Virus record (IMG/VR): IMGVR_UViG_3300037042_003932
Location: 64,001-128,000 of that record
Source of the DNA: a virus
Direction: 5' to 3' (one strand)
DNA length: 64,000 nt
Position numbers and translations under genes: made by a program. The notes under the pieces were generated by a model, which was given only the letters and a program-made list of their open reading frames with translations, made no database searches and was not told the DNA's origin. Below are positions 1 to 64,000 of the stretch, one piece after another. Each line of letters starts with the position of its first letter. The first letter of the stretch is position 1.

Positions 1-1
1 C

Positions 2-1018
2 ACCACGGGCGTAGAGCCTGCCATGGGCCTTGTCGCGTACAAGGACATGGTCGGTGGCGGAACAATGAAAATCACAGTGGATGCCGTCCCCGAATCCCTC
101 ATGACCTTGGGGTACTCCACGCTGTCCATTCCCAAAATCATGCAGTACATCAGTGACAACGGCTACGTAGAAGGGTGCCCCGACTTCAAGGAGGAACACC
201 TGAACGTATTCGACTGCGCATTCTCGGCCAAAACACGCATGGTGTCCGTGGAAGGACACATCAACATGTGTGCAGCTGTTCAACCGTTCTTGTCTGGAGC
301 CATCTCCAAGACCTTCAACATGCCAAAGACAGCAACGGTAGACGAAGTCAAACGGGCCTATGTGATGGCGTGGGAACGCGGGCTCAAGGGTGTGGCCATC
401 TACCGGCAAGGTTCCAAGTTCAGCGAACCCATGCGAGCCCGTGAAGTACTAGAGTCTATCGAAGAAACAAAATCGATTGTTCCTAGCCGACGCAGTCTCC
501 CCACTACGGTTGTGGGAATACGCCACGCGTTCACGGTAGGAGCACACAAGATCTACCTGCACTGTGACTTGGACCCCGAGACGAGTGAAGTCGCTGAGAT
601 ATTCATCCGTGCCGGTGGCTTTGGGTCCACAGTCGGAGGTCTACTCGACACGTACGCGACGTTGTTCTCGAAGTCCTTGCAGTACGGGATACCCCTCGAT
701 GTTTGCCTGAAGCACATGGAAGGATCTAACTTCCCACCAGCTGGAATTACGTCCAACCGAAACATCCCAATGGTCAAGTCCATCATGGACTACATAGCCC
801 GATGGATGAAACAGGAGTTCATCGACAAGAGAACATCCCCGATGGTTCTGGCCCACCCCGATACGGAGAACGGCGTCTCCTACGTTCCACACGCAGACGA
901 CGCAGAAGTATCGAATCTCGGAGAGGACACCTGCCCCAAGTGCGGACACCTTATGGTTAGGACAGGCTCTTGTACGATGTGCAAGAACTGCTCGCACAAC
1001 TCAGGCGTCTGCGGCTGA
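2..1018 (+). CDS. nrdJ: Class II (B12-dependent) ribonucleotide reductase, C-terminal part with TSCPD-type domain and Zn ribbon; 5'-truncated by the window edge
   Basis: The frame is open from base 2 (TTGVEPAM, the conserved TTGIEP motif). It also has HINMCAAVQPFLSGAISKTFNMP, GLKGVAIYRQGSK, the TSCPD-like SIMDYIARW, a CPKCG..CTMCKNC Zn ribbon and a terminal Cys. Confidence 0.93.
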   Translation, partial: TTGVEPAMGLVAYKDMVGGGTMKITVDAVPESLMTLGYSTLSIPKIMQYISDNGYVEGCPDFKEEHLNVFDCAFSAKTRMVSVEGHINMCAAVQPFLSGAISKTFNMPKTATVDEVKRAYVMAWERGLKGVAIYRQGSKFSEPMRAREVLESIEETKSIVPSRRSLPTTVVGIRHAFTVGAHKIYLHCDLDPETSEVAEIFIRAGGFGSTVGGLLDTYATLFSKSLQYGIPLDVCLKHMEGSNFPPAGITSNRNIPMVKSIMDYIARWMKQEFIDKRTSPMVLAHPDTENGVSYVPHADDAEVSNLGEDTCPKCGHLMVRTGSCTMCKNCSHNSGVCG

Positions 1019-1045
1019 CGTTACACGGTAAAGAAGGAGAACCCC

Positions 1046-1510
1046 ATGCCCTTAGCAAACACTACGCAGTTTATCAAAGACCTAATCGCAAATGACGCCC
1101 TGAACTTTGCGACGGTCGAAGAAGCTGCGGCAGCGTTTGCTAAGGCATTTTCCTCTTATTTTGGTAACGTGTCTGCGCCTCCACTCAGCTTATTAAGTAA
1201 CCTGGACCCCGGAGCTGTAGCGAAGCTGACCACAGGACTAATTCCCGCGTTCAACGCGACGGACCCTGCGTCAGTTTGCGCAGGGATACAAGCCGCTATT
1301 CTCGCCTACATGAACCCCCCAACACTCATGTTTGGACCAGCGGCAAGCGCTGCGGCATCCACAGCACCCCTGGCCAGTACGCTAGCGTCTGCGATGACTG
1401 TAGTTCAAGATGACTCAGCTACTGCTAAGACGATCCTCGCTACTCAGCTTTCTTTGTGGTTACAGACGACGACGGTGACGATTGGGACGGTGGTTACGGC
1501 GCTGGTTTAG
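1046..1510 (+). CDS. Hypothetical Ala-rich protein, possibly virion-associated
   Basis: Strong RBS AAGGAG; 154 aa; its stop overlaps the convergent fibre gene stop by 4 nt. Confidence 0.7.
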   Translation: MPLANTTQFIKDLIANDALNFATVEEAAAAFAKAFSSYFGNVSAPPLSLLSNLDPGAVAKLTTGLIPAFNATDPASVCAGIQAAILAYMNPPTLMFGPAASAAASTAPLASTLASAMTVVQDDSATAKTILATQLSLWLQTTTVTIGTVVTALV

Positions 1511-4500
1511 AGGGTGATTCCGCTGACGTTACAGCGGTCCCACATAAAGCCGAGGGTTCTGAGGTTAACGCGGAAAGTGTCCGGGTTGGTCACGTGGTAT
1601 TTCACACCTACGCGAACGATGCCAACCGCTGCAGCAGTGAGATCTGTTGCTGCTACAGGGTACATAACAACGTCATCGTAGTTTGCGCTGGCGTGCGTGG
1701 ACCCGTGAGTCATGAGAGACCGCGTAAAGAGAGAATTGCTGTAGTAAGCCGATGGAGGAGAACTTCCGTCTATCGGGTCAAACACCACGTCATAGTCCTC
1801 GTGGATCACAGGAGATACCACGTCAACTATTCTAGGTGGAGCAACCAAAGTGGACGTATACACTCCGACGTCGTCGAAGACACCGTAGTTGTTATGCAGC
1901 AAGAAGACTTCGGCTGAGTGGCCCGTTGTCTCCAAGTGTGCATACATACCAACTCCAAGGATCGCCATCGTCGTAATAGCAGCCGGAACTCCTGGCAGCG
2001 CAAGGTCTAGACCGTATTTAGCGTTGTAGTGAGTATGCGGTAAGTAGATCTTCTCCATATCTACGGTTCCACTCGTACCTGTGTGATTAAGGGTAAAGAA
2101 CTTATGGTCAATGTAATCAGACCACGTGACCGGCGAACCATAGTCTCCAAGACGTGCTTGGTGGTACATCCAGACATTACCACCCATGTGCATGATACCT
2201 GCAAATCGAATCTGACCAGCAAGGTTACCTTGGTAGGACCAAACAAGATTTATGAGCGTGTAATCATGTTGGTCAAACGTGGATTCCGCATTGGCACTCG
2301 GCAACATGTATTGCGTGTGACCCGGAACACCAAGACCAAGATTGTACTGGGGCAACGGACCAACGCGGTAAACGCCGTCTACTCGCAGCCACAACCCGTA
2401 CCACTTCATGTCGTCAGCAGCAGCAGGCAGAGCCGTACCCGGTAGGAAGTAGTTGTTAACCACACTAGTCATAGTGCGGATCTCTGGAATCGTGACGATC
2501 TTACCCGCTACAATCGCCCGGCCACCCATGACACCAATAGCATCAACAGGGTACTGGCCTGAGGAGTATTCCACACCTCCGTAACTGACTAGAGGCGCAG
2601 GAACCGTAGCGAAACCCTCGAGGACCCTGTTGAAGTATGCGTGCTTATGTGCGCCCAGAATATTGGTGGTAACTGCTACGAGAGTCGGAGCGGGGTGAAT
2701 CGCCATAGCGGCCCCGGTAGTTATGGCCTCGTGAGTAGGCGTATACGACATCGTAGAGACAGTAGTCACTATGTTAGTGGCCGTAATATACGCTGTAGTC
2801 GTGTTAAGCGTAAAAACAGTAGCCCATATCATACGCATATCCCCGGAATAAATGTCCCCAGACAAACTGTCAGCGAACCAGTTCGTGGGGAACAAATCGT
2901 ACCGAGTGTTGGCCGTAGCGTTATAGATCCTGCGAGACCCACGTACGTTAGCGTTCGCCTCGTGTCCTGTGGGAGAACCAACGGAGTCAATGTTAACGTA
3001 AACATTGCCCGTCCCAGTACCCGGCGTATGGATCACAAAATGGTCAACGTAATACTCAATATACCCACCCTGGATTGTGAGGTGAAAAACTTCGTTTTGA
3101 AAAAAGATCCCGTATCTTGAAATCGTGTTCCAACCAACTTGAGCGTCAGCTGGTCGAAGATTGCTTATGTGACCAGTACGCCAAACAAGTTGGACTCCAT
3201 ACGTTAAAAACGTAAAAGTAGGATCATACGTGTATATAGTATCCCCAAATACCCACTCACCCTCAACTAGCTCCGATGCGTCCAACGACGCTTTGTCGTT
3301 AATGAACGTTTGGAGCAACACGAGAGTTGCTTGGAGCGTACCAGCAGCAATGTCGAAAGTGTCGTAAGACTTATGACCACCTGCATGGGTATTCGCAGAA
3401 ACACCAATGAGAGTTGCTCCCGAAGGTGCTGTGACGCTGTTGAACGTCTGTGTAGTGTACCCATTCATCCCGAAGTAAACGGTACCCCACTCATCTCCAC
3501 GTACGAGCGTGCCGTCAATGAAGAGCAAGTCATCACCTAAGCGTCGACAGATCGGAATAGAAAGAGGCAAACGATCTGGGTGCGCGTCAGCCAAGAACAA
3601 CTGACCCGGCAAACTGACCGTCGAAGTACCCGAGGACTCCGTGGCTTGCCTGCGTCCGCTGTACGTGACGCCGTCAGGGTTCACAAGCCACTCATACGCC
3701 AGGCAGAGCGTGTCACCACTCAAGAGACTTTCAGTGGCGAAAAACGCCGCGAAGGTCGAAGCGGGGATGTGGTGCAACTCGCGGTCGTAAGTCGCGGCAA
3801 AGTCATAGAAGGGGTTCGCGATACCATCTACCAAGATATCCCCGAGCAGCACATACCCTGAACCAGAAGTAACATGGGTGAAACCACCCGCTCCTGCCAG
3901 AGTATTCAACGCTGTGGTCACGTCCCCAATAGTCGTTGTTCCGTCGTCACACAGCGTGATGACCAACGTTGGGTACGGTTCAAACAACGTCTCAGCCGTG
4001 ACCCGCAAGGGCAACGTACTGGGGTCAGCTTCCTGCCACCGAATAGAGAGCTTGTGTCCCTCTTGGAATCGGTACAGGTCGGTGCTCAACGTAATGGACC
4101 AGTTCGCCGCTTTTACGTAGGTGATCGAGCCCTTCTTGTCCGTCTTGGGACCCGCGATGGGCTGGAGAACGATGTCCGCAGAAATAGTGAATTCGTTATT
4201 AGCGGGCACCCATGTGACAGAAGGTTGGCCATGGCCTGAAACGAGACCAGCAGCTGTTCCTCCAGTGATGATCCACCGCATGTCGGTATCTTGAAGATAC
4301 TTCTGCGTCGCAGTCTCGACCTTCAGCGTCTCTGTTCTTTTGCGAAGGTTCTCAAGTGGCCTGTTGAACACAACAGCACGGACGCGCTCTCCCGGGCTAA
4401 ATACCTTTGTAGCCGCAATTCCCGCTGCCGCGTCGGGATAAATGGTTCCTGGGTTACCTGAGTCGTTGGTACCGGTACCATCACCAACTTTGAAATCAAC

Positions 4501-4515
4501 ATCTTGAGTTGCCAT
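1507..4515 (-). CDS. Tail fibre / baseplate-attached structural protein (1002 aa)
   Basis: Last gene of the tail operon; N-terminal FNRPLENLRKRTETLK resembles the 'NRxxxxLxxRT' fibre attachment motif; Gly/Thr-rich beta sequence; RBS GAGG. Confidence 0.7.
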   Translation of the reverse strand: MATQDVDFKVGDGTGTNDSGNPGTIYPDAAAGIAATKVFSPGERVRAVVFNRPLENLRKRTETLKVETATQKYLQDTDMRWIITGGTAAGLVSGHGQPSVTWVPANNEFTISADIVLQPIAGPKTDKKGSITYVKAANWSITLSTDLYRFQEGHKLSIRWQEADPSTLPLRVTAETLFEPYPTLVITLCDDGTTTIGDVTTALNTLAGAGGFTHVTSGSGYVLLGDILVDGIANPFYDFAATYDRELHHIPASTFAAFFATESLLSGDTLCLAYEWLVNPDGVTYSGRRQATESSGTSTVSLPGQLFLADAHPDRLPLSIPICRRLGDDLLFIDGTLVRGDEWGTVYFGMNGYTTQTFNSVTAPSGATLIGVSANTHAGGHKSYDTFDIAAGTLQATLVLLQTFINDKASLDASELVEGEWVFGDTIYTYDPTFTFLTYGVQLVWRTGHISNLRPADAQVGWNTISRYGIFFQNEVFHLTIQGGYIEYYVDHFVIHTPGTGTGNVYVNIDSVGSPTGHEANANVRGSRRIYNATANTRYDLFPTNWFADSLSGDIYSGDMRMIWATVFTLNTTTAYITATNIVTTVSTMSYTPTHEAITTGAAMAIHPAPTLVAVTTNILGAHKHAYFNRVLEGFATVPAPLVSYGGVEYSSGQYPVDAIGVMGGRAIVAGKIVTIPEIRTMTSVVNNYFLPGTALPAAADDMKWYGLWLRVDGVYRVGPLPQYNLGLGVPGHTQYMLPSANAESTFDQHDYTLINLVWSYQGNLAGQIRFAGIMHMGGNVWMYHQARLGDYGSPVTWSDYIDHKFFTLNHTGTSGTVDMEKIYLPHTHYNAKYGLDLALPGVPAAITTMAILGVGMYAHLETTGHSAEVFLLHNNYGVFDDVGVYTSTLVAPPRIVDVVSPVIHEDYDVVFDPIDGSSPPSAYYSNSLFTRSLMTHGSTHASANYDDVVMYPVAATDLTAAAVGIVRVGVKYHVTNPDTFRVNLRTLGFMWDRCNVSGITL

Positions 4516-4536
4516 TTGTTATCTTCCTCACTGTTA

Positions 4537-5109
4537 TCAGGCGGAAACAGTCATCCCTAGAGTCCACTCATAAACCACACGCATAGTCGTCGCTTTGACG
4601 AAAGCCGGGTACGTTTGGCGTGCATACATTCTGCGAAAGGGGATTGATTCCCAAGTGGTGTATACACCGTCAATCTCATCTTGAGAACCACGGGTAAATA
4701 GCCCTGCTTCCGCCAACTCAATATTGTCGGCGATACCTGCGGGTACTTCCGCAATTATCCGCACTTCAAACGCCTCTTCCACCTTCACCCGCTCAGAAGC
4801 TCGGTCTAACTTTTTTGTGTATACTGAGTTAAGAAGCGCGTAATCCGTGGCAGTAGCCGGGACAACGCCATCACCAATGCTCAAGGACCAAATTTGGTTA
4901 TACTCTGGGTACATCTGAGCGGTGACTGGTGTCGTTGGTGTTATCTGAGCGAGCAAATCGAGCACGACAATCCTGCCGTGGTTTGTCACCTGATTTTTCT
5001 TTACGGAGTGATACACTCGCTTTCCAGAAATAGTGTCATACGCACTCACTGACAATACTCCGTAAAGCTTACCTACGTCGGCGTGACCGTAACCGTTTAT
5101 CTTGTGCAT
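4537..5109 (-). CDS. Tail fibre/baseplate attachment protein (phage tail-collar fibre N-terminal-like)
   Basis: KNQVTNHGR..SIGDG..ELAEAGLF..K...VYEWTL pattern. Start moved to ATG 5109, which has an RBS GAGG. Confidence 0.7.
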   Translation of the reverse strand: MHKINGYGHADVGKLYGVLSVSAYDTISGKRVYHSVKKNQVTNHGRIVVLDLLAQITPTTPVTAQMYPEYNQIWSLSIGDGVVPATATDYALLNSVYTKKLDRASERVKVEEAFEVRIIAEVPAGIADNIELAEAGLFTRGSQDEIDGVYTTWESIPFRRMYARQTYPAFVKATTMRVVYEWTLGMTVSA

Positions 5110-5116
5110 TGTTTCC

Positions 5117-8100
5117 TCACGGGTAAATATACGAGACTCCAGCAGGATAGTTCGAGTCAATGGTAATGCCAAGAGCACGCTCAACGAATTCTGTACGTGT
5201 ATACGGCGTTGGCAACGTTACCCTAACATACCCAGGCTCCAGACCGTCCAACATTAACGGCGTAAACCCTAGAGTCGTATCCGGCTGGGGTCCGCTGCCC
5301 TCATTAAGGATTACGACAGTTCTAGCCGTGAACGTGATGTCTGCGGCGACGTCCCACGTAGTAATCGGGGTAACGAGGCCATGGTCGAGGGACTCTGGGT
5401 CGAGATCGATAGTGTAGTCTCGTCCTTCCAAAGCATCAATGCCCCCTACGGTTGCATGGATGGTACACTGAACAATTCTCTCACCCACGCCAACTCCCAA
5501 AACGAAAGGAGCAGCTGGAGGTGATGCCAGTACCTGAGATGTCCGGTCGTAGACCTGATACCTATAAAAATCATCGAGACAATAAGGCTGATCCAAGTAC
5601 AGACCACAGTCTGGGAATTGAATCCCGTCTAACCCCGAGAAGTCATACCCGAAATCCAACTGGAGAGTATCCCACAGCTCTTGGGAATCGATGAAGATAT
5701 CTCCGGACTCAACGTACGGATACGTGTACGAAGGTTTGACAATCAGAATGATATTAGCCAAATCATCCTGGAACTCCTGCGTCATCTCAACGTTAGGATC
5801 AATAGAGATAAAGAACATATGAAATTTCAAGTACTGGTCCATCAAACAGAAAGCAGCTCCGTGCCTAAAAATATCAACCTCGGTCGAACCTAAGCCATCT
5901 GTGGGTGTGAGAACCATCCCGGTATCGTCTGCGTCCAAGAACAAACCTGGGTCATCGATACACGAAAAGTCTTCAGAATCTAGAATACTTGCGTACAACC
6001 TGGTCGTAGCGAATCTTCGGTCTGGACCAGCGTTAGGCCAAAGAATACTTGGGATGTACTTGTTGTTCCACCACTCAGGGTCTTCCACGTAATCCGTAAC
6101 GGTAAACGCTGTCGTAAGAATCTCGAAAGCTTCAAACGACAATTTGTTATAGTTTGAAGGGTCCTCAAGGTCCGCACGAACAGGGATATTAAATGGATAC
6201 GAATAGGTCCGTGTGATTCCGAGGGTGTTCACCGTAGACACCACTTTTGCGTAGTCCCACGAGACTATCCAAGCCAACGAGGATTCCGACACCATTGGGA
6301 ACTCTGATGATAGCACCAGCGTATGCGCGTCCGTCACGCTCGATATTTGATACTTACCGTCATTTGCGTCGTTGCCTGTGTTGGAGAAAACAATCCATCC
6401 ACCTACATCAGCAGAGGAAAACGACGCAGACGCCGACGTAAATATTTTCGAGGTACCCACAGCCGTAAGCACACCGTCAGAGCCTGACGCGTTGACCCCG
6501 TTGCTATACCCCGTAAATACTTCACCGTCGCTTCGGATGACCGGGTAGCCCGCAGCCACGTTCAAGGCCGCTTCCACGATGTAGAGCTTCGGTCCAGAGG
6601 TGTACAAGTACATCACACCGCGCAAAAAGTTCTTGTACGTTTCGGACGAAGCTGCAAATCGGTTCAGCAAGTACCCATAATTGTTGTACAAATCAAAACG
6701 ATCAACCAACACCTCCGGAACCCAGAGGCTTAGTTCTCGAACGTTGTTGGAAGCTAGCTCCTCAGTCCTACCACCTGCGGATAAAAAGACCTCAGTCATG
6801 TACTCATATGAACAGAAACGTATCAGGGATGACGGACTCCAGTACGGAATACTCAACTGTCGAATGTATGTCCAATGGATATCAGCCTCCGACGTCACAC
6901 CCGTAAGTGTAACACCCGCAGAGTCCACGAGGGTTAACCCGTAAAAAGTAGGGGCCGAGGCATCAATAGCTGTAATGGTGTACTCACCGAGTGGATAGAG
7001 AACGGATTCTGTAATTTGAATCTTTGAACCTATATCCGCTATCGGGTCTAGCTCGATACCTGTTGGAGCCCATGGGTACCTAGCCACCTGGAGTACATCA
7101 GTACTTGCGTTAAAAAATCCATACTCAGAGAAGGGGTTAACGTTATTCACGTACGGCAAGGGCTGTATGATTCCCTTGGTGTAGTTCACCGTGTAATCAA
7201 CACCTTCAGTAACAGGTCTACCATCGACTCTGGTCGCATACACCCTAACAGTTCCAGGGATCAAATGCTTCACACCTAGACTTGTTGCTCCATATGAGGG
7301 TGACGAACCATCGTAATTTTGGATTAGGTTCGAGCCTTCATAGTCGTAGTCTCTACGAATTACAGCGTAAACTAAAGGAGCCGAGTAACCTAGTGGAAAT
7401 GGAGTGTTGTAGTTACCGATGATATTCACACCGTCGAAATAATCGACCTCATACTGCTCTTCTTCCGCGTCAAAATAAATCGCTTTATAGTGCCTCCACC
7501 TAAGGTCAGCAGCCGACGTCGCTGTCGGAAGGTTGAACAGCAAGTTGCCGATAGCATTAGGGAGGTAGACGGTAGTGTTCACAGACAAGTGTTGTCTGTC
7601 GACCAGATAAAAACCAACATACGCTGGGTTAGATGGAGACGCGTACACCTCGATGATGTCCCCAACGTGCGTATCGTCAAACATAGTGGTGGACACGTCC
7701 CCTACAAAGGCAACGTCACCAGTAACAACAAACTGTCCGGTGTTACCTTCCTGAACTAGGGGGCCACGGTAGGCCAATATATTGAGTGTATCACCCTTTC
7801 GTACTGCTGTGTCCTGCTCCCAATTACCTGTGGTGAAGCCAGAATCAACAAGCCTATTGCCTACTTGGATGTTCGTGTAACGCCACGCTACACCCGACAG
7901 GGGAACCTTGATTCCTAGGTTCGGGTCAACGACCTCGTTGAAGATATCCCGATTGAAGTAAACAAATCCGTCGTCATCTTTGAGAGTGAAATCGACGTCA
8001 TTCTCGAACGTAACGGAGGGGTCAAAGATAGAATTCTGCATGAGTACCAGCGATACTTCAGAACCTGGCATGTCATACTTGTACTTGTCGTCTATCTCGT

Positions 8101-8359
8101 ACTGACCCTCAACGAACGAGAGCTCATTCTCTTTGATGAGAAAGAGCTTCCAGTACTCTTTATTGAACACAGGCGTATCAACAAGCCCGGTGCTGAGAAC
8201 GCTCCCTAAGAGGTCAAGGTACACTTGCCCGAGGTACTGTTCCGAGGCTTTGTAGTACGCGTGCAGGTCCTTAGTGTCTCGAAAAAATTTCTGCCAGAAA
8301 CCTGACAAACCACCGAATAATGAGGAGTTATAGTCGTCGACTTCGAACGGTTGAGGCAT
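5117..8359 (-). CDS. Baseplate wedge-like structural protein (1080 aa)
   Basis: Follows the J-like gene; SETYKNFLRGVMYLYTSGP and IVKPSYT motifs are typical of wedge subunits; acidic composition. Confidence 0.65.
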   Translation of the reverse strand: MPQPFEVDDYNSSLFGGLSGFWQKFFRDTKDLHAYYKASEQYLGQVYLDLLGSVLSTGLVDTPVFNKEYWKLFLIKENELSFVEGQYEIDDKYKYDMPGSEVSLVLMQNSIFDPSVTFENDVDFTLKDDDGFVYFNRDIFNEVVDPNLGIKVPLSGVAWRYTNIQVGNRLVDSGFTTGNWEQDTAVRKGDTLNILAYRGPLVQEGNTGQFVVTGDVAFVGDVSTTMFDDTHVGDIIEVYASPSNPAYVGFYLVDRQHLSVNTTVYLPNAIGNLLFNLPTATSAADLRWRHYKAIYFDAEEEQYEVDYFDGVNIIGNYNTPFPLGYSAPLVYAVIRRDYDYEGSNLIQNYDGSSPSYGATSLGVKHLIPGTVRVYATRVDGRPVTEGVDYTVNYTKGIIQPLPYVNNVNPFSEYGFFNASTDVLQVARYPWAPTGIELDPIADIGSKIQITESVLYPLGEYTITAIDASAPTFYGLTLVDSAGVTLTGVTSEADIHWTYIRQLSIPYWSPSSLIRFCSYEYMTEVFLSAGGRTEELASNNVRELSLWVPEVLVDRFDLYNNYGYLLNRFAASSETYKNFLRGVMYLYTSGPKLYIVEAALNVAAGYPVIRSDGEVFTGYSNGVNASGSDGVLTAVGTSKIFTSASASFSSADVGGWIVFSNTGNDANDGKYQISSVTDAHTLVLSSEFPMVSESSLAWIVSWDYAKVVSTVNTLGITRTYSYPFNIPVRADLEDPSNYNKLSFEAFEILTTAFTVTDYVEDPEWWNNKYIPSILWPNAGPDRRFATTRLYASILDSEDFSCIDDPGLFLDADDTGMVLTPTDGLGSTEVDIFRHGAAFCLMDQYLKFHMFFISIDPNVEMTQEFQDDLANIILIVKPSYTYPYVESGDIFIDSQELWDTLQLDFGYDFSGLDGIQFPDCGLYLDQPYCLDDFYRYQVYDRTSQVLASPPAAPFVLGVGVGERIVQCTIHATVGGIDALEGRDYTIDLDPESLDHGLVTPITTWDVAADITFTARTVVILNEGSGPQPDTTLGFTPLMLDGLEPGYVRVTLPTPYTRTEFVERALGITIDSNYPAGVSYIYP

Positions 8360-8363
8360 CAGA

Positions 8364-10505
8364 TTAACTCCTCAGGTAGACAGTGATCAGTTCAGGGCGG
8401 CTCCGGTACACCACAGTTCTATCAGAGATTCCACTGTAGTTATAGAGCTCCAACAAATCATTGCCCGTGGAGATCGACGTGATTCCTTTACTCTGTAAAG
8501 CAGCGGGAACGACGATCTCGTCTCCGTTGGTAAGAGTAACCCCGTTCGTGTCAGTCACCAAGATGGATACGATGTCCGTGGTCGAAAACTCTGCTACCTG
8601 TCCATCAGGCAGGTTAAGAGCGTAAGTGATGTCAAAAGGAAACACAGTGCTAATCTGGTTGTAGTTGACACGCAACTCCGTCATCAGGTCAGACATGTCG
8701 AGGTAATCGTTAGCATCGAACGCGTTAATGAACGCTGAGATGCTCGATTGTATCTCTTCAAAAGACGACGAAGCCGCGACAGTTGGCTTGTACCGAACAG
8801 GAATCATCGCGGATATCCAGATGTTATGTCGGGCTCGCACTAGATGATTCGCAGCCAATACTCGATCCGAGATATTCTTTGTGTAGTTATGGACACTCAT
8901 GAAGCCTGGGAGCGTCTTGTAACGAACACGCAGATTCTTTTCGTTGAAGGCTGCTGATACTAACCCGGTGTCTGGGTCGTAATAGCCAACGTTTACGCCG
9001 ATGACCGCTTCAGCCGACTGACTCTTCTCTGGGTTAAGAACTGTCACCTGATACTGAGAAGTACCAACAACGGACCCCTGGATAGGTGGAAGATTCGTTC
9101 TGTTTTGGAACTTTATTGTTCCGCTCGTAGGGTCTTTAAACGGGTCAGAGCTATCCGGGTTTGTTAACTCGACACTCAAGATGTCGAGAATAGGATTCCC
9201 CGATAAATAAATCCCACCGGACGTTCGTAGTCGTCGAGAGGTTCCCGCTGTGACATATGACAAGGTAGGGTTCGCACTGACTGCTGCCGTACGCACAAAC
9301 GAATATGCTGGTAGATTGTCAAAGTTGACGTTGTCGAAGTAGGGAGACAGCCACCCAATGGAATACTCTACCGCATTCGTCGTGAGTTCATCTGACGCCT
9401 GCGTGAATGGCGTTGCTTCAGACACATGGAGCTCGTCGTCGAATACTCCATGGATGGTATAGCCACGCGGAGACCCTACGATCCCTGAGCGAATGTACAG
9501 CACATGACCAGGCTGAACACCGAGGTCTGTGAACTTCTTGCTCGTGCCGTCGTACGTAAGCTGCGGGTCGCGGAACACCATCGCTTTACCATCTGGTCGC
9601 GGGAAAAGACGGCCAATGGTTGCGTTCTCTTCTTTAACGCCCTCGGGCATCTCGATATACGTGTCGTAATGACCACCCACATGAAGTTCAATATGTTCCG
9701 CTACTTCCAGCCTCTTATCCCGAAGCATCTCAGGTTCACCCATACCAACAGTAAGGGTTGTCCAGATGTCAGGAAACTCATTCTGCAAAACGGTATCAAT
9801 GGACCGGTTGTTAATCAGATTCCTGACGGTCACTACGTTCTGAGCTCTCTCAATCAGGTCAGCAGTAGTCTCGACTACACTTCCGTCAGAACTACCGACC
9901 GAGTGATTCACATACGACAAGTAAGGGATTCCCGAAGGAGATTCCACACGAGTGAATCTGCCAGCAGACAGGTTGTAACTGTCGCCCGTACGAGCCGCTT
10001 TCAACGGGATATCCGCCACGTAGTCGATGAGACGACCCTTCGTGTCGTACACGGGCCGCATGCTGTCACTCGGTATGACCAGAGAGCCATCAACGATATC
10101 CAGGTAGAATACCAGAGATGGTGTACGCCAGAACTTGATGTCACTACGCAGCGTGACTGTCGCACGTTGCGTAAAGTGAATCTGCGCAGTCATCTTGGCA
10201 TGGGTTCCTGAGTTCCTAGAGACGAACCAATTCGACAGAATCTCATCGACCATCTGAGACACGTCGGGTGAATCCAGGTCACCATCGACGTCTGCTTCAT
10301 CTTGCACCTTCTTCAGCGATTGCATCTTCGACACGTGCGCGACTTCACCACGTAAAAAAGCAAAGATGTTCGCAAAGGCTTGAACCGCTAAATCGCGAAG
10401 GGCGCTTCCTGGCTGAAACGAACCTTCCGGAACAGCTTCTGTCAGGTATTCAGTGAGAAAGTTTTCAGCAGCAGTGACATCTTCGGTTGAGATATTAATA
10501 CGCAT
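8364..10505 (-). CDS. Baseplate J/gp6-like wedge protein
   Basis: PGSALRDL, A...G.SYNLSAG, DGSVVETTADLIERAQ (the G.D.ET..EL..R motif) and GGHYDTYI; lies directly after the gp25-like gene. Confidence 0.8.
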   Translation of the reverse strand: MRINISTEDVTAAENFLTEYLTEAVPEGSFQPGSALRDLAVQAFANIFAFLRGEVAHVSKMQSLKKVQDEADVDGDLDSPDVSQMVDEILSNWFVSRNSGTHAKMTAQIHFTQRATVTLRSDIKFWRTPSLVFYLDIVDGSLVIPSDSMRPVYDTKGRLIDYVADIPLKAARTGDSYNLSAGRFTRVESPSGIPYLSYVNHSVGSSDGSVVETTADLIERAQNVVTVRNLINNRSIDTVLQNEFPDIWTTLTVGMGEPEMLRDKRLEVAEHIELHVGGHYDTYIEMPEGVKEENATIGRLFPRPDGKAMVFRDPQLTYDGTSKKFTDLGVQPGHVLYIRSGIVGSPRGYTIHGVFDDELHVSEATPFTQASDELTTNAVEYSIGWLSPYFDNVNFDNLPAYSFVRTAAVSANPTLSYVTAGTSRRLRTSGGIYLSGNPILDILSVELTNPDSSDPFKDPTSGTIKFQNRTNLPPIQGSVVGTSQYQVTVLNPEKSQSAEAVIGVNVGYYDPDTGLVSAAFNEKNLRVRYKTLPGFMSVHNYTKNISDRVLAANHLVRARHNIWISAMIPVRYKPTVAASSSFEEIQSSISAFINAFDANDYLDMSDLMTELRVNYNQISTVFPFDITYALNLPDGQVAEFSTTDIVSILVTDTNGVTLTNGDEIVVPAALQSKGITSISTGNDLLELYNYSGISDRTVVYRSRPELITVYLRS

Positions 10506-10508
10506 TGG

Positions 10509-10949
10509 TTACCTGTCTGCCAATTCAACCAGTTTTACTGTTAGAGACTCATTCAGCTTATTCGAAATCTCAACCCAGATACTCACGGTAGACGACGAAG
10601 CATCATACGAAATAGACGTCAGCCTGGCATAACCCAAAGATTCATCTTCAGGATACCCACCGCCTGACTCTTGGTCCGCGAGTTGGTCGTTCGTGTCGTC
10701 TATAGCCAAGACAACAGCGTCTTCGATATCCGGGTTGTCCTGGTTTACGTTAACGCCAATTAGCGAGGCAAAAGAAGTCCCAGAATCCTGGTGCAATGGA
10801 TCGCTACCTACGGGGGTCATGAACGTCTTGATCCATCTATTCACAAGGGCTTGCAACCCCCAGACCTTTAGAGACGAAACAAAACCAAAGGTAAATGCCT
10901 TACCTCCGTACGTCTCATTTGCTGCCGTAGGCTGAAAATGGATGTCCAT
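10509..10949 (-). CDS. gp25/GPW-like baseplate wedge protein
   Basis: GLQALVNRWIKTFMTPVGSDPLHQDSGT matches the gp25 'L.T..G.....P..G' pattern; position upstream of the J-like gene. Confidence 0.75.
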   Translation of the reverse strand: MDIHFQPTAANETYGGKAFTFGFVSSLKVWGLQALVNRWIKTFMTPVGSDPLHQDSGTSFASLIGVNVNQDNPDIEDAVVLAIDDTNDQLADQESGGGYPEDESLGYARLTSISYDASSSTVSIWVEISNKLNESLTVKLVELADR

Positions 10950-10952
10950 CGA

Positions 10953-12326
10953 TCACACCGTCCCTTCCGAGTCCAACGGGATAATTTTAGGCGTAGCGGG
11001 CTTGGCGTTAGCCGCTTGCTCCAAAACTCTACCTACGCTCGCTCTAGCAGCTTGCAACGAGCTTTCTTGCCCACTACGAACAGCTGCCTGGTACCTGTAC
11101 GCAGAAGAATCTTGTTTCGCCTCTAGGTTCGAACGATAAGCTCCCGCGATAACCGCAACCGCTGGGTTACCGGTCATCTGCTTGTTCAAACCCATGGCGT
11201 CAGGACCTATAGCGTTCGCCGCTTCTTCAGCCCAAGACATGTACGATGCGTACGAGTCATCGTTGGGTTTCCAAACATTAAACAACGCTACCGCTGACTG
11301 TTGCCCAGCTATCAAGCTATAAAGGGACGCCCACTCTTCCTCAACCTGTAAATGCGGAGAGACATCCACTAGGTCTGCAGACGTTCCTTGGATGTGGCTA
11401 CGCATCGTAATCCCAGTGAACGACGCAGACACCGACCGCGCAGAAGAAGAGTGAGTTTCGCTGTTCAAATCGGGGTATGCAATGCGCAGTTTAGCCACCA
11501 AGGTAGCCAACGTTACGTACTGCATAGGTGAGTAATCCCAGTACTTTAGGTTACCCTCAGTCCCTAGGGGGTCTCCTCCTGGTAACCATGTCGCGGGAAC
11601 GACCTCAAAAGATGACAGATCAACATCCAAGTACAACGCTTCTTCAAGCGCTATCGACACACAAGTCTCGCTAAGACTCCCAGCTGACCCGTAGATATTG
11701 TTCGTGTCTCCTAGGATGTAAAGATCTCCATTCCGGCTAATAACGAAATGGACACCTTCTTTACGATCCGGGGGATTCAAAAAATACTGCAGGCTAGAAG
11801 ACAACCGCCTAGAGTTGTACATCCCGTTCTCGGGGACAGTACCCTTGGGAAGCCACACCTGCACGATGCTACTCTCAGACACCTGCTGCGCAAAGTACTC
11901 CCTGCCACCTGGGACGTTCATAGCTCCCTTCCACTTCCCAGAAGCCTTGAACGCGTGCCAGGTAGACCCGAAAGAATGAAGAACAATCTGCTTCACTTCG
12001 CGTGCTGTGTCTTTGGACCACGGGACAAATGAGTTGGGGGACGCAAAGGTATAGTAGACCTTCGACGTAGGTGGAAACCCTTCGGCAGACAACAGCCGCT
12101 TACTCAGAGTTGTCGCTGGGACATCGTACGTGCTCGTGTTCGTCTGGACACCTACAACCCGGTCGTGGTGTCCGCTGACATTACCGAGTAAAGAAAGCCA
12201 ATCAGACGCCTTGGCTTCTTCAGTCTCGTACGTAGAATCCGCAGGGGAAGAAGCTGTCTTTCTAGCTGATGTGTTCTCTGCTGCCTGCTGAGACAACTGC
12301 GATTTCTGTTTTCCAGAGATGGGCAT
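10953..12326 (-). CDS. N-acetylmuramoyl-L-alanine amidase (Amidase_2)-like protein, possibly degenerate
   Basis: IVLHS, HFVISRNGDLYI, SIALE and QYVTLATLVAKL motifs; the later Zn ligands are not canonical. Confidence 0.65.
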   Translation of the reverse strand: MPISGKQKSQLSQQAAENTSARKTASSPADSTYETEEAKASDWLSLLGNVSGHHDRVVGVQTNTSTYDVPATTLSKRLLSAEGFPPTSKVYYTFASPNSFVPWSKDTAREVKQIVLHSFGSTWHAFKASGKWKGAMNVPGGREYFAQQVSESSIVQVWLPKGTVPENGMYNSRRLSSSLQYFLNPPDRKEGVHFVISRNGDLYILGDTNNIYGSAGSLSETCVSIALEEALYLDVDLSSFEVVPATWLPGGDPLGTEGNLKYWDYSPMQYVTLATLVAKLRIAYPDLNSETHSSSARSVSASFTGITMRSHIQGTSADLVDVSPHLQVEEEWASLYSLIAGQQSAVALFNVWKPNDDSYASYMSWAEEAANAIGPDAMGLNKQMTGNPAVAVIAGAYRSNLEAKQDSSAYRYQAAVRSGQESSLQAARASVGRVLEQAANAKPATPKIIPLDSEGTV

Positions 12327-13027
12327 CAGTGACCTCCACGTTGTATTCTCTGGAGATCGTCGATGAACTTTCTCTTCTTGTAGCTAAGCTGACCCTGAGT
12401 CATGTTGTACTTCTTCATCAGCTGGCTGTTGGACATAGCAGACTTACCCTTGTAGCCAATAATGTCCTCGAACAGAGGCTTATCCATGGGTGATAGCCCG
12501 AAGTGATAAAAATCCACCATGCCGTCGTCAGCGTCAGCATCGAAGGAGGCTCCCTCGGACTCCACGAGCTCACGGCGGTCAAACGCTCGCTGGAATGTGA
12601 CAACCCTCTTAGGTGTCCACCCTAAGTGGTCTGCCATCTCATCCGTAGTCGGGTCTCTACCAAGCTGGTCAGATAGCGACGTCTTCCCTACGTTGTACGC
12701 GTGATAGAAGAGCTGCTGGTTCTCCGGGATTCGAGCTACGTTCATGTGTGGGTACACACTGCGAGAGAGCTTACGCAGCCGACTCGTAACGTGTGTGCCA
12801 ATCGTGGCTCCCATGTTGGGGTTGTAATTATCAAGGGCTTCCACCGCCAACAGTCTCGCCTTGGAGTTCAACGCTACTGGCGGAACTGCTTGACCCCACT
12901 TATTGACTTCGTTCTGAATGAGAGGTTGCAACTGGTTCAAGAGCTTCTCAAGAGTCTGTGGATTTCGAGTTTGCTTCCACTCTTTCCAAAGCTCTAAGTC
13001 CGTAACCTGTCGAGAAGTCATTGCCAT
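12326..13027 (-). CDS. Sigma70-family (FliA/SigB-like) RNA polymerase sigma factor
   Basis: Region 2 (LEKLLNQLQPLI..EALDNYNPNMGATIGTHV), region 3 (LSDQLGRDPTTDEMADHLGW) and a C-terminal HTH-like segment. Confidence 0.85.
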   Translation of the reverse strand: MAMTSRQVTDLELWKEWKQTRNPQTLEKLLNQLQPLIQNEVNKWGQAVPPVALNSKARLLAVEALDNYNPNMGATIGTHVTSRLRKLSRSVYPHMNVARIPENQQLFYHAYNVGKTSLSDQLGRDPTTDEMADHLGWTPKRVVTFQRAFDRRELVESEGASFDADADDGMVDFYHFGLSPMDKPLFEDIIGYKGKSAMSNSQLMKKYNMTQGQLSYKKRKFIDDLQRIQRGGH

Positions 13028-13039
13028 GGAGTAATCCTC

Positions 13040-16000
13040 TTATTCCGAGAGTCTCTTGGAGCGAACGAACTCTCGATACGCTTTTAGCACTTTATCCCAG
13101 TTACGTCGCGTCTGCGGTACTTGGAACATGTTATCTCTCACCGCTGTATCTAAGCGCTCCCAGTCGGCCAAAATGATATTTCCAAGAGGATCATCGATAG
13201 CTGTAACGTCCGCGCCTGTAATTTTTGATATCGTAGCAGGGTCCATGATATTCCCCGGACCTTGACGAAGCTCAAAGAGGCGCTTGTAGTACACCGCACC
13301 CTTCTTAGAATTCTTATCCTCGCTGTTGTAAGCTGTAACCGTGTTATCAGCGCTGCTATCCGACTTCGTGATGCTATTAAGATCAGTGCTGTTCTTTAGG
13401 TCTCGGAACTCTGTGATAGTCACTGCAGGTCTTGCCACGTAATGCATGGCGTCGTCATAGTTCTTAAACAAATGCCTGAATTTGGGCTTAGGCTCCGTGT
13501 ACATACCCTCTTCCCAAACCCAAGATTCGAGTGCTGCCTTCGGGATAGGTTCTCCATTTGTCTGATAGAGATCTAGCATCTCTTCCCAGTTAAAGATGGA
13601 AGTCTTTCCAGTGTCGTTCACAGTTGGGTACAGCAACGTGGTGTAAAACTCGTCAGTCTCGTCTACTGTCTGCATGATACGCGCAACTTCAGCGACAGGG
13701 TCTCTAGGAGCCGAGAGATACCCCTCATCGCTATCACGCATATAATGGTCGAGGTCCAAATCTCTATCCCGCTCTTTATACACATTCAGGAACTCAGGGA
13801 ACGACCTCAGATACCCAAGCGTCACACTTGTCGAGATTTCAGGAGATTCAACATTCCACGTATGCGACACCGATTGTACGTACCCAAAGATATCAAATTT
13901 ACTGTCTCTAGAGTCAAAAACAACAGCAGGGAAACCAGGTACAATATACGGGTCAAAAGCTAAACGAAGTGACGCTGCTCGAGGTTCGTACCGGGAACGG
14001 AAGTACTCGTACTTCGCGTACAAATCAAACAAACCTCCGAGTATCTGGTTGGTATCGCTGTCTGACTCTACGGGAGCTGCGGCGTCAGCTTCTTTTTCCG
14101 CTGTAGATGGGTCAGCAGCTTTTGCACCTGGCGTTGTTCCAACCTTCTTTACGTTCTCCGCGTGTTGCTGCGCCGCATATTCGTCGCTAACGGCATACGG
14201 AGTTTCCGCTACCTTTGCCTGAGCCGGTGTCTGGATAACAGCAGACGGAACGGCATAACCTTTAGCCTGCGGTGACCCACTTGTGCTCGCAGCACTCGCA
14301 AGAGTAACTGCTCCATCAGCCTCGGCTAACTTCTTCCACCGGCTGTATATCTTAGAGGAACGTTTACGCCACCACTCCATTGGTGTTTTTTGGTCTTCTT
14401 TTAGGAAGGATTTCTTTACCGCCGAGTTTACGTCGTTAACATCTACTCGCAAATTCCGAGACTTGATAACACCATCTTTGTACGTCTTAGTGTCAACTAG
14501 GTTCTTTAGCTTCTTAGCCGACCCTGAGCCCTCACCGTAGGCATACGCGACTAAATGCATCTTGTTCGGTACAGCAGGTAAGTCATGCTCGGGGTCTGCG
14601 TACATATCAGAAAGAATGAAATCTTTATTTTTAGCGCCTACAGCCCAAGCACACTGAGCGAGATACATACAACTCGCAGCGATGTTCAATTCAGGGTTGA
14701 AGATGTTAACTCCACCTAAACTAGCAATGTACGAATCAGTCAGTAGACGCCTCTTCTTAAGCGTCTCTATACCCTTGTCAAAAGTGCTCTGTAATGTTTG
14801 ACCCAATCCTTTTGAACTCGAGTGAGTAGACGCTACCGTAGGGTCACCACCAGACTCAGCGGCTAACGTGGACAACATAACGTAAATAGCGTCAGGGAAT
14901 CCTAGAGGTGTCAAATACTTTAGAGCTAATTCCTTATACGTAGTAAGCATAAGAGTAGTAAGCGTTCCTGCTTTTCCTTTGTAAACCTTTGGGGTGTAGC
15001 TGGGTGTATACGCAGCTCCCGTAGACGTAGCAGGCTTACCATCGACGGCTACACCAGTCCCTAGAGCCTTATAATATTGCTCCAACATCACAGCCCACGG
15101 TGGAACTCCTATATGACGGGTTACTGGACCCTTATGGAGCTCTTCAGGATAGATGAGAAAGTTCTTAGTGTTGGGCTTATCCGTCAATAGGAAAGACTTC
15201 ATCCACAGCTTAACGATGTGCGGATATCCTGTGGTCGTCATCGACTTGGTAAGCTCACCTATCTGTGCGTCGGAACTAGCCGTGAGAATCTTATTGAGGA
15301 AATCCTCACCCAGGTACACCCGAGTAGGTTGAGCCATGAAGTTTTCATTGAAGCTGTAGGACTCGATCATACTCGGGAATATGATGTTACATCGAGGCGG
15401 AACAGCAAAAATACATTGAGGCTTTACGTAGTGCGCGAGGATTGAACCTTCAGAATTGTTAGCCTTGACGTTACGCTTAGTGAAAGAACCCTCGAATAGC
15501 CGTGTGTCCTTGTTAACACTCGCAATTGGTGGAGCAGGAGTAGTCCCAATCTCCATGAGCATCACGCCCATAACCTTCTGCAAGATTTCCCACGCCGTCC
15601 CCGAATCACCAACACTGACACCAATCTGGTCAGCAAGGGCGTTCATCACGTTGACGCTCGTCACTTGATTGAGAAGCGGGAACGCACCAGTGGTCGGGTC
15701 CTTCTGGAGCTCGTCGTCGAACCCGTACAAAGCCGTCCAACGCCGCACGAAGTCCGTCTTACGCAACCAGCGACCAAAGAAATTACGACCAGGAACGGCG
15801 CAAGCAGACCTAGGGACTGTCCCTTGGGGCTCAGAGGTCAGCTCAGATTCCCCTACAGATACCTCACCCTTTAAAGCTTTGAAAATATTCCAAATGAACT
15901 CTGACGGGCTCTTAATGACCTCAAGAGGATCTTCAATATTTTCGCTTCCAGTTACGGGAACAGCTGTGGGGACCAAGCCATGACGGAATAACGACAAGGG

Positions 16001-16474
16001 GTATGACACCATCGGGGTGACTACAGTCTCGCTCGAGGTTCCGACAACGGCGCTGTTCGCGGTAACGATGTCATCAACCGACGACATATAGTAGAACTTC
16101 AGCTGCTCAAAAATCTGTAGAGTAGAACGCAGGCTGAAGTTCACCGCTCGTCCCATGCCTGTGTTCGTGTATCCCCACTCTATGATCTCGTATTCACCCA
16201 TCATCCTGAACTGTGGATTGTTGGGCTGGTAGAACTCGTCCAGATAAAATATCTCAACGAGAATTCGGTCCTCAAACCCCAAACGCTGAAGCATGACGTG
16301 AGGAGGAACAGTAATCTGAGCAGTCGGAATCTGCCAAACACCAAACTGGACGTTTACAGAGTTTACAGGTATCTCGATGCCGTCGATGTAAACAAGCCAC
16401 ACAGCGGTATGCGGCCTATTAGTGGAATAATTTTCGGTAGTAGCCGCAAGCGGATTCTGCTTCTTCTTTGGCAT
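13040..16474 (-). CDS. Baseplate hub-like protein with inserted lytic transglycosylase (SLT) domain (1144 aa)
   Basis: N-terminal VYIDGIEIPV and C-terminal FDPYIVPGFP..GYVQSVSHT are hub-like. Internal AESGGDP..SSKGLGQ..FNPELNIAASCMYL..AYAYGEG gives the SLT motifs with the catalytic Glu. Confidence 0.75.
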   Translation of the reverse strand: MPKKKQNPLAATTENYSTNRPHTAVWLVYIDGIEIPVNSVNVQFGVWQIPTAQITVPPHVMLQRLGFEDRILVEIFYLDEFYQPNNPQFRMMGEYEIIEWGYTNTGMGRAVNFSLRSTLQIFEQLKFYYMSSVDDIVTANSAVVGTSSETVVTPMVSYPLSLFRHGLVPTAVPVTGSENIEDPLEVIKSPSEFIWNIFKALKGEVSVGESELTSEPQGTVPRSACAVPGRNFFGRWLRKTDFVRRWTALYGFDDELQKDPTTGAFPLLNQVTSVNVMNALADQIGVSVGDSGTAWEILQKVMGVMLMEIGTTPAPPIASVNKDTRLFEGSFTKRNVKANNSEGSILAHYVKPQCIFAVPPRCNIIFPSMIESYSFNENFMAQPTRVYLGEDFLNKILTASSDAQIGELTKSMTTTGYPHIVKLWMKSFLLTDKPNTKNFLIYPEELHKGPVTRHIGVPPWAVMLEQYYKALGTGVAVDGKPATSTGAAYTPSYTPKVYKGKAGTLTTLMLTTYKELALKYLTPLGFPDAIYVMLSTLAAESGGDPTVASTHSSSKGLGQTLQSTFDKGIETLKKRRLLTDSYIASLGGVNIFNPELNIAASCMYLAQCAWAVGAKNKDFILSDMYADPEHDLPAVPNKMHLVAYAYGEGSGSAKKLKNLVDTKTYKDGVIKSRNLRVDVNDVNSAVKKSFLKEDQKTPMEWWRKRSSKIYSRWKKLAEADGAVTLASAASTSGSPQAKGYAVPSAVIQTPAQAKVAETPYAVSDEYAAQQHAENVKKVGTTPGAKAADPSTAEKEADAAAPVESDSDTNQILGGLFDLYAKYEYFRSRYEPRAASLRLAFDPYIVPGFPAVVFDSRDSKFDIFGYVQSVSHTWNVESPEISTSVTLGYLRSFPEFLNVYKERDRDLDLDHYMRDSDEGYLSAPRDPVAEVARIMQTVDETDEFYTTLLYPTVNDTGKTSIFNWEEMLDLYQTNGEPIPKAALESWVWEEGMYTEPKPKFRHLFKNYDDAMHYVARPAVTITEFRDLKNSTDLNSITKSDSSADNTVTAYNSEDKNSKKGAVYYKRLFELRQGPGNIMDPATISKITGADVTAIDDPLGNIILADWERLDTAVRDNMFQVPQTRRNWDKVLKAYREFVRSKRLSE

Positions 16475-16495
16475 CGAGACCCTCTGGAGACTCAG

Positions 16496-16990
16496 TTAGC
16501 CGCGCATTTCAATAATGGCTGACATGATTACAATGGCACAGCGAGCAGCCACACGCAACACAGCGTTTGTAGACTTCAAAGACGCGATGAGCATGTTCAC
16601 GTACTCTTCGTTTATCCGGTAGTTTACAAAAGAGGCAGCAACATTCTCGTACAGTAGGTCGTACTGCCGTAACTCAGTATCTATGGGTATGCTATTACGC
16701 TTCTCACAGATAAGGACCTCTAGCGTCTTTTGCTGGTTAACCAAATCGACGAAGATCGCGGATAGATTACTCCGTAAAGTACGAAGGATAACTTCCCGGG
16801 TCTGCACCTCTCGGAGCTCAGTATTAGCTATATGGTCCAGCGTTCTGTTTCTCAAGAGTTCCGCATTAGGCACTCTGAGAAACCTCGCAGCCATCACCTC
16901 TTCTAGCGGTATCATCTTCCCTCGGTGACACCTCCGGTACTCGGGTTCAGGGAGACGCCCTGCTGTCTCAAATTCCCAGACGTATGTCAT
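16496..16990 (-). CDS. Hypothetical structural-operon protein
   Basis: ATGA overlap with the upstream gene at 16987-16990. Confidence 0.65.
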   Translation of the reverse strand: MTYVWEFETAGRLPEPEYRRCHRGKMIPLEEVMAARFLRVPNAELLRNRTLDHIANTELREVQTREVILRTLRSNLSAIFVDLVNQQKTLEVLICEKRNSIPIDTELRQYDLLYENVAASFVNYRINEEYVNMLIASLKSTNAVLRVAARCAIVIMSAIIEMRG

Positions 16991-17541
16991 CCCCACACCA
17001 GCGCATTCGTTTTAGTCGCCTGTTGTCCGAACTCGTCATGACCCGTGTAGCGTATGTACACCTTCTGAGCCGTGGGCCATGGAACCGTACTCTGGATATA
17101 GAACGTAAGTTCATGCCCTTGGGTTCGTCTAACCTTGCTTAGAGTCCCGTCATACGGAGGATAAAAAGCCTCGGTTTCAACAAAGCCATTGTACGCAATG
17201 TCAAAAGTGAGACCGCCATCCACGCTGATCTCCACGACCGACACTTCTTGACTGATCCAACTCGAGTAGCAGTAGGTTATGAACTTGAGCACCTGAGTGA
17301 GAGACACATTCCTCTGTCCGTCCAACGGACGAGAGAACAAGAATCGAGGCTCAATATCGCTCTTGGGTGTTCCACACTCACATTGCCCACACGGGTCAAT
17401 CCCACAACCCCCGGCCATAACCCCGACTTCCGGAGACGGAGGAGTCCCCAAAGGACCTGTCTTCCAGAACTCTTGCGAACGGAAACCGTCATCAGAGAAA
17501 CTTCCGATATTGAGGTTTCGTGGTGCTACTACAAATGGCAT
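16987..17541 (-). CDS. Hypothetical protein with Ig-like (Big_5-like) segment
   Basis: SRPLDGQRNVSLTQVLKF resembles the start of a Big_5/SbsA Ig domain. Confidence 0.55.
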   Translation of the reverse strand: MPFVVAPRNLNIGSFSDDGFRSQEFWKTGPLGTPPSPEVGVMAGGCGIDPCGQCECGTPKSDIEPRFLFSRPLDGQRNVSLTQVLKFITYCYSSWISQEVSVVEISVDGGLTFDIAYNGFVETEAFYPPYDGTLSKVRRTQGHELTFYIQSTVPWPTAQKVYIRYTGHDEFGQQATKTNALVWG

Positions 17542-17544
17542 CTA

Positions 17545-18129
17545 TCACACCTTTGTAAACCCGAGGTTGCTACTCCAAGAACCAAAAGGAGTGGTACGCT
17601 CAGCTAGGATCGACAAGTAGTACTCGACATCCGGCGAAAAGAGACTCGCGGAGCAAGTGAACTTGAAAACACCTTGAGAAGTATCCGTAGTTTCAGGACC
17701 AAATGGGTATACCAGTGCTCCCGCAGTACTGTACGCAGCCAGAGTCATACTCGTGAGGTCCGTAACGCGTACACCGTCTTTCGTCATCCAGACCCCAAAG
17801 GTTGCAGTCACGCCGTTGTCCGATGCCGTCATCTCAAACTTGACGTTGCTCACAGCTACAAGTTGAGACCCACCGTACACGTCGTCGTTGTATGTGTTCG
17901 TGATTTCCCAAGTCCAGTAGCCCGCGTCTAACGCGGTAAATGAAAACTTGTACTCACCTGATGTTCCGATTTCCACGACAGCTTGGTCCAACAGAGGAGA
18001 CGCAACGACTCCGTTAAACCAAATAGTGATTGTAAAACCAGTCACACCTGTATGCTTGGTGACACCATCCGGCTCATAAAGAGGAAAGGTGTCTACAACG
18101 CTGAAGTTCAAAGTGGTAGGAGGAGCCAT
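17545..18129 (-). CDS. Hypothetical virion protein (beta-rich, Ig-like)
   Basis: VVEIGTSGEYKFSFTALDAGYWTW; RBS GAGG; tight operon packing. Confidence 0.6.
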   Translation of the reverse strand: MAPPTTLNFSVVDTFPLYEPDGVTKHTGVTGFTITIWFNGVVASPLLDQAVVEIGTSGEYKFSFTALDAGYWTWEITNTYNDDVYGGSQLVAVSNVKFEMTASDNGVTATFGVWMTKDGVRVTDLTSMTLAAYSTAGALVYPFGPETTDTSQGVFKFTCSASLFSPDVEYYLSILAERTTPFGSWSSNLGFTKV

Positions 18130-18139
18130 GGTTTACCTC

Positions 18140-21100
18140 TCAGTCCGTGATTCTAATTTTGTTAGTGCCGCGAACTTCTGCTCGCACGCTGTCCAGGTAT
18201 ACGTACCGAGAGCTGCTTGTGGTCTCTCCACAGATACCAAACGCACCCGGCATGATATGATTTGTGTCCACGGTGGTGCATGTAGCGAGCACTGTTTCTC
18301 CTGAACGAGCAATGAGAGTCAGGGTGCTACCCACAGCCTCAAACTCAAGCTCAACAGTATCTCCTACAGTATAGGGGCACGCAATAGTAGCCAGGGAAGT
18401 TCTACCTTGCGTTCCTGCGCTGTCAAAGACACGCTCTATCTGCAACAAGGTATTCCCCGTTGAGATGTGATACAGCGTCCCCAAGTACCCATGCGCAATT
18501 CCAGTTCCAGCTGTGGCCCAGTGAATTCGTGTGAAGAATCCAATGCGGCCACCTGCGTACCCAACACGCGCATCACCTAAGATAGAGACATCCCTCAAAT
18601 AGGGATAAGCGTCCCAGCGCTCCCAACCAACTTCAGAACAACGCGCCGCATTGGAATAGATATCCCATCCGTCACCTGTCTGAGTGATGACGTCCCAGAA
18701 GTCACCAAGGTTCGTAGCGTCTGCCCGCGTGAATCTCTCGATGTACTTAAACGTGGAACGTTGACTCACTTGTCCCCAAGTAGCGTCACGATCTCCGAGT
18801 AGCAGAGCGCCGTTGGGTTCCTGTTTCGCTGCGTACTCAACAACCCACGCGTCAGTTATCTCGTGCACGATGGGTTCCGCCCACCATCCACCACCCTTTA
18901 TGCGCAAGTCTGCGGGAGCTGCCCACAAAGATTGATTGATAGGTCCCGGAATCCACGCTTTACCGATAGCGCCAGCGTTGTTCACGATTATCCCGCAGCC
19001 ATAACTGACATGCTGCCAAAAATCGATTATAATCGGAGTATCGAATCGTGCTCGTGCTGTGTCCTTGTGATAACCACCCCAGAATAACGGCACTTCACAC
19101 GTCTGCGTTCCACGTTCAGAGTCGTAGATTGCTAACCTTATTGTGGGGTCCGCTATTCCGTGAACCTGGTCTCTTACATAAGTTCTAGCGACGTCGTCAC
19201 CGCTATTATAGAAAGAGAGCGTAAACCGATTTGTGATAACTAACCCTGCACATTGCACGTCAACTAAAAGTAACTCGTCGGTCTTACATAGAAAACTTGC
19301 TTGGGGCATCATGGTCATCGATACGTGCATCCACCTAGGATCAAGACAATCATCCCATTGGATCTCTTCCGAACCCATAGTTGTTCCTTCCGGAACCCAG
19401 CTATGAGGCCACAATGTTCCAATGTTCAGCATGGGTGCGTCCCACCCTACAGCCTGAGAGTCCTGGTAAACACGAACATACGCTCGCCACTCGTCCTCAA
19501 GGTCTAATGGGTTTCCTCCGGCGAGATCCAAAGCGGCGTGCTCACGCCACCACCATCTTGGTGGATGCATATAGTACGTACGATTACGTCGTGTAGTCAG
19601 CGTACCTGTTGCCGTTGAACCAGGAGCATTGTTGATCCTGATGTAACCTGAAGTAGTCTCTGGACCTGCTTTGGCGCTCCAGCTCGTACACACCTTCGTA
19701 TAACCAGCTACAGAGAAACGAACATTCGTCCTCGAGTATGCGTAGTTTTGATTTTCTGGTTTTGTGAGAGTACCATCGGTGCTGTCGTGTAAAAAACCAC
19801 CTGTGTACGGGCCAGGTAACGGAAGTCCCGTACTCGCGTCCTCTTCAACACCACCTAACAACAAAGTAAAACTATACCCTGTGTCTAGGTAATAGGATCT
19901 AGCTGCTCGCCAACGCGACCACAAACGATTCCAATACGAAGTCCCACCGTAATCTTCTGGATCTCCAGCGTCACCAGCATCAGCCAAAAGCTGTTCGTCG
20001 TTAACAGACCAAGCAGACCCTGACCACTGAAGAGTCCATACACCAGGGTGCACAGCGCCTGTAGCCGGGTCTTCACCGCCGTATACCCAAATGGTGTCTA
20101 CCCCGTCATAACTCAAGGCACACGACACCAGGTTACGAGGTAAAGTAGATCCCGTAAGCGTTACAAGATACTCAGTCGCTACGGGGGTTGCTGGGTTAAC
20201 GATAACCACACGAAGTTTAGACGAGTGTACTTCTTTACCTCCAACGACTACAGCCATTCCGTCGAGGGACCCTCCAGAACAAAAGACAGCTTCCCCTCCG
20301 GAGTCTGCAGTAGCCAAAAGGTTCGTACCGAGCTCTGTGATAGTCCCCGCGCCGCTTGTGTCTACAACCAAGACAGTTCGAGAGTACACACCTGTCGTGG
20401 CTTCGCCTCCCAAGATGTACAACTTTTTGTTAGCCGGGTCCCACGCGGTAGCTGCGTTCATACGAGCTGACGCGTACGTTGCGGGGGTAGTTTTAACTCC
20501 ACCGTTCCAATAGGTTAACAAAATACCTACTAAGTCAGTGCCTAAAAGAACATACCGATAACTGAGAGTATCAGTTACGCCCGCAAATCGAAGTTGTTGT
20601 GTCGTGTCAGCTACTGAGTCTGCTCCAGTGATAGTTAAGTTTGTAGAACCACTCCAAGTAGAAAAATAGAAATCACCTGTAGGTGACACAGAAGCAAGAA
20701 CAAACATATGTGTGACATCGGTAGCCACCTGAACATCATGTACGTCACTAGGCCCGACCGTAGACTCTAGAGGTACTTCTAGCTTAAGAGTCGGATTGAT
20801 TACTATGTTTCTACCTTGGTAATCGATATGCCGCTCTTCTCGGCTACTCTCTAACATTTCACTTCTAGCTTTATCCCAGTAACTTGGACGGTAGGATTCT
20901 ACTGTACTCGGACCAGCCTTCTCGTTCCATATAGTGAATCCCGCGTTATTAAAATAATTAATCGAAGGTGAGCCGTACGTATTTTCAACAAGAACAGCGT
21001 CTCGAGGTGTGCAATAATCCCCTTGCATAACTAGAGCGCAACACAAGGCATAATCCAAAGTGTAGTTACATGCGCTCTGGTATGTCTCAGGGTCCGTATC

Positions 21101-22132
21101 AACCGTGACGTACGCCACCTTGTTGTACTCGTTGACCATCGACACAATTGGAATACCGCCGTTCTCTTCACGAGTTCGCGTAGAGTTCCACGTGTGCCAA
21201 TGCGGGACATACCTACTTCGGAAGTAGTTGACGAAGAGATCAGGGTCTCCGTCCTCTTGAACTCTTTTTGCCTGTGTCGCTTTCAGATATCTGTAAATTA
21301 TGTAGTCGGCCCAGCACGTGAACCAATCGTACTCGTCAATCTCTCGGAAGGTCCTGTCCCTACTCTGGTACCGCGCCCCATCACCCGCTGTGGAGTGCTG
21401 GTCCATGAGAAACGCTACCGGAGTGGGTTGTCCTCCGTTACCTGTGGTACGCCAGGTGTACATCGCCTGAGCCTCAGGGCAGTCAAGAGGAACTGCACCT
21501 TTGGACTCATTCGCAGTAGGTGTGAACTCATCCCAGTACCAAGGCCACACACGGTTCAGGTTGATGTACTTGTCCACACCGCTAGGGTGTGGTCCCAACT
21601 TCCGGATATCACGAGTACCAAAATAGAAACCATCCGGATTACAGCATGGCATGAAGAAGAGAGTGAAATCGTTACGAAGCTTCTCGAAGTCAGGATGCGT
21701 AAGGAGGATCTCCATCGCCTTGAGCGATCCTGGAAGACCATCAGATTCATTACCGTGGATCATACAATCAATAACAAAATGTTTACGATCTGCTGGACCC
21801 AACCTTAAAGCTTCTAACGGTCTGCCTTCGTAACTCGAACCTAGAAGAATACGTTCGACGCTGGGGTTACACGCCTCTAACACGTCCATCCAATCAACAA
21901 GGTAATCTGTAGTGTTCCCTGGGATGTTAAAACACGCAGGGTCGTCGTTATACGCGGTAAAACCTTGTGTCGCTTCAAAGCGATGATATATGCGTACAGG
22001 TAACTGAGGTTCAAGAATAAAATTAGAAACTATGCGAGGTTCGTGGGCCTTTACCGCTTTCCCTGTAACCGGACACCACGCAACGGATGAGCGATAGAAC
22101 TCGGAGTCAGCAAACTTTAGGTACCGCGTCAT
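18140..22132 (-). CDS. M14 zinc carboxypeptidase + kelch-like propeller + ConA/lectin-like domain (1330 aa), probable virion enzyme
   Basis: GSSYEGRPL, IHGNE (HxxE), NPDG, NLNRVWP, DQHS and VNEY; kelch-like LYILGG, VVVGG, IWVYGGED and LLLGG; C-terminal ERFTRAD...GAFGI. Confidence 0.85.
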   Translation of the reverse strand: MTRYLKFADSEFYRSSVAWCPVTGKAVKAHEPRIVSNFILEPQLPVRIYHRFEATQGFTAYNDDPACFNIPGNTTDYLVDWMDVLEACNPSVERILLGSSYEGRPLEALRLGPADRKHFVIDCMIHGNESDGLPGSLKAMEILLTHPDFEKLRNDFTLFFMPCCNPDGFYFGTRDIRKLGPHPSGVDKYINLNRVWPWYWDEFTPTANESKGAVPLDCPEAQAMYTWRTTGNGGQPTPVAFLMDQHSTAGDGARYQSRDRTFREIDEYDWFTCWADYIIYRYLKATQAKRVQEDGDPDLFVNYFRSRYVPHWHTWNSTRTREENGGIPIVSMVNEYNKVAYVTVDTDPETYQSACNYTLDYALCCALVMQGDYCTPRDAVLVENTYGSPSINYFNNAGFTIWNEKAGPSTVESYRPSYWDKARSEMLESSREERHIDYQGRNIVINPTLKLEVPLESTVGPSDVHDVQVATDVTHMFVLASVSPTGDFYFSTWSGSTNLTITGADSVADTTQQLRFAGVTDTLSYRYVLLGTDLVGILLTYWNGGVKTTPATYASARMNAATAWDPANKKLYILGGEATTGVYSRTVLVVDTSGAGTITELGTNLLATADSGGEAVFCSGGSLDGMAVVVGGKEVHSSKLRVVIVNPATPVATEYLVTLTGSTLPRNLVSCALSYDGVDTIWVYGGEDPATGAVHPGVWTLQWSGSAWSVNDEQLLADAGDAGDPEDYGGTSYWNRLWSRWRAARSYYLDTGYSFTLLLGGVEEDASTGLPLPGPYTGGFLHDSTDGTLTKPENQNYAYSRTNVRFSVAGYTKVCTSWSAKAGPETTSGYIRINNAPGSTATGTLTTRRNRTYYMHPPRWWWREHAALDLAGGNPLDLEDEWRAYVRVYQDSQAVGWDAPMLNIGTLWPHSWVPEGTTMGSEEIQWDDCLDPRWMHVSMTMMPQASFLCKTDELLLVDVQCAGLVITNRFTLSFYNSGDDVARTYVRDQVHGIADPTIRLAIYDSERGTQTCEVPLFWGGYHKDTARARFDTPIIIDFWQHVSYGCGIIVNNAGAIGKAWIPGPINQSLWAAPADLRIKGGGWWAEPIVHEITDAWVVEYAAKQEPNGALLLGDRDATWGQVSQRSTFKYIERFTRADATNLGDFWDVITQTGDGWDIYSNAARCSEVGWERWDAYPYLRDVSILGDARVGYAGGRIGFFTRIHWATAGTGIAHGYLGTLYHISTGNTLLQIERVFDSAGTQGRTSLATIACPYTVGDTVELEFEAVGSTLTLIARSGETVLATCTTVDTNHIMPGAFGICGETTSSSRYVYLDSVRAEVRGTNKIRITD

Positions 22133-23490
22133 ATCTGTCCTCGCGCAATGGTCTTCATATAGGCTGAAAGAACCCGAGCATCTTTACGTTGTAAAATGTT
22201 ATTTCCCATCGCTACTTTCGACATGTAACAGTCTGCCGCAGTTGAACCTTCTCCGGTTGTAGAATCTGTTCCTATACGCAACTGTGCAGGAGTCACACCT
22301 CTAGGAAACCATCCAGTAACTGGGTTTGCGACACTGTCTAATTTTCGACCGTTAACATACAAAGATGCGTACTTAGACCCATTATTGATCTCCCAACACG
22401 CAACGATACCCATCGCCGCAAAACCATCCCAGTCGGAGAGACAATCGAGATACGCGTAGTACACGGGAACAGTGTCTCCGAGGATAACAATCAATCGATC
22501 ATTGCTATCGCTCATCGTGACTCTGATTCTTTGAAGGTCGCTATCAAGATTCAGAAGGTACGCTGATTTATAGGAGCCAACTCCCGCGTAATTCAAATGT
22601 CCTCGGGACACAGAGGGGTCAGGTAACACAACGCTCATAGCTAACCAACCAGACTGCTTTATAGCTATCTCGGCGTTAGTGCTCTTCAGGTACCATAAGC
22701 CACGGCTGTACGTCGTAGGACCAAGATCAATGGGGATAGGTGCCCGAGTGATATTCTCAAAAGAAGACCACTGAGAGTAGCTCATGGGGCAAGCCACGAA
22801 CCATCGCCCTGTTCCGGCGGTTACGTTAAGAGAAACGTACACCGGAGTGACCAAGGGAGCTGTTAGCATCACTGCCCACCAGCCACGAGAACCCGGCAGT
22901 TTACGCCACCAGGTACTCGCACTGGACGTACGCGTACCTGCAGTAACATTTATCCCTATGGTTACGACGCCTACCGGCGATGTTCCGTCTTCACTCTTAA
23001 TGAGAAACTGGTACACGCGAGTATACGCTGCGCTGTTGGAACACGATTTCTCGATGACAGCATCGTTAGCGTCGACCTCTGTATCTATTACTGTGACATC
23101 CCCCATGGTGGTACCCACCATGATGTCTGCTACGACACCTGTCTCCTGATACAAAGAGCCAACAGGTGTAGGTGCAACAACGTCAAAGGCAAGGTTCACA
23201 GCATTCCATGTAGCTGTCCAACGCTGTTCAACATACCCATCCGAAAAATATCCAGCCGTTCCAAAAACCTCTTCTGGGTTTGCTGCAGGCGTGACTACTT
23301 TGAAACGTTCATTCCCTGAATCCCATACAGAAAAAGCTTCAGTCGTTACGGTGGCGTCAGCATCAATCGTATCGAACTTAAGGTTACCATCGCCCTCAAT
23401 ACCCTTACCTACCGCTCTATTTCGAATAGGGTCCCAAACAAAAGTTGGGTTGAGTTGCGTTAAGAGAGCTCGTCCAGTTCCTGATATCAC
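22129..23490 (-). CDS. Structural protein with C-terminal LamG/ConA-like domain
   Basis: IVACWE..ASLYVNGRKL..LRIG..SKVAMGN is the LamG pattern. Confidence 0.6.
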   Translation of the reverse strand: MISGTGRALLTQLNPTFVWDPIRNRAVGKGIEGDGNLKFDTIDADATVTTEAFSVWDSGNERFKVVTPAANPEEVFGTAGYFSDGYVEQRWTATWNAVNLAFDVVAPTPVGSLYQETGVVADIMVGTTMGDVTVIDTEVDANDAVIEKSCSNSAAYTRVYQFLIKSEDGTSPVGVVTIGINVTAGTRTSSASTWWRKLPGSRGWWAVMLTAPLVTPVYVSLNVTAGTGRWFVACPMSYSQWSSFENITRAPIPIDLGPTTYSRGLWYLKSTNAEIAIKQSGWLAMSVVLPDPSVSRGHLNYAGVGSYKSAYLLNLDSDLQRIRVTMSDSNDRLIVILGDTVPVYYAYLDCLSDWDGFAAMGIVACWEINNGSKYASLYVNGRKLDSVANPVTGWFPRGVTPAQLRIGTDSTTGEGSTAADCYMSKVAMGNNILQRKDARVLSAYMKTIARGQI

Positions 23491-25103
23491 GGCGTCACCT
23501 GAGGAACAACGCCCATGCTGTACACCATAGCTTGGACATAGAAAGTGAGATCAGGGTCTCCTACAAGACCATCGTGCCTAACCTCGATAAAGATGGTGTT
23601 CTTCTTCGCGGGATTACCGTCCTTATTAATCCACGGAACCATCCACCATGATGTAACCGGGAGTACTCGAGTACCAATATCCCAGCTACCCGCGTCAACT
23701 AAGGCTTCTGATATGTTAATATACCCTGTGAGTCTACTACTGCACAGTGCATACTCTTTTCGGGAGTCATCTTCGAAGATCATCAAGCCCTCGTCTACTT
23801 CGATAAGATCATTCGACGCCACTTCCAAGTACGTCTGTGGAGACGTCATCGCTACGGTCAAAGCAGTCTGCCTAGCTATCCCAATTCCCTGCCACACAAG
23901 CTCTTTGCCTAGAGCACTACTCGTCTCGTAGACGCGAACACGAAAAGGAATTTCTGTGTCTGTCTTTGCCACAGGAAATCCCCAAGCTCGGAGCCAGAGA
24001 AGAACTCCTGAATTACCAGTCGCAGGTACCTCAAATAAGTACGTGGCTCCCACAGCCACAGCAGTGCTGTAGGTTGCGACAGGTTCATCTAGGACGTTGT
24101 CTACTAGTACCCAGGTACCCGGAGTACCTCCAGCGGTACAACGCCACTTGATGCCTGCAGAGTCTAGTATCTCAGCCCCTGTAGCGTATGTGCCTGTTAT
24201 TGGGTAACCGGCAGCTATCGTTGGGATGCACCCAACAGAGTCAAAGACTTTATTCGCAGCGATAGACTGTAACGTGGAGTCGTCAACGGCCCCATGAACA
24301 ACCGCCCCAAGGGCTGTACCAGCCACGTGTACCGGGGCTGTCTCGTCAGGGGAGATGACAAGTTTCCCCAACGAGAAAGCCAACCCACTCGTGGAAGACA
24401 GAGCTACCCGGGGTTTCCCGGTACCGTCGTCCTCGATACCGTCGCCATACGGAGTCGGGATGATCGTCGGGACTCCTCGGGGAGATGCTGTTACGGCGGA
24501 AAGTAGGAACGTCGCAGTCTGGTCAGCAGGCACACCACTACAGTACAAGGTGCAATAGAGCGACCCGGCTGTCTCAGCGTTGAAACCAAAAGAGTACGAT
24601 GACCTCTTCGTGGGAGATGCTAAATCAACGACATGCGTACATACACGAAGAGTCTTCGCTACGTCGTCATAGATCTCAACAGTCAGCTGTCCTACAGACG
24701 TCGTCGGTGTAACCGTTAAAAGGTATCCAATACCCTCAACGGTATACGCGTCTATCTCGGCCAAGACGAATTCAGTACCGTCCAGTAGAGTAACAGCATG
24801 AGCAACATAAGAAGTATCGTATGCCCCACTCCATTCACCGCCGAGTTCATCGAGGACCCAATGAGAATTAGTGATACCATCGATCAATGTGTAAAAGGCT
24901 CTAGTACCGTCTCCTCGGTCAAGAACACGAACAGGCATTCCAATACGCCGTCTATCCGACGTGATAGCATCTCGTTCGGTTAGAGTAGCTACCGTGCGCC
25001 AACCACCTCTGCCGTAAATCTCGTCGTGGACTGCATACGTGTCTTCACTGTCCGATGGGGCGATAAAGCCTGTGAAGCGAACTGATCCCGGAATAGCCGC
25101 CAT
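23487..25103 (-). CDS. Tail fibre/appendage protein
   Basis: GGWRTVATLTERDAITSDRRRIGM fibre module and WRCTAGGTPGTW module. Confidence 0.65.
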   Translation of the reverse strand: MAAIPGSVRFTGFIAPSDSEDTYAVHDEIYGRGGWRTVATLTERDAITSDRRRIGMPVRVLDRGDGTRAFYTLIDGITNSHWVLDELGGEWSGAYDTSYVAHAVTLLDGTEFVLAEIDAYTVEGIGYLLTVTPTTSVGQLTVEIYDDVAKTLRVCTHVVDLASPTKRSSYSFGFNAETAGSLYCTLYCSGVPADQTATFLLSAVTASPRGVPTIIPTPYGDGIEDDGTGKPRVALSSTSGLAFSLGKLVISPDETAPVHVAGTALGAVVHGAVDDSTLQSIAANKVFDSVGCIPTIAAGYPITGTYATGAEILDSAGIKWRCTAGGTPGTWVLVDNVLDEPVATYSTAVAVGATYLFEVPATGNSGVLLWLRAWGFPVAKTDTEIPFRVRVYETSSALGKELVWQGIGIARQTALTVAMTSPQTYLEVASNDLIEVDEGLMIFEDDSRKEYALCSSRLTGYINISEALVDAGSWDIGTRVLPVTSWWMVPWINKDGNPAKKNTIFIEVRHDGLVGDPDLTFYVQAMVYSMGVVPQVTP

Positions 25104-25112
25104 GGACTCCTC

Positions 25113-26069
25113 CTAAGAAACGACGATGTTGATGGCTGAGCCAATAATGTTGGTGGAACGATGAACTCGGTAGCTAGTCGTCTGTGAGAAACCATTGGTC
25201 ACGTTTACGGTGTAACTTGTCTCAAATGGGACATCAAGATTCGTGCTCGCATCTTTGAAAGTTGAAGCCGTTCCAAAAGATGCCGGGTAGCCTAGGTACT
25301 TATGGCCACCAGCGCTGAAAGCGTACGTGCCAGCAAAAGCATTAGACAAACCACCCACACGAAGAGTCTCAATATCCCCTTCAATGAGAGGGCCTGCATT
25401 TACCGATTCTCCATAGAACTTTTTCCACTGCCAAGTTACCGTGAATGTATTCGTGAAGGTACCTGAGTTAGTGTTAACACCGTTTATCCGAAACACATGG
25501 GTTGTAGCGCTTGTTTTGGTGATTAGGGAAGCGGGGTAACTGGTAACCTGTACCCCATCATTAGCCGTCCCACTTAGAATCGTGACATCACCACTAGTGA
25601 CGTCTACCAGGTCAATCGAATTGGTAGCGACGTTAGCGCTGTTCGAGGTGGTCCATACGAAAGTTCTATTCGTGGAGATTGAATCTCCGACCTCCAACAA
25701 TATAGATTGTCCCGAAATCGAAAACGCAGTGAACGCCGGGTACTGATACGGGTAGAGTAAGCCATCGAACATGGCCGACATTGTCGCAGCATCAAATGTG
25801 GACCCAGCAGGCCACCCACCTACCGCTGTGGGCATAGGCGTTGTGTTCGTGTAAGTGTCACCGCCGCCACCCCCACCGCCCATGGCCTGGACTATCGCGT
25901 TTATCAGGCTGACCGTTCCGAAGGAATCCACATAGTCTTCCCACTCGGTATCGGCAGAGCTCAATGGGATAGCAGCAAAATTGGAGGGGACGAGAGCCCC
26001 GTCAACCGCTTCCAACAAGTTACCATCTCGGAAAGTCTGGTTGCCTAGGGTTCTCGTCTCTCGAGACAT
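25113..26069 (-). CDS. Virion appendage protein
   Basis: Poly-Gly linker; LLYPYQYPAF..YLGYPASFG..YRVHRS; N-terminal motif shared with 39462..40361. Confidence 0.6.
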   Translation of the reverse strand: MSRETRTLGNQTFRDGNLLEAVDGALVPSNFAAIPLSSADTEWEDYVDSFGTVSLINAIVQAMGGGGGGGDTYTNTTPMPTAVGGWPAGSTFDAATMSAMFDGLLYPYQYPAFTAFSISGQSILLEVGDSISTNRTFVWTTSNSANVATNSIDLVDVTSGDVTILSGTANDGVQVTSYPASLITKTSATTHVFRINGVNTNSGTFTNTFTVTWQWKKFYGESVNAGPLIEGDIETLRVGGLSNAFAGTYAFSAGGHKYLGYPASFGTASTFKDASTNLDVPFETSYTVNVTNGFSQTTSYRVHRSTNIIGSAINIVVS

Positions 26070-26071
26070 AT

Positions 26072-26587
26072 TTACTCCTTCAGGATGCCACAGCGTAACA
26101 GCATAAGCATAGTCCTGCCGTCAAATACGCTTTCGTCAGAATCGCTCCTAATTTTAGTATTTTCTACGCTGATGGTGTACGGCTCAAAATCGTGGTCTTC
26201 CTGTAGGAGTTCCTGCTCCTTTTTGGCCAACGCCTTCCTGTCTTCTTGCGCCTGGGGATGTTCTTCAACGAGAATTTTCATATCAGCGCGAAAAGCATCC
26301 ATATCTGCAATCGTGTACGCTCGTCCTCCTGGTTGTTGAGGGTCCGCGTGCGTCATAGGGTTACCATTCTCATCCTGTTGCGCGTGTCTCTCTGCTACAC
26401 TTTTTCTCGCGACCTCATAAATCGCCATAGCAGGAGACTCATGCAGCAGACTCTGCATGAGCTTAGCGTGTTCCAAAATTCCATGGAGGTTTTTCGCCGC
26501 CATCCACGCTACTTTTAAATTGTTGCTGTTCAGCGAAGGAGTCAATACGGTACGGAGTTCCAGCAGTTCATGGTTTTTCAACTTCAT
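26072..26587 (-). CDS. DUF1617-like phage protein (often beside tail fibres)
   Basis: MKLKNHEL..KVAWMAAKN..HAQQDENGNP..F..DM pattern; RBS GAGG. Confidence 0.55.
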   Translation of the reverse strand: MKLKNHELLELRTVLTPSLNSNNLKVAWMAAKNLHGILEHAKLMQSLLHESPAMAIYEVARKSVAERHAQQDENGNPMTHADPQQPGGRAYTIADMDAFRADMKILVEEHPQAQEDRKALAKKEQELLQEDHDFEPYTISVENTKIRSDSDESVFDGRTMLMLLRCGILKE

Positions 26588-26621
26588 TTTTGGTCCTCTA
26601 TGCGTGTGTGATTTCTAAAGT

Positions 26622-26650
26622 ACCTTATGACTTTTTGGGGGATTACGCAA
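26622..26650 (-). promoter_or_regulatory. Putative sigma70-type internal promoter
   Basis: On the - strand: TTGCGT-N17-TAAGGT upstream of the 26587 start. Confidence 0.4.
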
Positions 26651-26681
26651 TGGTCGTTAGCTATAACAGGGGAAGCGTTCG

Positions 26682-27701
26682 TTAACCGACGATTATCGGT
26701 GAGGGCTTGTACACAGAAGTAGCTGCGGGAGTATACGTAATGACTAACTTCGGGTCAGAAGCTGTACCTGTGTAATCCACCCATCGGACTCCTACAGCCA
26801 AATCAGCGTCCGCTTTCCATGTGATACCCGTCCCCGAGATATCAGACCCGATACGAACACCTAAAACGCTTATTCCCGTTTTGCTTAGAGCCGCTATGCC
26901 CGTAGCATCAAGGGTAAAAGTCTTATAGCCATTTGAAACTACGTAGTCAGCATACGACTTCGTTACGAAAACCGTAGTCCCAAACGAATTGAAATCAGTC
27001 GTCGCAATATTACCAGGGTCTGCAGGCGTAAAAGCAACTACGTTCAGGCTACCATCCACGGTGTCGTACGTGTTTACGTGATACGTATCGGTCGAGTACA
27101 GATGCAGGATAGCCTCTGTTATCGTAGCACCAGCTCCTAGGGCAGCAGTATCAAAAGAAAAACCAGCACGTCTCACTGCGTAATACTCATCCGTATCAGC
27201 GTGGCATGTGATACGCGACAGAACACCCGCTGTGGTCGTATTGGACTTAGACGTTCCGCTACCTGTGCGTATGCTGGACAACGTAGTCCCTACAGTAACC
27301 ACCCGAGCAGCATAACCGTCACAAGTAGTTCCACCTTCACCGTCAGCAGGAGCGACCGTGAGTTCAGCCAATCCAAAAGAATGCTGTGGCAGCAAGCGAT
27401 CTACTACGAGCCAGTCTAAGAAATGCAAAAACCACCAATAAAAGAACAACGAATAGTAGATACGTTTTGCGTACTTCGAGTGACTTCTAAAATCAGCCCG
27501 GTACACGTTGTCGCCCAGGGTTACTACGTAATGTTTGGGAGTTATCTCAACGAGGTGCTCAGGAGCGTCAATCCTGAGAGCGTGCCTGGAAATCTTTCGT
27601 TTAAGCCACGAGCCATTCAACCAGGATAACAAAGTGCCCTGGTGTTTTTGAAACCAATCGTCGTTAAATACCTTCCAAGGGCCACTATGCAATTGTGCCA
27701 T
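26682..27701 (-). CDS. Hypothetical protein with aromatic N-terminal segment and DNRLRE-like beta-sandwich
   Basis: RAGFSFDTAAL..ITEAILHLY..DPKLVITY; start moved to ATG 27701, which has an RBS GAGG. Confidence 0.6.
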   Translation of the reverse strand: MAQLHSGPWKVFNDDWFQKHQGTLLSWLNGSWLKRKISRHALRIDAPEHLVEITPKHYVVTLGDNVYRADFRSHSKYAKRIYYSLFFYWWFLHFLDWLVVDRLLPQHSFGLAELTVAPADGEGGTTCDGYAARVVTVGTTLSSIRTGSGTSKSNTTTAGVLSRITCHADTDEYYAVRRAGFSFDTAALGAGATITEAILHLYSTDTYHVNTYDTVDGSLNVVAFTPADPGNIATTDFNSFGTTVFVTKSYADYVVSNGYKTFTLDATGIAALSKTGISVLGVRIGSDISGTGITWKADADLAVGVRWVDYTGTASDPKLVITYTPAATSVYKPSPIIVG

Positions 27702-27900
27702 TACGGACATCCTCAACAATCTGGTCTACTTTTTCTTTTGAATCTATCCCTGTGAAAGCATACTGAATACTACCGTGTGGTACCAGTCCCTTGGTATCAG
27801 ACTGTTTGATGACGCCTCGGGTAAAAACCTGAATGAAAAGCATGTCATCGTGCCAATGGTACCAACGTATTTTACGTACTATAGCTATCTCAGGTTTCAT
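27685..27900 (-). CDS. Small hypothetical protein
   Basis: TGATG coupling with the upstream fibre gene. Confidence 0.5.
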   Translation of the reverse strand: MKPEIAIVRKIRWYHWHDDMLFIQVFTRGVIKQSDTKGLVPHGSIQYAFTGIDSKEKVDQIVEDVRNGTIA

Positions 27901-30900
27901 CAGTCAGTCCAACTATTTACGGTGTATTCCAAACGTAGACCCAGAACGTACGCGTCTAACGATGTGGTGTCATGCGCAGTGTCTGTGGGGTCTCTCTGCA
28001 ACTTAAGAACCAGCAGCTTTCCACCAGCAGGAGTCCCACTCGGAGTAACACCTGTACTCCACGTGCCTATCTTAAGATCTTCAGCGGTGTCACCAACAAC
28101 AGTCTCCAACTCTTGAACTGTTCCCATGGTGAGATCAAGAGGGTTTCCGTCCGTTGCACAACCAGCAGATAACGAGAACAAGAAGTTATTAGTGCTGTCT
28201 GTGGCCACATTCATATACGTGATCTTGGCGTTAATAACGCCACCATCGTATGAGTCAGGGAGCAAGAACGACCACCAGGCTATACAAACACCTGCGTGAG
28301 CAAATTTAAGAACGTCAAGAACCTGTTTATTAGTGGTCAGCTCTCGCGTCTCTCGCGTCGCGGGGGTTGTGGTACCAAGAGCTGCTGACGCCGCAGGGAG
28401 AATTATCGACTTCGCTGGGTAAGCAGTTAAACCGGTTCCACCTACAGACACACCCAAAGAAGACCAACTCGTCACACCCGCGTCAGTAGACGTGAATACC
28501 TGCCCACTAACTGTAGGCATCGCTGTCGGCAGGGTGTACGTTGCATTCGCTGTCTGAGTTCCTGCTGTGAACGTTGTGTAATATGCATTGTCCCCAGCAG
28601 AGAACATCTTCAAATAACCAGCAGTGTTGCCAGTTGGAGTAGTTGCATCAAAACCTAAAACAACACCAGCAGGAATACTAACTAAGCCAACGTTAGAAAT
28701 AGTTAAGGCCGTGTTACTGATGCCCGTGTACGTATTCGACGTACCAAACATCATCTCTGTACCGACAGCCGTCCACTTAACGCCGATGCCTGCATTACCA
28801 CCAGCACCCCCATAAGAAGGAGTGCTGAACGTAATCTTCGTAACCGTATCCGCCGATGCGCTCGGACTAGAAATCGTTACCTGACCATTATTGCCGTCCT
28901 GGAAAACAGTTCTTGCTGCTGTGTCTCCACTTACACTCAGAAGGCTCAACGGATTCGTGGTGCCAATACCAAAGTTACCTGCGTGGTACGCTTTTGATGT
29001 ACCAGTAGAATAGATGGTCCAATGATTTGTGGGCTTCGTAAGCGTTGGGATGTACAGCGCATAAAAGTTGGTAACAACACCAACACCCGCGTAGTCATAA
29101 ACTCTGAACGCCGTAGAGGCTGTTACTGCTCCGCTTGTGGTAAGTACATACGTGAAACCAACGCTATCTGTGAGCGTCCCACCACCTGCGTACCGATGCC
29201 GAGACTGGAACGACACAATGTGGTTGTAAGTGATGTCCCCGTTAAGAACTGGAATAGAGTCAAACGACGCATACGCACCCGTATTCAGACTGGTAAACGT
29301 ACTCTCATCCCGGAATGCGTGTGAGAACAAATCTGTTCCGGCTACTGCGCGACAAATAAGCAAAGCCGAGTCATCACCGCTTGGGGCATTCGTTCCAAGG
29401 AACATACGTGGTAAACCAGAAGTAGCCGTCCCTGTTCCCGTATAAGCGTGAGCTGTGCTCAGACCCCAACCTGAACTCGTCTTAGGGCCTAAATCTCCCG
29501 TGCTGGCTGTTACGAGAAGAGGGAAGCTGCTTATGTCTGTAGCTTCAGCAGCCACGGTAATCGTGGTGGGCACCGCATGGGTGTGGAGGGTTGTTGCCCC
29601 GCCACCAGTCAACGCAGTGTGGTTAGCATCCGTAAGATGCTGATAGTTACCCCCTACCGCGTTGAGCCCCGACATGTTGTTGTGCAACGTAATGAGTGGC
29701 GTTCGGAAGTTACTCGCGTTCACCTCACCGTTGTGTACATAATAGATAATACGACTCGTGCTCGTTGAACGACCAAAAACAATCTCACCCAATCGGTCAC
29801 TACCATCAGCGGTTAAGGCGTGTACGCCCTGCACAGACTGCTTAGGTATCAACCCGTAATTCGTACTTAAATACGCAATGTTCCCGGTGTTGACTCCGAA
29901 TAGTCTCTTCCAAACCTTCCAATCGCCTGCCGGGATCGGCGTCGAGCTTCCCTCGTTGGTATACCCCACTAACGTTGTGACAGCGGCCACCTTAGCATCG
30001 CCACCTACAGCCCCCGTCGTTATAGGAAAGATGCCATCGGGCGTTTGGAGATAGCCACAAGTGCTAACGTCTGCTGTACCATCTCCTGCAGCAAAAGGAG
30101 TCCCTGTGCTAGCAGTTGCTGTACGCGTTGTGCCTGTACTGGACATTACCAGCGTACCGACACCTTGAATCACACGATACACGTTTCTATCTATCTGGGG
30201 AGTGCCACTCGCGCCATTTACTGAGCAATAAGTATTTACCGTCCACGTCCCAGCATCAAGCTGGGTGCGACCAAGCGCTGAGTTGTAAAGGTAACACTCA
30301 ATTATTTTTGGGGAAGTCGTTGTTGTCGTAGCTTCAACTACTTGAGGCTGCTCAGCAATAGTACGCGGAATCTTCAACAATGCCTCAACGGCATAAGCGC
30401 TCTGCCCCGGTCCCGTGCTAATAATCGAGGCATCGTCCGCAAAAAAATCAATACCAGCAGACCCAGATACTGTGACGCCAGTCCGCGATATCCAGTTCAT
30501 ACCATTCCAGACCAACTGGTCATCTATAGCTGGAGAAGGGGCACTCACGTCAGACAGATCGTTTATGCGGTACCCCTGGTAAATACGGATGTTCACCCTC
30601 CCCACAGTAGCCGACTTCGTAATGAGTCGTCCGACGCGGATCTCCAGGTTTGGTGAATCAGGAACCCCAACCCTCAACTTACCCGGCACTGCCGCCGATA
30701 GGTAGAGAACATCTCCCGCAGTCGTAGCTACGCCACCTCCAAAGGGAAGCACACTAGCAACGATCACATTGCCCGCTGTCTCCACGTGGACCTGAATATA
30801 CGCCGAGGGCGTGGTAGTGTTGATGAGGGTCGCAACCTGCGCCCGCGTCGGCGTCGTGCCGCCGAGGTCCACAATGATGGCCCCGCCAACCTCGGTATAG

Positions 30901-31526
30901 GTGAGTCCCCCCGAGGTCGTATCAACCACCGTGAAGGTGTACGCATTTCCAGCCGTCCCGCCAACAAGACCGTCCATCACCATTCCCTGCGTGGACAGAT
31001 AGGCGCTACCGATGTGATTCGTGTCTAGACCATTGATGTGCCCACGGACCGTCACGAACCCGTAATCGTTGTTGGAGATGTCCTGCGTAGAGCAGCCCAC
31101 TACGAAAGCCGTAGTAGCTGAATCCGCCTTGGCCAAAGCCACCGTGATGACGTTATTCGTCCCGCCACTATATACACCTGTAGCGTAGACAGCTTGGCCG
31201 TTGTAAATAGTAACGCCCGTGTTGTTGTACACCCGGCGCAGGTCCTCTTGCCCAATCTGGAGCGTGACGTCGCGGCCAATCTCAGCAGAAAGCGTCTTCC
31301 ACGTAGCATCGTAGAAGAGATGACCCTCCGCGTAATCCCCAACAGTTGGAGCTAGAGCAAGCTGAATACTATCGACCGTGGCCTTAAACGCCGTCAGGTC
31401 CGCATAAGCGTTGTTAGCGTTATTTTTTACTTCAACAACACCCGCTGCGTTGTTTATTTTGGGGCCACCCTTGCCAAGTTCAACGAGGGTACCAACGCCA
31501 TCTATGCCATAGTGCTTACTTGACAC
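27900..31526 (-). CDS. Long mosaic tail fibre (1208 aa)
   Basis: GNFGIGTTNPLSLLSVSG, YTLPTA..GQV and HNNMSGL..YQHLT fibre modules; N-terminus shared with 31575..32390; RBS GGAGG. Confidence 0.8.
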   Translation of the reverse strand: MSSKHYGIDGVGTLVELGKGGPKINNAAGVVEVKNNANNAYADLTAFKATVDSIQLALAPTVGDYAEGHLFYDATWKTLSAEIGRDVTLQIGQEDLRRVYNNTGVTIYNGQAVYATGVYSGGTNNVITVALAKADSATTAFVVGCSTQDISNNDYGFVTVRGHINGLDTNHIGSAYLSTQGMVMDGLVGGTAGNAYTFTVVDTTSGGLTYTEVGGAIIVDLGGTTPTRAQVATLINTTTPSAYIQVHVETAGNVIVASVLPFGGGVATTAGDVLYLSAAVPGKLRVGVPDSPNLEIRVGRLITKSATVGRVNIRIYQGYRINDLSDVSAPSPAIDDQLVWNGMNWISRTGVTVSGSAGIDFFADDASIISTGPGQSAYAVEALLKIPRTIAEQPQVVEATTTTTSPKIIECYLYNSALGRTQLDAGTWTVNTYCSVNGASGTPQIDRNVYRVIQGVGTLVMSSTGTTRTATASTGTPFAAGDGTADVSTCGYLQTPDGIFPITTGAVGGDAKVAAVTTLVGYTNEGSSTPIPAGDWKVWKRLFGVNTGNIAYLSTNYGLIPKQSVQGVHALTADGSDRLGEIVFGRSTSTSRIIYYVHNGEVNASNFRTPLITLHNNMSGLNAVGGNYQHLTDANHTALTGGGATTLHTHAVPTTITVAAEATDISSFPLLVTASTGDLGPKTSSGWGLSTAHAYTGTGTATSGLPRMFLGTNAPSGDDSALLICRAVAGTDLFSHAFRDESTFTSLNTGAYASFDSIPVLNGDITYNHIVSFQSRHRYAGGGTLTDSVGFTYVLTTSGAVTASTAFRVYDYAGVGVVTNFYALYIPTLTKPTNHWTIYSTGTSKAYHAGNFGIGTTNPLSLLSVSGDTAARTVFQDGNNGQVTISSPSASADTVTKITFSTPSYGGAGGNAGIGVKWTAVGTEMMFGTSNTYTGISNTALTISNVGLVSIPAGVVLGFDATTPTGNTAGYLKMFSAGDNAYYTTFTAGTQTANATYTLPTAMPTVSGQVFTSTDAGVTSWSSLGVSVGGTGLTAYPAKSIILPAASAALGTTTPATRETRELTTNKQVLDVLKFAHAGVCIAWWSFLLPDSYDGGVINAKITYMNVATDSTNNFLFSLSAGCATDGNPLDLTMGTVQELETVVGDTAEDLKIGTWSTGVTPSGTPAGGKLLVLKLQRDPTDTAHDTTSLDAYVLGLRLEYTVNSWTD

Positions 31527-31574
31527 GTTCTACCTCCGAAATACGTTTCGTAGTAAACCAAAGAAAGGATAGGC

Positions 31575-32390
31575 TTACGCCTCAGACCACTCAACGAAGA
31601 TCGTAGCGGCACCCTGGCTAGAGCTATCCGCCGTATATGTTGCTGTAATCTGAGTCTCAGCAGGCAACATGTAAAAAGTGTCAATACAACACGGACCAAG
31701 CGCTTTCAGGTTGTTCTCTGCAATCGTCATGAACCGATCAGCGTCTCCAGAGTCTCCAACAGTCACAGTAGGAGCTGTTCCGTTAAACGTTTGTGTTACG
31801 TTTACACACACACGGAGAATACGTCCGTAAATTGGGATAACGGCTCCAACGTTCAAAGTTCCAGCTGAACCAAATACCAATGATACTTCTCGAGTCTTCG
31901 TGATCTTGGCAAGAGACGTAGATGTCGATGGACCTAGGTCTACCCACGTAGAGCCATCAGCATCCCACAAGTACGAATGGTCTGCGTCAAACGTGAGTGT
32001 TCCACCCGTAAGTGCGTCTGTTACCGCAATCGAAAGACCTTCAGACGGGATAATCTCTTCCCAAGTAGCCCCATTGTCATAGTAGAGATACTTTACAGTG
32101 TAACCACCACCTGTCGTAGTACACACATACATGCGTCCTGCTACACCTGCGGCAGGAGGAGAACCTCCATTAATCTGTCCGATGATGACCACAGCACCCT
32201 TGGTCTGTAAATACTTAAGGGTCACAACATCATTGGCGTCTACAGGATGACCAGCCCGAAGCTTAGCAAAAGCCGTTCCTGCCTGATCACGCGCTTCGAT
32301 AGTTCCAGAAGCGTCAACGATCTTCGGCCCACCCTTACCGAGCTCTACAGTCCCGTTAAGGCCGTTTACGTCGTAATGTTTTGAAGTCAT
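31575..32390 (-). CDS. Short fibre/appendage protein
   Basis: N-terminal SKHY..G..GTVELGKGGPKI; PVDANDVVTLKYL (fibre stalk motif); C-terminal VTQTFNG..TVTVGDSGDADRF. Confidence 0.7.
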   Translation of the reverse strand: MTSKHYDVNGLNGTVELGKGGPKIVDASGTIEARDQAGTAFAKLRAGHPVDANDVVTLKYLQTKGAVVIIGQINGGSPPAAGVAGRMYVCTTTGGGYTVKYLYYDNGATWEEIIPSEGLSIAVTDALTGGTLTFDADHSYLWDADGSTWVDLGPSTSTSLAKITKTREVSLVFGSAGTLNVGAVIPIYGRILRVCVNVTQTFNGTAPTVTVGDSGDADRFMTIAENNLKALGPCCIDTFYMLPAETQITATYTADSSSQGAATIFVEWSEA

Positions 32391-32413
32391 CTCAAAATCC
32401 TCCTACCTGTGTC

Positions 32414-32809
32414 TCACACAGAGGCTGGTACGCGAGTAATACGATACCTAAAAGACAAATTTTCATCTACGCCACTGGTCACGATGGTCCAATTAACGTT
32501 TCCACCTGTGAGAGTAGTACCAAAAACAATCCCCGTGAAGGGAGAAGCTTCAAAGTAGTTGAACTCATGCGACGTCAGGTACGACGCTATCCCATCATGC
32601 GAAATTGTGATTGTACCGTCTTCTTTGTGGTGACTTGTCACCTTATCAACCATGTACTCAATCTTGAAAGAACTGTACGAAGCAGCAGCTCCCAAAACGA
32701 TGGACACAGAATCACTAGAGCCTGTTACGTCCTCTTGTGCATACGCTGATGCAGCCTCATACAGCTGGTCTGCACGTGATTTAGTGAGAGCATTTTTGAG
32801 TTGAGACAA
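32414..32809 (-). CDS. Hypothetical virion protein
   Basis: RBS AAGGAG before a TTG start; beta-rich sequence. Confidence 0.6.
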   Translation of the reverse strand: MSQLKNALTKSRADQLYEAASAYAQEDVTGSSDSVSIVLGAAASYSSFKIEYMVDKVTSHHKEDGTITISHDGIASYLTSHEFNYFEASPFTGIVFGTTLTGGNVNWTIVTSGVDENLSFRYRITRVPASV

Positions 32810-32931
32810 CGACGTTCTCCTTTGGATTGCGATACCCCAAAAGTATAGACCTTGGGGGATATCCTATAGCAATTTACTCCGTAACGCTAAGATCACACCA
32901 CAAAATAGAAGTAGACAGAAGTACCGAGACT

Positions 32932-33303
32932 CTAAGGAAGAACATCAACCGGTGGTAGTGGTTCAGGTTCAGGAATGGCTAGACCTACCTGGACCGAATC
33001 ATCAGGAATGATCACAGGACTCCCTGGAGAATACAATGTCCCACCAAACACGATGGTCGGGATGTCTTTGTCTTTGCCTTCTTTGTCCTTGATCTTTTTC
33101 TTCGCCTTGGTCTTTGTAGCCCACGTCTCGAGAATGCCCTCGGCGCTCCAGTGGCGATACTGATCCTCGGTCACGCGACAGAGATATGTGACGAACTTAT
33201 CCTTGTCGTCGTACACCGGCACTCGGGCGTAGATTTGATCAGGGGCGTGGCCCTCAGAAATGGCAGAAGGGTCATCGATGTAGCAATCCAAAAAAGTCGT
33301 CAC
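32932..33303 (-). CDS. Small protein downstream of lectin fibre, possible fibre assembly partner
   Basis: GTGA overlap with the upstream gene; RBS GAGG. Confidence 0.55.
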   Translation of the reverse strand: MTTFLDCYIDDPSAISEGHAPDQIYARVPVYDDKDKFVTYLCRVTEDQYRHWSAEGILETWATKTKAKKKIKDKEGKDKDIPTIVFGGTLYSPGSPVIIPDDSVQVGLAIPEPEPLPPVDVLP

Positions 33304-36300
33304 TTATCACCTCGAAACAACTTCACGCCTCCAACCAGGCAGGTCGGCTGATAGGTGCCATCGTGAAACTGGCCCACGAACACCTTTGATTGTCCTGCGG
33401 GAAGTTCACACGAGGCGTCTGTCACTTCCGTGGCGTTATCCACCTTGAGAGAAACCTGATTCGATCTCTCCTGAGTCACCAGCCGATGGTCGACCCCGTT
33501 ACAGACATCCGTTGACGCTGCGCCCGACCACTGCGCCGCTCCGTTGGCTCTGCCTTCGGAATACGCTACGTCATTCGGGGAAATCGCGGTGTAGTTATAG
33601 TCCGACGCATTCCCGCACGATAGGACGATTGAGAAGCCCTGCCGGTTCACGTTCGGGTGCAGGATCTCGCAGCCCAACCGGCACGACTGATACCGGAAGG
33701 GCTGGTTGAACCGCGCCCGCGCTATCGCGCCCATCACGGCCTGGTTGGTGGCGGCTCCGGGCCACACGGCCCCGCCGAGATCCCAAACAGCAGCCATAGA
33801 TACTATAGAAGTAGAAGCACTACTACCAACAGGAGAAGCTGCAACTGTTAACTTTGATTCTGTTATATCTCCGGTAATTCCTGATATATCAGATGAGGCA
33901 TAATAAACTCCATTGACAAACAAATACATCTTTTCAGATCTGTCAAAACAGATCATAAAGTGAGTAGTTACACCTGAAGATGCAGGACCGACCACACTTA
34001 CGGCTGTTCCTGCACCATTGTCTAAATAGCATCTAAACGTTCCACCATTACAATAACAAGTATATCCCTTCTCTGTTCCTGAGGATGCAGCATTTGTTGT
34101 TAATACATATCCTAAAGATGTATCATGATTAAGTATGATTTCAATTGCTCCATCATTTGCTGCAAATGTCCCCCAAGAAGTATCGGCTGCTTGATGATAA
34201 TTACTTGCCCAATATTTTATTGATCTATTTGCTCGACTAACAGCATCCCAATTTGGTGTAGGGTTTGTTCCTGCGCCAACAAAAGCCAATTTTGCTTCGC
34301 TCTCTAGCGTTATATCGTCCCACTCGCAATAAGTGGTGCCAGAACTAGTATTAACCCAAAAATATGGCGCAAGTCCCACCGCAACGTAGGTTGCATCAAA
34401 AGCTTGCCATGATGTTGACGTTGTGCCTGTAAATAACAATACTGCGCCAGAATCATAAACTAGAGGAATTGCCGTTCCATCGCTTCTGACATATCCGCGA
34501 ATTCTATAGGTCTTGCCAATAATTGTTGTTCCTGTTTTTACGAAATACGGATTATTTGTTCCGTTTCTTGCGCAACGCAAACACAAAGAACCGCCGTGAG
34601 GGGTTCCCGCTTCTTTACTTAGGGTCGAACTATTCCCTGAAGCCCAATATGAAGTGTCAGCGGCTTCCATGTTTCCATCGATTAGGATGTTCGCATGGTA
34701 GGTTGACCTGCTTAACCATGTACCGTCTGCCTGACAATCATCGGCTACCAAATAAGCGCATGGGTCGTAATCCGTCCCGCCGATGGTGAGCGCCTGCGGG
34801 AGGTCGTTGAGGTTCCCGACGATGGGCAACCTGACATTGTAGCTCAGCTCATCCTTGTTCCGCGCCACAGCTGCGGCAGCGGTAGGTATGTAGCTAGAGG
34901 GGAACAGCTCAGCAGTGGCCTCGATTTGGATGCCCCACACCCAAGTATTCGCAGTGGTCGTATCCCCCGAAAAAGTGTTATCACCATCTGCTTGTGCAGT
35001 ACGCACCCCATAATTTTTAGCATCCGCTGACCCCGTGAAGCAAATCCACACGCGGTATATACCACTCACTCCCTTGTAGGACTGCGCGTCTACCCCTGCT
35101 GCTGTTACTGCTGCTCCCGCCGTGCCCACCACACCGTTGGAGATGTCAAAGTAGCAACTCACGTTGGTGATGCTAGAGTAGAGCTCCACCCATCCCTTGT
35201 TACCGTACTCGACAAACGCTGATAAACAGTGGTTTGTCGCGGGCAGCGTGTACGCCCCATAAATCCCGTGAGTGGTATCCGTAGCATTGGCCACAATGCC
35301 ATCGGCAGTCGTCGTGCCGTTCGCTGCGACCTGCCCGTTAGCCGTAATCGTAGTCAGGTTCTCCGCTGTCCACGTCGTTGCTAGGTCCTCCGAGTTAGTC
35401 GCCAAGTTAGTAACCTGTGGCTCACAAAGCGCCCGCGTAACTACCTTGCCATTGGCGTCCTTACGCTGGCAAACGCGAGGCCACCCAGAAGAAACTCGGT
35501 GAAGCCACCGAGCAGTGCTAGTCGGAGTCTCATACTTATCCAAGTACGCAGGCGTGGCCCGCGTGAACGTGTGCGCCCCCTGGCGGCGGTCCTGGATACC
35601 CGCGACAAGGGCGAAGCGCTCGCGGGCGATCTTATCGAAGTAGGTGCGGTTCTTTAATGCGCCGGGAAATGGGTTGGTGGTGAGGTCCCACACGCCAAAG
35701 GAGATAATCTGCGACGAACCGTTACCTATCAGCAAAACTCCGCTGCCGGTGGACAAATTACCGGATACACCAGTCAGCGCTCGCGTGTCAGAAAAGACAC
35801 CATTGAGATAACCATATAAGTTCTCGCTGCGGTCACCGAGGATTAGGAGGTGATAGATCGCTCCTGTCACGGGCACTAAGTTCACCAGGCTCTGAACAGA
35901 AGACGACCCATCATTAAAGTAGAACGTCGTCTGATTAGCGCCGTTATTATAAAGTGCGTACCCCTTCGTCCCATTCCACGTTTTAAACGGTAGGTTTTCA
36001 AGATATGGATCGTGAACGTAGACTATCTCAATTGCAAAGTCTTTGTCCGATAGCTGCGCCCAAGTAGTGTTCGCTGCGGTGTGATACTTATTCGATACAG
36101 TATAAATAGCCGACAAGTTCTCAATCGCCGTGACATTCCCATAAGTCGGAGCAGCACCAGACCCTGCTACACTCAACGTCTTAGTGACGTCATGCCGCGA
36201 GGCCCACGCCCCTGTCGCCGGGTTAATGTCGCCTGCCACCAAAAACGCGCACGGCGCAAACCGCACATCGTCGATAGTGAGGTGCGTGTCCAGGCGGTCG

Positions 36301-36374
36301 ATGTTGCCCAAGCACCCTGGCACGTCCAGGTCAAGATTACTCGTGCGCGATTGAACAATACGACGAGAGAGCAT
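33300..36374 (-). CDS. Multi-lectin receptor-binding/spike protein (two paralogous LamG-like modules, CBM4_9-like insert, spike-type TFTRAT..PSSYIPT..RNKD domain)
   Basis: Internal repeat PCAFLVAGD/PCAYLVADD and DRSENLYGYLNGV/DRSEKMYLFVNGV; NILIDGNME..GKTYRIRGYVR..WDDITL. Confidence 0.75.
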   Translation of the reverse strand: MLSRRIVQSRTSNLDLDVPGCLGNIDRLDTHLTIDDVRFAPCAFLVAGDINPATGAWASRHDVTKTLSVAGSGAAPTYGNVTAIENLSAIYTVSNKYHTAANTTWAQLSDKDFAIEIVYVHDPYLENLPFKTWNGTKGYALYNNGANQTTFYFNDGSSSVQSLVNLVPVTGAIYHLLILGDRSENLYGYLNGVFSDTRALTGVSGNLSTGSGVLLIGNGSSQIISFGVWDLTTNPFPGALKNRTYFDKIARERFALVAGIQDRRQGAHTFTRATPAYLDKYETPTSTARWLHRVSSGWPRVCQRKDANGKVVTRALCEPQVTNLATNSEDLATTWTAENLTTITANGQVAANGTTTADGIVANATDTTHGIYGAYTLPATNHCLSAFVEYGNKGWVELYSSITNVSCYFDISNGVVGTAGAAVTAAGVDAQSYKGVSGIYRVWICFTGSADAKNYGVRTAQADGDNTFSGDTTTANTWVWGIQIEATAELFPSSYIPTAAAAVARNKDELSYNVRLPIVGNLNDLPQALTIGGTDYDPCAYLVADDCQADGTWLSRSTYHANILIDGNMEAADTSYWASGNSSTLSKEAGTPHGGSLCLRCARNGTNNPYFVKTGTTIIGKTYRIRGYVRSDGTAIPLVYDSGAVLLFTGTTSTSWQAFDATYVAVGLAPYFWVNTSSGTTYCEWDDITLESEAKLAFVGAGTNPTPNWDAVSRANRSIKYWASNYHQAADTSWGTFAANDGAIEIILNHDTSLGYVLTTNAASSGTEKGYTCYCNGGTFRCYLDNGAGTAVSVVGPASSGVTTHFMICFDRSEKMYLFVNGVYYASSDISGITGDITESKLTVAASPVGSSASTSIVSMAAVWDLGGAVWPGAATNQAVMGAIARARFNQPFRYQSCRLGCEILHPNVNRQGFSIVLSCGNASDYNYTAISPNDVAYSEGRANGAAQWSGAASTDVCNGVDHRLVTQERSNQVSLKVDNATEVTDASCELPAGQSKVFVGQFHDGTYQPTCLVGGVKLFRGDK

Positions 36375-36686
36375 CTACGCCCCTCCACCCATAGTCAGGC
36401 GCGTAATCGTCAACGTGCCCGTGTTGATCATGCCCTTCGCACCGATGAACGTTGGCCCATGAATGGTGTAAGGCATGAGCACATCCTTAGGAAGCTTGTG
36501 CGTGGTTGCCGCCGCTGCGGGAGCAATCGCCCCGAAAGCGATATAGCAATCCTCCGTTGCAAACAACTGCACCTGCGTACCGTGAGGAATAGCCGCTGCA
36601 GTAACCGCCGTGGCCCCCGTAGTGAAAGTGAGGATCTCGGGGTCTGCGTAGGTCGGCATGCCGTAGTCAATGCTGGTGATAATCAC
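36375..36686 (-). CDS. Small virion protein
   Basis: RBS AGGAGG; QLFATEDCYIAFG..P.A pattern. Confidence 0.65.
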   Translation of the reverse strand: MIITSIDYGMPTYADPEILTFTTGATAVTAAAIPHGTQVQLFATEDCYIAFGAIAPAAAATTHKLPKDVLMPYTIHGPTFIGAKGMINTGTLTITRLTMGGGA

Positions 36687-36695
36687 GATGACCTC

Positions 36696-37460
36696 CTATG
36701 ATGGCGACGTTAGAGTCAAGCCGTTAGCGACCACCAATGGGAAGCTCGCGGTCGGAAGCACCTTTCGGGCCTCTCGGTACAAATCGGCATATACCTGTTC
36801 GTCGGCAAGATAGCTGTTCCACATTCTCAAGCCATAAACTGGCGCGACTAACGTATGGTTGAACAGCGTGGTCGTCGGCGCTTCAATCATACTGTGGTCA
36901 ACAACAGAGGTGCTAGCAGTGTCATAAACACCATTGACCATCGTCACCACCTCAAGTAGTGGCCCTCCAACTGTGTATTTAGCACTCATGATGATGTGCA
37001 GAGGAGAACCCTTATGTAATGAAGTAGCCACCGCCGCGCTAGTCAGCTTCTGGTCGATATAGTAGCCTCCACCCCCGATGTCACCACCGTTAAAGCTGGC
37101 CCATATCGCAACGTTAGAAGTCTCCCCTGCGGCAGGACTCTGGTACAGCCCAAGATTCCAATCCCCATCGAGAACACGTGCACTTTTCGCCTCAGTACCA
37201 GATTCTCCCAGGTGAAACATGTCCAACGATAGGAGAGCCTCAATCGTGACCGCTGTTTGCGACGTCGTCATCCACGATTGATCCGCAGGTGCGCCACAGT
37301 ACGTCAACGCTGGAACGCCATGGGTCGGCTGAATCGTTGGAGCAAACCCAGAACCAGCAAGAGTCCAGGCGGTATTGGCATAGTTACGAACGTCACCTCC
37401 GTGAAAGCGGAAGTCCACTACTGCGCTCTTGATAAAGTCTCGAGCTGGTGTTTGCGCCAT
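36696..37460 (-). CDS. LamG/ConA-like lectin protein
   Basis: VTIEAL..LHIIMS..VNGV..GLRMWNSYL; RBS AGGAGG. Confidence 0.6.
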   Translation of the reverse strand: MAQTPARDFIKSAVVDFRFHGGDVRNYANTAWTLAGSGFAPTIQPTHGVPALTYCGAPADQSWMTTSQTAVTIEALLSLDMFHLGESGTEAKSARVLDGDWNLGLYQSPAAGETSNVAIWASFNGGDIGGGGYYIDQKLTSAAVATSLHKGSPLHIIMSAKYTVGGPLLEVVTMVNGVYDTASTSVVDHSMIEAPTTTLFNHTLVAPVYGLRMWNSYLADEQVYADLYREARKVLPTASFPLVVANGLTLTSPS

Positions 37461-37469
37461 AGAATCCTC

Positions 37470-39425
37470 CTACTTTCGGAAGCGTGTCATATAGACCGCA
37501 ATGCTGTCCGTGTGACCATCAATAACCAACTTTACCCACTGGAACATCAACGGCTCAGCGGTCTGGTAGGCCCCGTCAACCGTAATTGCTTGCACACCTA
37601 AGGCGAGCGCCGTGACATCATAGTATCCAGTGGTACCTGCAGGATCATTAGTGGCGAGCACTGTTAACTTATCTCCAGCCGCGCCAATGTTCACACTGAG
37701 AGAAAAGGCGTTGTATCCATCCAATAAAAGAGGCTTAACGATCTCCACAGAGTCGCTAGTAAGATCAGCAATCAACCCATCATTACAGTAATGCAGCGCA
37801 TTAGTAACCATCGTCTTTGACGAGTCTGTCGCGGCATGATAGCCCTTAGGTGGTCCGTCGATCTCAATGATATACTCGTCCGTAGTCACCAACGTACCAA
37901 ACGAGGTCGTCGTGATAACTCCTGCCAGCGGAATCGACCCATCAGGCGTCCAGGTACACACCAAATCCGTACCCCGAGTCTTGATAACACTCGCAGCTGC
38001 ACCCGTAGGTTTACGCGTAATGCGTTTGATTTGAACAGCGTTGATATTCTCAGGAAGCCCAAAGATGTTGATCTCGTCAGCATCCTTCCAAGTAACCTGG
38101 AAATCCCCGGCGATGTTGCTGTAAACCGTCATATCGCTGCCTCCACCGTCCCCGCCAGCGGGGAGTAGGTGCCAGCCCTTGGTGCCGCTGGCGTTAGTAC
38201 CATAATAGTACAAGTTACCCGGACTCGCGCTATCGTTAGCTAACGTAACCGTGTCCATTGCACGACTAATAGAATCGCTAAAGGTGAGAGGCACCTCAAA
38301 TGAGTCTGAGCTAATCCCACCATCTTGGATGTTTCCATACTCATCAATTGTGACGATATTATCCTGGACACCATCTTTGATATTGCCGTCGCAGCAGTAA
38401 GTCGTGTTTCCAGTCCAAGTACCCGATAAGTCCGTAGCCACCCAATCCATACCATTACTTACGAGGCGTACAGATGCAAAGTATTGCATCGTAGCAATAC
38501 TTTCAACGCCCACAGAGCTCCCGTGCCAGATTATCTTAGGTGATGCTCCTTCATTTGACATACCCACGAATAGATACGCAGGTCCAACGTACGTGCTTAG
38601 GCTAAGAATCCTAAGCCAATAACCGGAACCAAAAGCCGAAGCTTCAGGCAGTGTGATCGTAGTACTGAGCTCTCCACCTTCGCCGTCTGTATGAAAAACT
38701 GCGAGATCTCTATTTCGGTCAATCTCAGTTACGATGTACGAGTACCCTTCAACATACTTGTAGTAGTCAGGGATATCACGAATGTTTGGGACAGGAGGAA
38801 CGTTAAAATCAAATGCTAAAGGTTGGCTGAAGCTGTACGTACAAATCGGACCATCGCCAACCTCAATTACGCCTGTGGTTATCCGACCAATACAGACCAA
38901 GTTTCCTACGAGGTTGTACGTAGCAACCGTACCTCCAACTGGCGTAGCTTCAGTCAGAGGCAAATACTCGGATTGGGCTTCACGTTCTGTTAAGTAGAGC
39001 GTGTTGCCAAGAACACACAGGAGCGAAGCAACGTCTTCAGTCCCTGTGTCTCCTCCCAATACGGCGTAAAGCCACAAATTGGCGTAATAGCCCTCGGGTA
39101 TACTTTCAGGTTCTACTTGTGCCGGGAATAACCGATTAGGGTTATCCCACACGACAGGAACGTAATCAAAAGTTGAGTAAATAACATTCCCCAAAGTGTC
39201 GCCGTAGCAATACGGAATAGACGAGGAGTACGAAGGGATCGAATACCTCTTAGTTCCGTATTGGAGTTCTCCTTGGTCAATAGTGAGAAGTCCGTCTGTT
39301 ATCACAATCTTACACGAATGCACACCCAGACGAGCACCATCAGTGTACTTAATAGCCCCGTCAACTTTGTTCGGAATATCCTTATGGTTATCCCGCATAT
39401 CAGAGATCTTCAAAAGTTCAGTCAT
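37470..39425 (-). CDS. Tail fibre-like protein (651 aa)
   Basis: TITLPEAS..SVRLVSNGMDW and LANDSASPGNLYYYGTNASGTKGW fibre modules. Confidence 0.65.
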   Translation of the reverse strand: MTELLKISDMRDNHKDIPNKVDGAIKYTDGARLGVHSCKIVITDGLLTIDQGELQYGTKRYSIPSYSSSIPYCYGDTLGNVIYSTFDYVPVVWDNPNRLFPAQVEPESIPEGYYANLWLYAVLGGDTGTEDVASLLCVLGNTLYLTEREAQSEYLPLTEATPVGGTVATYNLVGNLVCIGRITTGVIEVGDGPICTYSFSQPLAFDFNVPPVPNIRDIPDYYKYVEGYSYIVTEIDRNRDLAVFHTDGEGGELSTTITLPEASAFGSGYWLRILSLSTYVGPAYLFVGMSNEGASPKIIWHGSSVGVESIATMQYFASVRLVSNGMDWVATDLSGTWTGNTTYCCDGNIKDGVQDNIVTIDEYGNIQDGGISSDSFEVPLTFSDSISRAMDTVTLANDSASPGNLYYYGTNASGTKGWHLLPAGGDGGGSDMTVYSNIAGDFQVTWKDADEINIFGLPENINAVQIKRITRKPTGAAASVIKTRGTDLVCTWTPDGSIPLAGVITTTSFGTLVTTDEYIIEIDGPPKGYHAATDSSKTMVTNALHYCNDGLIADLTSDSVEIVKPLLLDGYNAFSLSVNIGAAGDKLTVLATNDPAGTTGYYDVTALALGVQAITVDGAYQTAEPLMFQWVKLVIDGHTDSIAVYMTRFRK

Positions 39426-39461
39426 GGTTTGCTCCTGGGTAATTCATCGAACGAATCATAC

Positions 39462-40361
39462 TCATGGCACGGCAATGCACTCGATTAACAGAGTACCTTC
39501 TATGGCGTCTATCGTAGCCGTGATCGTAGAACTACCCCCTATAGATTCACCCCAAGCTTCTCCCGTAGGATTAACACTTACGTGATTTGTCACGTTATAG
39601 TCAGAGGTCCATGTAACTTGGTTAGTTATGTCTACAGGGTCAACCAAGTTTGTATACGTACCCCACGCGGTACATTGAGTTCCAGACCCAACAGTCACCG
39701 GGTTAGCTACAGTCTCAACCACAATGCTCTCAAGGGTATACACAACTGGTCCAGCATCGTCGTAGATAGACAGCATGTACAGGAGAGCACACGTCATGTC
39801 GTCAGTAGCATTCCATGTGTTCGTCGTATTTATGATTGGGCCAACTTCACCCGTAGGATCAATAAACACGTAGCAAATCGGACCAGTCGCATAAACAGTG
39901 TCACCCGCTACGTGCATTGTGAGTATTGGGGCATTGGGATCGGCAAAAATACGTAAACAACAGTCACCTTCAGCGAGAGTTATTTTGTACGTGAGAGGCA
40001 TTGGATCTTCACGGTCATCAGGAATAGCCTCAGTAATGTCAAAACCACTGAGCACTGAAGAAGAGTACGAGAGGTTAAACCACTCGTCTCCTCTATCCAT
40101 TGTTGTCTGACCCTCGCCGAAGACAGGCATGACAACGTCAGACAATAGCGTTGAGCTAGACCCACCGTTCTCCCACGCATCATTAAGCGCCTTGAGCAAA
40201 CTCCCAGTAGTCCCGTAATTTGTCTCAAAGAGTACCCACTCATCAGCTGATTCACTGATCGTAAGAGCCGGAATAGTTACGGGAGATCCTCCACCTTGAG
40301 CAGCACTGAGGTAACCATCGATCCAACCGAATGCTTCTTTGGTTCTTACTATCTTACTCAT
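39462..40361 (-). CDS. Virion protein with C-terminal Ig-like (Big_2) domain
   Basis: LESIVV..VGSGTQCTAWGTY..DITNQVTWTS..G...STITAT. Confidence 0.7.
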   Translation of the reverse strand: MSKIVRTKEAFGWIDGYLSAAQGGGSPVTIPALTISESADEWVLFETNYGTTGSLLKALNDAWENGGSSSTLLSDVVMPVFGEGQTTMDRGDEWFNLSYSSSVLSGFDITEAIPDDREDPMPLTYKITLAEGDCCLRIFADPNAPILTMHVAGDTVYATGPICYVFIDPTGEVGPIINTTNTWNATDDMTCALLYMLSIYDDAGPVVYTLESIVVETVANPVTVGSGTQCTAWGTYTNLVDPVDITNQVTWTSDYNVTNHVSVNPTGEAWGESIGGSSTITATIDAIEGTLLIECIAVP

Positions 40362-40369
40362 TTGTTACC

Positions 40370-41587
40370 TCAGGATAACATGCCAGGAATGGTGGATACG
40401 ATTGCAATATCCAAATAACCTGACCATATAACGTCCGGTGTGTGATTAGTTGCATCCTGCACAATGAGTATATCCAAGCTATTGAGGTCTGGGCTCGTAG
40501 CAGGTAAGTAAATATCCCATAAGTCTTCTTCATACACTGTCGTACTCGAGATATTCTTAGTAATCGTCCAATCCTGGTACGTGATTTCAGTAGCATTCGC
40601 GACTGCTTGGATCTCTCCGTCAAACGTTACCAACGCAGGCAAACTACCGTCAATGGCATCGCATTTTGCGACAACATGAAGCTGAATATTCAGGAACGAA
40701 TACTCTGGGACTGGACCAAGGCTAAAGAAACCAGCAGGGTCAATTGTGAGCTGTGACACAGCGCCGCTAGACGAGGTAACTCCGCTGACAGGTATTCGTA
40801 CCGTTTGAGGGTTGGATACCGAGTCACTCGAGGAATTATCATACCCTATGGCCAATGACCGATGGAATACGTTTTGGTACCCTTCACCAAAACAAGTAGA
40901 CCCTGCTAGAGAGGTCACATTAGACCCAAAGACAAAAGAATTGTCACCCGCCGCAGCGCTATACTCACCGAAAGCAATGGCTGAGACGCCCGTTGCTACT
41001 GAGTCTTTACCGAGTGCCCAGGCATAATCACCTACCGTCGTGGAGTTCAGACCCAAAGACCAGGAGTAGTCACCCTGGGCAGTTCCAAAATCTTTACGCT
41101 GTAACGACTCCGTGCCTGACCCGGATTCGAAGAAGGTGTCTCCTCCACCGCCTGTCCCAGCAAGGGATGCTAACTCACGCAAGAACGCATACAGCTTTTC
41201 CCACCACCCCCACTCTGGATGACCAATGCTGTTATCCTGAATGGTTTCATTTAGGGCAGGCAGGCAGAAAAGCGTTCCATTGATGTCAGTGCCGATGCCA
41301 AAGTACAGAGAGTCAACATCCTCGTCAGCCGACCCCGGATTAACAGTCAGCTTCGCAATGTAACCACCGTCGATCTCCGCAGAGAACGTAGCAGTCTGCG
41401 AGGTTGTTCCTCCGATGATTACATTCGACCCTGGGGGTTGAATCACTTCCCACAGGTACACGAGGCCAGCGTTCTCGGCTTCGAACTGTACATCTACGGA
41501 CCCAGAAGTAGGAAGGATGTCCCGACGAGCATAACCAAAGGTGCCCGTGGTCGATTGATTGATTCTGAAGCGAGCAAGATTTGCCAT
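40370..41587 (-). CDS. Fibre/adhesin with PKD-like domain and YadA-head-like 14-aa repeats
   Basis: YLWEVIQPPGS..G.Y...LTV; AQGDYSWSLG / TVGDYAWALG / ATGVSAIAFG / AAGDNSFVFG repeats. Confidence 0.7.
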   Translation of the reverse strand: MANLARFRINQSTTGTFGYARRDILPTSGSVDVQFEAENAGLVYLWEVIQPPGSNVIIGGTTSQTATFSAEIDGGYIAKLTVNPGSADEDVDSLYFGIGTDINGTLFCLPALNETIQDNSIGHPEWGWWEKLYAFLRELASLAGTGGGGDTFFESGSGTESLQRKDFGTAQGDYSWSLGLNSTTVGDYAWALGKDSVATGVSAIAFGEYSAAAGDNSFVFGSNVTSLAGSTCFGEGYQNVFHRSLAIGYDNSSSDSVSNPQTVRIPVSGVTSSSGAVSQLTIDPAGFFSLGPVPEYSFLNIQLHVVAKCDAIDGSLPALVTFDGEIQAVANATEITYQDWTITKNISSTTVYEEDLWDIYLPATSPDLNSLDILIVQDATNHTPDVIWSGYLDIAIVSTIPGMLS

Positions 41588-41610
41588 CGATACTTATTCT
41601 CCGCTATTGG

Positions 41611-42795
41611 CTATGGAGCCATCGGTGAATTAGGAGAAACAGGCTTTCCTCGAAGCATTATAGCGTCTCGAGACGGCGGTGTCTCTTTGTATGAGTCCAA
41701 CAAATCCTGGTCGCTGGCCGACAACGTCTGTGGTCCACTCCCACGCGCCTCTTGAGCCGAAACAAATCCTTCATCCAGTCTACGAGCGTTCGCGTCAGAA
41801 ACTATCGATACCGTCTGCTGATTCGGGGTCATCTTGGACAAATCATCGAAGCTAGTAGCCTCAGGCATCTGCGCTTCTTGTTCGTTGATCTCAGCATCTT
41901 TGGACGCTTGTGTAATCGTAGCCATATACGACGCGTCTTCACGATTAAACTGCGTATTATAGAAATTGTCATAGTAATCTGGCAGCTTAGTAGGCACGTT
42001 CTTCGACCCGCGAAGAATTGTGCGCGACCTTACCAAGAAGTTAAACGAGAAAGCTGTGAACAATTCGTTCGAGGATGCCAGATCCCAGCGGAAGTTGAGC
42101 ATACACCCACCGACGATCAGTGAGTCATATCGAAGATGAAGCAACAGCCCACGTTTAGCTAGCTGTGAACCTCTCCCGAGCTCTGAGTACAGCCGAAGCA
42201 TGTTCATGGTCCAGTCATCCTGGTATGTGTTCATCAGGATGCCACTGTAAGACCACGTAGGAGCTCGCTGACCAAAAAAGAATACCGCGTAATTATCCTC
42301 CAGGACCTCAGACACCTGGTACTTCTCGTCCAAAGACTGAGACACACCCTGAAGAACAAAATCGATGTAGCCTTTTCCGGTGTTCTCGCTTCCGGATGAC
42401 TCTCCCAAGAGACGTCTAGCAACTTCAACCAGCTGCGGGTCTTTTCTTCGTTTCAGCCCTTCAATTATTCGGTCTACGGCTTGAGGGCTACCCACGGGGA
42501 TGTACATCCTCGCGAGATTATGTAACCGACCTGCTGTTGTGTGTGAAGGATGACGCGCATACTTGGGCGTCATCATGGGGAAAGCAGAGTAAACTCCAGT
42601 CGCTAACTCAGGGTAACCACCAGCAGCATTCGCTCCTACGCCACGGTTGAGTGGGTCATAAGCGTTGTATCGCTCAGTCAACGAACCGCTGGTGACACTC
42701 TTGCCAGTGTTTACGTACTCGTAACGCCCAACGATGCCCGTGTTCTCAAACTGAGAAGTACTGGAGGAGCCTGACTGATTGGAGTTGTCTGCCAC
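41611..42795 (-). CDS. Tail tube initiator / baseplate-proximal structural protein (putative)
   Basis: Position just after the tape measure; LQGVSQSLDEKYQV..FFGQRAPTWSYSGILMN pattern. Confidence 0.5.
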   Translation of the reverse strand: MADNSNQSGSSSTSQFENTGIVGRYEYVNTGKSVTSGSLTERYNAYDPLNRGVGANAAGGYPELATGVYSAFPMMTPKYARHPSHTTAGRLHNLARMYIPVGSPQAVDRIIEGLKRRKDPQLVEVARRLLGESSGSENTGKGYIDFVLQGVSQSLDEKYQVSEVLEDNYAVFFFGQRAPTWSYSGILMNTYQDDWTMNMLRLYSELGRGSQLAKRGLLLHLRYDSLIVGGCMLNFRWDLASSNELFTAFSFNFLVRSRTILRGSKNVPTKLPDYYDNFYNTQFNREDASYMATITQASKDAEINEQEAQMPEATSFDDLSKMTPNQQTVSIVSDANARRLDEGFVSAQEARGSGPQTLSASDQDLLDSYKETPPSRDAIMLRGKPVSPNSPMAP

Positions 42796-42798
42796 TAT

Positions 42799-43059
42799 TT
42801 ATTGCCTCGTCTGAAATTGTACGTCTGAAGAGTAGTCGGCTACGTCCATCAGCGAAGTCTCGTTAACAATGGTAAACGCTGTAGAAACAATAGGCGGTCT
42901 CATAGAGGGCACGTCATACGCGAAGGTTTTTCGTAGACTCGCCAGCATTGTATCGTTGACATGACGCAGCAAGAACTCCGCACGCGGCGGGATTTTCTTT
43001 GTTCTGGGGGTTGCAGGCTGTGTAACCTGCGACTGGATAAGCTGGATGTCGGTAATCAT
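42799..43059 (-). CDS. Small hypothetical protein
   Basis: Fills the gap between the tape measure and the next gene. Confidence 0.55.
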   Translation of the reverse strand: MITDIQLIQSQVTQPATPRTKKIPPRAEFLLRHVNDTMLASLRKTFAYDVPSMRPPIVSTAFTIVNETSLMDVADYSSDVQFQTRQ

Positions 43060-43065
43060 CTAGTA

Positions 43066-46000
43066 TCACCCGTCCGTTGTGTTACCTTGGGTTTGCGGAT
43101 TAACTTGTGCGTTCTTCTCAGCTTGTTGACGCGCAAACGCTGCGAGGGCTTTTGCACCAGTAGCGAAGTCTTTGGTCGCAGGAGCAAAATTCTCAAACGC
43201 TCTTTCCATAGAAGCAGCTACCGAGTCAATAGCAGCCATGGACCCAGCTAACTGGTCCGCTTCAGATCCCGTAGCCTCGAGCATGCTGATATCTTTACCA
43301 GCAGCACCCGTGGCACCCGCGACTCCCTCTTTTTCGAAAGAAGCTTTAGCCTTCTCCATCTCGCCCGAGGAATCCATCTTCTTAGCCGCTAAATACCTCC
43401 TAGCGGCTGCTGCTTGTCGCGGGTTAACACGCTCTATGGCCTTTATATCCACCTCGGTAATGTTAGCCAGTTTATCTCGACCAAAAGATGTACCCGTGAA
43501 ATCTGAAGTTAGCGCATCACCCATAGTTTCAATCGCGGCGTCAGTTCTTTCAGATACCTTTATAAGCTGTCTCCCAAGAGTCTCAGAAGTACCACCTATA
43601 GATCTGTTATATTCTCCGGCTCTACGGAGTTGTGCTTTAGCTTCCGCCGAAATAATCGTCTTACCGTTAGAGTCAGTACCTAACGCAACTTCCTCTAGCG
43701 TCTTGTCAGCCATAGCCTGTAACTGTTTAGCTGTAGCCTTAGGATTCTCCCGTTGCAGAGTGCTTATAAGTAAAGCTCTGTCTTTTTCGGTAGGTGTGCC
43801 CGCGCTACCACCATAAACTATACCCATAGCTACTTGCTGAGCTGCTGATGTCCCCAACAAAGAATCCTGGAGTGCTTGGGAATCTGTCCCGAATAAACCT
43901 CCACCCTGTATAGCAGAAAGAGAGAAGTTAATCGACTCTTTGGTATCTCGTATCTTTTGTTGAACATCTTCAAGATTACCCATTCCAGAACCCGTATTAA
44001 ATTCAGCTTCGCTAGTGGCTAAAATATTGGCCCCCTTCTCATTAGCCGCTACATCCTTGGCAAAGCGCACACCTCCACCTGTAATGGCAGATTTATCCTC
44101 AGTCGATAACGTATCATAAAACTTCTGAGCTGCGTTCCACGCCCCCGTTGGATTCGTTTTGACCATAGCCGCAAACTCAGGTTTAGCGTTCATCAATTTC
44201 TTTATCGCGAGGTTTCGTACATCCTTAGACGTCACCTGACCATTGAACCCTACTCGCGTATACTTACTCTCAGCGTAGCGACCAACATCATGTCCTAAAC
44301 CCATAATGAAATTCGTGCTGTTAATGCCTAATCTCTGCGATAGCGCCTCTTTAGCGTCCATTGATTTTTCATCTGACGCTAAGGTGTTAGCTTTATTGGC
44401 GTCTACGTATACCGCCCCCGCTTCTTTCCTGGCAGCTGCTGCTACTTTCTGTTGGTTGCGAATCTCATCAGGCGACAACCTCTGCTTCATAAGCCAACCC
44501 ATGCCTTTTTCCGCTGTGCCGTAGTCAATGTCAGCCCCAGCCACAGCCAAAGCTACACTCGCACCGCCAGAAGCAAAAGCTATAGGGATATTCGCCAATG
44601 GAGAAACCACACGTAACGCTTTCTCACGCCACCCCATTTCTCCCTGGTTATCACCTCTAGCTAAGAAAGCAGCGTCACGCCAGACATCAGCACCACTACG
44701 CCCCGAAGGGTCAGACGAGGTAATAGACATACCCTTGGTCCCACGAACACGTTTTCTGCTAGCCCACGCGTCTACTTGGGAAGTAGAAAGACCTCCGTAG
44801 GGAGACTCACTCACATAATAGTCCCCACGCTCCCGAGCTTCTTCTTTTCGCTTAGTGTCAGCCCAACTCTCAGTAAGAGCACCAATACTCCGTCCGATCC
44901 CAAGTCCACCACCAGTGCCAGAACCAACCATGTTTCCAACAGTTCGTCGGACGTCATCCCACATGCCCGGCGTTCTATCTTTGATATCTTTGTACTGCTG
45001 ACGCGCCAACTCATCACGTTGCCGGTGATTACCTTCGCGTAACGACTTCCAGAACTCAGGACTAGATGCCATCTTCAGCATATCCGACGCCACTTCACTT
45101 CCGTACATCTTCGTAGCGCCAACAGCAAAAGCTCCAGCTCCCTTCAAGCCGAATTGCTGCCCTAGGCTCAAAGCACTTTGATACCGCATGGCCATCTGTT
45201 GTTCTGGGGACATCGACCTGGAAATCTCGTCGTTCATATCCCGAGACTGCAAGCCATAGAGAGCCAAAGCACCAACACCACCACTCTGAGCAGCACGAGC
45301 GAGATTGTTCGCCGCGCCCATCACAAAGCCTGTAGCTCCACCACGACCACTCATCTGACCTGCCATCTGGCCGTAGTTCACACCCCAAGAGCCATTCTGG
45401 AAGGACGACATCGAAGCCCCAACGATGGGCATCGACATCATCGCCGCTTGGGCTTGCATGTTTCGCTGAGCCACACCAGAAACACCACCACGAAGAGCCA
45501 GTTCTGCGGGACTAAACACACCAGCAGAGACAGCCTGCTTCGCAGCCATAGCCGAAAACATCCCAAAGTTCATACCCGAAGCTCCGGATAAGCCCATCCC
45601 CTGATACAGCATGGAGCCCGCGCCACCGGCCTCCATAATTCCTTCGATAGTTGTACCTGCAGAACGCGAGTACCTGCGCATATTTCCGGCAGCAGCCGTC
45701 ATGTCGTTCATAGAGAAACCCATGTTCTGCATGGACGCCATTCTACGAATAAGGCTATTCATATCAGGATCGTTAGTCAGCTCCATGAACTTCTTAACGC
45801 TGATCGCAGCTTTTCGGAGTTGCTCCTTAATCTGGTCAGTGTTCTGCGCGAAGTCCATAAGCCCAGCCTGTCCACCTGTGGATAACATCTGCATCATGTC
45901 GCCACGGGAGAACATGCCTCCGGTCTGTTGCTGGAACGACCGGCTATCAACCATATCCATGATTCCCGTAGCTAATTGACGTGATGCTCCACGAGTAAGA

Positions 46001-46782
46001 CCCATCCCCGACTGATGCAGCTGGGAACCACCAACCACAAAGTTCTGGGACATGTGCTGGATACCAGCTCCCATCTGTCGAGCTTCCAACTGTGGACGGA
46101 AGGGCATCATGGCAAGGTCGCCCATACCCCCTGAGAGACCCGACACTCCTGCCCCTATCATACCGATAGCCGCGCCCAAGAGTGGCGAACCCATACGCCC
46201 ACCCATGGCCGCTCCCGCAAACGCACCTATCCCATACCCAGCCATGTTACCGCCTGCTCGAGGCGCTTGCATCGCGTAGCTGTAAATAGCATCTGCTCTG
46301 TAATCCCTCTGGCGCATCTCCTGGTCCCAGGCTGTCTGGAACATCGGCCTGGGAATTTGCGGCGTAAAGGGAGTCTGGATGAGCGGCATCGAGTACATCG
46401 GGGGAATAGGAGCATAATTCGCACTCTGCATAGGTGGACGGAAGACGCCCATGCTCGCAGGAGTCATCATGATGGGTGAGGGTAAGTTCATCTGAGGACT
46501 ACCCATAGCCCCACCCATCATGTTGGCCATGTACGGGTTAAACGACTGCATCGACTGTGCAGCAGAGAACTGGTGCTGGAACTGCTGACCAAAAGCCATG
46601 AGCTGTGGCATGTTACGCGCCACTTGGGGGCCAATAGTCGAGGCGTACTGTAGATTCGCGGTCGCTTGTGCCGACAACTCAGCTGCTATCTGTGCCGGTG
46701 ACTTTATCGGACCGGCCATCGTCGGCTGACCAACGCCAGGGAACAAACCCAAGTTCGCCTGCATACTATTGAAGTCAGACAT
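43066..46782 (-). CDS. Tape measure protein (1238 aa)
   Basis: Long Ala/Gly/Met-rich helical low-complexity protein with a hydrophobic GxxxG stretch; follows the chaperone frameshift pair. Confidence 0.85.
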   Translation of the reverse strand: MSDFNSMQANLGLFPGVGQPTMAGPIKSPAQIAAELSAQATANLQYASTIGPQVARNMPQLMAFGQQFQHQFSAAQSMQSFNPYMANMMGGAMGSPQMNLPSPIMMTPASMGVFRPPMQSANYAPIPPMYSMPLIQTPFTPQIPRPMFQTAWDQEMRQRDYRADAIYSYAMQAPRAGGNMAGYGIGAFAGAAMGGRMGSPLLGAAIGMIGAGVSGLSGGMGDLAMMPFRPQLEARQMGAGIQHMSQNFVVGGSQLHQSGMGLTRGASRQLATGIMDMVDSRSFQQQTGGMFSRGDMMQMLSTGGQAGLMDFAQNTDQIKEQLRKAAISVKKFMELTNDPDMNSLIRRMASMQNMGFSMNDMTAAAGNMRRYSRSAGTTIEGIMEAGGAGSMLYQGMGLSGASGMNFGMFSAMAAKQAVSAGVFSPAELALRGGVSGVAQRNMQAQAAMMSMPIVGASMSSFQNGSWGVNYGQMAGQMSGRGGATGFVMGAANNLARAAQSGGVGALALYGLQSRDMNDEISRSMSPEQQMAMRYQSALSLGQQFGLKGAGAFAVGATKMYGSEVASDMLKMASSPEFWKSLREGNHRQRDELARQQYKDIKDRTPGMWDDVRRTVGNMVGSGTGGGLGIGRSIGALTESWADTKRKEEARERGDYYVSESPYGGLSTSQVDAWASRKRVRGTKGMSITSSDPSGRSGADVWRDAAFLARGDNQGEMGWREKALRVVSPLANIPIAFASGGASVALAVAGADIDYGTAEKGMGWLMKQRLSPDEIRNQQKVAAAARKEAGAVYVDANKANTLASDEKSMDAKEALSQRLGINSTNFIMGLGHDVGRYAESKYTRVGFNGQVTSKDVRNLAIKKLMNAKPEFAAMVKTNPTGAWNAAQKFYDTLSTEDKSAITGGGVRFAKDVAANEKGANILATSEAEFNTGSGMGNLEDVQQKIRDTKESINFSLSAIQGGGLFGTDSQALQDSLLGTSAAQQVAMGIVYGGSAGTPTEKDRALLISTLQRENPKATAKQLQAMADKTLEEVALGTDSNGKTIISAEAKAQLRRAGEYNRSIGGTSETLGRQLIKVSERTDAAIETMGDALTSDFTGTSFGRDKLANITEVDIKAIERVNPRQAAAARRYLAAKKMDSSGEMEKAKASFEKEGVAGATGAAGKDISMLEATGSEADQLAGSMAAIDSVAASMERAFENFAPATKDFATGAKALAAFARQQAEKNAQVNPQTQGNTTDG

Positions 46783-47161
46783 CTTTTCTCTTTTCCAGCA
46801 TCTCTTTGAACTGCTCGTCTGTAACAGTCATCTGTTCAATTTTCCGCATCATCCGAGCCTGCTCAGCCGCTTTTCGTACTTGATCTAGTATCCGTCGTTG
46901 TCTACTAGACTTGTACTTAGAATTGTAGCGCAGCTGGTAGAGTTCTTCCTTATACTCTTCAAGGAGCCCATCTACCGCGTCATCCTTCAGCCCAAAACCA
47001 ACTGAAATCACGCGCACAAGCAACGAAACTAGCGAGAACTTTTCGTTTTTCTCCCGTAAAATACTTTCAAAGAGCAGACGTTCTTGGAACGAACCAGTTG
47101 GTGGCAGCGGTGCATTATGCATATACGCATAAGACCTCACATGGCCCGCTGCCGAATTCAA
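46775..47161 (-). CDS. Tail assembly chaperone frameshift extension (gpT-like)
   Basis: Lies in the -1 frame of the upstream chaperone; only a TTG start inside GGATTTTTGA; directly precedes the tape measure. Confidence 0.7.
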   Translation of the reverse strand: MNSAAGHVRSYAYMHNAPLPPTGSFQERLLFESILREKNEKFSLVSLLVRVISVGFGLKDDAVDGLLEEYKEELYQLRYNSKYKSSRQRRILDQVRKAAEQARMMRKIEQMTVTDEQFKEMLEKRKDV

Positions 47162-47167
47162 AAATCC
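47158..47167 (-). other. Putative programmed -1 ribosomal frameshift site G GAT TTT TGA
   Basis: CAG GAT TTT TGA read in the -1 frame becomes GGA TTT TTG AAT TCG, entering the 128-aa ORF; same position as lambda G/GT and P2 E/E'. Confidence 0.7.
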
Positions 47168-47784
47168 TGTGGAGCGCCCTCGCCGAAGATGGCAATCATC
47201 TTCTGGTCAAAGTCAAAACAGAACTGTTGTATCTTCAAAGACACATACAGAGGTAAACGCTTGAGTAAACGAAGGCGTGGTGCAAACGCAGTCTCCATCT
47301 CTTCTTCAGTCGCGGTCAACGGGTCGGGATGCTCAAAGTAATGTTCGCCGTATCGGACCAAAGAGGCTGCGGTGTTGTACCTGTTCAAGAGCTCCTGAAC
47401 TGCCGTGGCATACTCAGGTCTCTCGTTATCCAGCATCCGTTGAGCACGAACCATATCATCGTAGACACGAGTTCTCAGAGTAAGAGTGGCTGGTCCGATC
47501 TTGAAGCTCTCTTCGTAATAGCCTTTGGTGACCATCTGCTCCATTACGTGCCGAGATTCTTTGATATCGATCTTCAGGTCAGCGAGACTTTTGAGATACC
47601 GCTCTTCCGGGGATAACACCTTCTCTTCGCCATCTGGGTCTTCTGGGGGTGCAATCTTGGCAATCTCTTCGAGGGACGCTTCGATTTTTTTACTCTGTAA
47701 AGCACTCGTGCGCGGGGCGTTGTCTTTAGGACCCACAAAGTTAGCACCGATAATAGGCATTCCGTCTTTCGTCGCGCCTGGCAT
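47158..47784 (-). CDS. Tail assembly chaperone (gpG-like)
   Basis: First gene of the operon; RBS GAGG; ends ..QDF* on a slippery site. Confidence 0.7.
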   Translation of the reverse strand: MPGATKDGMPIIGANFVGPKDNAPRTSALQSKKIEASLEEIAKIAPPEDPDGEEKVLSPEERYLKSLADLKIDIKESRHVMEQMVTKGYYEESFKIGPATLTLRTRVYDDMVRAQRMLDNERPEYATAVQELLNRYNTAASLVRYGEHYFEHPDPLTATEEEMETAFAPRLRLLKRLPLYVSLKIQQFCFDFDQKMIAIFGEGAPQDF

Positions 47785-47869
47785 TCATCACCTCTTTGTA
47801 GCTGAATGTTAAAACTGGTAATACCATATCTTTTTTGGTATAAAAAGCAAACACTCCGAGGTCGTTGTA
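47785..47869. promoter_or_regulatory. Divergent promoter region between tail operon and DNA-metabolism genes
   Basis: AT-rich; extended -10-like TGGTATAAA on + and TGGTATTAC on -; palindrome TGGTAATACCA at 47816-47826. Confidence 0.55.
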
Positions 47870-48451
47870 GTGGAAATAAGTCAAATCAAAAAGTGCACAC
47901 TCTGCCCTGAACTCGTGGCTAATCGAAAGAACGTAGTAGGTCTAGAGGGGCAATGCCCAGCTGAAATTCTTTTTCTTACGAATGCCCCGCGATCTAGGGA
48001 AGACACGCAGAAACGTCCACTCGCTGGGCTGAGTGGAAAGTTCTTTCGAGAGATTGTCGGATTCCTAAAGATAAACGAGCATTACCGCATAGCCTACATG
48101 CCTGTCGTCATGTGCATCCCACCAGAACGATTACCCACAGACCAAGAGATAACCAACTGCAGCACCAACGTCCAATCCCTCATACGTGCAGTTAAACCAA
48201 AGGTTGTGGTTGCTATGGGAATCCATACGCACAGTTTTGTTCTGGGGGTTCCTCTGCATAACATCCGTCCCACCGAGAATTGCGGCGAGACCGTCTATTC
48301 GAACTTCAACGGAGCCCTACCCCACTCAGTACCTGTTATCCTGACGTTTGACCCCAATGACGTTCTGAGAAATCGTATGAAATTCGAGGGGATGTACGTT
48401 CGACACTTGAGGGCTGCGGCTCGGCTCGTGTTCGTTCCTCCTCAAAAATAA
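47870..48451 (+). CDS. Family-4 uracil-DNA glycosylase-like Fe-S protein with altered catalytic motifs
   Basis: CTLCPEL..R..VV..G...AEILF, CIPP..PT..EI.NC and KPKVVVAMG; GEAPG is replaced by TNAPR and HP by DP. Confidence 0.8.
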   Translation: MEISQIKKCTLCPELVANRKNVVGLEGQCPAEILFLTNAPRSREDTQKRPLAGLSGKFFREIVGFLKINEHYRIAYMPVVMCIPPERLPTDQEITNCSTNVQSLIRAVKPKVVVAMGIHTHSFVLGVPLHNIRPTENCGETVYSNFNGALPHSVPVILTFDPNDVLRNRMKFEGMYVRHLRAAARLVFVPPQK

Positions 48452-48474
48452 CCACGGCTAACAAGGAGAATTCA

Positions 48475-50814
48475 ATGAGATGTCCTAAGTGCGGACTAGA
48501 GTTGCCCCATGCTGCTAAGCTCAACACATGCACAATCTGCGGAATACCCCTGGTATATGATGTCCAAGACGTATTCGATGACCGCCTCAATGGGATCGTA
48601 AGAGAGATTCGCCCAGGCCAGACCCGAATGGCCAAGACCATCGACGCGCATCTGCGAACACCAGAGCAAACGTTCCTACTCCTCGAAGGAGGAACAGGTA
48701 TCGGAAAGAGCTTCGCGTACCTTGTCCCGTCAATCCTTCAACGTAATGAGCAACTACGCGGTACTCTTGCTGCTGACGTGCTGAAAGACTTTGAAGAAAA
48801 GACCATAATCGACGCCAATCTAAAACAGAAGATTGTTATCGCAACGACCAAAAAGGTTCTGCAGAAACAGATATGTTACGACGACCTCCGGGATAACCTC
48901 ATGCCCAAGCTGAACGCGAGCAGCTACGTCTCCGAGGTCATCCTGAAAAGCCAAAGTAACTATGCATGCACCGACCCTTCAGTGATAAGCACCCTCAAGA
49001 ATGCTATGGATCGCGAGAACCTCATGGCGTTCATCCGAAGATGCTCAGCCCAAGGACTCTACCCCGAGTCGGATGCTTGGGACGGCGATAAACCTGTGTG
49101 GTGGGATGAGATCAGCGTCGATAACTGCCCCTTTGCTCCTAAGATGGATGCATGCCCTCGGCGTAGTACTTGCTGTCCTGATATCACCAGGAGCAACTTC
49201 CTGGTATCAAACCAAGCTCTGGTATCCACGCTGTTCGCGAACAACCTATTCACATCACGGACCAAATTCGGGGAATGCAAGATCCTTATCGTAGACGAAG
49301 CGCACATGCTCGTGAACAGCTTGTACAACGCGCACACACGGAAGCTCACGTTCAAAGGTCTGAACTCTCTTCTCAAGAAAGTCCTGTACCATCCGTTCAT
49401 AGATACAGGTTGGAACCGGGGTATAGTGTCCCCTCACGTGGAAGATGCTGTTACTGGATTCAAGAAACTCCACGACCTCTGCCACAAGTGGGGTAAGGAG
49501 TCCAAGTCTGCCGGTGGCGTCTTGAAGTCAGTAGGATTCCATTGCAGTTTCCTGGAAGCTGACATCCTGGCTGAGCAGGCACGCATCGTTGAATCTCTGG
49601 AAGAGGTGCGTGGTCTCGTCGGTGGGAAAATCGGAACCTCAGGCGACGATGGCGAGTACGATGACCAAGATGAGGTATTCAAAGGAGGAGTCCTGGGGTC
49701 CAAGGTCAACAAGAACCGAGAACGGAGCGCACATCGCCTAAAGCTCAAGCGCCACTACGACAATATTGGAAACTTTAGCAATAACCTACAGACAGCGTTC
49801 AAGACGTTTGAGACCCGTCTCATTGCTGGGGCTGTACCCGTTGTCACGGAGGACGGTATCGAGATCATCCCAGAGGACATCAGCCAGATTGCCGCCGAGC
49901 ACTTCAAGGGGGTCAACAAGGTCGTCTTCTTATCTGCTACGATGTGTGTAGGCGGAACCTTCGACTATATACGAAGACAGTTCGGTCTGGATCTCGTTCC
50001 TGGAGCTAAGATAGTCGAAGAAGTCTTCGAGAGTCCGTTCGACTACAACAAACAAGCAGTCATCTACCTCCCGATCCACATGGACACAATCCCTGAGTAC
50101 GGGTCCAGCCCCGCCTTGAAGAACGTATGGTTCAGACAGATGGCCGAGGAGATCGCTTTCATGGTTGAAGCCTTCCAAGGTGACGCTCTGATCCTCTTCA
50201 CCGCTCAGTACGAAATGGACGCCATCTTCGAAATGGTCAAAGAGATAGCTGGTGTATGGAGCAACGTCACGTACATCAAGATGGAGAAGGGTCGGGGTGA
50301 ATACTTTCTGGATAAATACATGGCGACAGACAAAGCCGCGTTATTCGGTATGAAGTCATACTGGGAAGGCATCGACATCCCTGGAGACAAGCTGCGCCTC
50401 GTGGTAATCGCGAAGCTCCCGTTCCCAATGCAAAGCGACCCAACCATCGCCCTCGAGACCCAAAGAGCAAAAGCTGCAGGCTCAAACGATTTTAATACAG
50501 TGCAAATACCCCGGATGCTCTTCGATCTCCGTCAGGGAGCTGGACGTCTTATACGCCGTAAAACAGATGTGGGTATCGTAGCGGTGCTCGACGCTCGCAT
50601 GTGGACAGGGGGCGGTAAGGACAGCGTGCAGAAGCTACAAAGGCTTCGAAAGTTAAAAGAAGCAGGCCAACCCATTAGCCCAATGGGGTATGGTTTAAGG
50701 GCTTTTAACGCTATTGGGTTCAAAAACCGCATTGACACTCGAGAGAAATTCCTTAAAGTGTTGGAGAAGATAAACAATCGCCCTGGTTTACAGGGTAATG
50801 AAAAGGAAGAATAA
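48475..50814 (+). CDS. dinG: DinG/YoaA-family SF2 helicase with N-terminal Zn ribbon
   Basis: RPGQ (Q motif), EGGTGIGKS, DEAH, SAT, SPFDY, WEGIDIPG, KLPF and QGAGRLIR. Confidence 0.93.
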   Translation: MRCPKCGLELPHAAKLNTCTICGIPLVYDVQDVFDDRLNGIVREIRPGQTRMAKTIDAHLRTPEQTFLLLEGGTGIGKSFAYLVPSILQRNEQLRGTLAADVLKDFEEKTIIDANLKQKIVIATTKKVLQKQICYDDLRDNLMPKLNASSYVSEVILKSQSNYACTDPSVISTLKNAMDRENLMAFIRRCSAQGLYPESDAWDGDKPVWWDEISVDNCPFAPKMDACPRRSTCCPDITRSNFLVSNQALVSTLFANNLFTSRTKFGECKILIVDEAHMLVNSLYNAHTRKLTFKGLNSLLKKVLYHPFIDTGWNRGIVSPHVEDAVTGFKKLHDLCHKWGKESKSAGGVLKSVGFHCSFLEADILAEQARIVESLEEVRGLVGGKIGTSGDDGEYDDQDEVFKGGVLGSKVNKNRERSAHRLKLKRHYDNIGNFSNNLQTAFKTFETRLIAGAVPVVTEDGIEIIPEDISQIAAEHFKGVNKVVFLSATMCVGGTFDYIRRQFGLDLVPGAKIVEEVFESPFDYNKQAVIYLPIHMDTIPEYGSSPALKNVWFRQMAEEIAFMVEAFQGDALILFTAQYEMDAIFEMVKEIAGVWSNVTYIKMEKGRGEYFLDKYMATDKAALFGMKSYWEGIDIPGDKLRLVVIAKLPFPMQSDPTIALETQRAKAAGSNDFNTVQIPRMLFDLRQGAGRLIRRKTDVGIVAVLDARMWTGGGKDSVQKLQRLRKLKEAGQPISPMGYGLRAFNAIGFKNRIDTREKFLKVLEKINNRPGLQGNEKEE

Positions 50815-50815
50815 G

Positions 50816-51103
50816 ATGGCAAGAGCAGCGGGGAGCAAAATCGTGACGTGTCCCAACGTCAAGTGTGGGTCGAGAATCTGCGGTATTCCCGGGGAGTCGA
50901 TCCTCTGCAAGAAGTGCGGTACGAAGGTGCGCCTGACCAAGGCCGTCCTCGCTGCGGAGTCCGAGAAGAAGGGTGGCGCAACCGTAGCCCCCAAAGCAGT
51001 GAAGAAGATCGAAAAGAAGATCGAAAAGAAGGTCGAGAAGAAGAGCAAGAAGATGCCTGTGGCCGAGCCCGTTAAGCGCGGTCGCAGGGCGAAGGCAGCA
51101 TAG
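50816..51103 (+). CDS. Zn-ribbon + Lys-rich (histone H1-like tail) basic protein
   Basis: CPNVKC..CKKCG followed by KAVKKIEKKIEKKVEKKSKK; start moved to ATG 50816. Confidence 0.7.
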   Translation: MARAAGSKIVTCPNVKCGSRICGIPGESILCKKCGTKVRLTKAVLAAESEKKGGATVAPKAVKKIEKKIEKKVEKKSKKMPVAEPVKRGRRAKAA

Positions 51104-51125
51104 TTAACAACAAGTCGTCTCTCGG

Positions 51126-51161
51126 AAAAACGCCGTAGCTAATCCCTACGGCGTTTTTTTT
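51126..51161 (+). terminator. Rho-independent terminator (possibly bidirectional)
   Basis: AAAAA-CGCCGTAG-ctaatcc-CTACGGCG-TTTTTTTT. Confidence 0.9.
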
Positions 51162-51166
51162 GGTTC

Positions 51167-51202
51167 TTGACAACAAGCTGTTAATTACACATAAGCTGTT
51201 AT
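51167..51202 (+). promoter_or_regulatory. Putative sigma70 promoter with AAGCTGTTA direct repeat; probable leaderless transcript
   Basis: TTGACA at 51167; TAAGCT at 51192; ATG at 51203 with no SD. Confidence 0.5.
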
Positions 51203-51667
51203 ATGCGATTCACTATTGGAATTTCTACAAAACAAAAGTTGGACGGGTCCTTCATTATCTGCGCGGCTACGTGGTTTGCTCAAAAGCCATCGTTTAAACT
51301 GGCCGATGCTGATATCGAAAAAATGAAGAAGTCTCTGCTGTCCCTGGTGTTCACTGAAAGTAGAAAAGAATCCGTAGCCATAAACGCAGCAATAACCCGA
51401 AGTGTCGAACAGCTGTTCCTACAGGAGTTAATCGCAAACCCTGAGAATGGATATCCCCCCATAATCATCCATGCCCCTGCTCAATCCCGAGTAGTATCCA
51501 CGAAGTACAAGTTCACACCCGCAAGGGGGTGTTGGCTTATGAATTGTGCCAAAAACGCCATAGAGGAGTACTATGTCACTCAACTTTCCAAAGCCGGAGG
51601 ATATGCATCCACACGTAACGTCAAGGCAGTGCGGACGCTGTCGAAAACCTTTGCAGCCAGGGGATAG
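51203..51667 (+). CDS. Hypothetical protein
   Basis: 154-aa ORF after the terminator and promoter. Confidence 0.6.
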   Translation: MRFTIGISTKQKLDGSFIICAATWFAQKPSFKLADADIEKMKKSLLSLVFTESRKESVAINAAITRSVEQLFLQELIANPENGYPPIIIHAPAQSRVVSTKYKFTPARGCWLMNCAKNAIEEYYVTQLSKAGGYASTRNVKAVRTLSKTFAARG

Positions 51668-51812
51668 AGTAACGATGGCATTCATCTTTACAAACATCGC
51701 CCTAGACCCGGTTCATCAAATTGTCCCCGGAGCTGAATTGAGTGAAGAATTCGAGCTAGTGCATATCCACTGTGGTGACACACGACTGAACATCGTAGGG
51801 ACAAGCTCATGA
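51573..51812 (+). CDS. Small Zn-finger-like protein (CxxC...HxxC)
   Basis: RBS GAGGAG; CGRCRKPLQPGD..HIHC; ATGA overlap with the next gene. Confidence 0.65.
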   Translation: MSLNFPKPEDMHPHVTSRQCGRCRKPLQPGDRVTMAFIFTNIALDPVHQIVPGAELSEEFELVHIHCGDTRLNIVGTSS

Positions 51813-52255
51813 AAATAGGAATACACAACCCCTTCGCTAAGCGTGTAGTGAAAGAGGAGAAGATATCCAAATACGCGATTGGTGAAGTCGATACGGATGC
51901 TCCTACCCGTGTCGGCCCTAAGATACATCTCGACGGAGGACGGTACGTCATCATCATCAAGGATACTGACTCCGCACAAATTGCAGTCGAGAGACTCCTC
52001 TCGCTCATGTACACCGTCGCAAAGACTCACGAGCGCTCTCTGAACATGAACGGCGTCTACGTTGGGCCTAGGCTCGTGAACACCGACGAGAGGGCTCTAA
52101 CAAACAAAGGTCGTCAACTGACTGTGTACGCCCCCGAAGACGCCATCAGCGAAGAAGCGATATACCGAAGGATTGCTTACACACTCCTAGGTCTACCTCT
52201 GAGGACCACCTACGCCAAGATGGGCGTAGAAATCTACGAAAGGAATATCGGATGA
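51809..52255 (+). CDS. Hypothetical protein
   Basis: ATGA-coupled on both sides. Confidence 0.7.
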   Translation: MKIGIHNPFAKRVVKEEKISKYAIGEVDTDAPTRVGPKIHLDGGRYVIIIKDTDSAQIAVERLLSLMYTVAKTHERSLNMNGVYVGPRLVNTDERALTNKGRQLTVYAPEDAISEEAIYRRIAYTLLGLPLRTTYAKMGVEIYERNIG

Positions 52256-52503
52256 ACACCCAACCTTGTGGACAGTGCAACGGTTACCACCCCATCGAGA
52301 AGGGTAGCAAAGGCGGGGAACGCCGACCTCTCGCGTACGGGTATTGTTTGAAGAAGAGCATCTTCGCGTCAAACAAACCAGGGAATCCTGTCTACCCGCC
52401 GAAAGCAACTGTCGCTGAGCTCCCAAACGCTGTCCATGATTTGAAGGTCGTTAAGGTCAACCAAGTGGAAAAGCACTGCAGCGACTATCTCGCAAGGAGC
52501 TAA
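52252..52503 (+). CDS. Small Cys-rich protein
   Basis: CGQC..GYC..C pattern; RBS AAGGA. Confidence 0.7.
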   Translation: MNTQPCGQCNGYHPIEKGSKGGERRPLAYGYCLKKSIFASNKPGNPVYPPKATVAELPNAVHDLKVVKVNQVEKHCSDYLARS

Positions 52504-52506
52504 CCA

Positions 52507-52845
52507 ATGCCAGACGTCAAAGTGCCCGATGGAAAAGGTGGATGGGTCAAAGTGGAACCCGGCACCAAAGCAAACCTCGTCCCCGAGAAGACCAACACCG
52601 CGATTGAGAAAGCCGCGAGAGAAGACTTCCTTAAGCGCATAGGGGCCTGCGCTGAAGCTCTTAACCAGTATCTAAAAGTTTATGCCGCAGATTATGGGCT
52701 TAAGCCCATCGAGGTCGCAGCGGCTGTTTATCTCGAAAACTGTAATAACCGTCATTTCTTTCCAAAAGATGCCGGTGGCTCCGACGCATTCGATGTTATG
52801 ACTGGCGAAATATGGGATTGGTTCATCAAACAAGCCAAGTCATAA
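52507..52845 (+). CDS. Hypothetical protein
   Basis: RBS AAGGAG. Confidence 0.7.
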   Translation: MPDVKVPDGKGGWVKVEPGTKANLVPEKTNTAIEKAAREDFLKRIGACAEALNQYLKVYAADYGLKPIEVAAAVYLENCNNRHFFPKDAGGSDAFDVMTGEIWDWFIKQAKS

Positions 52846-52851
52846 AGTAGC

Positions 52852-52881
52852 TTCCAAAAATCTCCGTTATGTTGGTATAAT
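52852..52881 (+). promoter_or_regulatory. Sigma70 extended -10 promoter
   Basis: TTCCAA-N18-TATAAT with a TG extension (TGGTATAAT, 52873-52881). Confidence 0.7.
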
Positions 52882-52974
52882 AAGTTACACAACGTCCTTA
52901 CGGCCCTCTGTGTATCCGCTTTCCGGGTACTGGAAAGTCGTGAGGAAAAGTCTCTAACCCCAAAGGAGGAAGAG

Positions 52975-53571
52975 ATGAGACTAACGCTATGCTCGTTCTT
53001 GTTCACACTATCGGTAATGGTATCGCTAGATGTGAACGCAGTTGAAAGGCCCACTTCGGACGAAGCCAAGGGTGCCTGGATGACTGCGACACCAGAGGAG
53101 ATCGACACTGCCATCCAACATATTTTGGAAAAAGAGCCGGGTCATCACATGCGCCGTGATGTACCTGCTCGCCAAGAATTGGCAGCAAAGATCGTAGAAG
53201 TTGGAGAGGAACTAGGAATACCTCCAATGCTGGTTCTGACAATTGTTTTCCGTGAGTCTGACTTCGATGAGAAGGCTGTAGGGAAGTTAGGGGAGCTGGG
53301 GTTGATGCAAGTCGCAAAAATGCACGTTAGGAACCGTGAATGCGACATGACCAACGCAATCGGGCAGATGACCTGTGGCTCAGGGCTGTTAAAGGAAGCG
53401 TTCGACCTGTGCCACACGTGGAAGGGAGCGCTCACGCGCTACGCTACAAAAGCAGGACAATGCACGAGTAAGGACCCCTGGGTCCAGAGCAAGATAAAGC
53501 TCAGGCTCAAAGATTGGCAAAAGCTCTCGATGTTCGTACAATCAGTCTACGAACATGGAGACGAAGAGTAA
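52975..53571 (+). CDS. Lytic transglycosylase (SLT) with N-terminal signal/anchor; candidate exported endolysin
   Basis: RESDFDEKAVGKLGELGLMQV and ALTRY; hydrophobic N-terminus ending VNA; RBS AAGGAGG. Confidence 0.85.
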   Translation: MRLTLCSFLFTLSVMVSLDVNAVERPTSDEAKGAWMTATPEEIDTAIQHILEKEPGHHMRRDVPARQELAAKIVEVGEELGIPPMLVLTIVFRESDFDEKAVGKLGELGLMQVAKMHVRNRECDMTNAIGQMTCGSGLLKEAFDLCHTWKGALTRYATKAGQCTSKDPWVQSKIKLRLKDWQKLSMFVQSVYEHGDEE

Positions 53572-53578
53572 CCTAAAT

Positions 53579-53705
53579 CGCCATGGCAAGGATCAGATGA
53601 TTGCTAGGTATACGAACGAAGTTACTTCGTTCATTTTTACGAGTGGGGTGCCCACTCTGGAGCTCGAGACGATCACGTGCCCCTCAGTGATACTTGACCA
53701 TGGCG
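53579..53705 (+). ncRNA. Structured non-coding element, unit A of tandem array (function unknown)
   Basis: Closing stem CGCCATGG-CAAG-g-ATCA / TGAT-a-CTTG-a-CCATGGCG; hairpins GAACGAAG-TTA-CTTCGTTC and GAGTGGG-GTG-CCCACTC; CCCTC at 53681. Confidence 0.55.
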
Positions 53706-53714
53706 TACCTTTTG

Positions 53715-53851
53715 GAACAGAGCTGCTACTTGTTTTGGGACGATCTCAATCTTGGCTGAGTAACTCAGCTCTTTATTCGCTGCGCGTGGGTCCCGGGATG
53801 CTCTGTTCTGGAGACAGAGCCCTCAAAAGCAAAACAGTAGCAGCTCTGTTC
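53715..53851 (+). ncRNA. Structured non-coding element, unit B of tandem array
   Basis: 22-bp closing stem GAACAGAGCTGCTAC-t-TGTTTTG / CAAAACA-GTAGCAGCTCTGTTC; hairpins GCTGAG-TAA-CTCAGC and GCTCTGT-N7-ACAGAGC; CCCTC at 53820. Confidence 0.6.
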
Positions 53852-53863
53852 TGATTCTTTCCT

Positions 53864-53988
53864 AGCCTGTGTGTTTTGGGAACGTTCCTTGGAGACGCAG
53901 TAACTGCGTTCTTCTCTAGTTCCTATAAGGAAAAAGAGATTTTCTCCGGCGAGCTCCACATTTCCCTCCAAAGCAAAACACACAGGCT
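53864..53988 (+). ncRNA. Structured non-coding element, unit C of tandem array
   Basis: Perfect 15-bp closing stem AGCCTGTGTGTTTTG / CAAAACACACAGGCT; hairpins ACGCAG-TAA-CTGCGT and TTCCT-ATA-AGGAA; CCCTC at 53964; followed by a U-rich tract. Confidence 0.6.
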
Positions 53989-54003
53989 CCTTTTCTTTTG
54001 CCT

Positions 54004-54031
54004 TTGCCTTTACGACGTAATCATATAAACT
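54004..54031 (+). promoter_or_regulatory. Putative promoter for a leaderless mRNA
   Basis: TTGCCT-N16-TAAACT, then 6 nt, then ATG at 54038; no SD. Confidence 0.4.
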
Positions 54032-54037
54032 CCTCAC

Positions 54038-54319
54038 ATGTTTACAGACAATGAGAAAGTGATCGGGGTAATCGACGTCAACTCTGGTGGTATCATGATC
54101 ACTGACGTCGTCTGGAAGAGCGCACTTCCGTTAACCTCCGATCAGAGTGTTGCGCTAGACCTCGACCTGCCACAAGGGAAGATCCCAGTTATCGCTGTGA
54201 TGCGCGGAGGTAAACGCCTGCTGATTCTAGACCTCGATGGAATGTGGAAAAACACGGCCCTCGAAGAGAACGTCATTGTCGAAAACCCAGTAACGCAAGA
54301 AGAGGAGATGCCTGGATGA
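54038..54319 (+). CDS. Hypothetical protein
   Basis: IGVIDVNSGGIMITD; coupled to the kinase gene by ATGA. Confidence 0.7.
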   Translation: MFTDNEKVIGVIDVNSGGIMITDVVWKSALPLTSDQSVALDLDLPQGKIPVIAVMRGGKRLLILDLDGMWKNTALEENVIVENPVTQEEEMPG

Positions 54320-54864
54320 TTAAGGTCATTGGGATCTATGGGAAGGCTCGGTCAGGGAAAACAACGGCACGCAAGTACCTGGAGAATAAGTACCACGTCA
54401 CGCCTATGTCTTTCGCTACAGATCTCAAAGAGGCTGTGCACAACCTATTCGGTGTCCCCATACAGGAGCTCTACTCCGATAGTAAGAGTGACCGCACTCG
54501 CTGGATTCTTCAGTTCTTTGGTACCGAATGCTGTAGGACGATTGACCCCGATATCTGGGTCAATAAGCTGAACGAACAGATCCTAATGCTGAATAACGAT
54601 GTCGATAACATAATTGTGATCGATGACGTCCGCTTCATAAACGAAGCAGGCATTCTCAAAAATAAATGGGACGCAACTCTTGTGAAGCTAGTGGGACCCG
54701 AAGACCTCGTCACCAACGACGAGCACAAAAGCCACATCAGTGAGACGCAGATGGACAGCGTTATGGATAGTGAGTACGACGCGGTGTACCTCAACACAGG
54801 TACTCTCGAGGATCTTTACGCGTTCATGGACGGCGTTTACACCATGGCTAAGAACACACCATGA
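54316..54864 (+). CDS. Deoxynucleoside monophosphate kinase
   Basis: IGIYGKARSGKTT, SFATDLKE, RWILQFFGTECCR, IDDVRFINEA and HISE; start moved to ATG 54316. Confidence 0.9.
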   Translation: MIKVIGIYGKARSGKTTARKYLENKYHVTPMSFATDLKEAVHNLFGVPIQELYSDSKSDRTRWILQFFGTECCRTIDPDIWVNKLNEQILMLNNDVDNIIVIDDVRFINEAGILKNKWDATLVKLVGPEDLVTNDEHKSHISETQMDSVMDSEYDAVYLNTGTLEDLYAFMDGVYTMAKNTP

Positions 54865-55295
54865 TCACACACGAATGCCTACCGCTCAATCCGCAGCACA
54901 AAGACAGCTTCGAGATCCCTGGGGATGTCCAAGTACATGCTGGCGCTTTCGTGAGCCTGTACATTGACTCAGAACCAATCGGGGAAGCTTCCGCGTTTAA
55001 CAAAGTTCCTGTGATGTCAAATCTGTGGACACTACATAGGGTCATCACACCCAGTAGTGTGACCCTCACGATTGATACAGAAATCAACGTGCACACCGCA
55101 ATCAGGAATGCCCGGTGGGTAACGTTTGAAGATGGGTTTGGTTGGTATGTGTCCGCGTATGACCCAAATCCAATAGCGGAAACAGTGTATATAGGAAAAG
55201 TAGCTTCGGTAACAGGACCCGTATTCGCTGCTGGAAAATACAGCGTGTATGAGTTATTAGGTTTTAGAGTTACCACAAAAGGAGAACCAAAATGA
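54861..55295 (+). CDS. Hypothetical protein
   Basis: ATGA overlaps on both sides. Confidence 0.6.
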   Translation: MITHECLPLNPQHKDSFEIPGDVQVHAGAFVSLYIDSEPIGEASAFNKVPVMSNLWTLHRVITPSSVTLTIDTEINVHTAIRNARWVTFEDGFGWYVSAYDPNPIAETVYIGKVASVTGPVFAAGKYSVYELLGFRVTTKGEPK

Positions 55296-55924
55296 TGCCA
55301 CGTATGCCCCAGCAAAATCAACCCCGAGTAGAAATGACACCTGAGCAGCGCGAGATGATGAAAGCACAGCGGCTTCAGTCGCTCAACCCTCTTCCGTCCG
55401 ATAAGACGCTCATCGGTACTCTGCGAGAAATCCATCAGTGCCCCGTGGCCATGGAACAGAAGCAGATGACCATGTTCATCGGCAAGCTCGTAGAGTTCGG
55501 CGACGAGACCACGGTTCCTCTCATCGCAGAGGGCGTCACCGCAGGATTGAATGCAGAGTTCGTCTGCCGTAAATCCCTCGAGGAGCGCACGGTCGTACGG
55601 ATGGAAGAAGACCCCAACCTCCAAGAGAAGCTCAAACTCCTCAAGGAAACCGAGGAGACCGTTCTCAGACTTCAAGCTGAGCTCGACGTAGCCGCCAAGA
55701 ACATGGAAGAGCTGTCCAAAGGAATGTGGGCAGACATCGTAAAGAACTACGGGCTGTCTGTGACCCAACGCTGCTACACCGTGGACGAAGAAAGCGGAGT
55801 AGTGAAGCAAGTGTCCCTGGACTGCGACAAGTGCTCGGCGAAGACCGCCATGCAAGAAACCAGGAAGAAGATGACTGAAGCCATCTTCAAAGCACAAAAA
55901 GGTGTGAAGGGTGCCAATGACTGA
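55292..55924 (+). CDS. Coiled-coil protein with CxxC
   Basis: RBS AAGGAG; strong codon bias. Confidence 0.7.
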   Translation: MMPRMPQQNQPRVEMTPEQREMMKAQRLQSLNPLPSDKTLIGTLREIHQCPVAMEQKQMTMFIGKLVEFGDETTVPLIAEGVTAGLNAEFVCRKSLEERTVVRMEEDPNLQEKLKLLKETEETVLRLQAELDVAAKNMEELSKGMWADIVKNYGLSVTQRCYTVDEESGVVKQVSLDCDKCSAKTAMQETRKKMTEAIFKAQKGVKGAND

Positions 55925-56174
55925 CCAAACACCCCGGGTCATGAAGTGCGCCATCGAATACGACATCGTCGAGGGTGTCGGCATCGACCCTAGCTCGTTT
56001 ATTATGACCGTAGATGGAAGGGTCATAGGAAAAGTGGATAACTTCGAGTTGAGCGTGTCTTCTGACCAAAACAAATGCATGATGTTCATTCGTGGCCCTG
56101 AAGAACCCGCAGAGATTCTGTTTAATCATGAGCGGGTAAAACAGCTCACAAGAAAAACAGGAGAACTCAATTGA
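55917..56174 (+). CDS. Hypothetical protein
   Basis: Overlap-coupled ORF. Confidence 0.55.
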   Translation: MTDQTPRVMKCAIEYDIVEGVGIDPSSFIMTVDGRVIGKVDNFELSVSSDQNKCMMFIRGPEEPAEILFNHERVKQLTRKTGELN

Positions 56175-56551
56175 CCGACAACGAAGTACGCCTCGAGCAT
56201 ATCCGGCTAAACCACAGTCTCTATCGCGAGATGCAGCACTCGGCGTTCAAGAGCAAGAAGTTCTTGGCGTTCTTCATCTACGAAATTCTGTCAGCGGGTA
56301 TGGCCATCTTCACAGCGTGGAAGCAGCCCGACCTGAACTGGCCCTTGGCTGGATACATGACAGGTATCGCTTTCTCCATGGGCGCTGCGGCCATGTGGTA
56401 TCTCGGCAAACAAGCAGCGACGGATATGTACATCCGAGGGTTCGCTATGGTTGCTGGGAAGCCTGGGGTGACACGTGAAGAAGTAGAAGAGCAGATCAAG
56501 AGCTCTATCCCGCCACCTTTTGTTACGACGTATACCTCACCGAAGCTCTGA
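56171..56551 (+). CDS. Two-TM membrane protein, holin-like
   Basis: SKKFLAFF..TM1..TM2..YLGKQAATD; RBS AGGAG. Confidence 0.55.
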   Translation: MTDNEVRLEHIRLNHSLYREMQHSAFKSKKFLAFFIYEILSAGMAIFTAWKQPDLNWPLAGYMTGIAFSMGAAAMWYLGKQAATDMYIRGFAMVAGKPGVTREEVEEQIKSSIPPPFVTTYTSPKL

Positions 56552-56555
56552 GACC

Positions 56556-56587
56556 AAAAAGAAAGGGAGCTGTTGGGCTCCCTTTCT
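56556..56587. terminator. Terminator hairpin between convergent gene blocks
   Basis: AGAAAGGGAGC-tgttgg-GCTCCCTTTCT with an A-tract on the left (U-tract on the - strand). Confidence 0.85.
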
Positions 56588-56607
56588 CGCTTACATCTCA
56601 CACTGTA

Positions 56608-56781
56608 TTAGTACTTGAACTCAAACCAATTCTGACTCATGTCTGTTGACCCACAGTTATCGTCGGGGGTGACTGGGTCACCACATACGATACACATAAG
56701 ATTAACGGCGTCGAAGTTGCTACACTCGCTACACGTCTGTTTTCCCCACTTGTCTAACATCTCTTGTTTCTCTGAGCCCAT
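56608..56781 (-). CDS. Small Cys-rich protein
   Basis: CSEC..CIVC..C; RBS GAGG before ATG 56781. Confidence 0.55.
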   Translation of the reverse strand: MGSEKQEMLDKWGKQTCSECSNFDAVNLMCIVCGDPVTPDDNCGSTDMSQNWFEFKY

Positions 56782-56788
56782 CGCAACC

Positions 56789-57199
56789 TCACTTGTGGTT
56801 GTACGCAGACAGGAACTGCTGACCATCAGTGCCAGGGCGTTGCATAACAAACCCCCAACTCCAGACCAGAGCATCGACTATAGCTACCACAGCCCATGGA
56901 AGGAACCAGCTATGACGCGCTGTGGCCTGGGCCAATATCAAACACATAGCCATCTCAAAACAAGCCATAAGCAGGGGTGCAGCGTGTCGCCACGCTGGCG
57001 ACCCCAGCAACTTAGTAGCAGGACCACACTCGTAACGAGAGAAGTAAAACTTCCCTCCAAACTTGTGGGGCCAGGGTATCATCTTTGTAGGTTTTCGGCC
57101 TTCGACGACCCAACCCAGCATCAAGTGCGACACCTCATGCAGTACGTTCTGCATGAACCACGCAACAATGAATAGTCCTGCTAGTAAGTACCAGTTCAT
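56789..57199 (-). CDS. Membrane HExxH metalloprotease-like protein (M50-like zincin)
   Basis: VLHEVSH between hydrophobic segments; AAP; TDG. Confidence 0.6.
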   Translation of the reverse strand: MNWYLLAGLFIVAWFMQNVLHEVSHLMLGWVVEGRKPTKMIPWPHKFGGKFYFSRYECGPATKLLGSPAWRHAAPLLMACFEMAMCLILAQATARHSWFLPWAVVAIVDALVWSWGFVMQRPGTDGQQFLSAYNHK

Positions 57200-57822
57200 T
57201 CGGGCCTCTCGGGTTTATCTTTGATGATATCCTCAAAGAATACGTGATGTGATGCTGGAATAGCCTTGTACATATCCCAAGCAAGTTTACGATATTCAAG
57301 AAGCACATCCTTGTTTAGGCGGGTATTGAACAGGTTACGCAGGCTGCGAGCGTTGATTGTGAAGATGAGCTGGGTAAGCATGGCTTCGGGGATTGCGTAC
57401 TTTGCAAGGTCATTGGGGATTCCCAGCTGTACTAGAGATTTCAAATGCATCATCTGTACGTGTGAAGCGGTGTCCACATCCGAATTTCCCGTGTGATAGT
57501 ACAGCTCGTCGATGTCCTGTTCTTTACGGAGTAACTTCCCCAAAGTGAACCTAGAGCTCTGAACACTCTCCACAGCGATACGCGTCCGCGAGAACTCCTG
57601 CAAACACGCACGAGAAAGCTTAACCTCGAAAGTGAACACACAGTGCTCGAGGACGCTGGTGTGCCCGCTGTTGATGCAGCGAGTGACTAAGTCGTGATCT
57701 TTGGGACCAAGATACAAACTGAGGTCTTCCGTATCCGACTTATCTTGAGAGGCTTTGCACATACGTATCGCTTCGACAACTGCGATGACGGGTGTACAGC
57801 GGAGTAATTTGGCGACTGTCAT
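57196..57822 (-). CDS. thyX: Flavin-dependent thymidylate synthase
   Basis: GHTSVLEH, SRACLQEFSRTRIAVESVQSSRF, DLAKYAIP and INARSLRNLFNTR. Confidence 0.9.
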   Translation of the reverse strand: MTVAKLLRCTPVIAVVEAIRMCKASQDKSDTEDLSLYLGPKDHDLVTRCINSGHTSVLEHCVFTFEVKLSRACLQEFSRTRIAVESVQSSRFTLGKLLRKEQDIDELYYHTGNSDVDTASHVQMMHLKSLVQLGIPNDLAKYAIPEAMLTQLIFTINARSLRNLFNTRLNKDVLLEYRKLAWDMYKAIPASHHVFFEDIIKDKPERPE

Positions 57823-58046
57823 CGGCGCTCCTCTAACTGTTTTAGTAGGTCATCACGCTCATCAATAGCGTCACGAGCAAGAAGTAGGGCACCGATAAGC
57901 TCTTCATACGTGAACCCAGGTGTAATCTGGTCATCTACGCTAAGCTTATCTGACTCATAAAGGTTGCTTAGGCAGTACTCAACGCACTCCCGATCTGTAG
58001 AATCGGGACGAGCGGCTTCAAGCTGTTCCTTGGAATACGTTTTCAT
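57819..58046 (-). CDS. Hypothetical protein
   Basis: RBS AAGGTG; ATGA overlap with thyX. Confidence 0.6.
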   Translation of the reverse strand: MKTYSKEQLEAARPDSTDRECVEYCLSNLYESDKLSVDDQITPGFTYEELIGALLLARDAIDERDDLLKQLEERR

Positions 58047-58084
58047 CTGTCACCTTCTTTCGTGCTTAGCGGGGTCATCTTCTA

Positions 58085-59095
58085 TTAAAGCCGACACAGC
58101 AGCTTCTCCATCAAGAACTCCCAACTCGTCTGGAACCCTGCAGCTCCCTTGTGCCCACCACCCCCAGGGAAAGGCCCAGCCTCACCGCAGCGCTTTGCAA
58201 TATCGCCGCAGTCGATGTCTGGGTCGATAGAGTAAAGACTAACCGTGACTTTACCGGTGTTCTCGTACGCGAAGCCAAGCATGATCTCGTGCTTCTCATG
58301 GTCATAGACACTTGCGAAGCGGTCGCTGCCACGTGCTCCAAAGTTTGCAGCGATGACCGAGTACACATGGCGTCCATGGATAGAAGCAGGGTACGGAACG
58401 GTGAGCTCAGCATCGAACGCCCGGCTCTTCATGAGGGCTGCGCTCTCAGAGACCTCGAACATCTTAATGCTGGTGCCTACACGGACAGCTTCGTCTACTT
58501 TTGCCATCGTCGTGTAGCCGGAATCGGAACGTAAGATATCGAGAGTGTAGCAGTAGAACCACTCAATGATACCCTCGGGGACCATGGTATCAAAGTACAT
58601 CTTAAAGAACGGGGCCTTGCTGTCGACTATGTTCTTATGACGCCAGGTGTCCCAATCTCCAACAAGCCTTATAGCATCTGGAGCACCATTCGCACACAGC
58701 TCCGCAACTTGCATAAGGCTTTTACCTGGCAGGTTAAACCACGCCCACGTCAGCTCTGCTCCACAAACACCATCGAGTCTCACACCATCATAACCCCAAC
58801 CAATCCCCTTCTCTTTCTGAAGGAGTTCATACGCGCTAATGCTGCTTGCGTGGTGATCAATCCAGATGAACTTAGCTACCCGGTTTGCAAGGGCTTCCAT
58901 ACCCTCGTCAAAAGGCTGCAGCGAAAAGTCCAGCATGTAAACGGTATCCTCAGGACCAAATACGTCTGGCAGAGTCATACCGTAATTCATCTCGATTAGC
59001 TTGGGGTAGATACCCTGCTTATCAAGGAACGCTCGGGCTACACCAGCGCTGGCATATCCGTCTAAGTCGTTGTGATGAATGATGTAGGTTGTCAT
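58085..59095 (-). CDS. DHH/DHHA1 phosphoesterase
   Basis: HHNDLDG, LDFS, IDHH and GGGGHKGAAGF. Confidence 0.9.
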   Translation of the reverse strand: MTTYIIHHNDLDGYASAGVARAFLDKQGIYPKLIEMNYGMTLPDVFGPEDTVYMLDFSLQPFDEGMEALANRVAKFIWIDHHASSISAYELLQKEKGIGWGYDGVRLDGVCGAELTWAWFNLPGKSLMQVAELCANGAPDAIRLVGDWDTWRHKNIVDSKAPFFKMYFDTMVPEGIIEWFYCYTLDILRSDSGYTTMAKVDEAVRVGTSIKMFEVSESAALMKSRAFDAELTVPYPASIHGRHVYSVIAANFGARGSDRFASVYDHEKHEIMLGFAYENTGKVTVSLYSIDPDIDCGDIAKRCGEAGPFPGGGGHKGAAGFQTSWEFLMEKLLCRL

Positions 59096-59280
59096 ACCTC
59101 GTCAGCTGCTCCTTTCTTTTTCTCTATTTCTTTTGCTAAGGCTTGCTTAAGCGCCTCGATCTCTTCGCGCTGAAGAGCCACTGTGTTGATTAGACCTTGG
59201 ACGTAGTCCTGGTCTGGGTACGTAGACGCTAGAGTGGTGATGTTGATGTCAGGTCTTTTGGGGGAGCGAGAAGAAGTCAT
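59092..59280 (-). CDS. Small coiled-coil protein
   Basis: ATGA overlaps. Confidence 0.55.
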   Translation of the reverse strand: MTSSRSPKRPDINITTLASTYPDQDYVQGLINTVALQREEIEALKQALAKEIEKKKGAADEV

Positions 59281-59711
59281 TCGACGACTTCGAGGGTCAT
59301 CTTACACAAGACCCAACCTGCGTCGGGATCTCCAGCTTCGACCAATCCTTTACGAGCCGCGTCTGGAGTCTTGAACAACAGGTCAAATGGGAACTCGTAC
59401 TGCCTCGGGTTAGCCCACGGAGTCAACAAGCGCACTTCACCTGTCTCGTCTATGACCGATCTCTGCTTCCAGGTGTACCACGTTTCGCTGTGAGTGGGCT
59501 TGGAGGTTTCCGGCGTGGTTGGCATCGCCGCAATGAGCTCGTCACGCAGGCGTAGCTTGTCTTGCACCTTATCCAAAAGAGAATCTAGCATCTCAATAGG
59601 AGGTGTAATCGCCAAGATAGTCTTTGCGATCTCCTCTAGAACTCGGGCGTCTTCTTGCGAGCACATCTCGGCATGGACAATATCGCTCGCTCTACTTTGG
59701 ATTGTCGTCAT
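59277..59711 (-). CDS. Hypothetical protein
   Basis: Coupled ORF; RBS GAGG. Confidence 0.6.
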   Translation of the reverse strand: MTTIQSRASDIVHAEMCSQEDARVLEEIAKTILAITPPIEMLDSLLDKVQDKLRLRDELIAAMPTTPETSKPTHSETWYTWKQRSVIDETGEVRLLTPWANPRQYEFPFDLLFKTPDAARKGLVEAGDPDAGWVLCKMTLEVVE

Positions 59712-59985
59712 CTACTTCCTCTTCGTCATCATCCTCGTCCTCGTCATCCTCGTCCTCGTCGTCATCATCATCATCATCATCATCATCGTCGCAATCGTCG
59801 TCGTCCTCGAAGAAGCTCGTGTCGTCCCAGTCGTCATCCGACTCTGGGTCTTCGATGAGGTTGCAGTCACGGCTGCTGCAATGCGAGTCACCGATCTCTA
59901 CGTCCTTGCCAATCCGAGCAAGGTTGAGATCACTCGTGTCGTCCTCGGACCAAACTACGATCACCGTTTTGTAAAGCTTCGTCAT
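59692..59985 (-). CDS. Extremely acidic small protein (poly-Asp/Glu tail)
   Basis: About 35 nearly continuous D/E residues near the C-terminus; ATGA coupling. Confidence 0.7.
   Translation of the reverse strand: MTKLYKTVIVVWSEDDTSDLNLARIGKDVEIGDSHCSSRDCNLIEDPESDDDWDDTSFFEDDDDCDDDDDDDDDDDEDEDDEDEDDDEEEVDDDNPK
59706..59808. repeat. Coding trinucleotide repeat (TCA/TCG/TCC)n
   Basis: (TCA)8 at 59762-59785 inside a degenerate TCN run; encodes poly-Asp/Glu on the - strand. Confidence 0.9.
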
Positions 59986-60344
59986 TCGTCGTCCTCCTCA
60001 TCTGTTTCGTCAGTGTCGTCCACATCGTCTTCAACGTCCGCGCCGTCTTCTCGCACGAGTTTACTCGCAGCTCGAGCCTTGGCTAGACGTTCTGCACACG
60101 CTTGTCGCTGCTCGTCTGTCATGTTCCTAGTCGCATTTGACTTCAAAACCAACCCTGCCTTCTTCGGTGAGTACAGCTCCCACTCCCGGTCCTCTGGGAG
60201 GGTGGAATAAGGCATCCAGAAGTATAGCGAACACTTGGGATTCCGGCAGTCCCTATTTCCGCTGTCGTCATAGTGCCCCATGCAGTCATGGCACTTAGCA
60301 AGTATCGCAGCCTTCATGCTCGGCTTCTTGATTGCCACCATCAC
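59982..60344 (-). CDS. Cys4 Zn-binding protein with acidic tail
   Basis: KAAILAKCHDC..DC..KCSLY and MTDEQRQACAERLAKAR. Confidence 0.7.
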   Translation of the reverse strand: MMVAIKKPSMKAAILAKCHDCMGHYDDSGNRDCRNPKCSLYFWMPYSTLPEDREWELYSPKKAGLVLKSNATRNMTDEQRQACAERLAKARAASKLVREDGADVEDDVDDTDETDEEDDE

Positions 60345-60850
60345 TTGACTCCTAGCTTAGCTCTGAACGTAGTGCAAGCGTCGACATCACTATGACAACG
60401 CCGCGTGAACTTCGACTCAATAGCATCAACAGACATACGCTCCCAAATCTCCCGGGAGGTCTCTTCAGCCTCATCCTCTACCTCTCGCATATACTCTTCA
60501 ACGAGGTCACGAGCAGCATCAAGGTTATCAGCCTTAACCGAAACCGTAAAGCGAGTGGAAGCCTTTGCTTCTAGGACACAGTCAAAATAGTATTTGGGTT
60601 CGAGCGTCACCGACAGCGAAAGGGGTAGATCATTATCATTAACAACGAAGTCTAGCGAGACCTTTTCACTTCGAACAAGGGTCTCAGTGTATGGAAGATT
60701 CGCGAATTCTTTCTGCGTCGCTGCAAGTAATACTTTCGTTGTTTCCCCCAGAATCTGATTGTTATCATAGTCATCAGGGGCTTCAACCCGAATATTAAAA
60801 CATCTTTGGCGTACCGGTGGCGTGTAGGTCACTTCGAGATACTTCAGCAT
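60341..60850 (-). CDS. Hypothetical protein
   Basis: RBS GAGGAG. Confidence 0.65.
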   Translation of the reverse strand: MLKYLEVTYTPPVRQRCFNIRVEAPDDYDNNQILGETTKVLLAATQKEFANLPYTETLVRSEKVSLDFVVNDNDLPLSLSVTLEPKYYFDCVLEAKASTRFTVSVKADNLDAARDLVEEYMREVEDEAEETSREIWERMSVDAIESKFTRRCHSDVDACTTFRAKLGVK

Positions 60851-60863
60851 AACCGATTTCTCC

Positions 60864-61256
60864 TCAGTCTACGTTGATAGATCTGCGTATACTAGAGCGC
60901 CTCTCACAATCAGGAGATCCCGTCTCTGTGTTGTCGTCTGTATTTTCCCCTATGCACGTGTACTCCCACTCAAGACCCAGTTCCTCTTCGGCGTATGTCG
61001 TGAGTTCTCGTAACACGGTATCAAAACCATAAAGTTTTATGCCGTCATCTTCAAAGAATAAGAAGTCTTCATACGGGACCGATTTATCAACGACAACATT
61101 CGTAATCAAGTACGAGTACCAACCGGAATAGTAAGTAGAGACCTTGTCCTTGGTTTCCTCCTCCGCTTTGGTGTTCAACCATACCCAAAGCTTTGCTAGA
61201 GCGTCTGAATCCTCTTTCCCGTGTATGATAAGCACATAGCTACTCCGGTATCCCAT
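60864..61256 (-). CDS. Hypothetical phage protein (MGYRS...IGE..DD family)
   Basis: MGYRS start and IGENTDD, recurrent in phage accessory genes. Confidence 0.65.
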   Translation of the reverse strand: MGYRSSYVLIIHGKEDSDALAKLWVWLNTKAEEETKDKVSTYYSGWYSYLITNVVVDKSVPYEDFLFFEDDGIKLYGFDTVLRELTTYAEEELGLEWEYTCIGENTDDNTETGSPDCERRSSIRRSINVD

Positions 61257-61440
61257 CTGCTATTTTCTCCACAAATTGTAAAGTAGCGCTTGGTAGATCC
61301 CCTTCGTACCGAGGGTCACCATCGTACTCATAGTCTCCGTTCTCTATCTTCTTCTTAACCTCCTCTTCGTCGTCAGTAGGTGCGTCAACAAGAACATTCA
61401 CTGCGTATACTTCGAACTTCTTCACGATAAACTTTGGCAT
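61240..61440 (-). CDS. Small acidic protein
   Basis: RBS GGGAG. Confidence 0.65.
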   Translation of the reverse strand: MPKFIVKKFEVYAVNVLVDAPTDDEEEVKKKIENGDYEYDGDPRYEGDLPSATLQFVEKIADGIPE

Positions 61441-61487
61441 GGCTTCTCCCTTCAGAAGTCAGTGTGTCCCCTACGTATACCAATAAT

Positions 61488-61652
61488 TCAGAAGGGTTTT
61501 AGGTCTTTGAGGTCTTCGGGCGCAATCGAGTACCCACAGTCAACACAAGTGATACGTGGTGTATCACGCTTATACCTGATGAGCATACCGCAGACACATT
61601 TTGCTAAGACGTAAACGTCGTTAGCAACGACCAACACATTCACAAGTTGCAT
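61488..61652 (-). CDS. 54-aa Zn-ribbon protein (not in ORF track)
   Basis: MQLVNV..KCVCG..ITCVDCGY..KPF*; RBS AGGAG. Confidence 0.6.
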   Translation of the reverse strand: MQLVNVLVVANDVYVLAKCVCGMLIRYKRDTPRITCVDCGYSIAPEDLKDLKPF

Positions 61653-61705
61653 CGAAGCTCCTAGGAGGAAAAGAGAAGCTAAGCTTTACGCTCGCCTCTC
61701 AAAGC

Positions 61706-61942
61706 TTACTCCTGAGTTGTCGCCAATTTACTCCGTAATTCAGAGTCACAAAGCTTTCGAGTTCTGTCAGACAACTCAGCGGTAGAAATATACAAGGTGA
61801 TCCCGCACCGCTTGGCGAGTACAGCGTCAATCTCGTTAAAGCCGTGATGAGCCGCGAGCATATTCACATACTTGAGATCAGATACAGGCAAGAATCCCTT
61901 AACAAGCACACACTCTGAATGAACCATAACTTCGTAACTCAT
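61706..61942 (-). CDS. Hypothetical protein
   Basis: ATGA-coupled start at 61942. Confidence 0.55.
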   Translation of the reverse strand: MSYEVMVHSECVLVKGFLPVSDLKYVNMLAAHHGFNEIDAVLAKRCGITLYISTAELSDRTRKLCDSELRSKLATTQE

Positions 61943-62187
61943 TGCTTGGTCCCTCCGGTGTATTCCAACCATTTGTTAATAATCTCTGGGATTTTCTCGG
62001 GTGGAGCTTCGATATGAACGGCATCTCCGTTCGATAGGTTGAGAGTGATTCTTCGTAACCCCTGGGTCTTACTATACTCGAATATCGTAGCGACAGCCCC
62101 GTACCAAACCCACTTGGTGGTCTCTTTACGCCGGACACACAGATGCGAAGCAGAGACTAACTCGAAATCATTGTAGGTCTCGTACAT
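61939..62187 (-). CDS. Hypothetical protein
   Basis: RBS GGAGG. Confidence 0.6.
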   Translation of the reverse strand: MYETYNDFELVSASHLCVRRKETTKWVWYGAVATIFEYSKTQGLRRITLNLSNGDAVHIEAPPEKIPEIINKWLEYTGGTKQ

Positions 62188-62202
62188 TCGCGCCTCCGGT
62201 GC

Positions 62203-62433
62203 TTACGCCTTCACAGAGCAAGCTACGATGTCTGTCGCGATGGATACAGCTACCCCAGCCATACAATAACTTTTATTGCCCGTGTGAATAGTCAAGGAGC
62301 AATCTTCACCATCGAACACTATGGCCGTTATCGATTCCATCTTTATGTAAAGCGTCTTATTCTTAGAGATCTCCGCTTTGATATGCGTAGGCGAGTGCTT
62401 CAAATAACGTATGACTGCCACGAGAGACATCAT
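62203..62433 (-). CDS. Hypothetical protein
   Basis: RBS AAGGA. Confidence 0.55.
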   Translation of the reverse strand: MMSLVAVIRYLKHSPTHIKAEISKNKTLYIKMESITAIVFDGEDCSLTIHTGNKSYCMAGVAVSIATDIVACSVKA

Positions 62434-62491
62434 CTTCCTTGTCTGAGAGACATGTTCTCACCAACAAAACGTCTCCCGACTAATTGTACGC

Positions 62492-62854
62492 CTAACCCCC
62501 AGATGTCTCTGTCTTTTCCGGTTCGAGGCGTTTCTTCTCAAGGGCATGCTGGCGCTCTAGAGCGCACAAAAGGACACTCGCGTCGTTATGAAGCTTGCGA
62601 AGTTGTAACATCACGGTCTCTGTAGTTACCTTCTGCAAGTGTCCTGCGTCTAGGACTAAAGTCTCGTCCCTATAATAGCTAGTGAAACCACTCAGCGTAG
62701 CGACGCGCTTCAACGTAATTAGGTCTGTCTCCCACACACGCGGGCGTATCTCCACGACCTCATAGATAGCAAAGGGAACAATGGACCAGCAGGTCACTGC
62801 ATCTCCAGGCAGAAATCCACTGGACATATCCGGTATCTTTCTCTTTTTTGGCAT
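62492..62854 (-). CDS. Hypothetical protein (SH3/KOW-like FLPGDAV)
   Basis: RBS GAGG before ATG 62854. Confidence 0.55.
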   Translation of the reverse strand: MPKKRKIPDMSSGFLPGDAVTCWSIVPFAIYEVVEIRPRVWETDLITLKRVATLSGFTSYYRDETLVLDAGHLQKVTTETVMLQLRKLHNDASVLLCALERQHALEKKRLEPEKTETSGG

Positions 62855-62856
62855 CT

Positions 62857-63471
62857 CTACCTCATCAAAAACGTCAGTAAATCCTGTGACCAATCCTCGA
62901 GTCTTACGAAGATCAACGGGCTGTTTAGGTCTCCTAACCTAGACCAACCAACTGCTTCGAACTTAGGGGATGCAGAGGTCACCATGTCACCAGGAGCTGA
63001 GAACGAATACACGATACCAAAGTGCGTATCAGCTGGTTTCCGTATAAATCCTCGGAGAGTAAAGTCCAGTATGTCTGGAGCAGAACGCGAAGGGTCTGTG
63101 TTCTTTCGCGTAGCTCCTGAAAACCGAATGCTCTCGTTCATCCGGTTCAACGCGGATATCTTGAAGAGCTGCTCCCCTTGGTTGTCTTCGGGTTTGACAC
63201 TCCCACCTACGCCTATGGACAATTTACGCAGTAACGACGCATCAGTTCGCCGGTACACGAGAATCTCAGGCTTCCAGCCGTACACGTACGAGTAGGTGAC
63301 CACTTGGAGAACTGATACGTCGTTATCGGCTTCTTCTTGGGGCACGAACACCGAAGCCGATCTGATGTCACTCAGCAGGTTCTTGTACGCGGGAGTGTAC
63401 GCTTGTAAACCCAGAAGCTTATACGGCTGAAGGATCTTTGCCGGGAACACCAAGACCTCGTTGTTCTCCAT
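62857..63471 (-). CDS. NUDIX-like phosphoesterase (YmaB/COG4112-like), degenerate Nudix box
   Basis: LQVVTY..LVYRR..KLSIGVGG..HFGIVY..LEDWS. Confidence 0.65.
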   Translation of the reverse strand: MENNEVLVFPAKILQPYKLLGLQAYTPAYKNLLSDIRSASVFVPQEEADNDVSVLQVVTYSYVYGWKPEILVYRRTDASLLRKLSIGVGGSVKPEDNQGEQLFKISALNRMNESIRFSGATRKNTDPSRSAPDILDFTLRGFIRKPADTHFGIVYSFSAPGDMVTSASPKFEAVGWSRLGDLNSPLIFVRLEDWSQDLLTFLMR

Positions 63472-63754
63472 TCTCTTTCTCCTCTTGCTCCACACGAGCG
63501 AGAATCCCCTTGAGGATCGTCTGAGTTAAGATGTTAGGATACATTATAGCTTCTGCCTTGTCGCAAAAATGCTCATTACACCCTGCAGGTCTTTCCGACC
63601 TGGGCAACTCACAGCCATCATCTTTCTGGTGGGGACAAGGACCCCAAAGGTGATCATCTGGATACTTCTTGGCCAATTCGTCGATATCCCTCCAATAACG
63701 TTCACAACACTCACCGCACCTAATAGGACAAACGATTCCGTGTTCTTGGGTCAT
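63419..63754 (-). CDS. YkgJ-like CxxCxxCC cysteine-cluster protein
   Basis: IRCGECC..CP..GCEL...RPAGC..FC; RBS AAGGAG. Confidence 0.65.
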   Translation of the reverse strand: MTQEHGIVCPIRCGECCERYWRDIDELAKKYPDDHLWGPCPHQKDDGCELPRSERPAGCNEHFCDKAEAIMYPNILTQTILKGILARVEQEEKENGEQRGLGVPGKDPSAV

Positions 63755-63762
63755 AGGGCTCC

Positions 63763-63990
63763 TTACATCAGATTGGAGTATAGGTAGCACAATTCGTTTA
63801 GAACAGACCTGAAAGAAAGCCAGCGCAAAAGAGGGATAGACTTGGAGCGTAGAAGCACACAAGTGTTGTTGTTGTTACATAGAGAGTTCGCGCATAACCT
63901 GTCAAAAGTTATGTTACGATCTGTTACTGACGCTGCTAGGGGTACTATCAGGCGCAAAGACGTTCTCGTGTCACCATTCACGAATGCCAT
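63763..63990 (-). CDS. Hypothetical protein
   Basis: RBS GAGG at the window edge. Confidence 0.4.
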   Translation of the reverse strand: MAFVNGDTRTSLRLIVPLAASVTDRNITFDRLCANSLCNNNNTCVLLRSKSIPLLRWLSFRSVLNELCYLYSNLM

Positions 63991-64000
63991 GCCGTACCTC

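Follow-up and report, generated by a model that had tools for sequence, protein, structure and literature searches.

What lies in the 466 bp without a credible gene that separate an SLT-domain lytic transglycosylase gene (hereafter SLT) from a conserved 93-aa gene in a large uncultured phage? The gap is part of a stretch of 64,000 nucleotides (the window; bases 64001-128000 of a 143,878-bp IMG/VR phage contig, ~80% complete), in which an earlier note had described a tandem array of three closed non-coding elements. This observation of three tandem closed units is confirmed and strongly supported. Moreover, comparative sequence analysis assigns the units to a new predicted structured-RNA family. 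Large uncultured phages of one clade, from freshwater and sediment samples, carry one to three copies of it in tandem. Genes for a helicase, a dNMP kinase and ThyX surround the array, and this phage clade also encodes its own RNA polymerase of the multisubunit type, a sigma factor and a conserved reverse transcriptase (RT) of the retron clade.

Architecture and folding of the units

The array starts 8 nt after the SLT stop codon and comprises the units A, B and C (Table 1). The features described in the earlier note, namely the units, the spacers, the inverted repeats, the apex motif, CCCTC and the motifs common to B and C, were all found at the coordinates given below. The spacers are pyrimidine-rich, with TACCTTTTG (9 nt) between A and B, and TGATTCTTTCCT (12 nt) between B and C. 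Each unit is closed by an inverted repeat: the arms of B are 21 nt long and 90% complementary, those of C are 15 nt long and 100% complementary, and the repeat of A is interrupted and forms 18 bp in the minimum-energy fold. Units B and C have in common TGTTTTGGGA and CCCTC(A/C)AAAGCAAAACA.

Table 1. Features of the array and its flanks in window coordinates. R1, covariance model built from unit B; R2, general model of the family.
Feature	Position	Strand	Details
Extended -10 promoter element TGGTATAAT	52873..52881	+	5' of the SLT gene; putative promoter
SLT-domain lytic transglycosylase gene, 198 aa	52975..53571	+	Pfam PF01464, E 3.7e-9
Array of three tandem units A, B and C	53579-53988	+	genome 117579-117988
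Unit A	53579..53705	+	fold z -4.5; R2 match E 3.6e-10; orthologs in 9 further contigs; closing stem ~18 bp
Unit A, hairpin 1	53614-53632		apex AGTTACT at 53620
Unit A, other parts			GAGTGGG/CCCACTC hairpin; hairpin with GAGCTC; CCCCTCAG 5' of the 3' arm; CCCTC at 53681, before the 3' arm
Unit B	53715..53851	+	fold z -5.5; covariation across 9 genomes; closing stem 19+6 bp with one bulge
Unit B, hairpin 1	53754-53770		apex AGTAACT at 53759
Unit B, other parts			conserved CTGCG(C/G)G; variable hairpin; CCCTCAAAAG 5' of the 3' arm; CCCTC at 53820, before the 3' arm
Unit C	53864..53988	+	fold z -6.1; R1 match in all relatives, E 1e-10 to 4e-5; R2 match E 4.6e-16; perfect 15-bp closing stem
Unit C, hairpin 1	53895-53909		ACGCAGTAACTGCGT, unchanging in close relatives; apex AGTAACT at 53899
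Unit C, other parts			two variable hairpins; CCCTCCAAAG 5' of the 3' arm; CCCTC at 53964, before the 3' arm
Pyrimidine/U-rich tract CCTTTTCTTTTGCC	53989..54003	+	directly 3' of the unit C closing stem
TTAC-N3-GTAA palindrome	54010..54020	.	17 nt 5' of the 93-aa gene start
93-aa gene	54038..54319	+	conserved; adjoins the array downstream

Folding against dinucleotide shuffles yielded z scores of -4.5 to -6.5 for the individual units on either strand; every unit is more stable than its shuffled controls. The gap as a whole (z -7.4) ranks top among the 33 non-coding gaps of the 144-kb genome, the runner-up having a z score of -4.2. When all 27 units from 9 genomes were folded singly, each formed a closing stem of 14-30 bp and a hairpin 1 of 6-9 bp, in addition to inner hairpins of 4-8 bp that differ in number between units and genomes. 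The mean column identity across these 27 units is 44%. The general form of the module is a multi-branch fold of ~110-140 nt, in which a long helix pairs both ends. The junction, modelled with a GG:CC helix and a bulged UCAAAAG, has two invariant sites, a G behind the 5' arm and an AG ahead of the 3' arm; the AG is usually part of (C)CCUC-N-AAAG. The interior holds hairpin 1, whose fixed apex is a WWA triloop with A-U and G-C closing pairs, along with a U-rich linker and between one and three variable hairpins.

Conservation, covariation and distribution

The module is kept in at least 15 related uncultured phages, and a three-unit array occupies the equivalent position in 9 other, mutually differing contigs. 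The homologs of the SLT protein share 48-92% identity; those from metagenomes with 62-92% identity lie on contigs with matching gene order, each with a gap of 470-505 bp between SLT and the 93-aa gene, and the array is kept down to 62% SLT identity. A pattern scan of metagenomes (AGTAACT-N40-70-CCCTCNAAAGCAAA) added L166, L180, L185 and L194. Across the aligned gaps the three units keep their order, and each type has marks of its own: A has a GAGCUC hairpin, B has CUGCG(C/G)G, and the ACGCAGUAACUGCGU of C is fixed. Since these marks are kept across relatives, the triplication predates the split of these phages, each paralogue having been retained.

For unit B, 98.7% of the alignment cells from 9 genomes are paired, with compensatory changes at 21 of 34 pairs, a level reached by 0 of 500 shuffles and to be compared with 27-51% for slid partners. 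Among 31 trimmed units from 13 genomes, 91.6% of the cells are paired and 10/10 inner pairs of the closing stem covary; hairpin 1, paired in 31/31 units, covaries at four of its six pairs. The unchanging columns are G11 (after the 5' arm), the apex A-G-x-x-A-C-U, one C of CCCUC and the AG before the 3' arm. Fixed loop and junction nucleotides beside freely covarying helices are the usual mark of a folded nucleic acid with a specific partner. Moreover, model R1, built from unit B alone, detects in the relatives both unit C, with E values between 1e-10 and 4e-5, and unit A, with E values between 1e-5 and 2e-4; the three units are thus homologous. Altogether, the compensatory changes around fixed motifs in three homologous units support the view, already put forward for the window, that selection acts on the structure. 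After a divergent clade had been added, MAFFT combined with RNAalifold missed the closing stems of A and C because of misalignment; per-sequence folds recover both.

Two overlapping ORFs of 99 and 90 aa had been named in the earlier note as a possible sign that the gap is translated. Throughout the 9 arrays, however, the longest open frames vary in strand, frame and place. As no open frame is common to the relatives, the 99-aa and 90-aa ORFs are not genes.

A search with the 93-aa protein revealed homologs in four distant large phages, all with units directly 5' of the homolog: three in G001, one in G003, two in G008 and one in G012. In these units the 5' arm is followed by G, the apex reads AGUAACU, AGAUACU or AGAAACU, and ...CAG or ...AAG precedes the 3' arm; the gene 5' of the units is not SLT in 3 of the 4 phages. 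The general model R2 found three units in the held-out contig L317 (E 1e-12 to 6e-16), as well as a variant array in phage G013, which has the apex CG-UAA-CG, CCCCUCAG before the arm, and no detectable 93-aa homolog. The family is wider than the window suggests, and its copy number ranges from 1 to 3. The earlier note described the array as a feature of the gap behind SLT, but the better-conserved neighbour is the downstream 93-aa gene.

R2 found nothing further when run on ~1 Mb of other viral DNA and on the remainder of the genome; its best false match has E 0.52. The strict pattern AGTAACT-N40-70-CCCTCNAAAGCAAA has no copy in one genome each of 185,579 prokaryote species, and in IMG/VR it retrieved only an unrelated 66-nt family. 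The looser TTTGGGA..AGTWACT..CCCTC matched 111 stretches in IMG/VR, which lack the flanking stems and are chance matches except for the phage's own genome. R1 and a strict motif gave no match in 41 IMG/VR records with an RT ortholog, a sensitivity failure that the 93-aa search and R2 later put right. No close relative among cultured phages emerged when the element, the SLT protein, the helicase or the RT served as query. The best Rfam 15 match of the array is STnc290 (21.7 bits, E = 1), whose gathering score is 60; six related loci gave no Rfam match at E up to 0.1, and ARAGORN reported neither tRNA nor tmRNA in the array. In agreement with the earlier note, the array is neither a CRISPR array nor a tRNA, and it belongs to no Rfam family.

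Strand, transcription and the adjoining 93-aa gene

The RNA is most likely read from the plus strand, as part of a transcript that starts at the conserved extended -10 promoter and includes the SLT gene. The element at 52873, which the earlier note had pointed out, is present and kept in relatives: TTGGTATAA(T/C) and an upstream TT(T/C)CAAAAATCC block are retained in 5 of them, and the SLT leader is conserved, too. An internal sigma-70-like promoter at 53514-53542 was discarded, as it lies within coding sequence and its -10 is lost in 4/9 relatives.

The folding energies are equal on both strands, and the G-U count of the whole minimum-energy fold does not separate them. In a strand-neutral count, isolated mismatches within the closing stems comprise 12 G-U on the plus strand versus 3 on the minus strand, an asymmetry of ~0.02 (one-sided) based on 15 positions that are not independent. 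This ratio was obtained only with isolated internal mismatches; a looser alignment of the arms gave 16 versus 13. On the plus strand, a U-rich tract lies 3' of each unit, and the tract after C is U-rich in all relatives. In addition, the four distant phages have a canonical hairpin and T-run on the plus strand between the last unit and the 93-aa gene. The transcript probably ends at the U-rich tract that follows unit C here.

Three overlapping contigs of a metatranscriptome, made from a sample that also gave a DNA run, extend from 53138 in SLT to 53914 in unit C. Their depth is low and equals that of neighbouring genes, compatible with DNA carry-over, so that they document presence in the library rather than prove transcription. 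RNA run X5 has no contig over 53915-54676 and X19 none over the array; these gaps carry no weight. Co-transcription from 52873, as the earlier note had envisaged, is plausible, being favoured by the conserved promoter and, weakly, by the bridging contigs.

The 93-aa gene is the most constant neighbour of the units across phages, whereas the upstream gene varies, and its position alone makes it the best candidate for a partner. The protein shares 66-97% identity among close relatives and has no Pfam, PHROGs or PADLOC match; its AlphaFold model (pLDDT 52) is unusable, and protein atlas scores are all < 0.8. Against such a partnership, conserved adjacency may simply reflect conserved gene order, and the variant array of G013 has no detectable 93-aa homolog. 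The TTAC-N3-GTAA palindrome in front of the gene is kept as TTTACRGYGTAAY in close relatives. This motif is strongly over-represented in the genome, with 39 sites compared to 2.1 +/- 1.5 expected. As for other proteins, no Ro/TROVE (PF05731), Nop (PF01798), RNase III or RtcB gene was found in the ~80% complete genome, in a search whose controls were detected for PF05731.

Comparison with known systems and possible functions

Tandem paralogous or 3'-UTR sRNAs, such as PrrF1/PrrF2, OmrA/OmrB, Qrr1-5 and CpxQ, have an exposed antisense seed. The array resembles them in its divergent head-to-tail copies, its short invariant motif, its predicted place in the 3' part of a coding transcript, ahead of a terminator, and a copy number that differs between relatives. 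However, these sRNAs are shorter and devoid of end-to-end helices of 15-30 bp, and no complementary target was found in the phage. An antisense seed was tried and rejected: the complement of CCCUCAAAAG is absent at phage gene starts, and the genome contains matches to 12-14-mers of the array only at the frequency expected by chance. The guide or decoy role proposed in the earlier note for the variable segments found no support in these matches either. Bacterial Y RNAs (YrlA/YrlB), which associate with Ro60/Rsr and usually have the Ro60 gene next to them, are ~100-150 nt long and occur in up to four tandem copies, also in phages. Like the units, they have 5' and 3' ends in a long stem and pyrimidine-rich internal regions, but at E up to 10 the array matches neither Y RNA nor YrlA in Rfam, it has no tRNA-like T-arm motif, and the genome has no TROVE/Ro or RtcB gene. 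Type III toxin-antitoxin systems (ToxI) consist of near-identical repeats of 34-40 nt followed by an endoribonuclease toxin gene. They share with the array tandem RNA units, a terminator-like signal and a small protein gene, whereas our units are 110-140 nt long and 44% identical, and the 93-aa protein lacks a PADLOC defence or toxin match. TIGR-Tas differs as well, since the genome has no Nop-domain gene and the units are closed 110-140-nt folds instead of short repeat-spacer units. A loop-loop ring like that of phi29 pRNA was also rejected; the loops measure 3-6 nt and show no conserved complementarity between units.

One explanation, which we regard as unlikely, is that the units control read-through in cis before the 93-aa/dNMP-kinase operon. 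The closing stems and U-tracts would act as one to three successive terminators, and a factor at the fixed hairpin and junction, or the RNA itself acting on RNA polymerase like HK022 put, would decide on continuation. The units do lie between co-oriented genes, each with its U-rich tract, and they remain 5' of the 93-aa gene while the upstream gene changes; the canonical hairpins after the last unit of the distant phages point the same way, and a simple scan flagged hairpin 1 plus U-run as terminator-like in A and B only. Lambda nut boxB and HK022 put are antitermination RNAs and not tandem 110-140-nt paralogues. Both resemble the units in having a small hairpin with a fixed loop and covarying stem, transcribed 5' of terminators in a phage operon, but they lack long enclosing helices, and no N-like protein was identified here. 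An intrinsic terminator is a G+C-rich hairpin with a U-run directly behind it where a transcription unit ends; the closing stem of unit C is followed by CCUUUUCUUUUG, and the U-tracts after A and B are poor (TACCTTTT and TGATTCTTTCC). Closing stems of 15-30 bp should form anyway, which leaves little room for a switch, and the stretch separating the last unit from the 93-aa gene contains promoter-like elements (TTAC-N3-GTAA plus TAAACT here, TGCTATAAC in G008), which suggest that the downstream operon has its own start. Furthermore, the number of inner hairpins varies, unlike in riboswitch aptamers, and no Rfam regulatory family matched. A terminator alone leaves the conserved interior and the three paralogues unexplained. 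A signal at the DNA level, with ssDNA hairpins or cruciforms and the palindromic AGTNACT as a protein site in an origin, priming or recombination site, seems to us very improbable. Such a signal would be in keeping with the equal fold energies of the two strands, with AGTAACT and AGTTACT being mutual reverse complements, and with the nearby helicase, dNMP kinase and ThyX genes. Nevertheless, the arms are ~95 nt apart, a distance at which cruciform extrusion is not easy, and the lower stem of hairpin 1 covaries, which indicates that pairing and not double-stranded sequence is kept by selection. The palindrome is broken in the apex AGAAACT of unit A in L117 and L118 and in AGATACT of G008; in addition, the wobble asymmetry favours one strand, and U-tracts and terminators occur on the plus strand only.

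It is also conceivable, if distinctly unlikely, that the units are primer-template RNAs similar to retron msr-msd, used in trans by the phage's retron-clade RT, to which they are unlinked. The closing helix would then correspond to a1/a2, the invariant G would provide the priming 2'-OH, the single-stranded (C)CCUCAAAAG would be the first template, and three small cDNAs would be made. The RT, at genome 57116-58285, matches Pfam RVT_1 (5.5e-22), has the retron type XIII RT as its best PADLOC model (RT_XIII, 1.1e-56) and is matched by NCBIfam retron models, too. Its operon (genome about 54800-59700) is tightly packed with no adjoining non-coding gap; a retron-clade RT without adjacent non-coding RNA gives this alternative a lead, and among the genome's non-coding RNA candidates the array is the most highly structured. 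In geometry, the units agree with the general description of retron RNA, with paired ends and short hairpins inside (PMC7736814): paired ends enclose the rest in 27/27 units, and in 31/31 the invariant G occupies the inner end of the 5' arm, beside a single-stranded 3' segment. RT orthologs follow the identity gradient of the array lineage and occur in the same studies, and the RT family is widespread in large phages. RT and units are found together in G001, G003, G008, G012 and G013, but these records were picked by their RT, and the co-occurrence is therefore not an independent test. Retrons are contiguous cassettes, whereas the distance between units and RT is 59 kb here and roughly 8-54 kb in the same five phages. 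The units also differ from msr-msd in forming three divergent tandem copies without a long msd-type stem-loop, their inner hairpins being short and variable. Only 3 of 13 near-complete RT-bearing genomes have R2 units, a count to be read with the limited sensitivity of R2 to divergent forms, and the constant neighbour of the units is the 93-aa gene, not the RT.

We tentatively favour, at rather less than an even chance, the explanation that the units act as stable RNA modules which bind a protein and sit at the 3' end of the upstream transcript. The array would form the 3' part of an SLT transcript running from the 52873 promoter to the U-tract past unit C. The long closing helices would insulate the modules and shield them from exonucleases, and host RNase III may cut these helices, freeing single modules. 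The fixed apex hairpin and the junction nucleotides could form a shared binding surface for one phage or host protein, whereas the unit-specific conserved parts (the GAGCUC hairpin in A and CUGCGSG in B) may give each paralogue a separate role. This reading draws on the fold z scores, the covariation, the invariant positions, the generality of R2 and the non-coding status of the gap. Its plus-strand orientation is suggested by the wobble counts, the U-tracts, the distant terminators, the conserved promoter and the RNA-library contigs, and all four distant phages with 93-aa homologs retain the units directly upstream despite differing upstream genes. Against it stand the low depth of the library contigs, perhaps DNA carry-over, the similar energies of both strands with a wobble signal from few, non-independent positions, a 93-aa protein that matches no family, and a genome in which no RNase III, Ro/TROVE, RtcB or Nop gene was found. 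The remainder of our confidence goes to none of these four explanations.

RNA structures that are backed by covariation and belong to no described family are rare leads, and the fixed nucleotides of the modules point to a specific partner. The array offers a concrete RNA to test, with three specialised paralogues, in a clade of large uncultured freshwater and sediment phages, and with the R2 covariance model the element can be annotated in further viral metagenomes. If the modules feed the RT, they would explain an RT family without a neighbouring RNA. A split retron, if true, would mean that the RT makes small ssDNAs during infection, for example as decoys against host defence; to our knowledge, it would be without precedent both as a retron-like core function of a lytic phage lineage and in having an RNA unlinked from its RT. 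Should the modules bind a protein of the host or the phage, they would represent an added RNA-based layer in phage takeover or counter-defence.

Elements flanking and within the RNA units

The promoter and leader of the lytic transglycosylase (SLT) gene, which lies upstream of the three tandem structured RNA units A, B and C, contain three conserved parts: TT(T/C)CAAAAATCC, TTGGTATAA(T/C) and, across the ribosome-binding site and the start codon of the SLT gene, the invariant block GTCTCTAACCCCAAAGGAGGAAGAGATGAGAC. In unit A, the GAGCTC palindrome of the third hairpin is retained in nearly all close relatives, where it is often doubled as GAGCTC-loop-GAGCTC.

The gene downstream of the units encodes a 93-aa protein with an acidic tail, which has no match in Pfam, PHROGs or PADLOC. 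Its conservation (66-97%) exceeds that of the adjoining SLT (62-92%). In the distant phages, every homolog of the 93-aa gene is located immediately 3' of RNA units.

Coordinates of the features described in the text
Feature	Position	Remark
SLT gene promoter and leader	window 52846-52974	conserved
GAGCTC, SacI-type palindrome	window 53656-53669	third hairpin of unit A
TTAC-N3-GTAA copy	window 54010-54020	
93-aa protein gene	window 54038-54319	
Retron-clade reverse transcriptase (RT)	genome 57116-58285 = L199:17516-18685	outside window
Large non-coding stretch of G013	L312 ~1190-1800 = G013:146.5-147.2 kb	minus strand of L312

A divergent array in G013 and probable look-alike matches

The large non-coding stretch of the distant phage G013, which adjoins a terminase-like ORF, is a divergent version of the RNA-unit array. 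It has at least three hairpins with an apex of CG-UAA-CG or CG-CAA-CG, in addition to CCCCUCAG or CCCCAAAG just before the arms, and no 93-aa gene is detectable at this array. The pattern AGTAACT-N-CCCTCNAAAGCAAA has 22 matches in IMG/VR (L123-L144), 20 of which span exactly 66 nt, and also matches several metagenome loci. Model R1, the covariance model built from unit B, gave no match to these stretches, which probably represent a conserved protein-coding segment in viruses of an unrelated and mostly marine group.

Genome-wide palindrome and the retron-clade RT

The palindrome TTAC-N3-GTAA occurs in 39 copies in the 143,878-bp genome, compared to 2.1 ± 1.5 in shuffled sequences, and the same half-sites at each other spacing (N0-N7 except N3) in only 0-3 copies. 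The copies are usually flanked by T residues; some are positioned 17-25 nt 5' of gene starts, and many lie within ORFs. The palindrome may be a phage promoter, operator or other DNA-protein site.

The RT gene resides in a packed operon with no non-coding DNA beside it, which also encodes a DUF2201/vWA-type protein and two Cys-rich proteins. Its orthologs, sharing 31-87% identity, are found on many viral contigs of 60-197 kb and conserve a C-x2-C...H-x-C cluster inside the RT. The RT seems to belong to the core genes of a large-phage group and not to be sporadic defence cargo.
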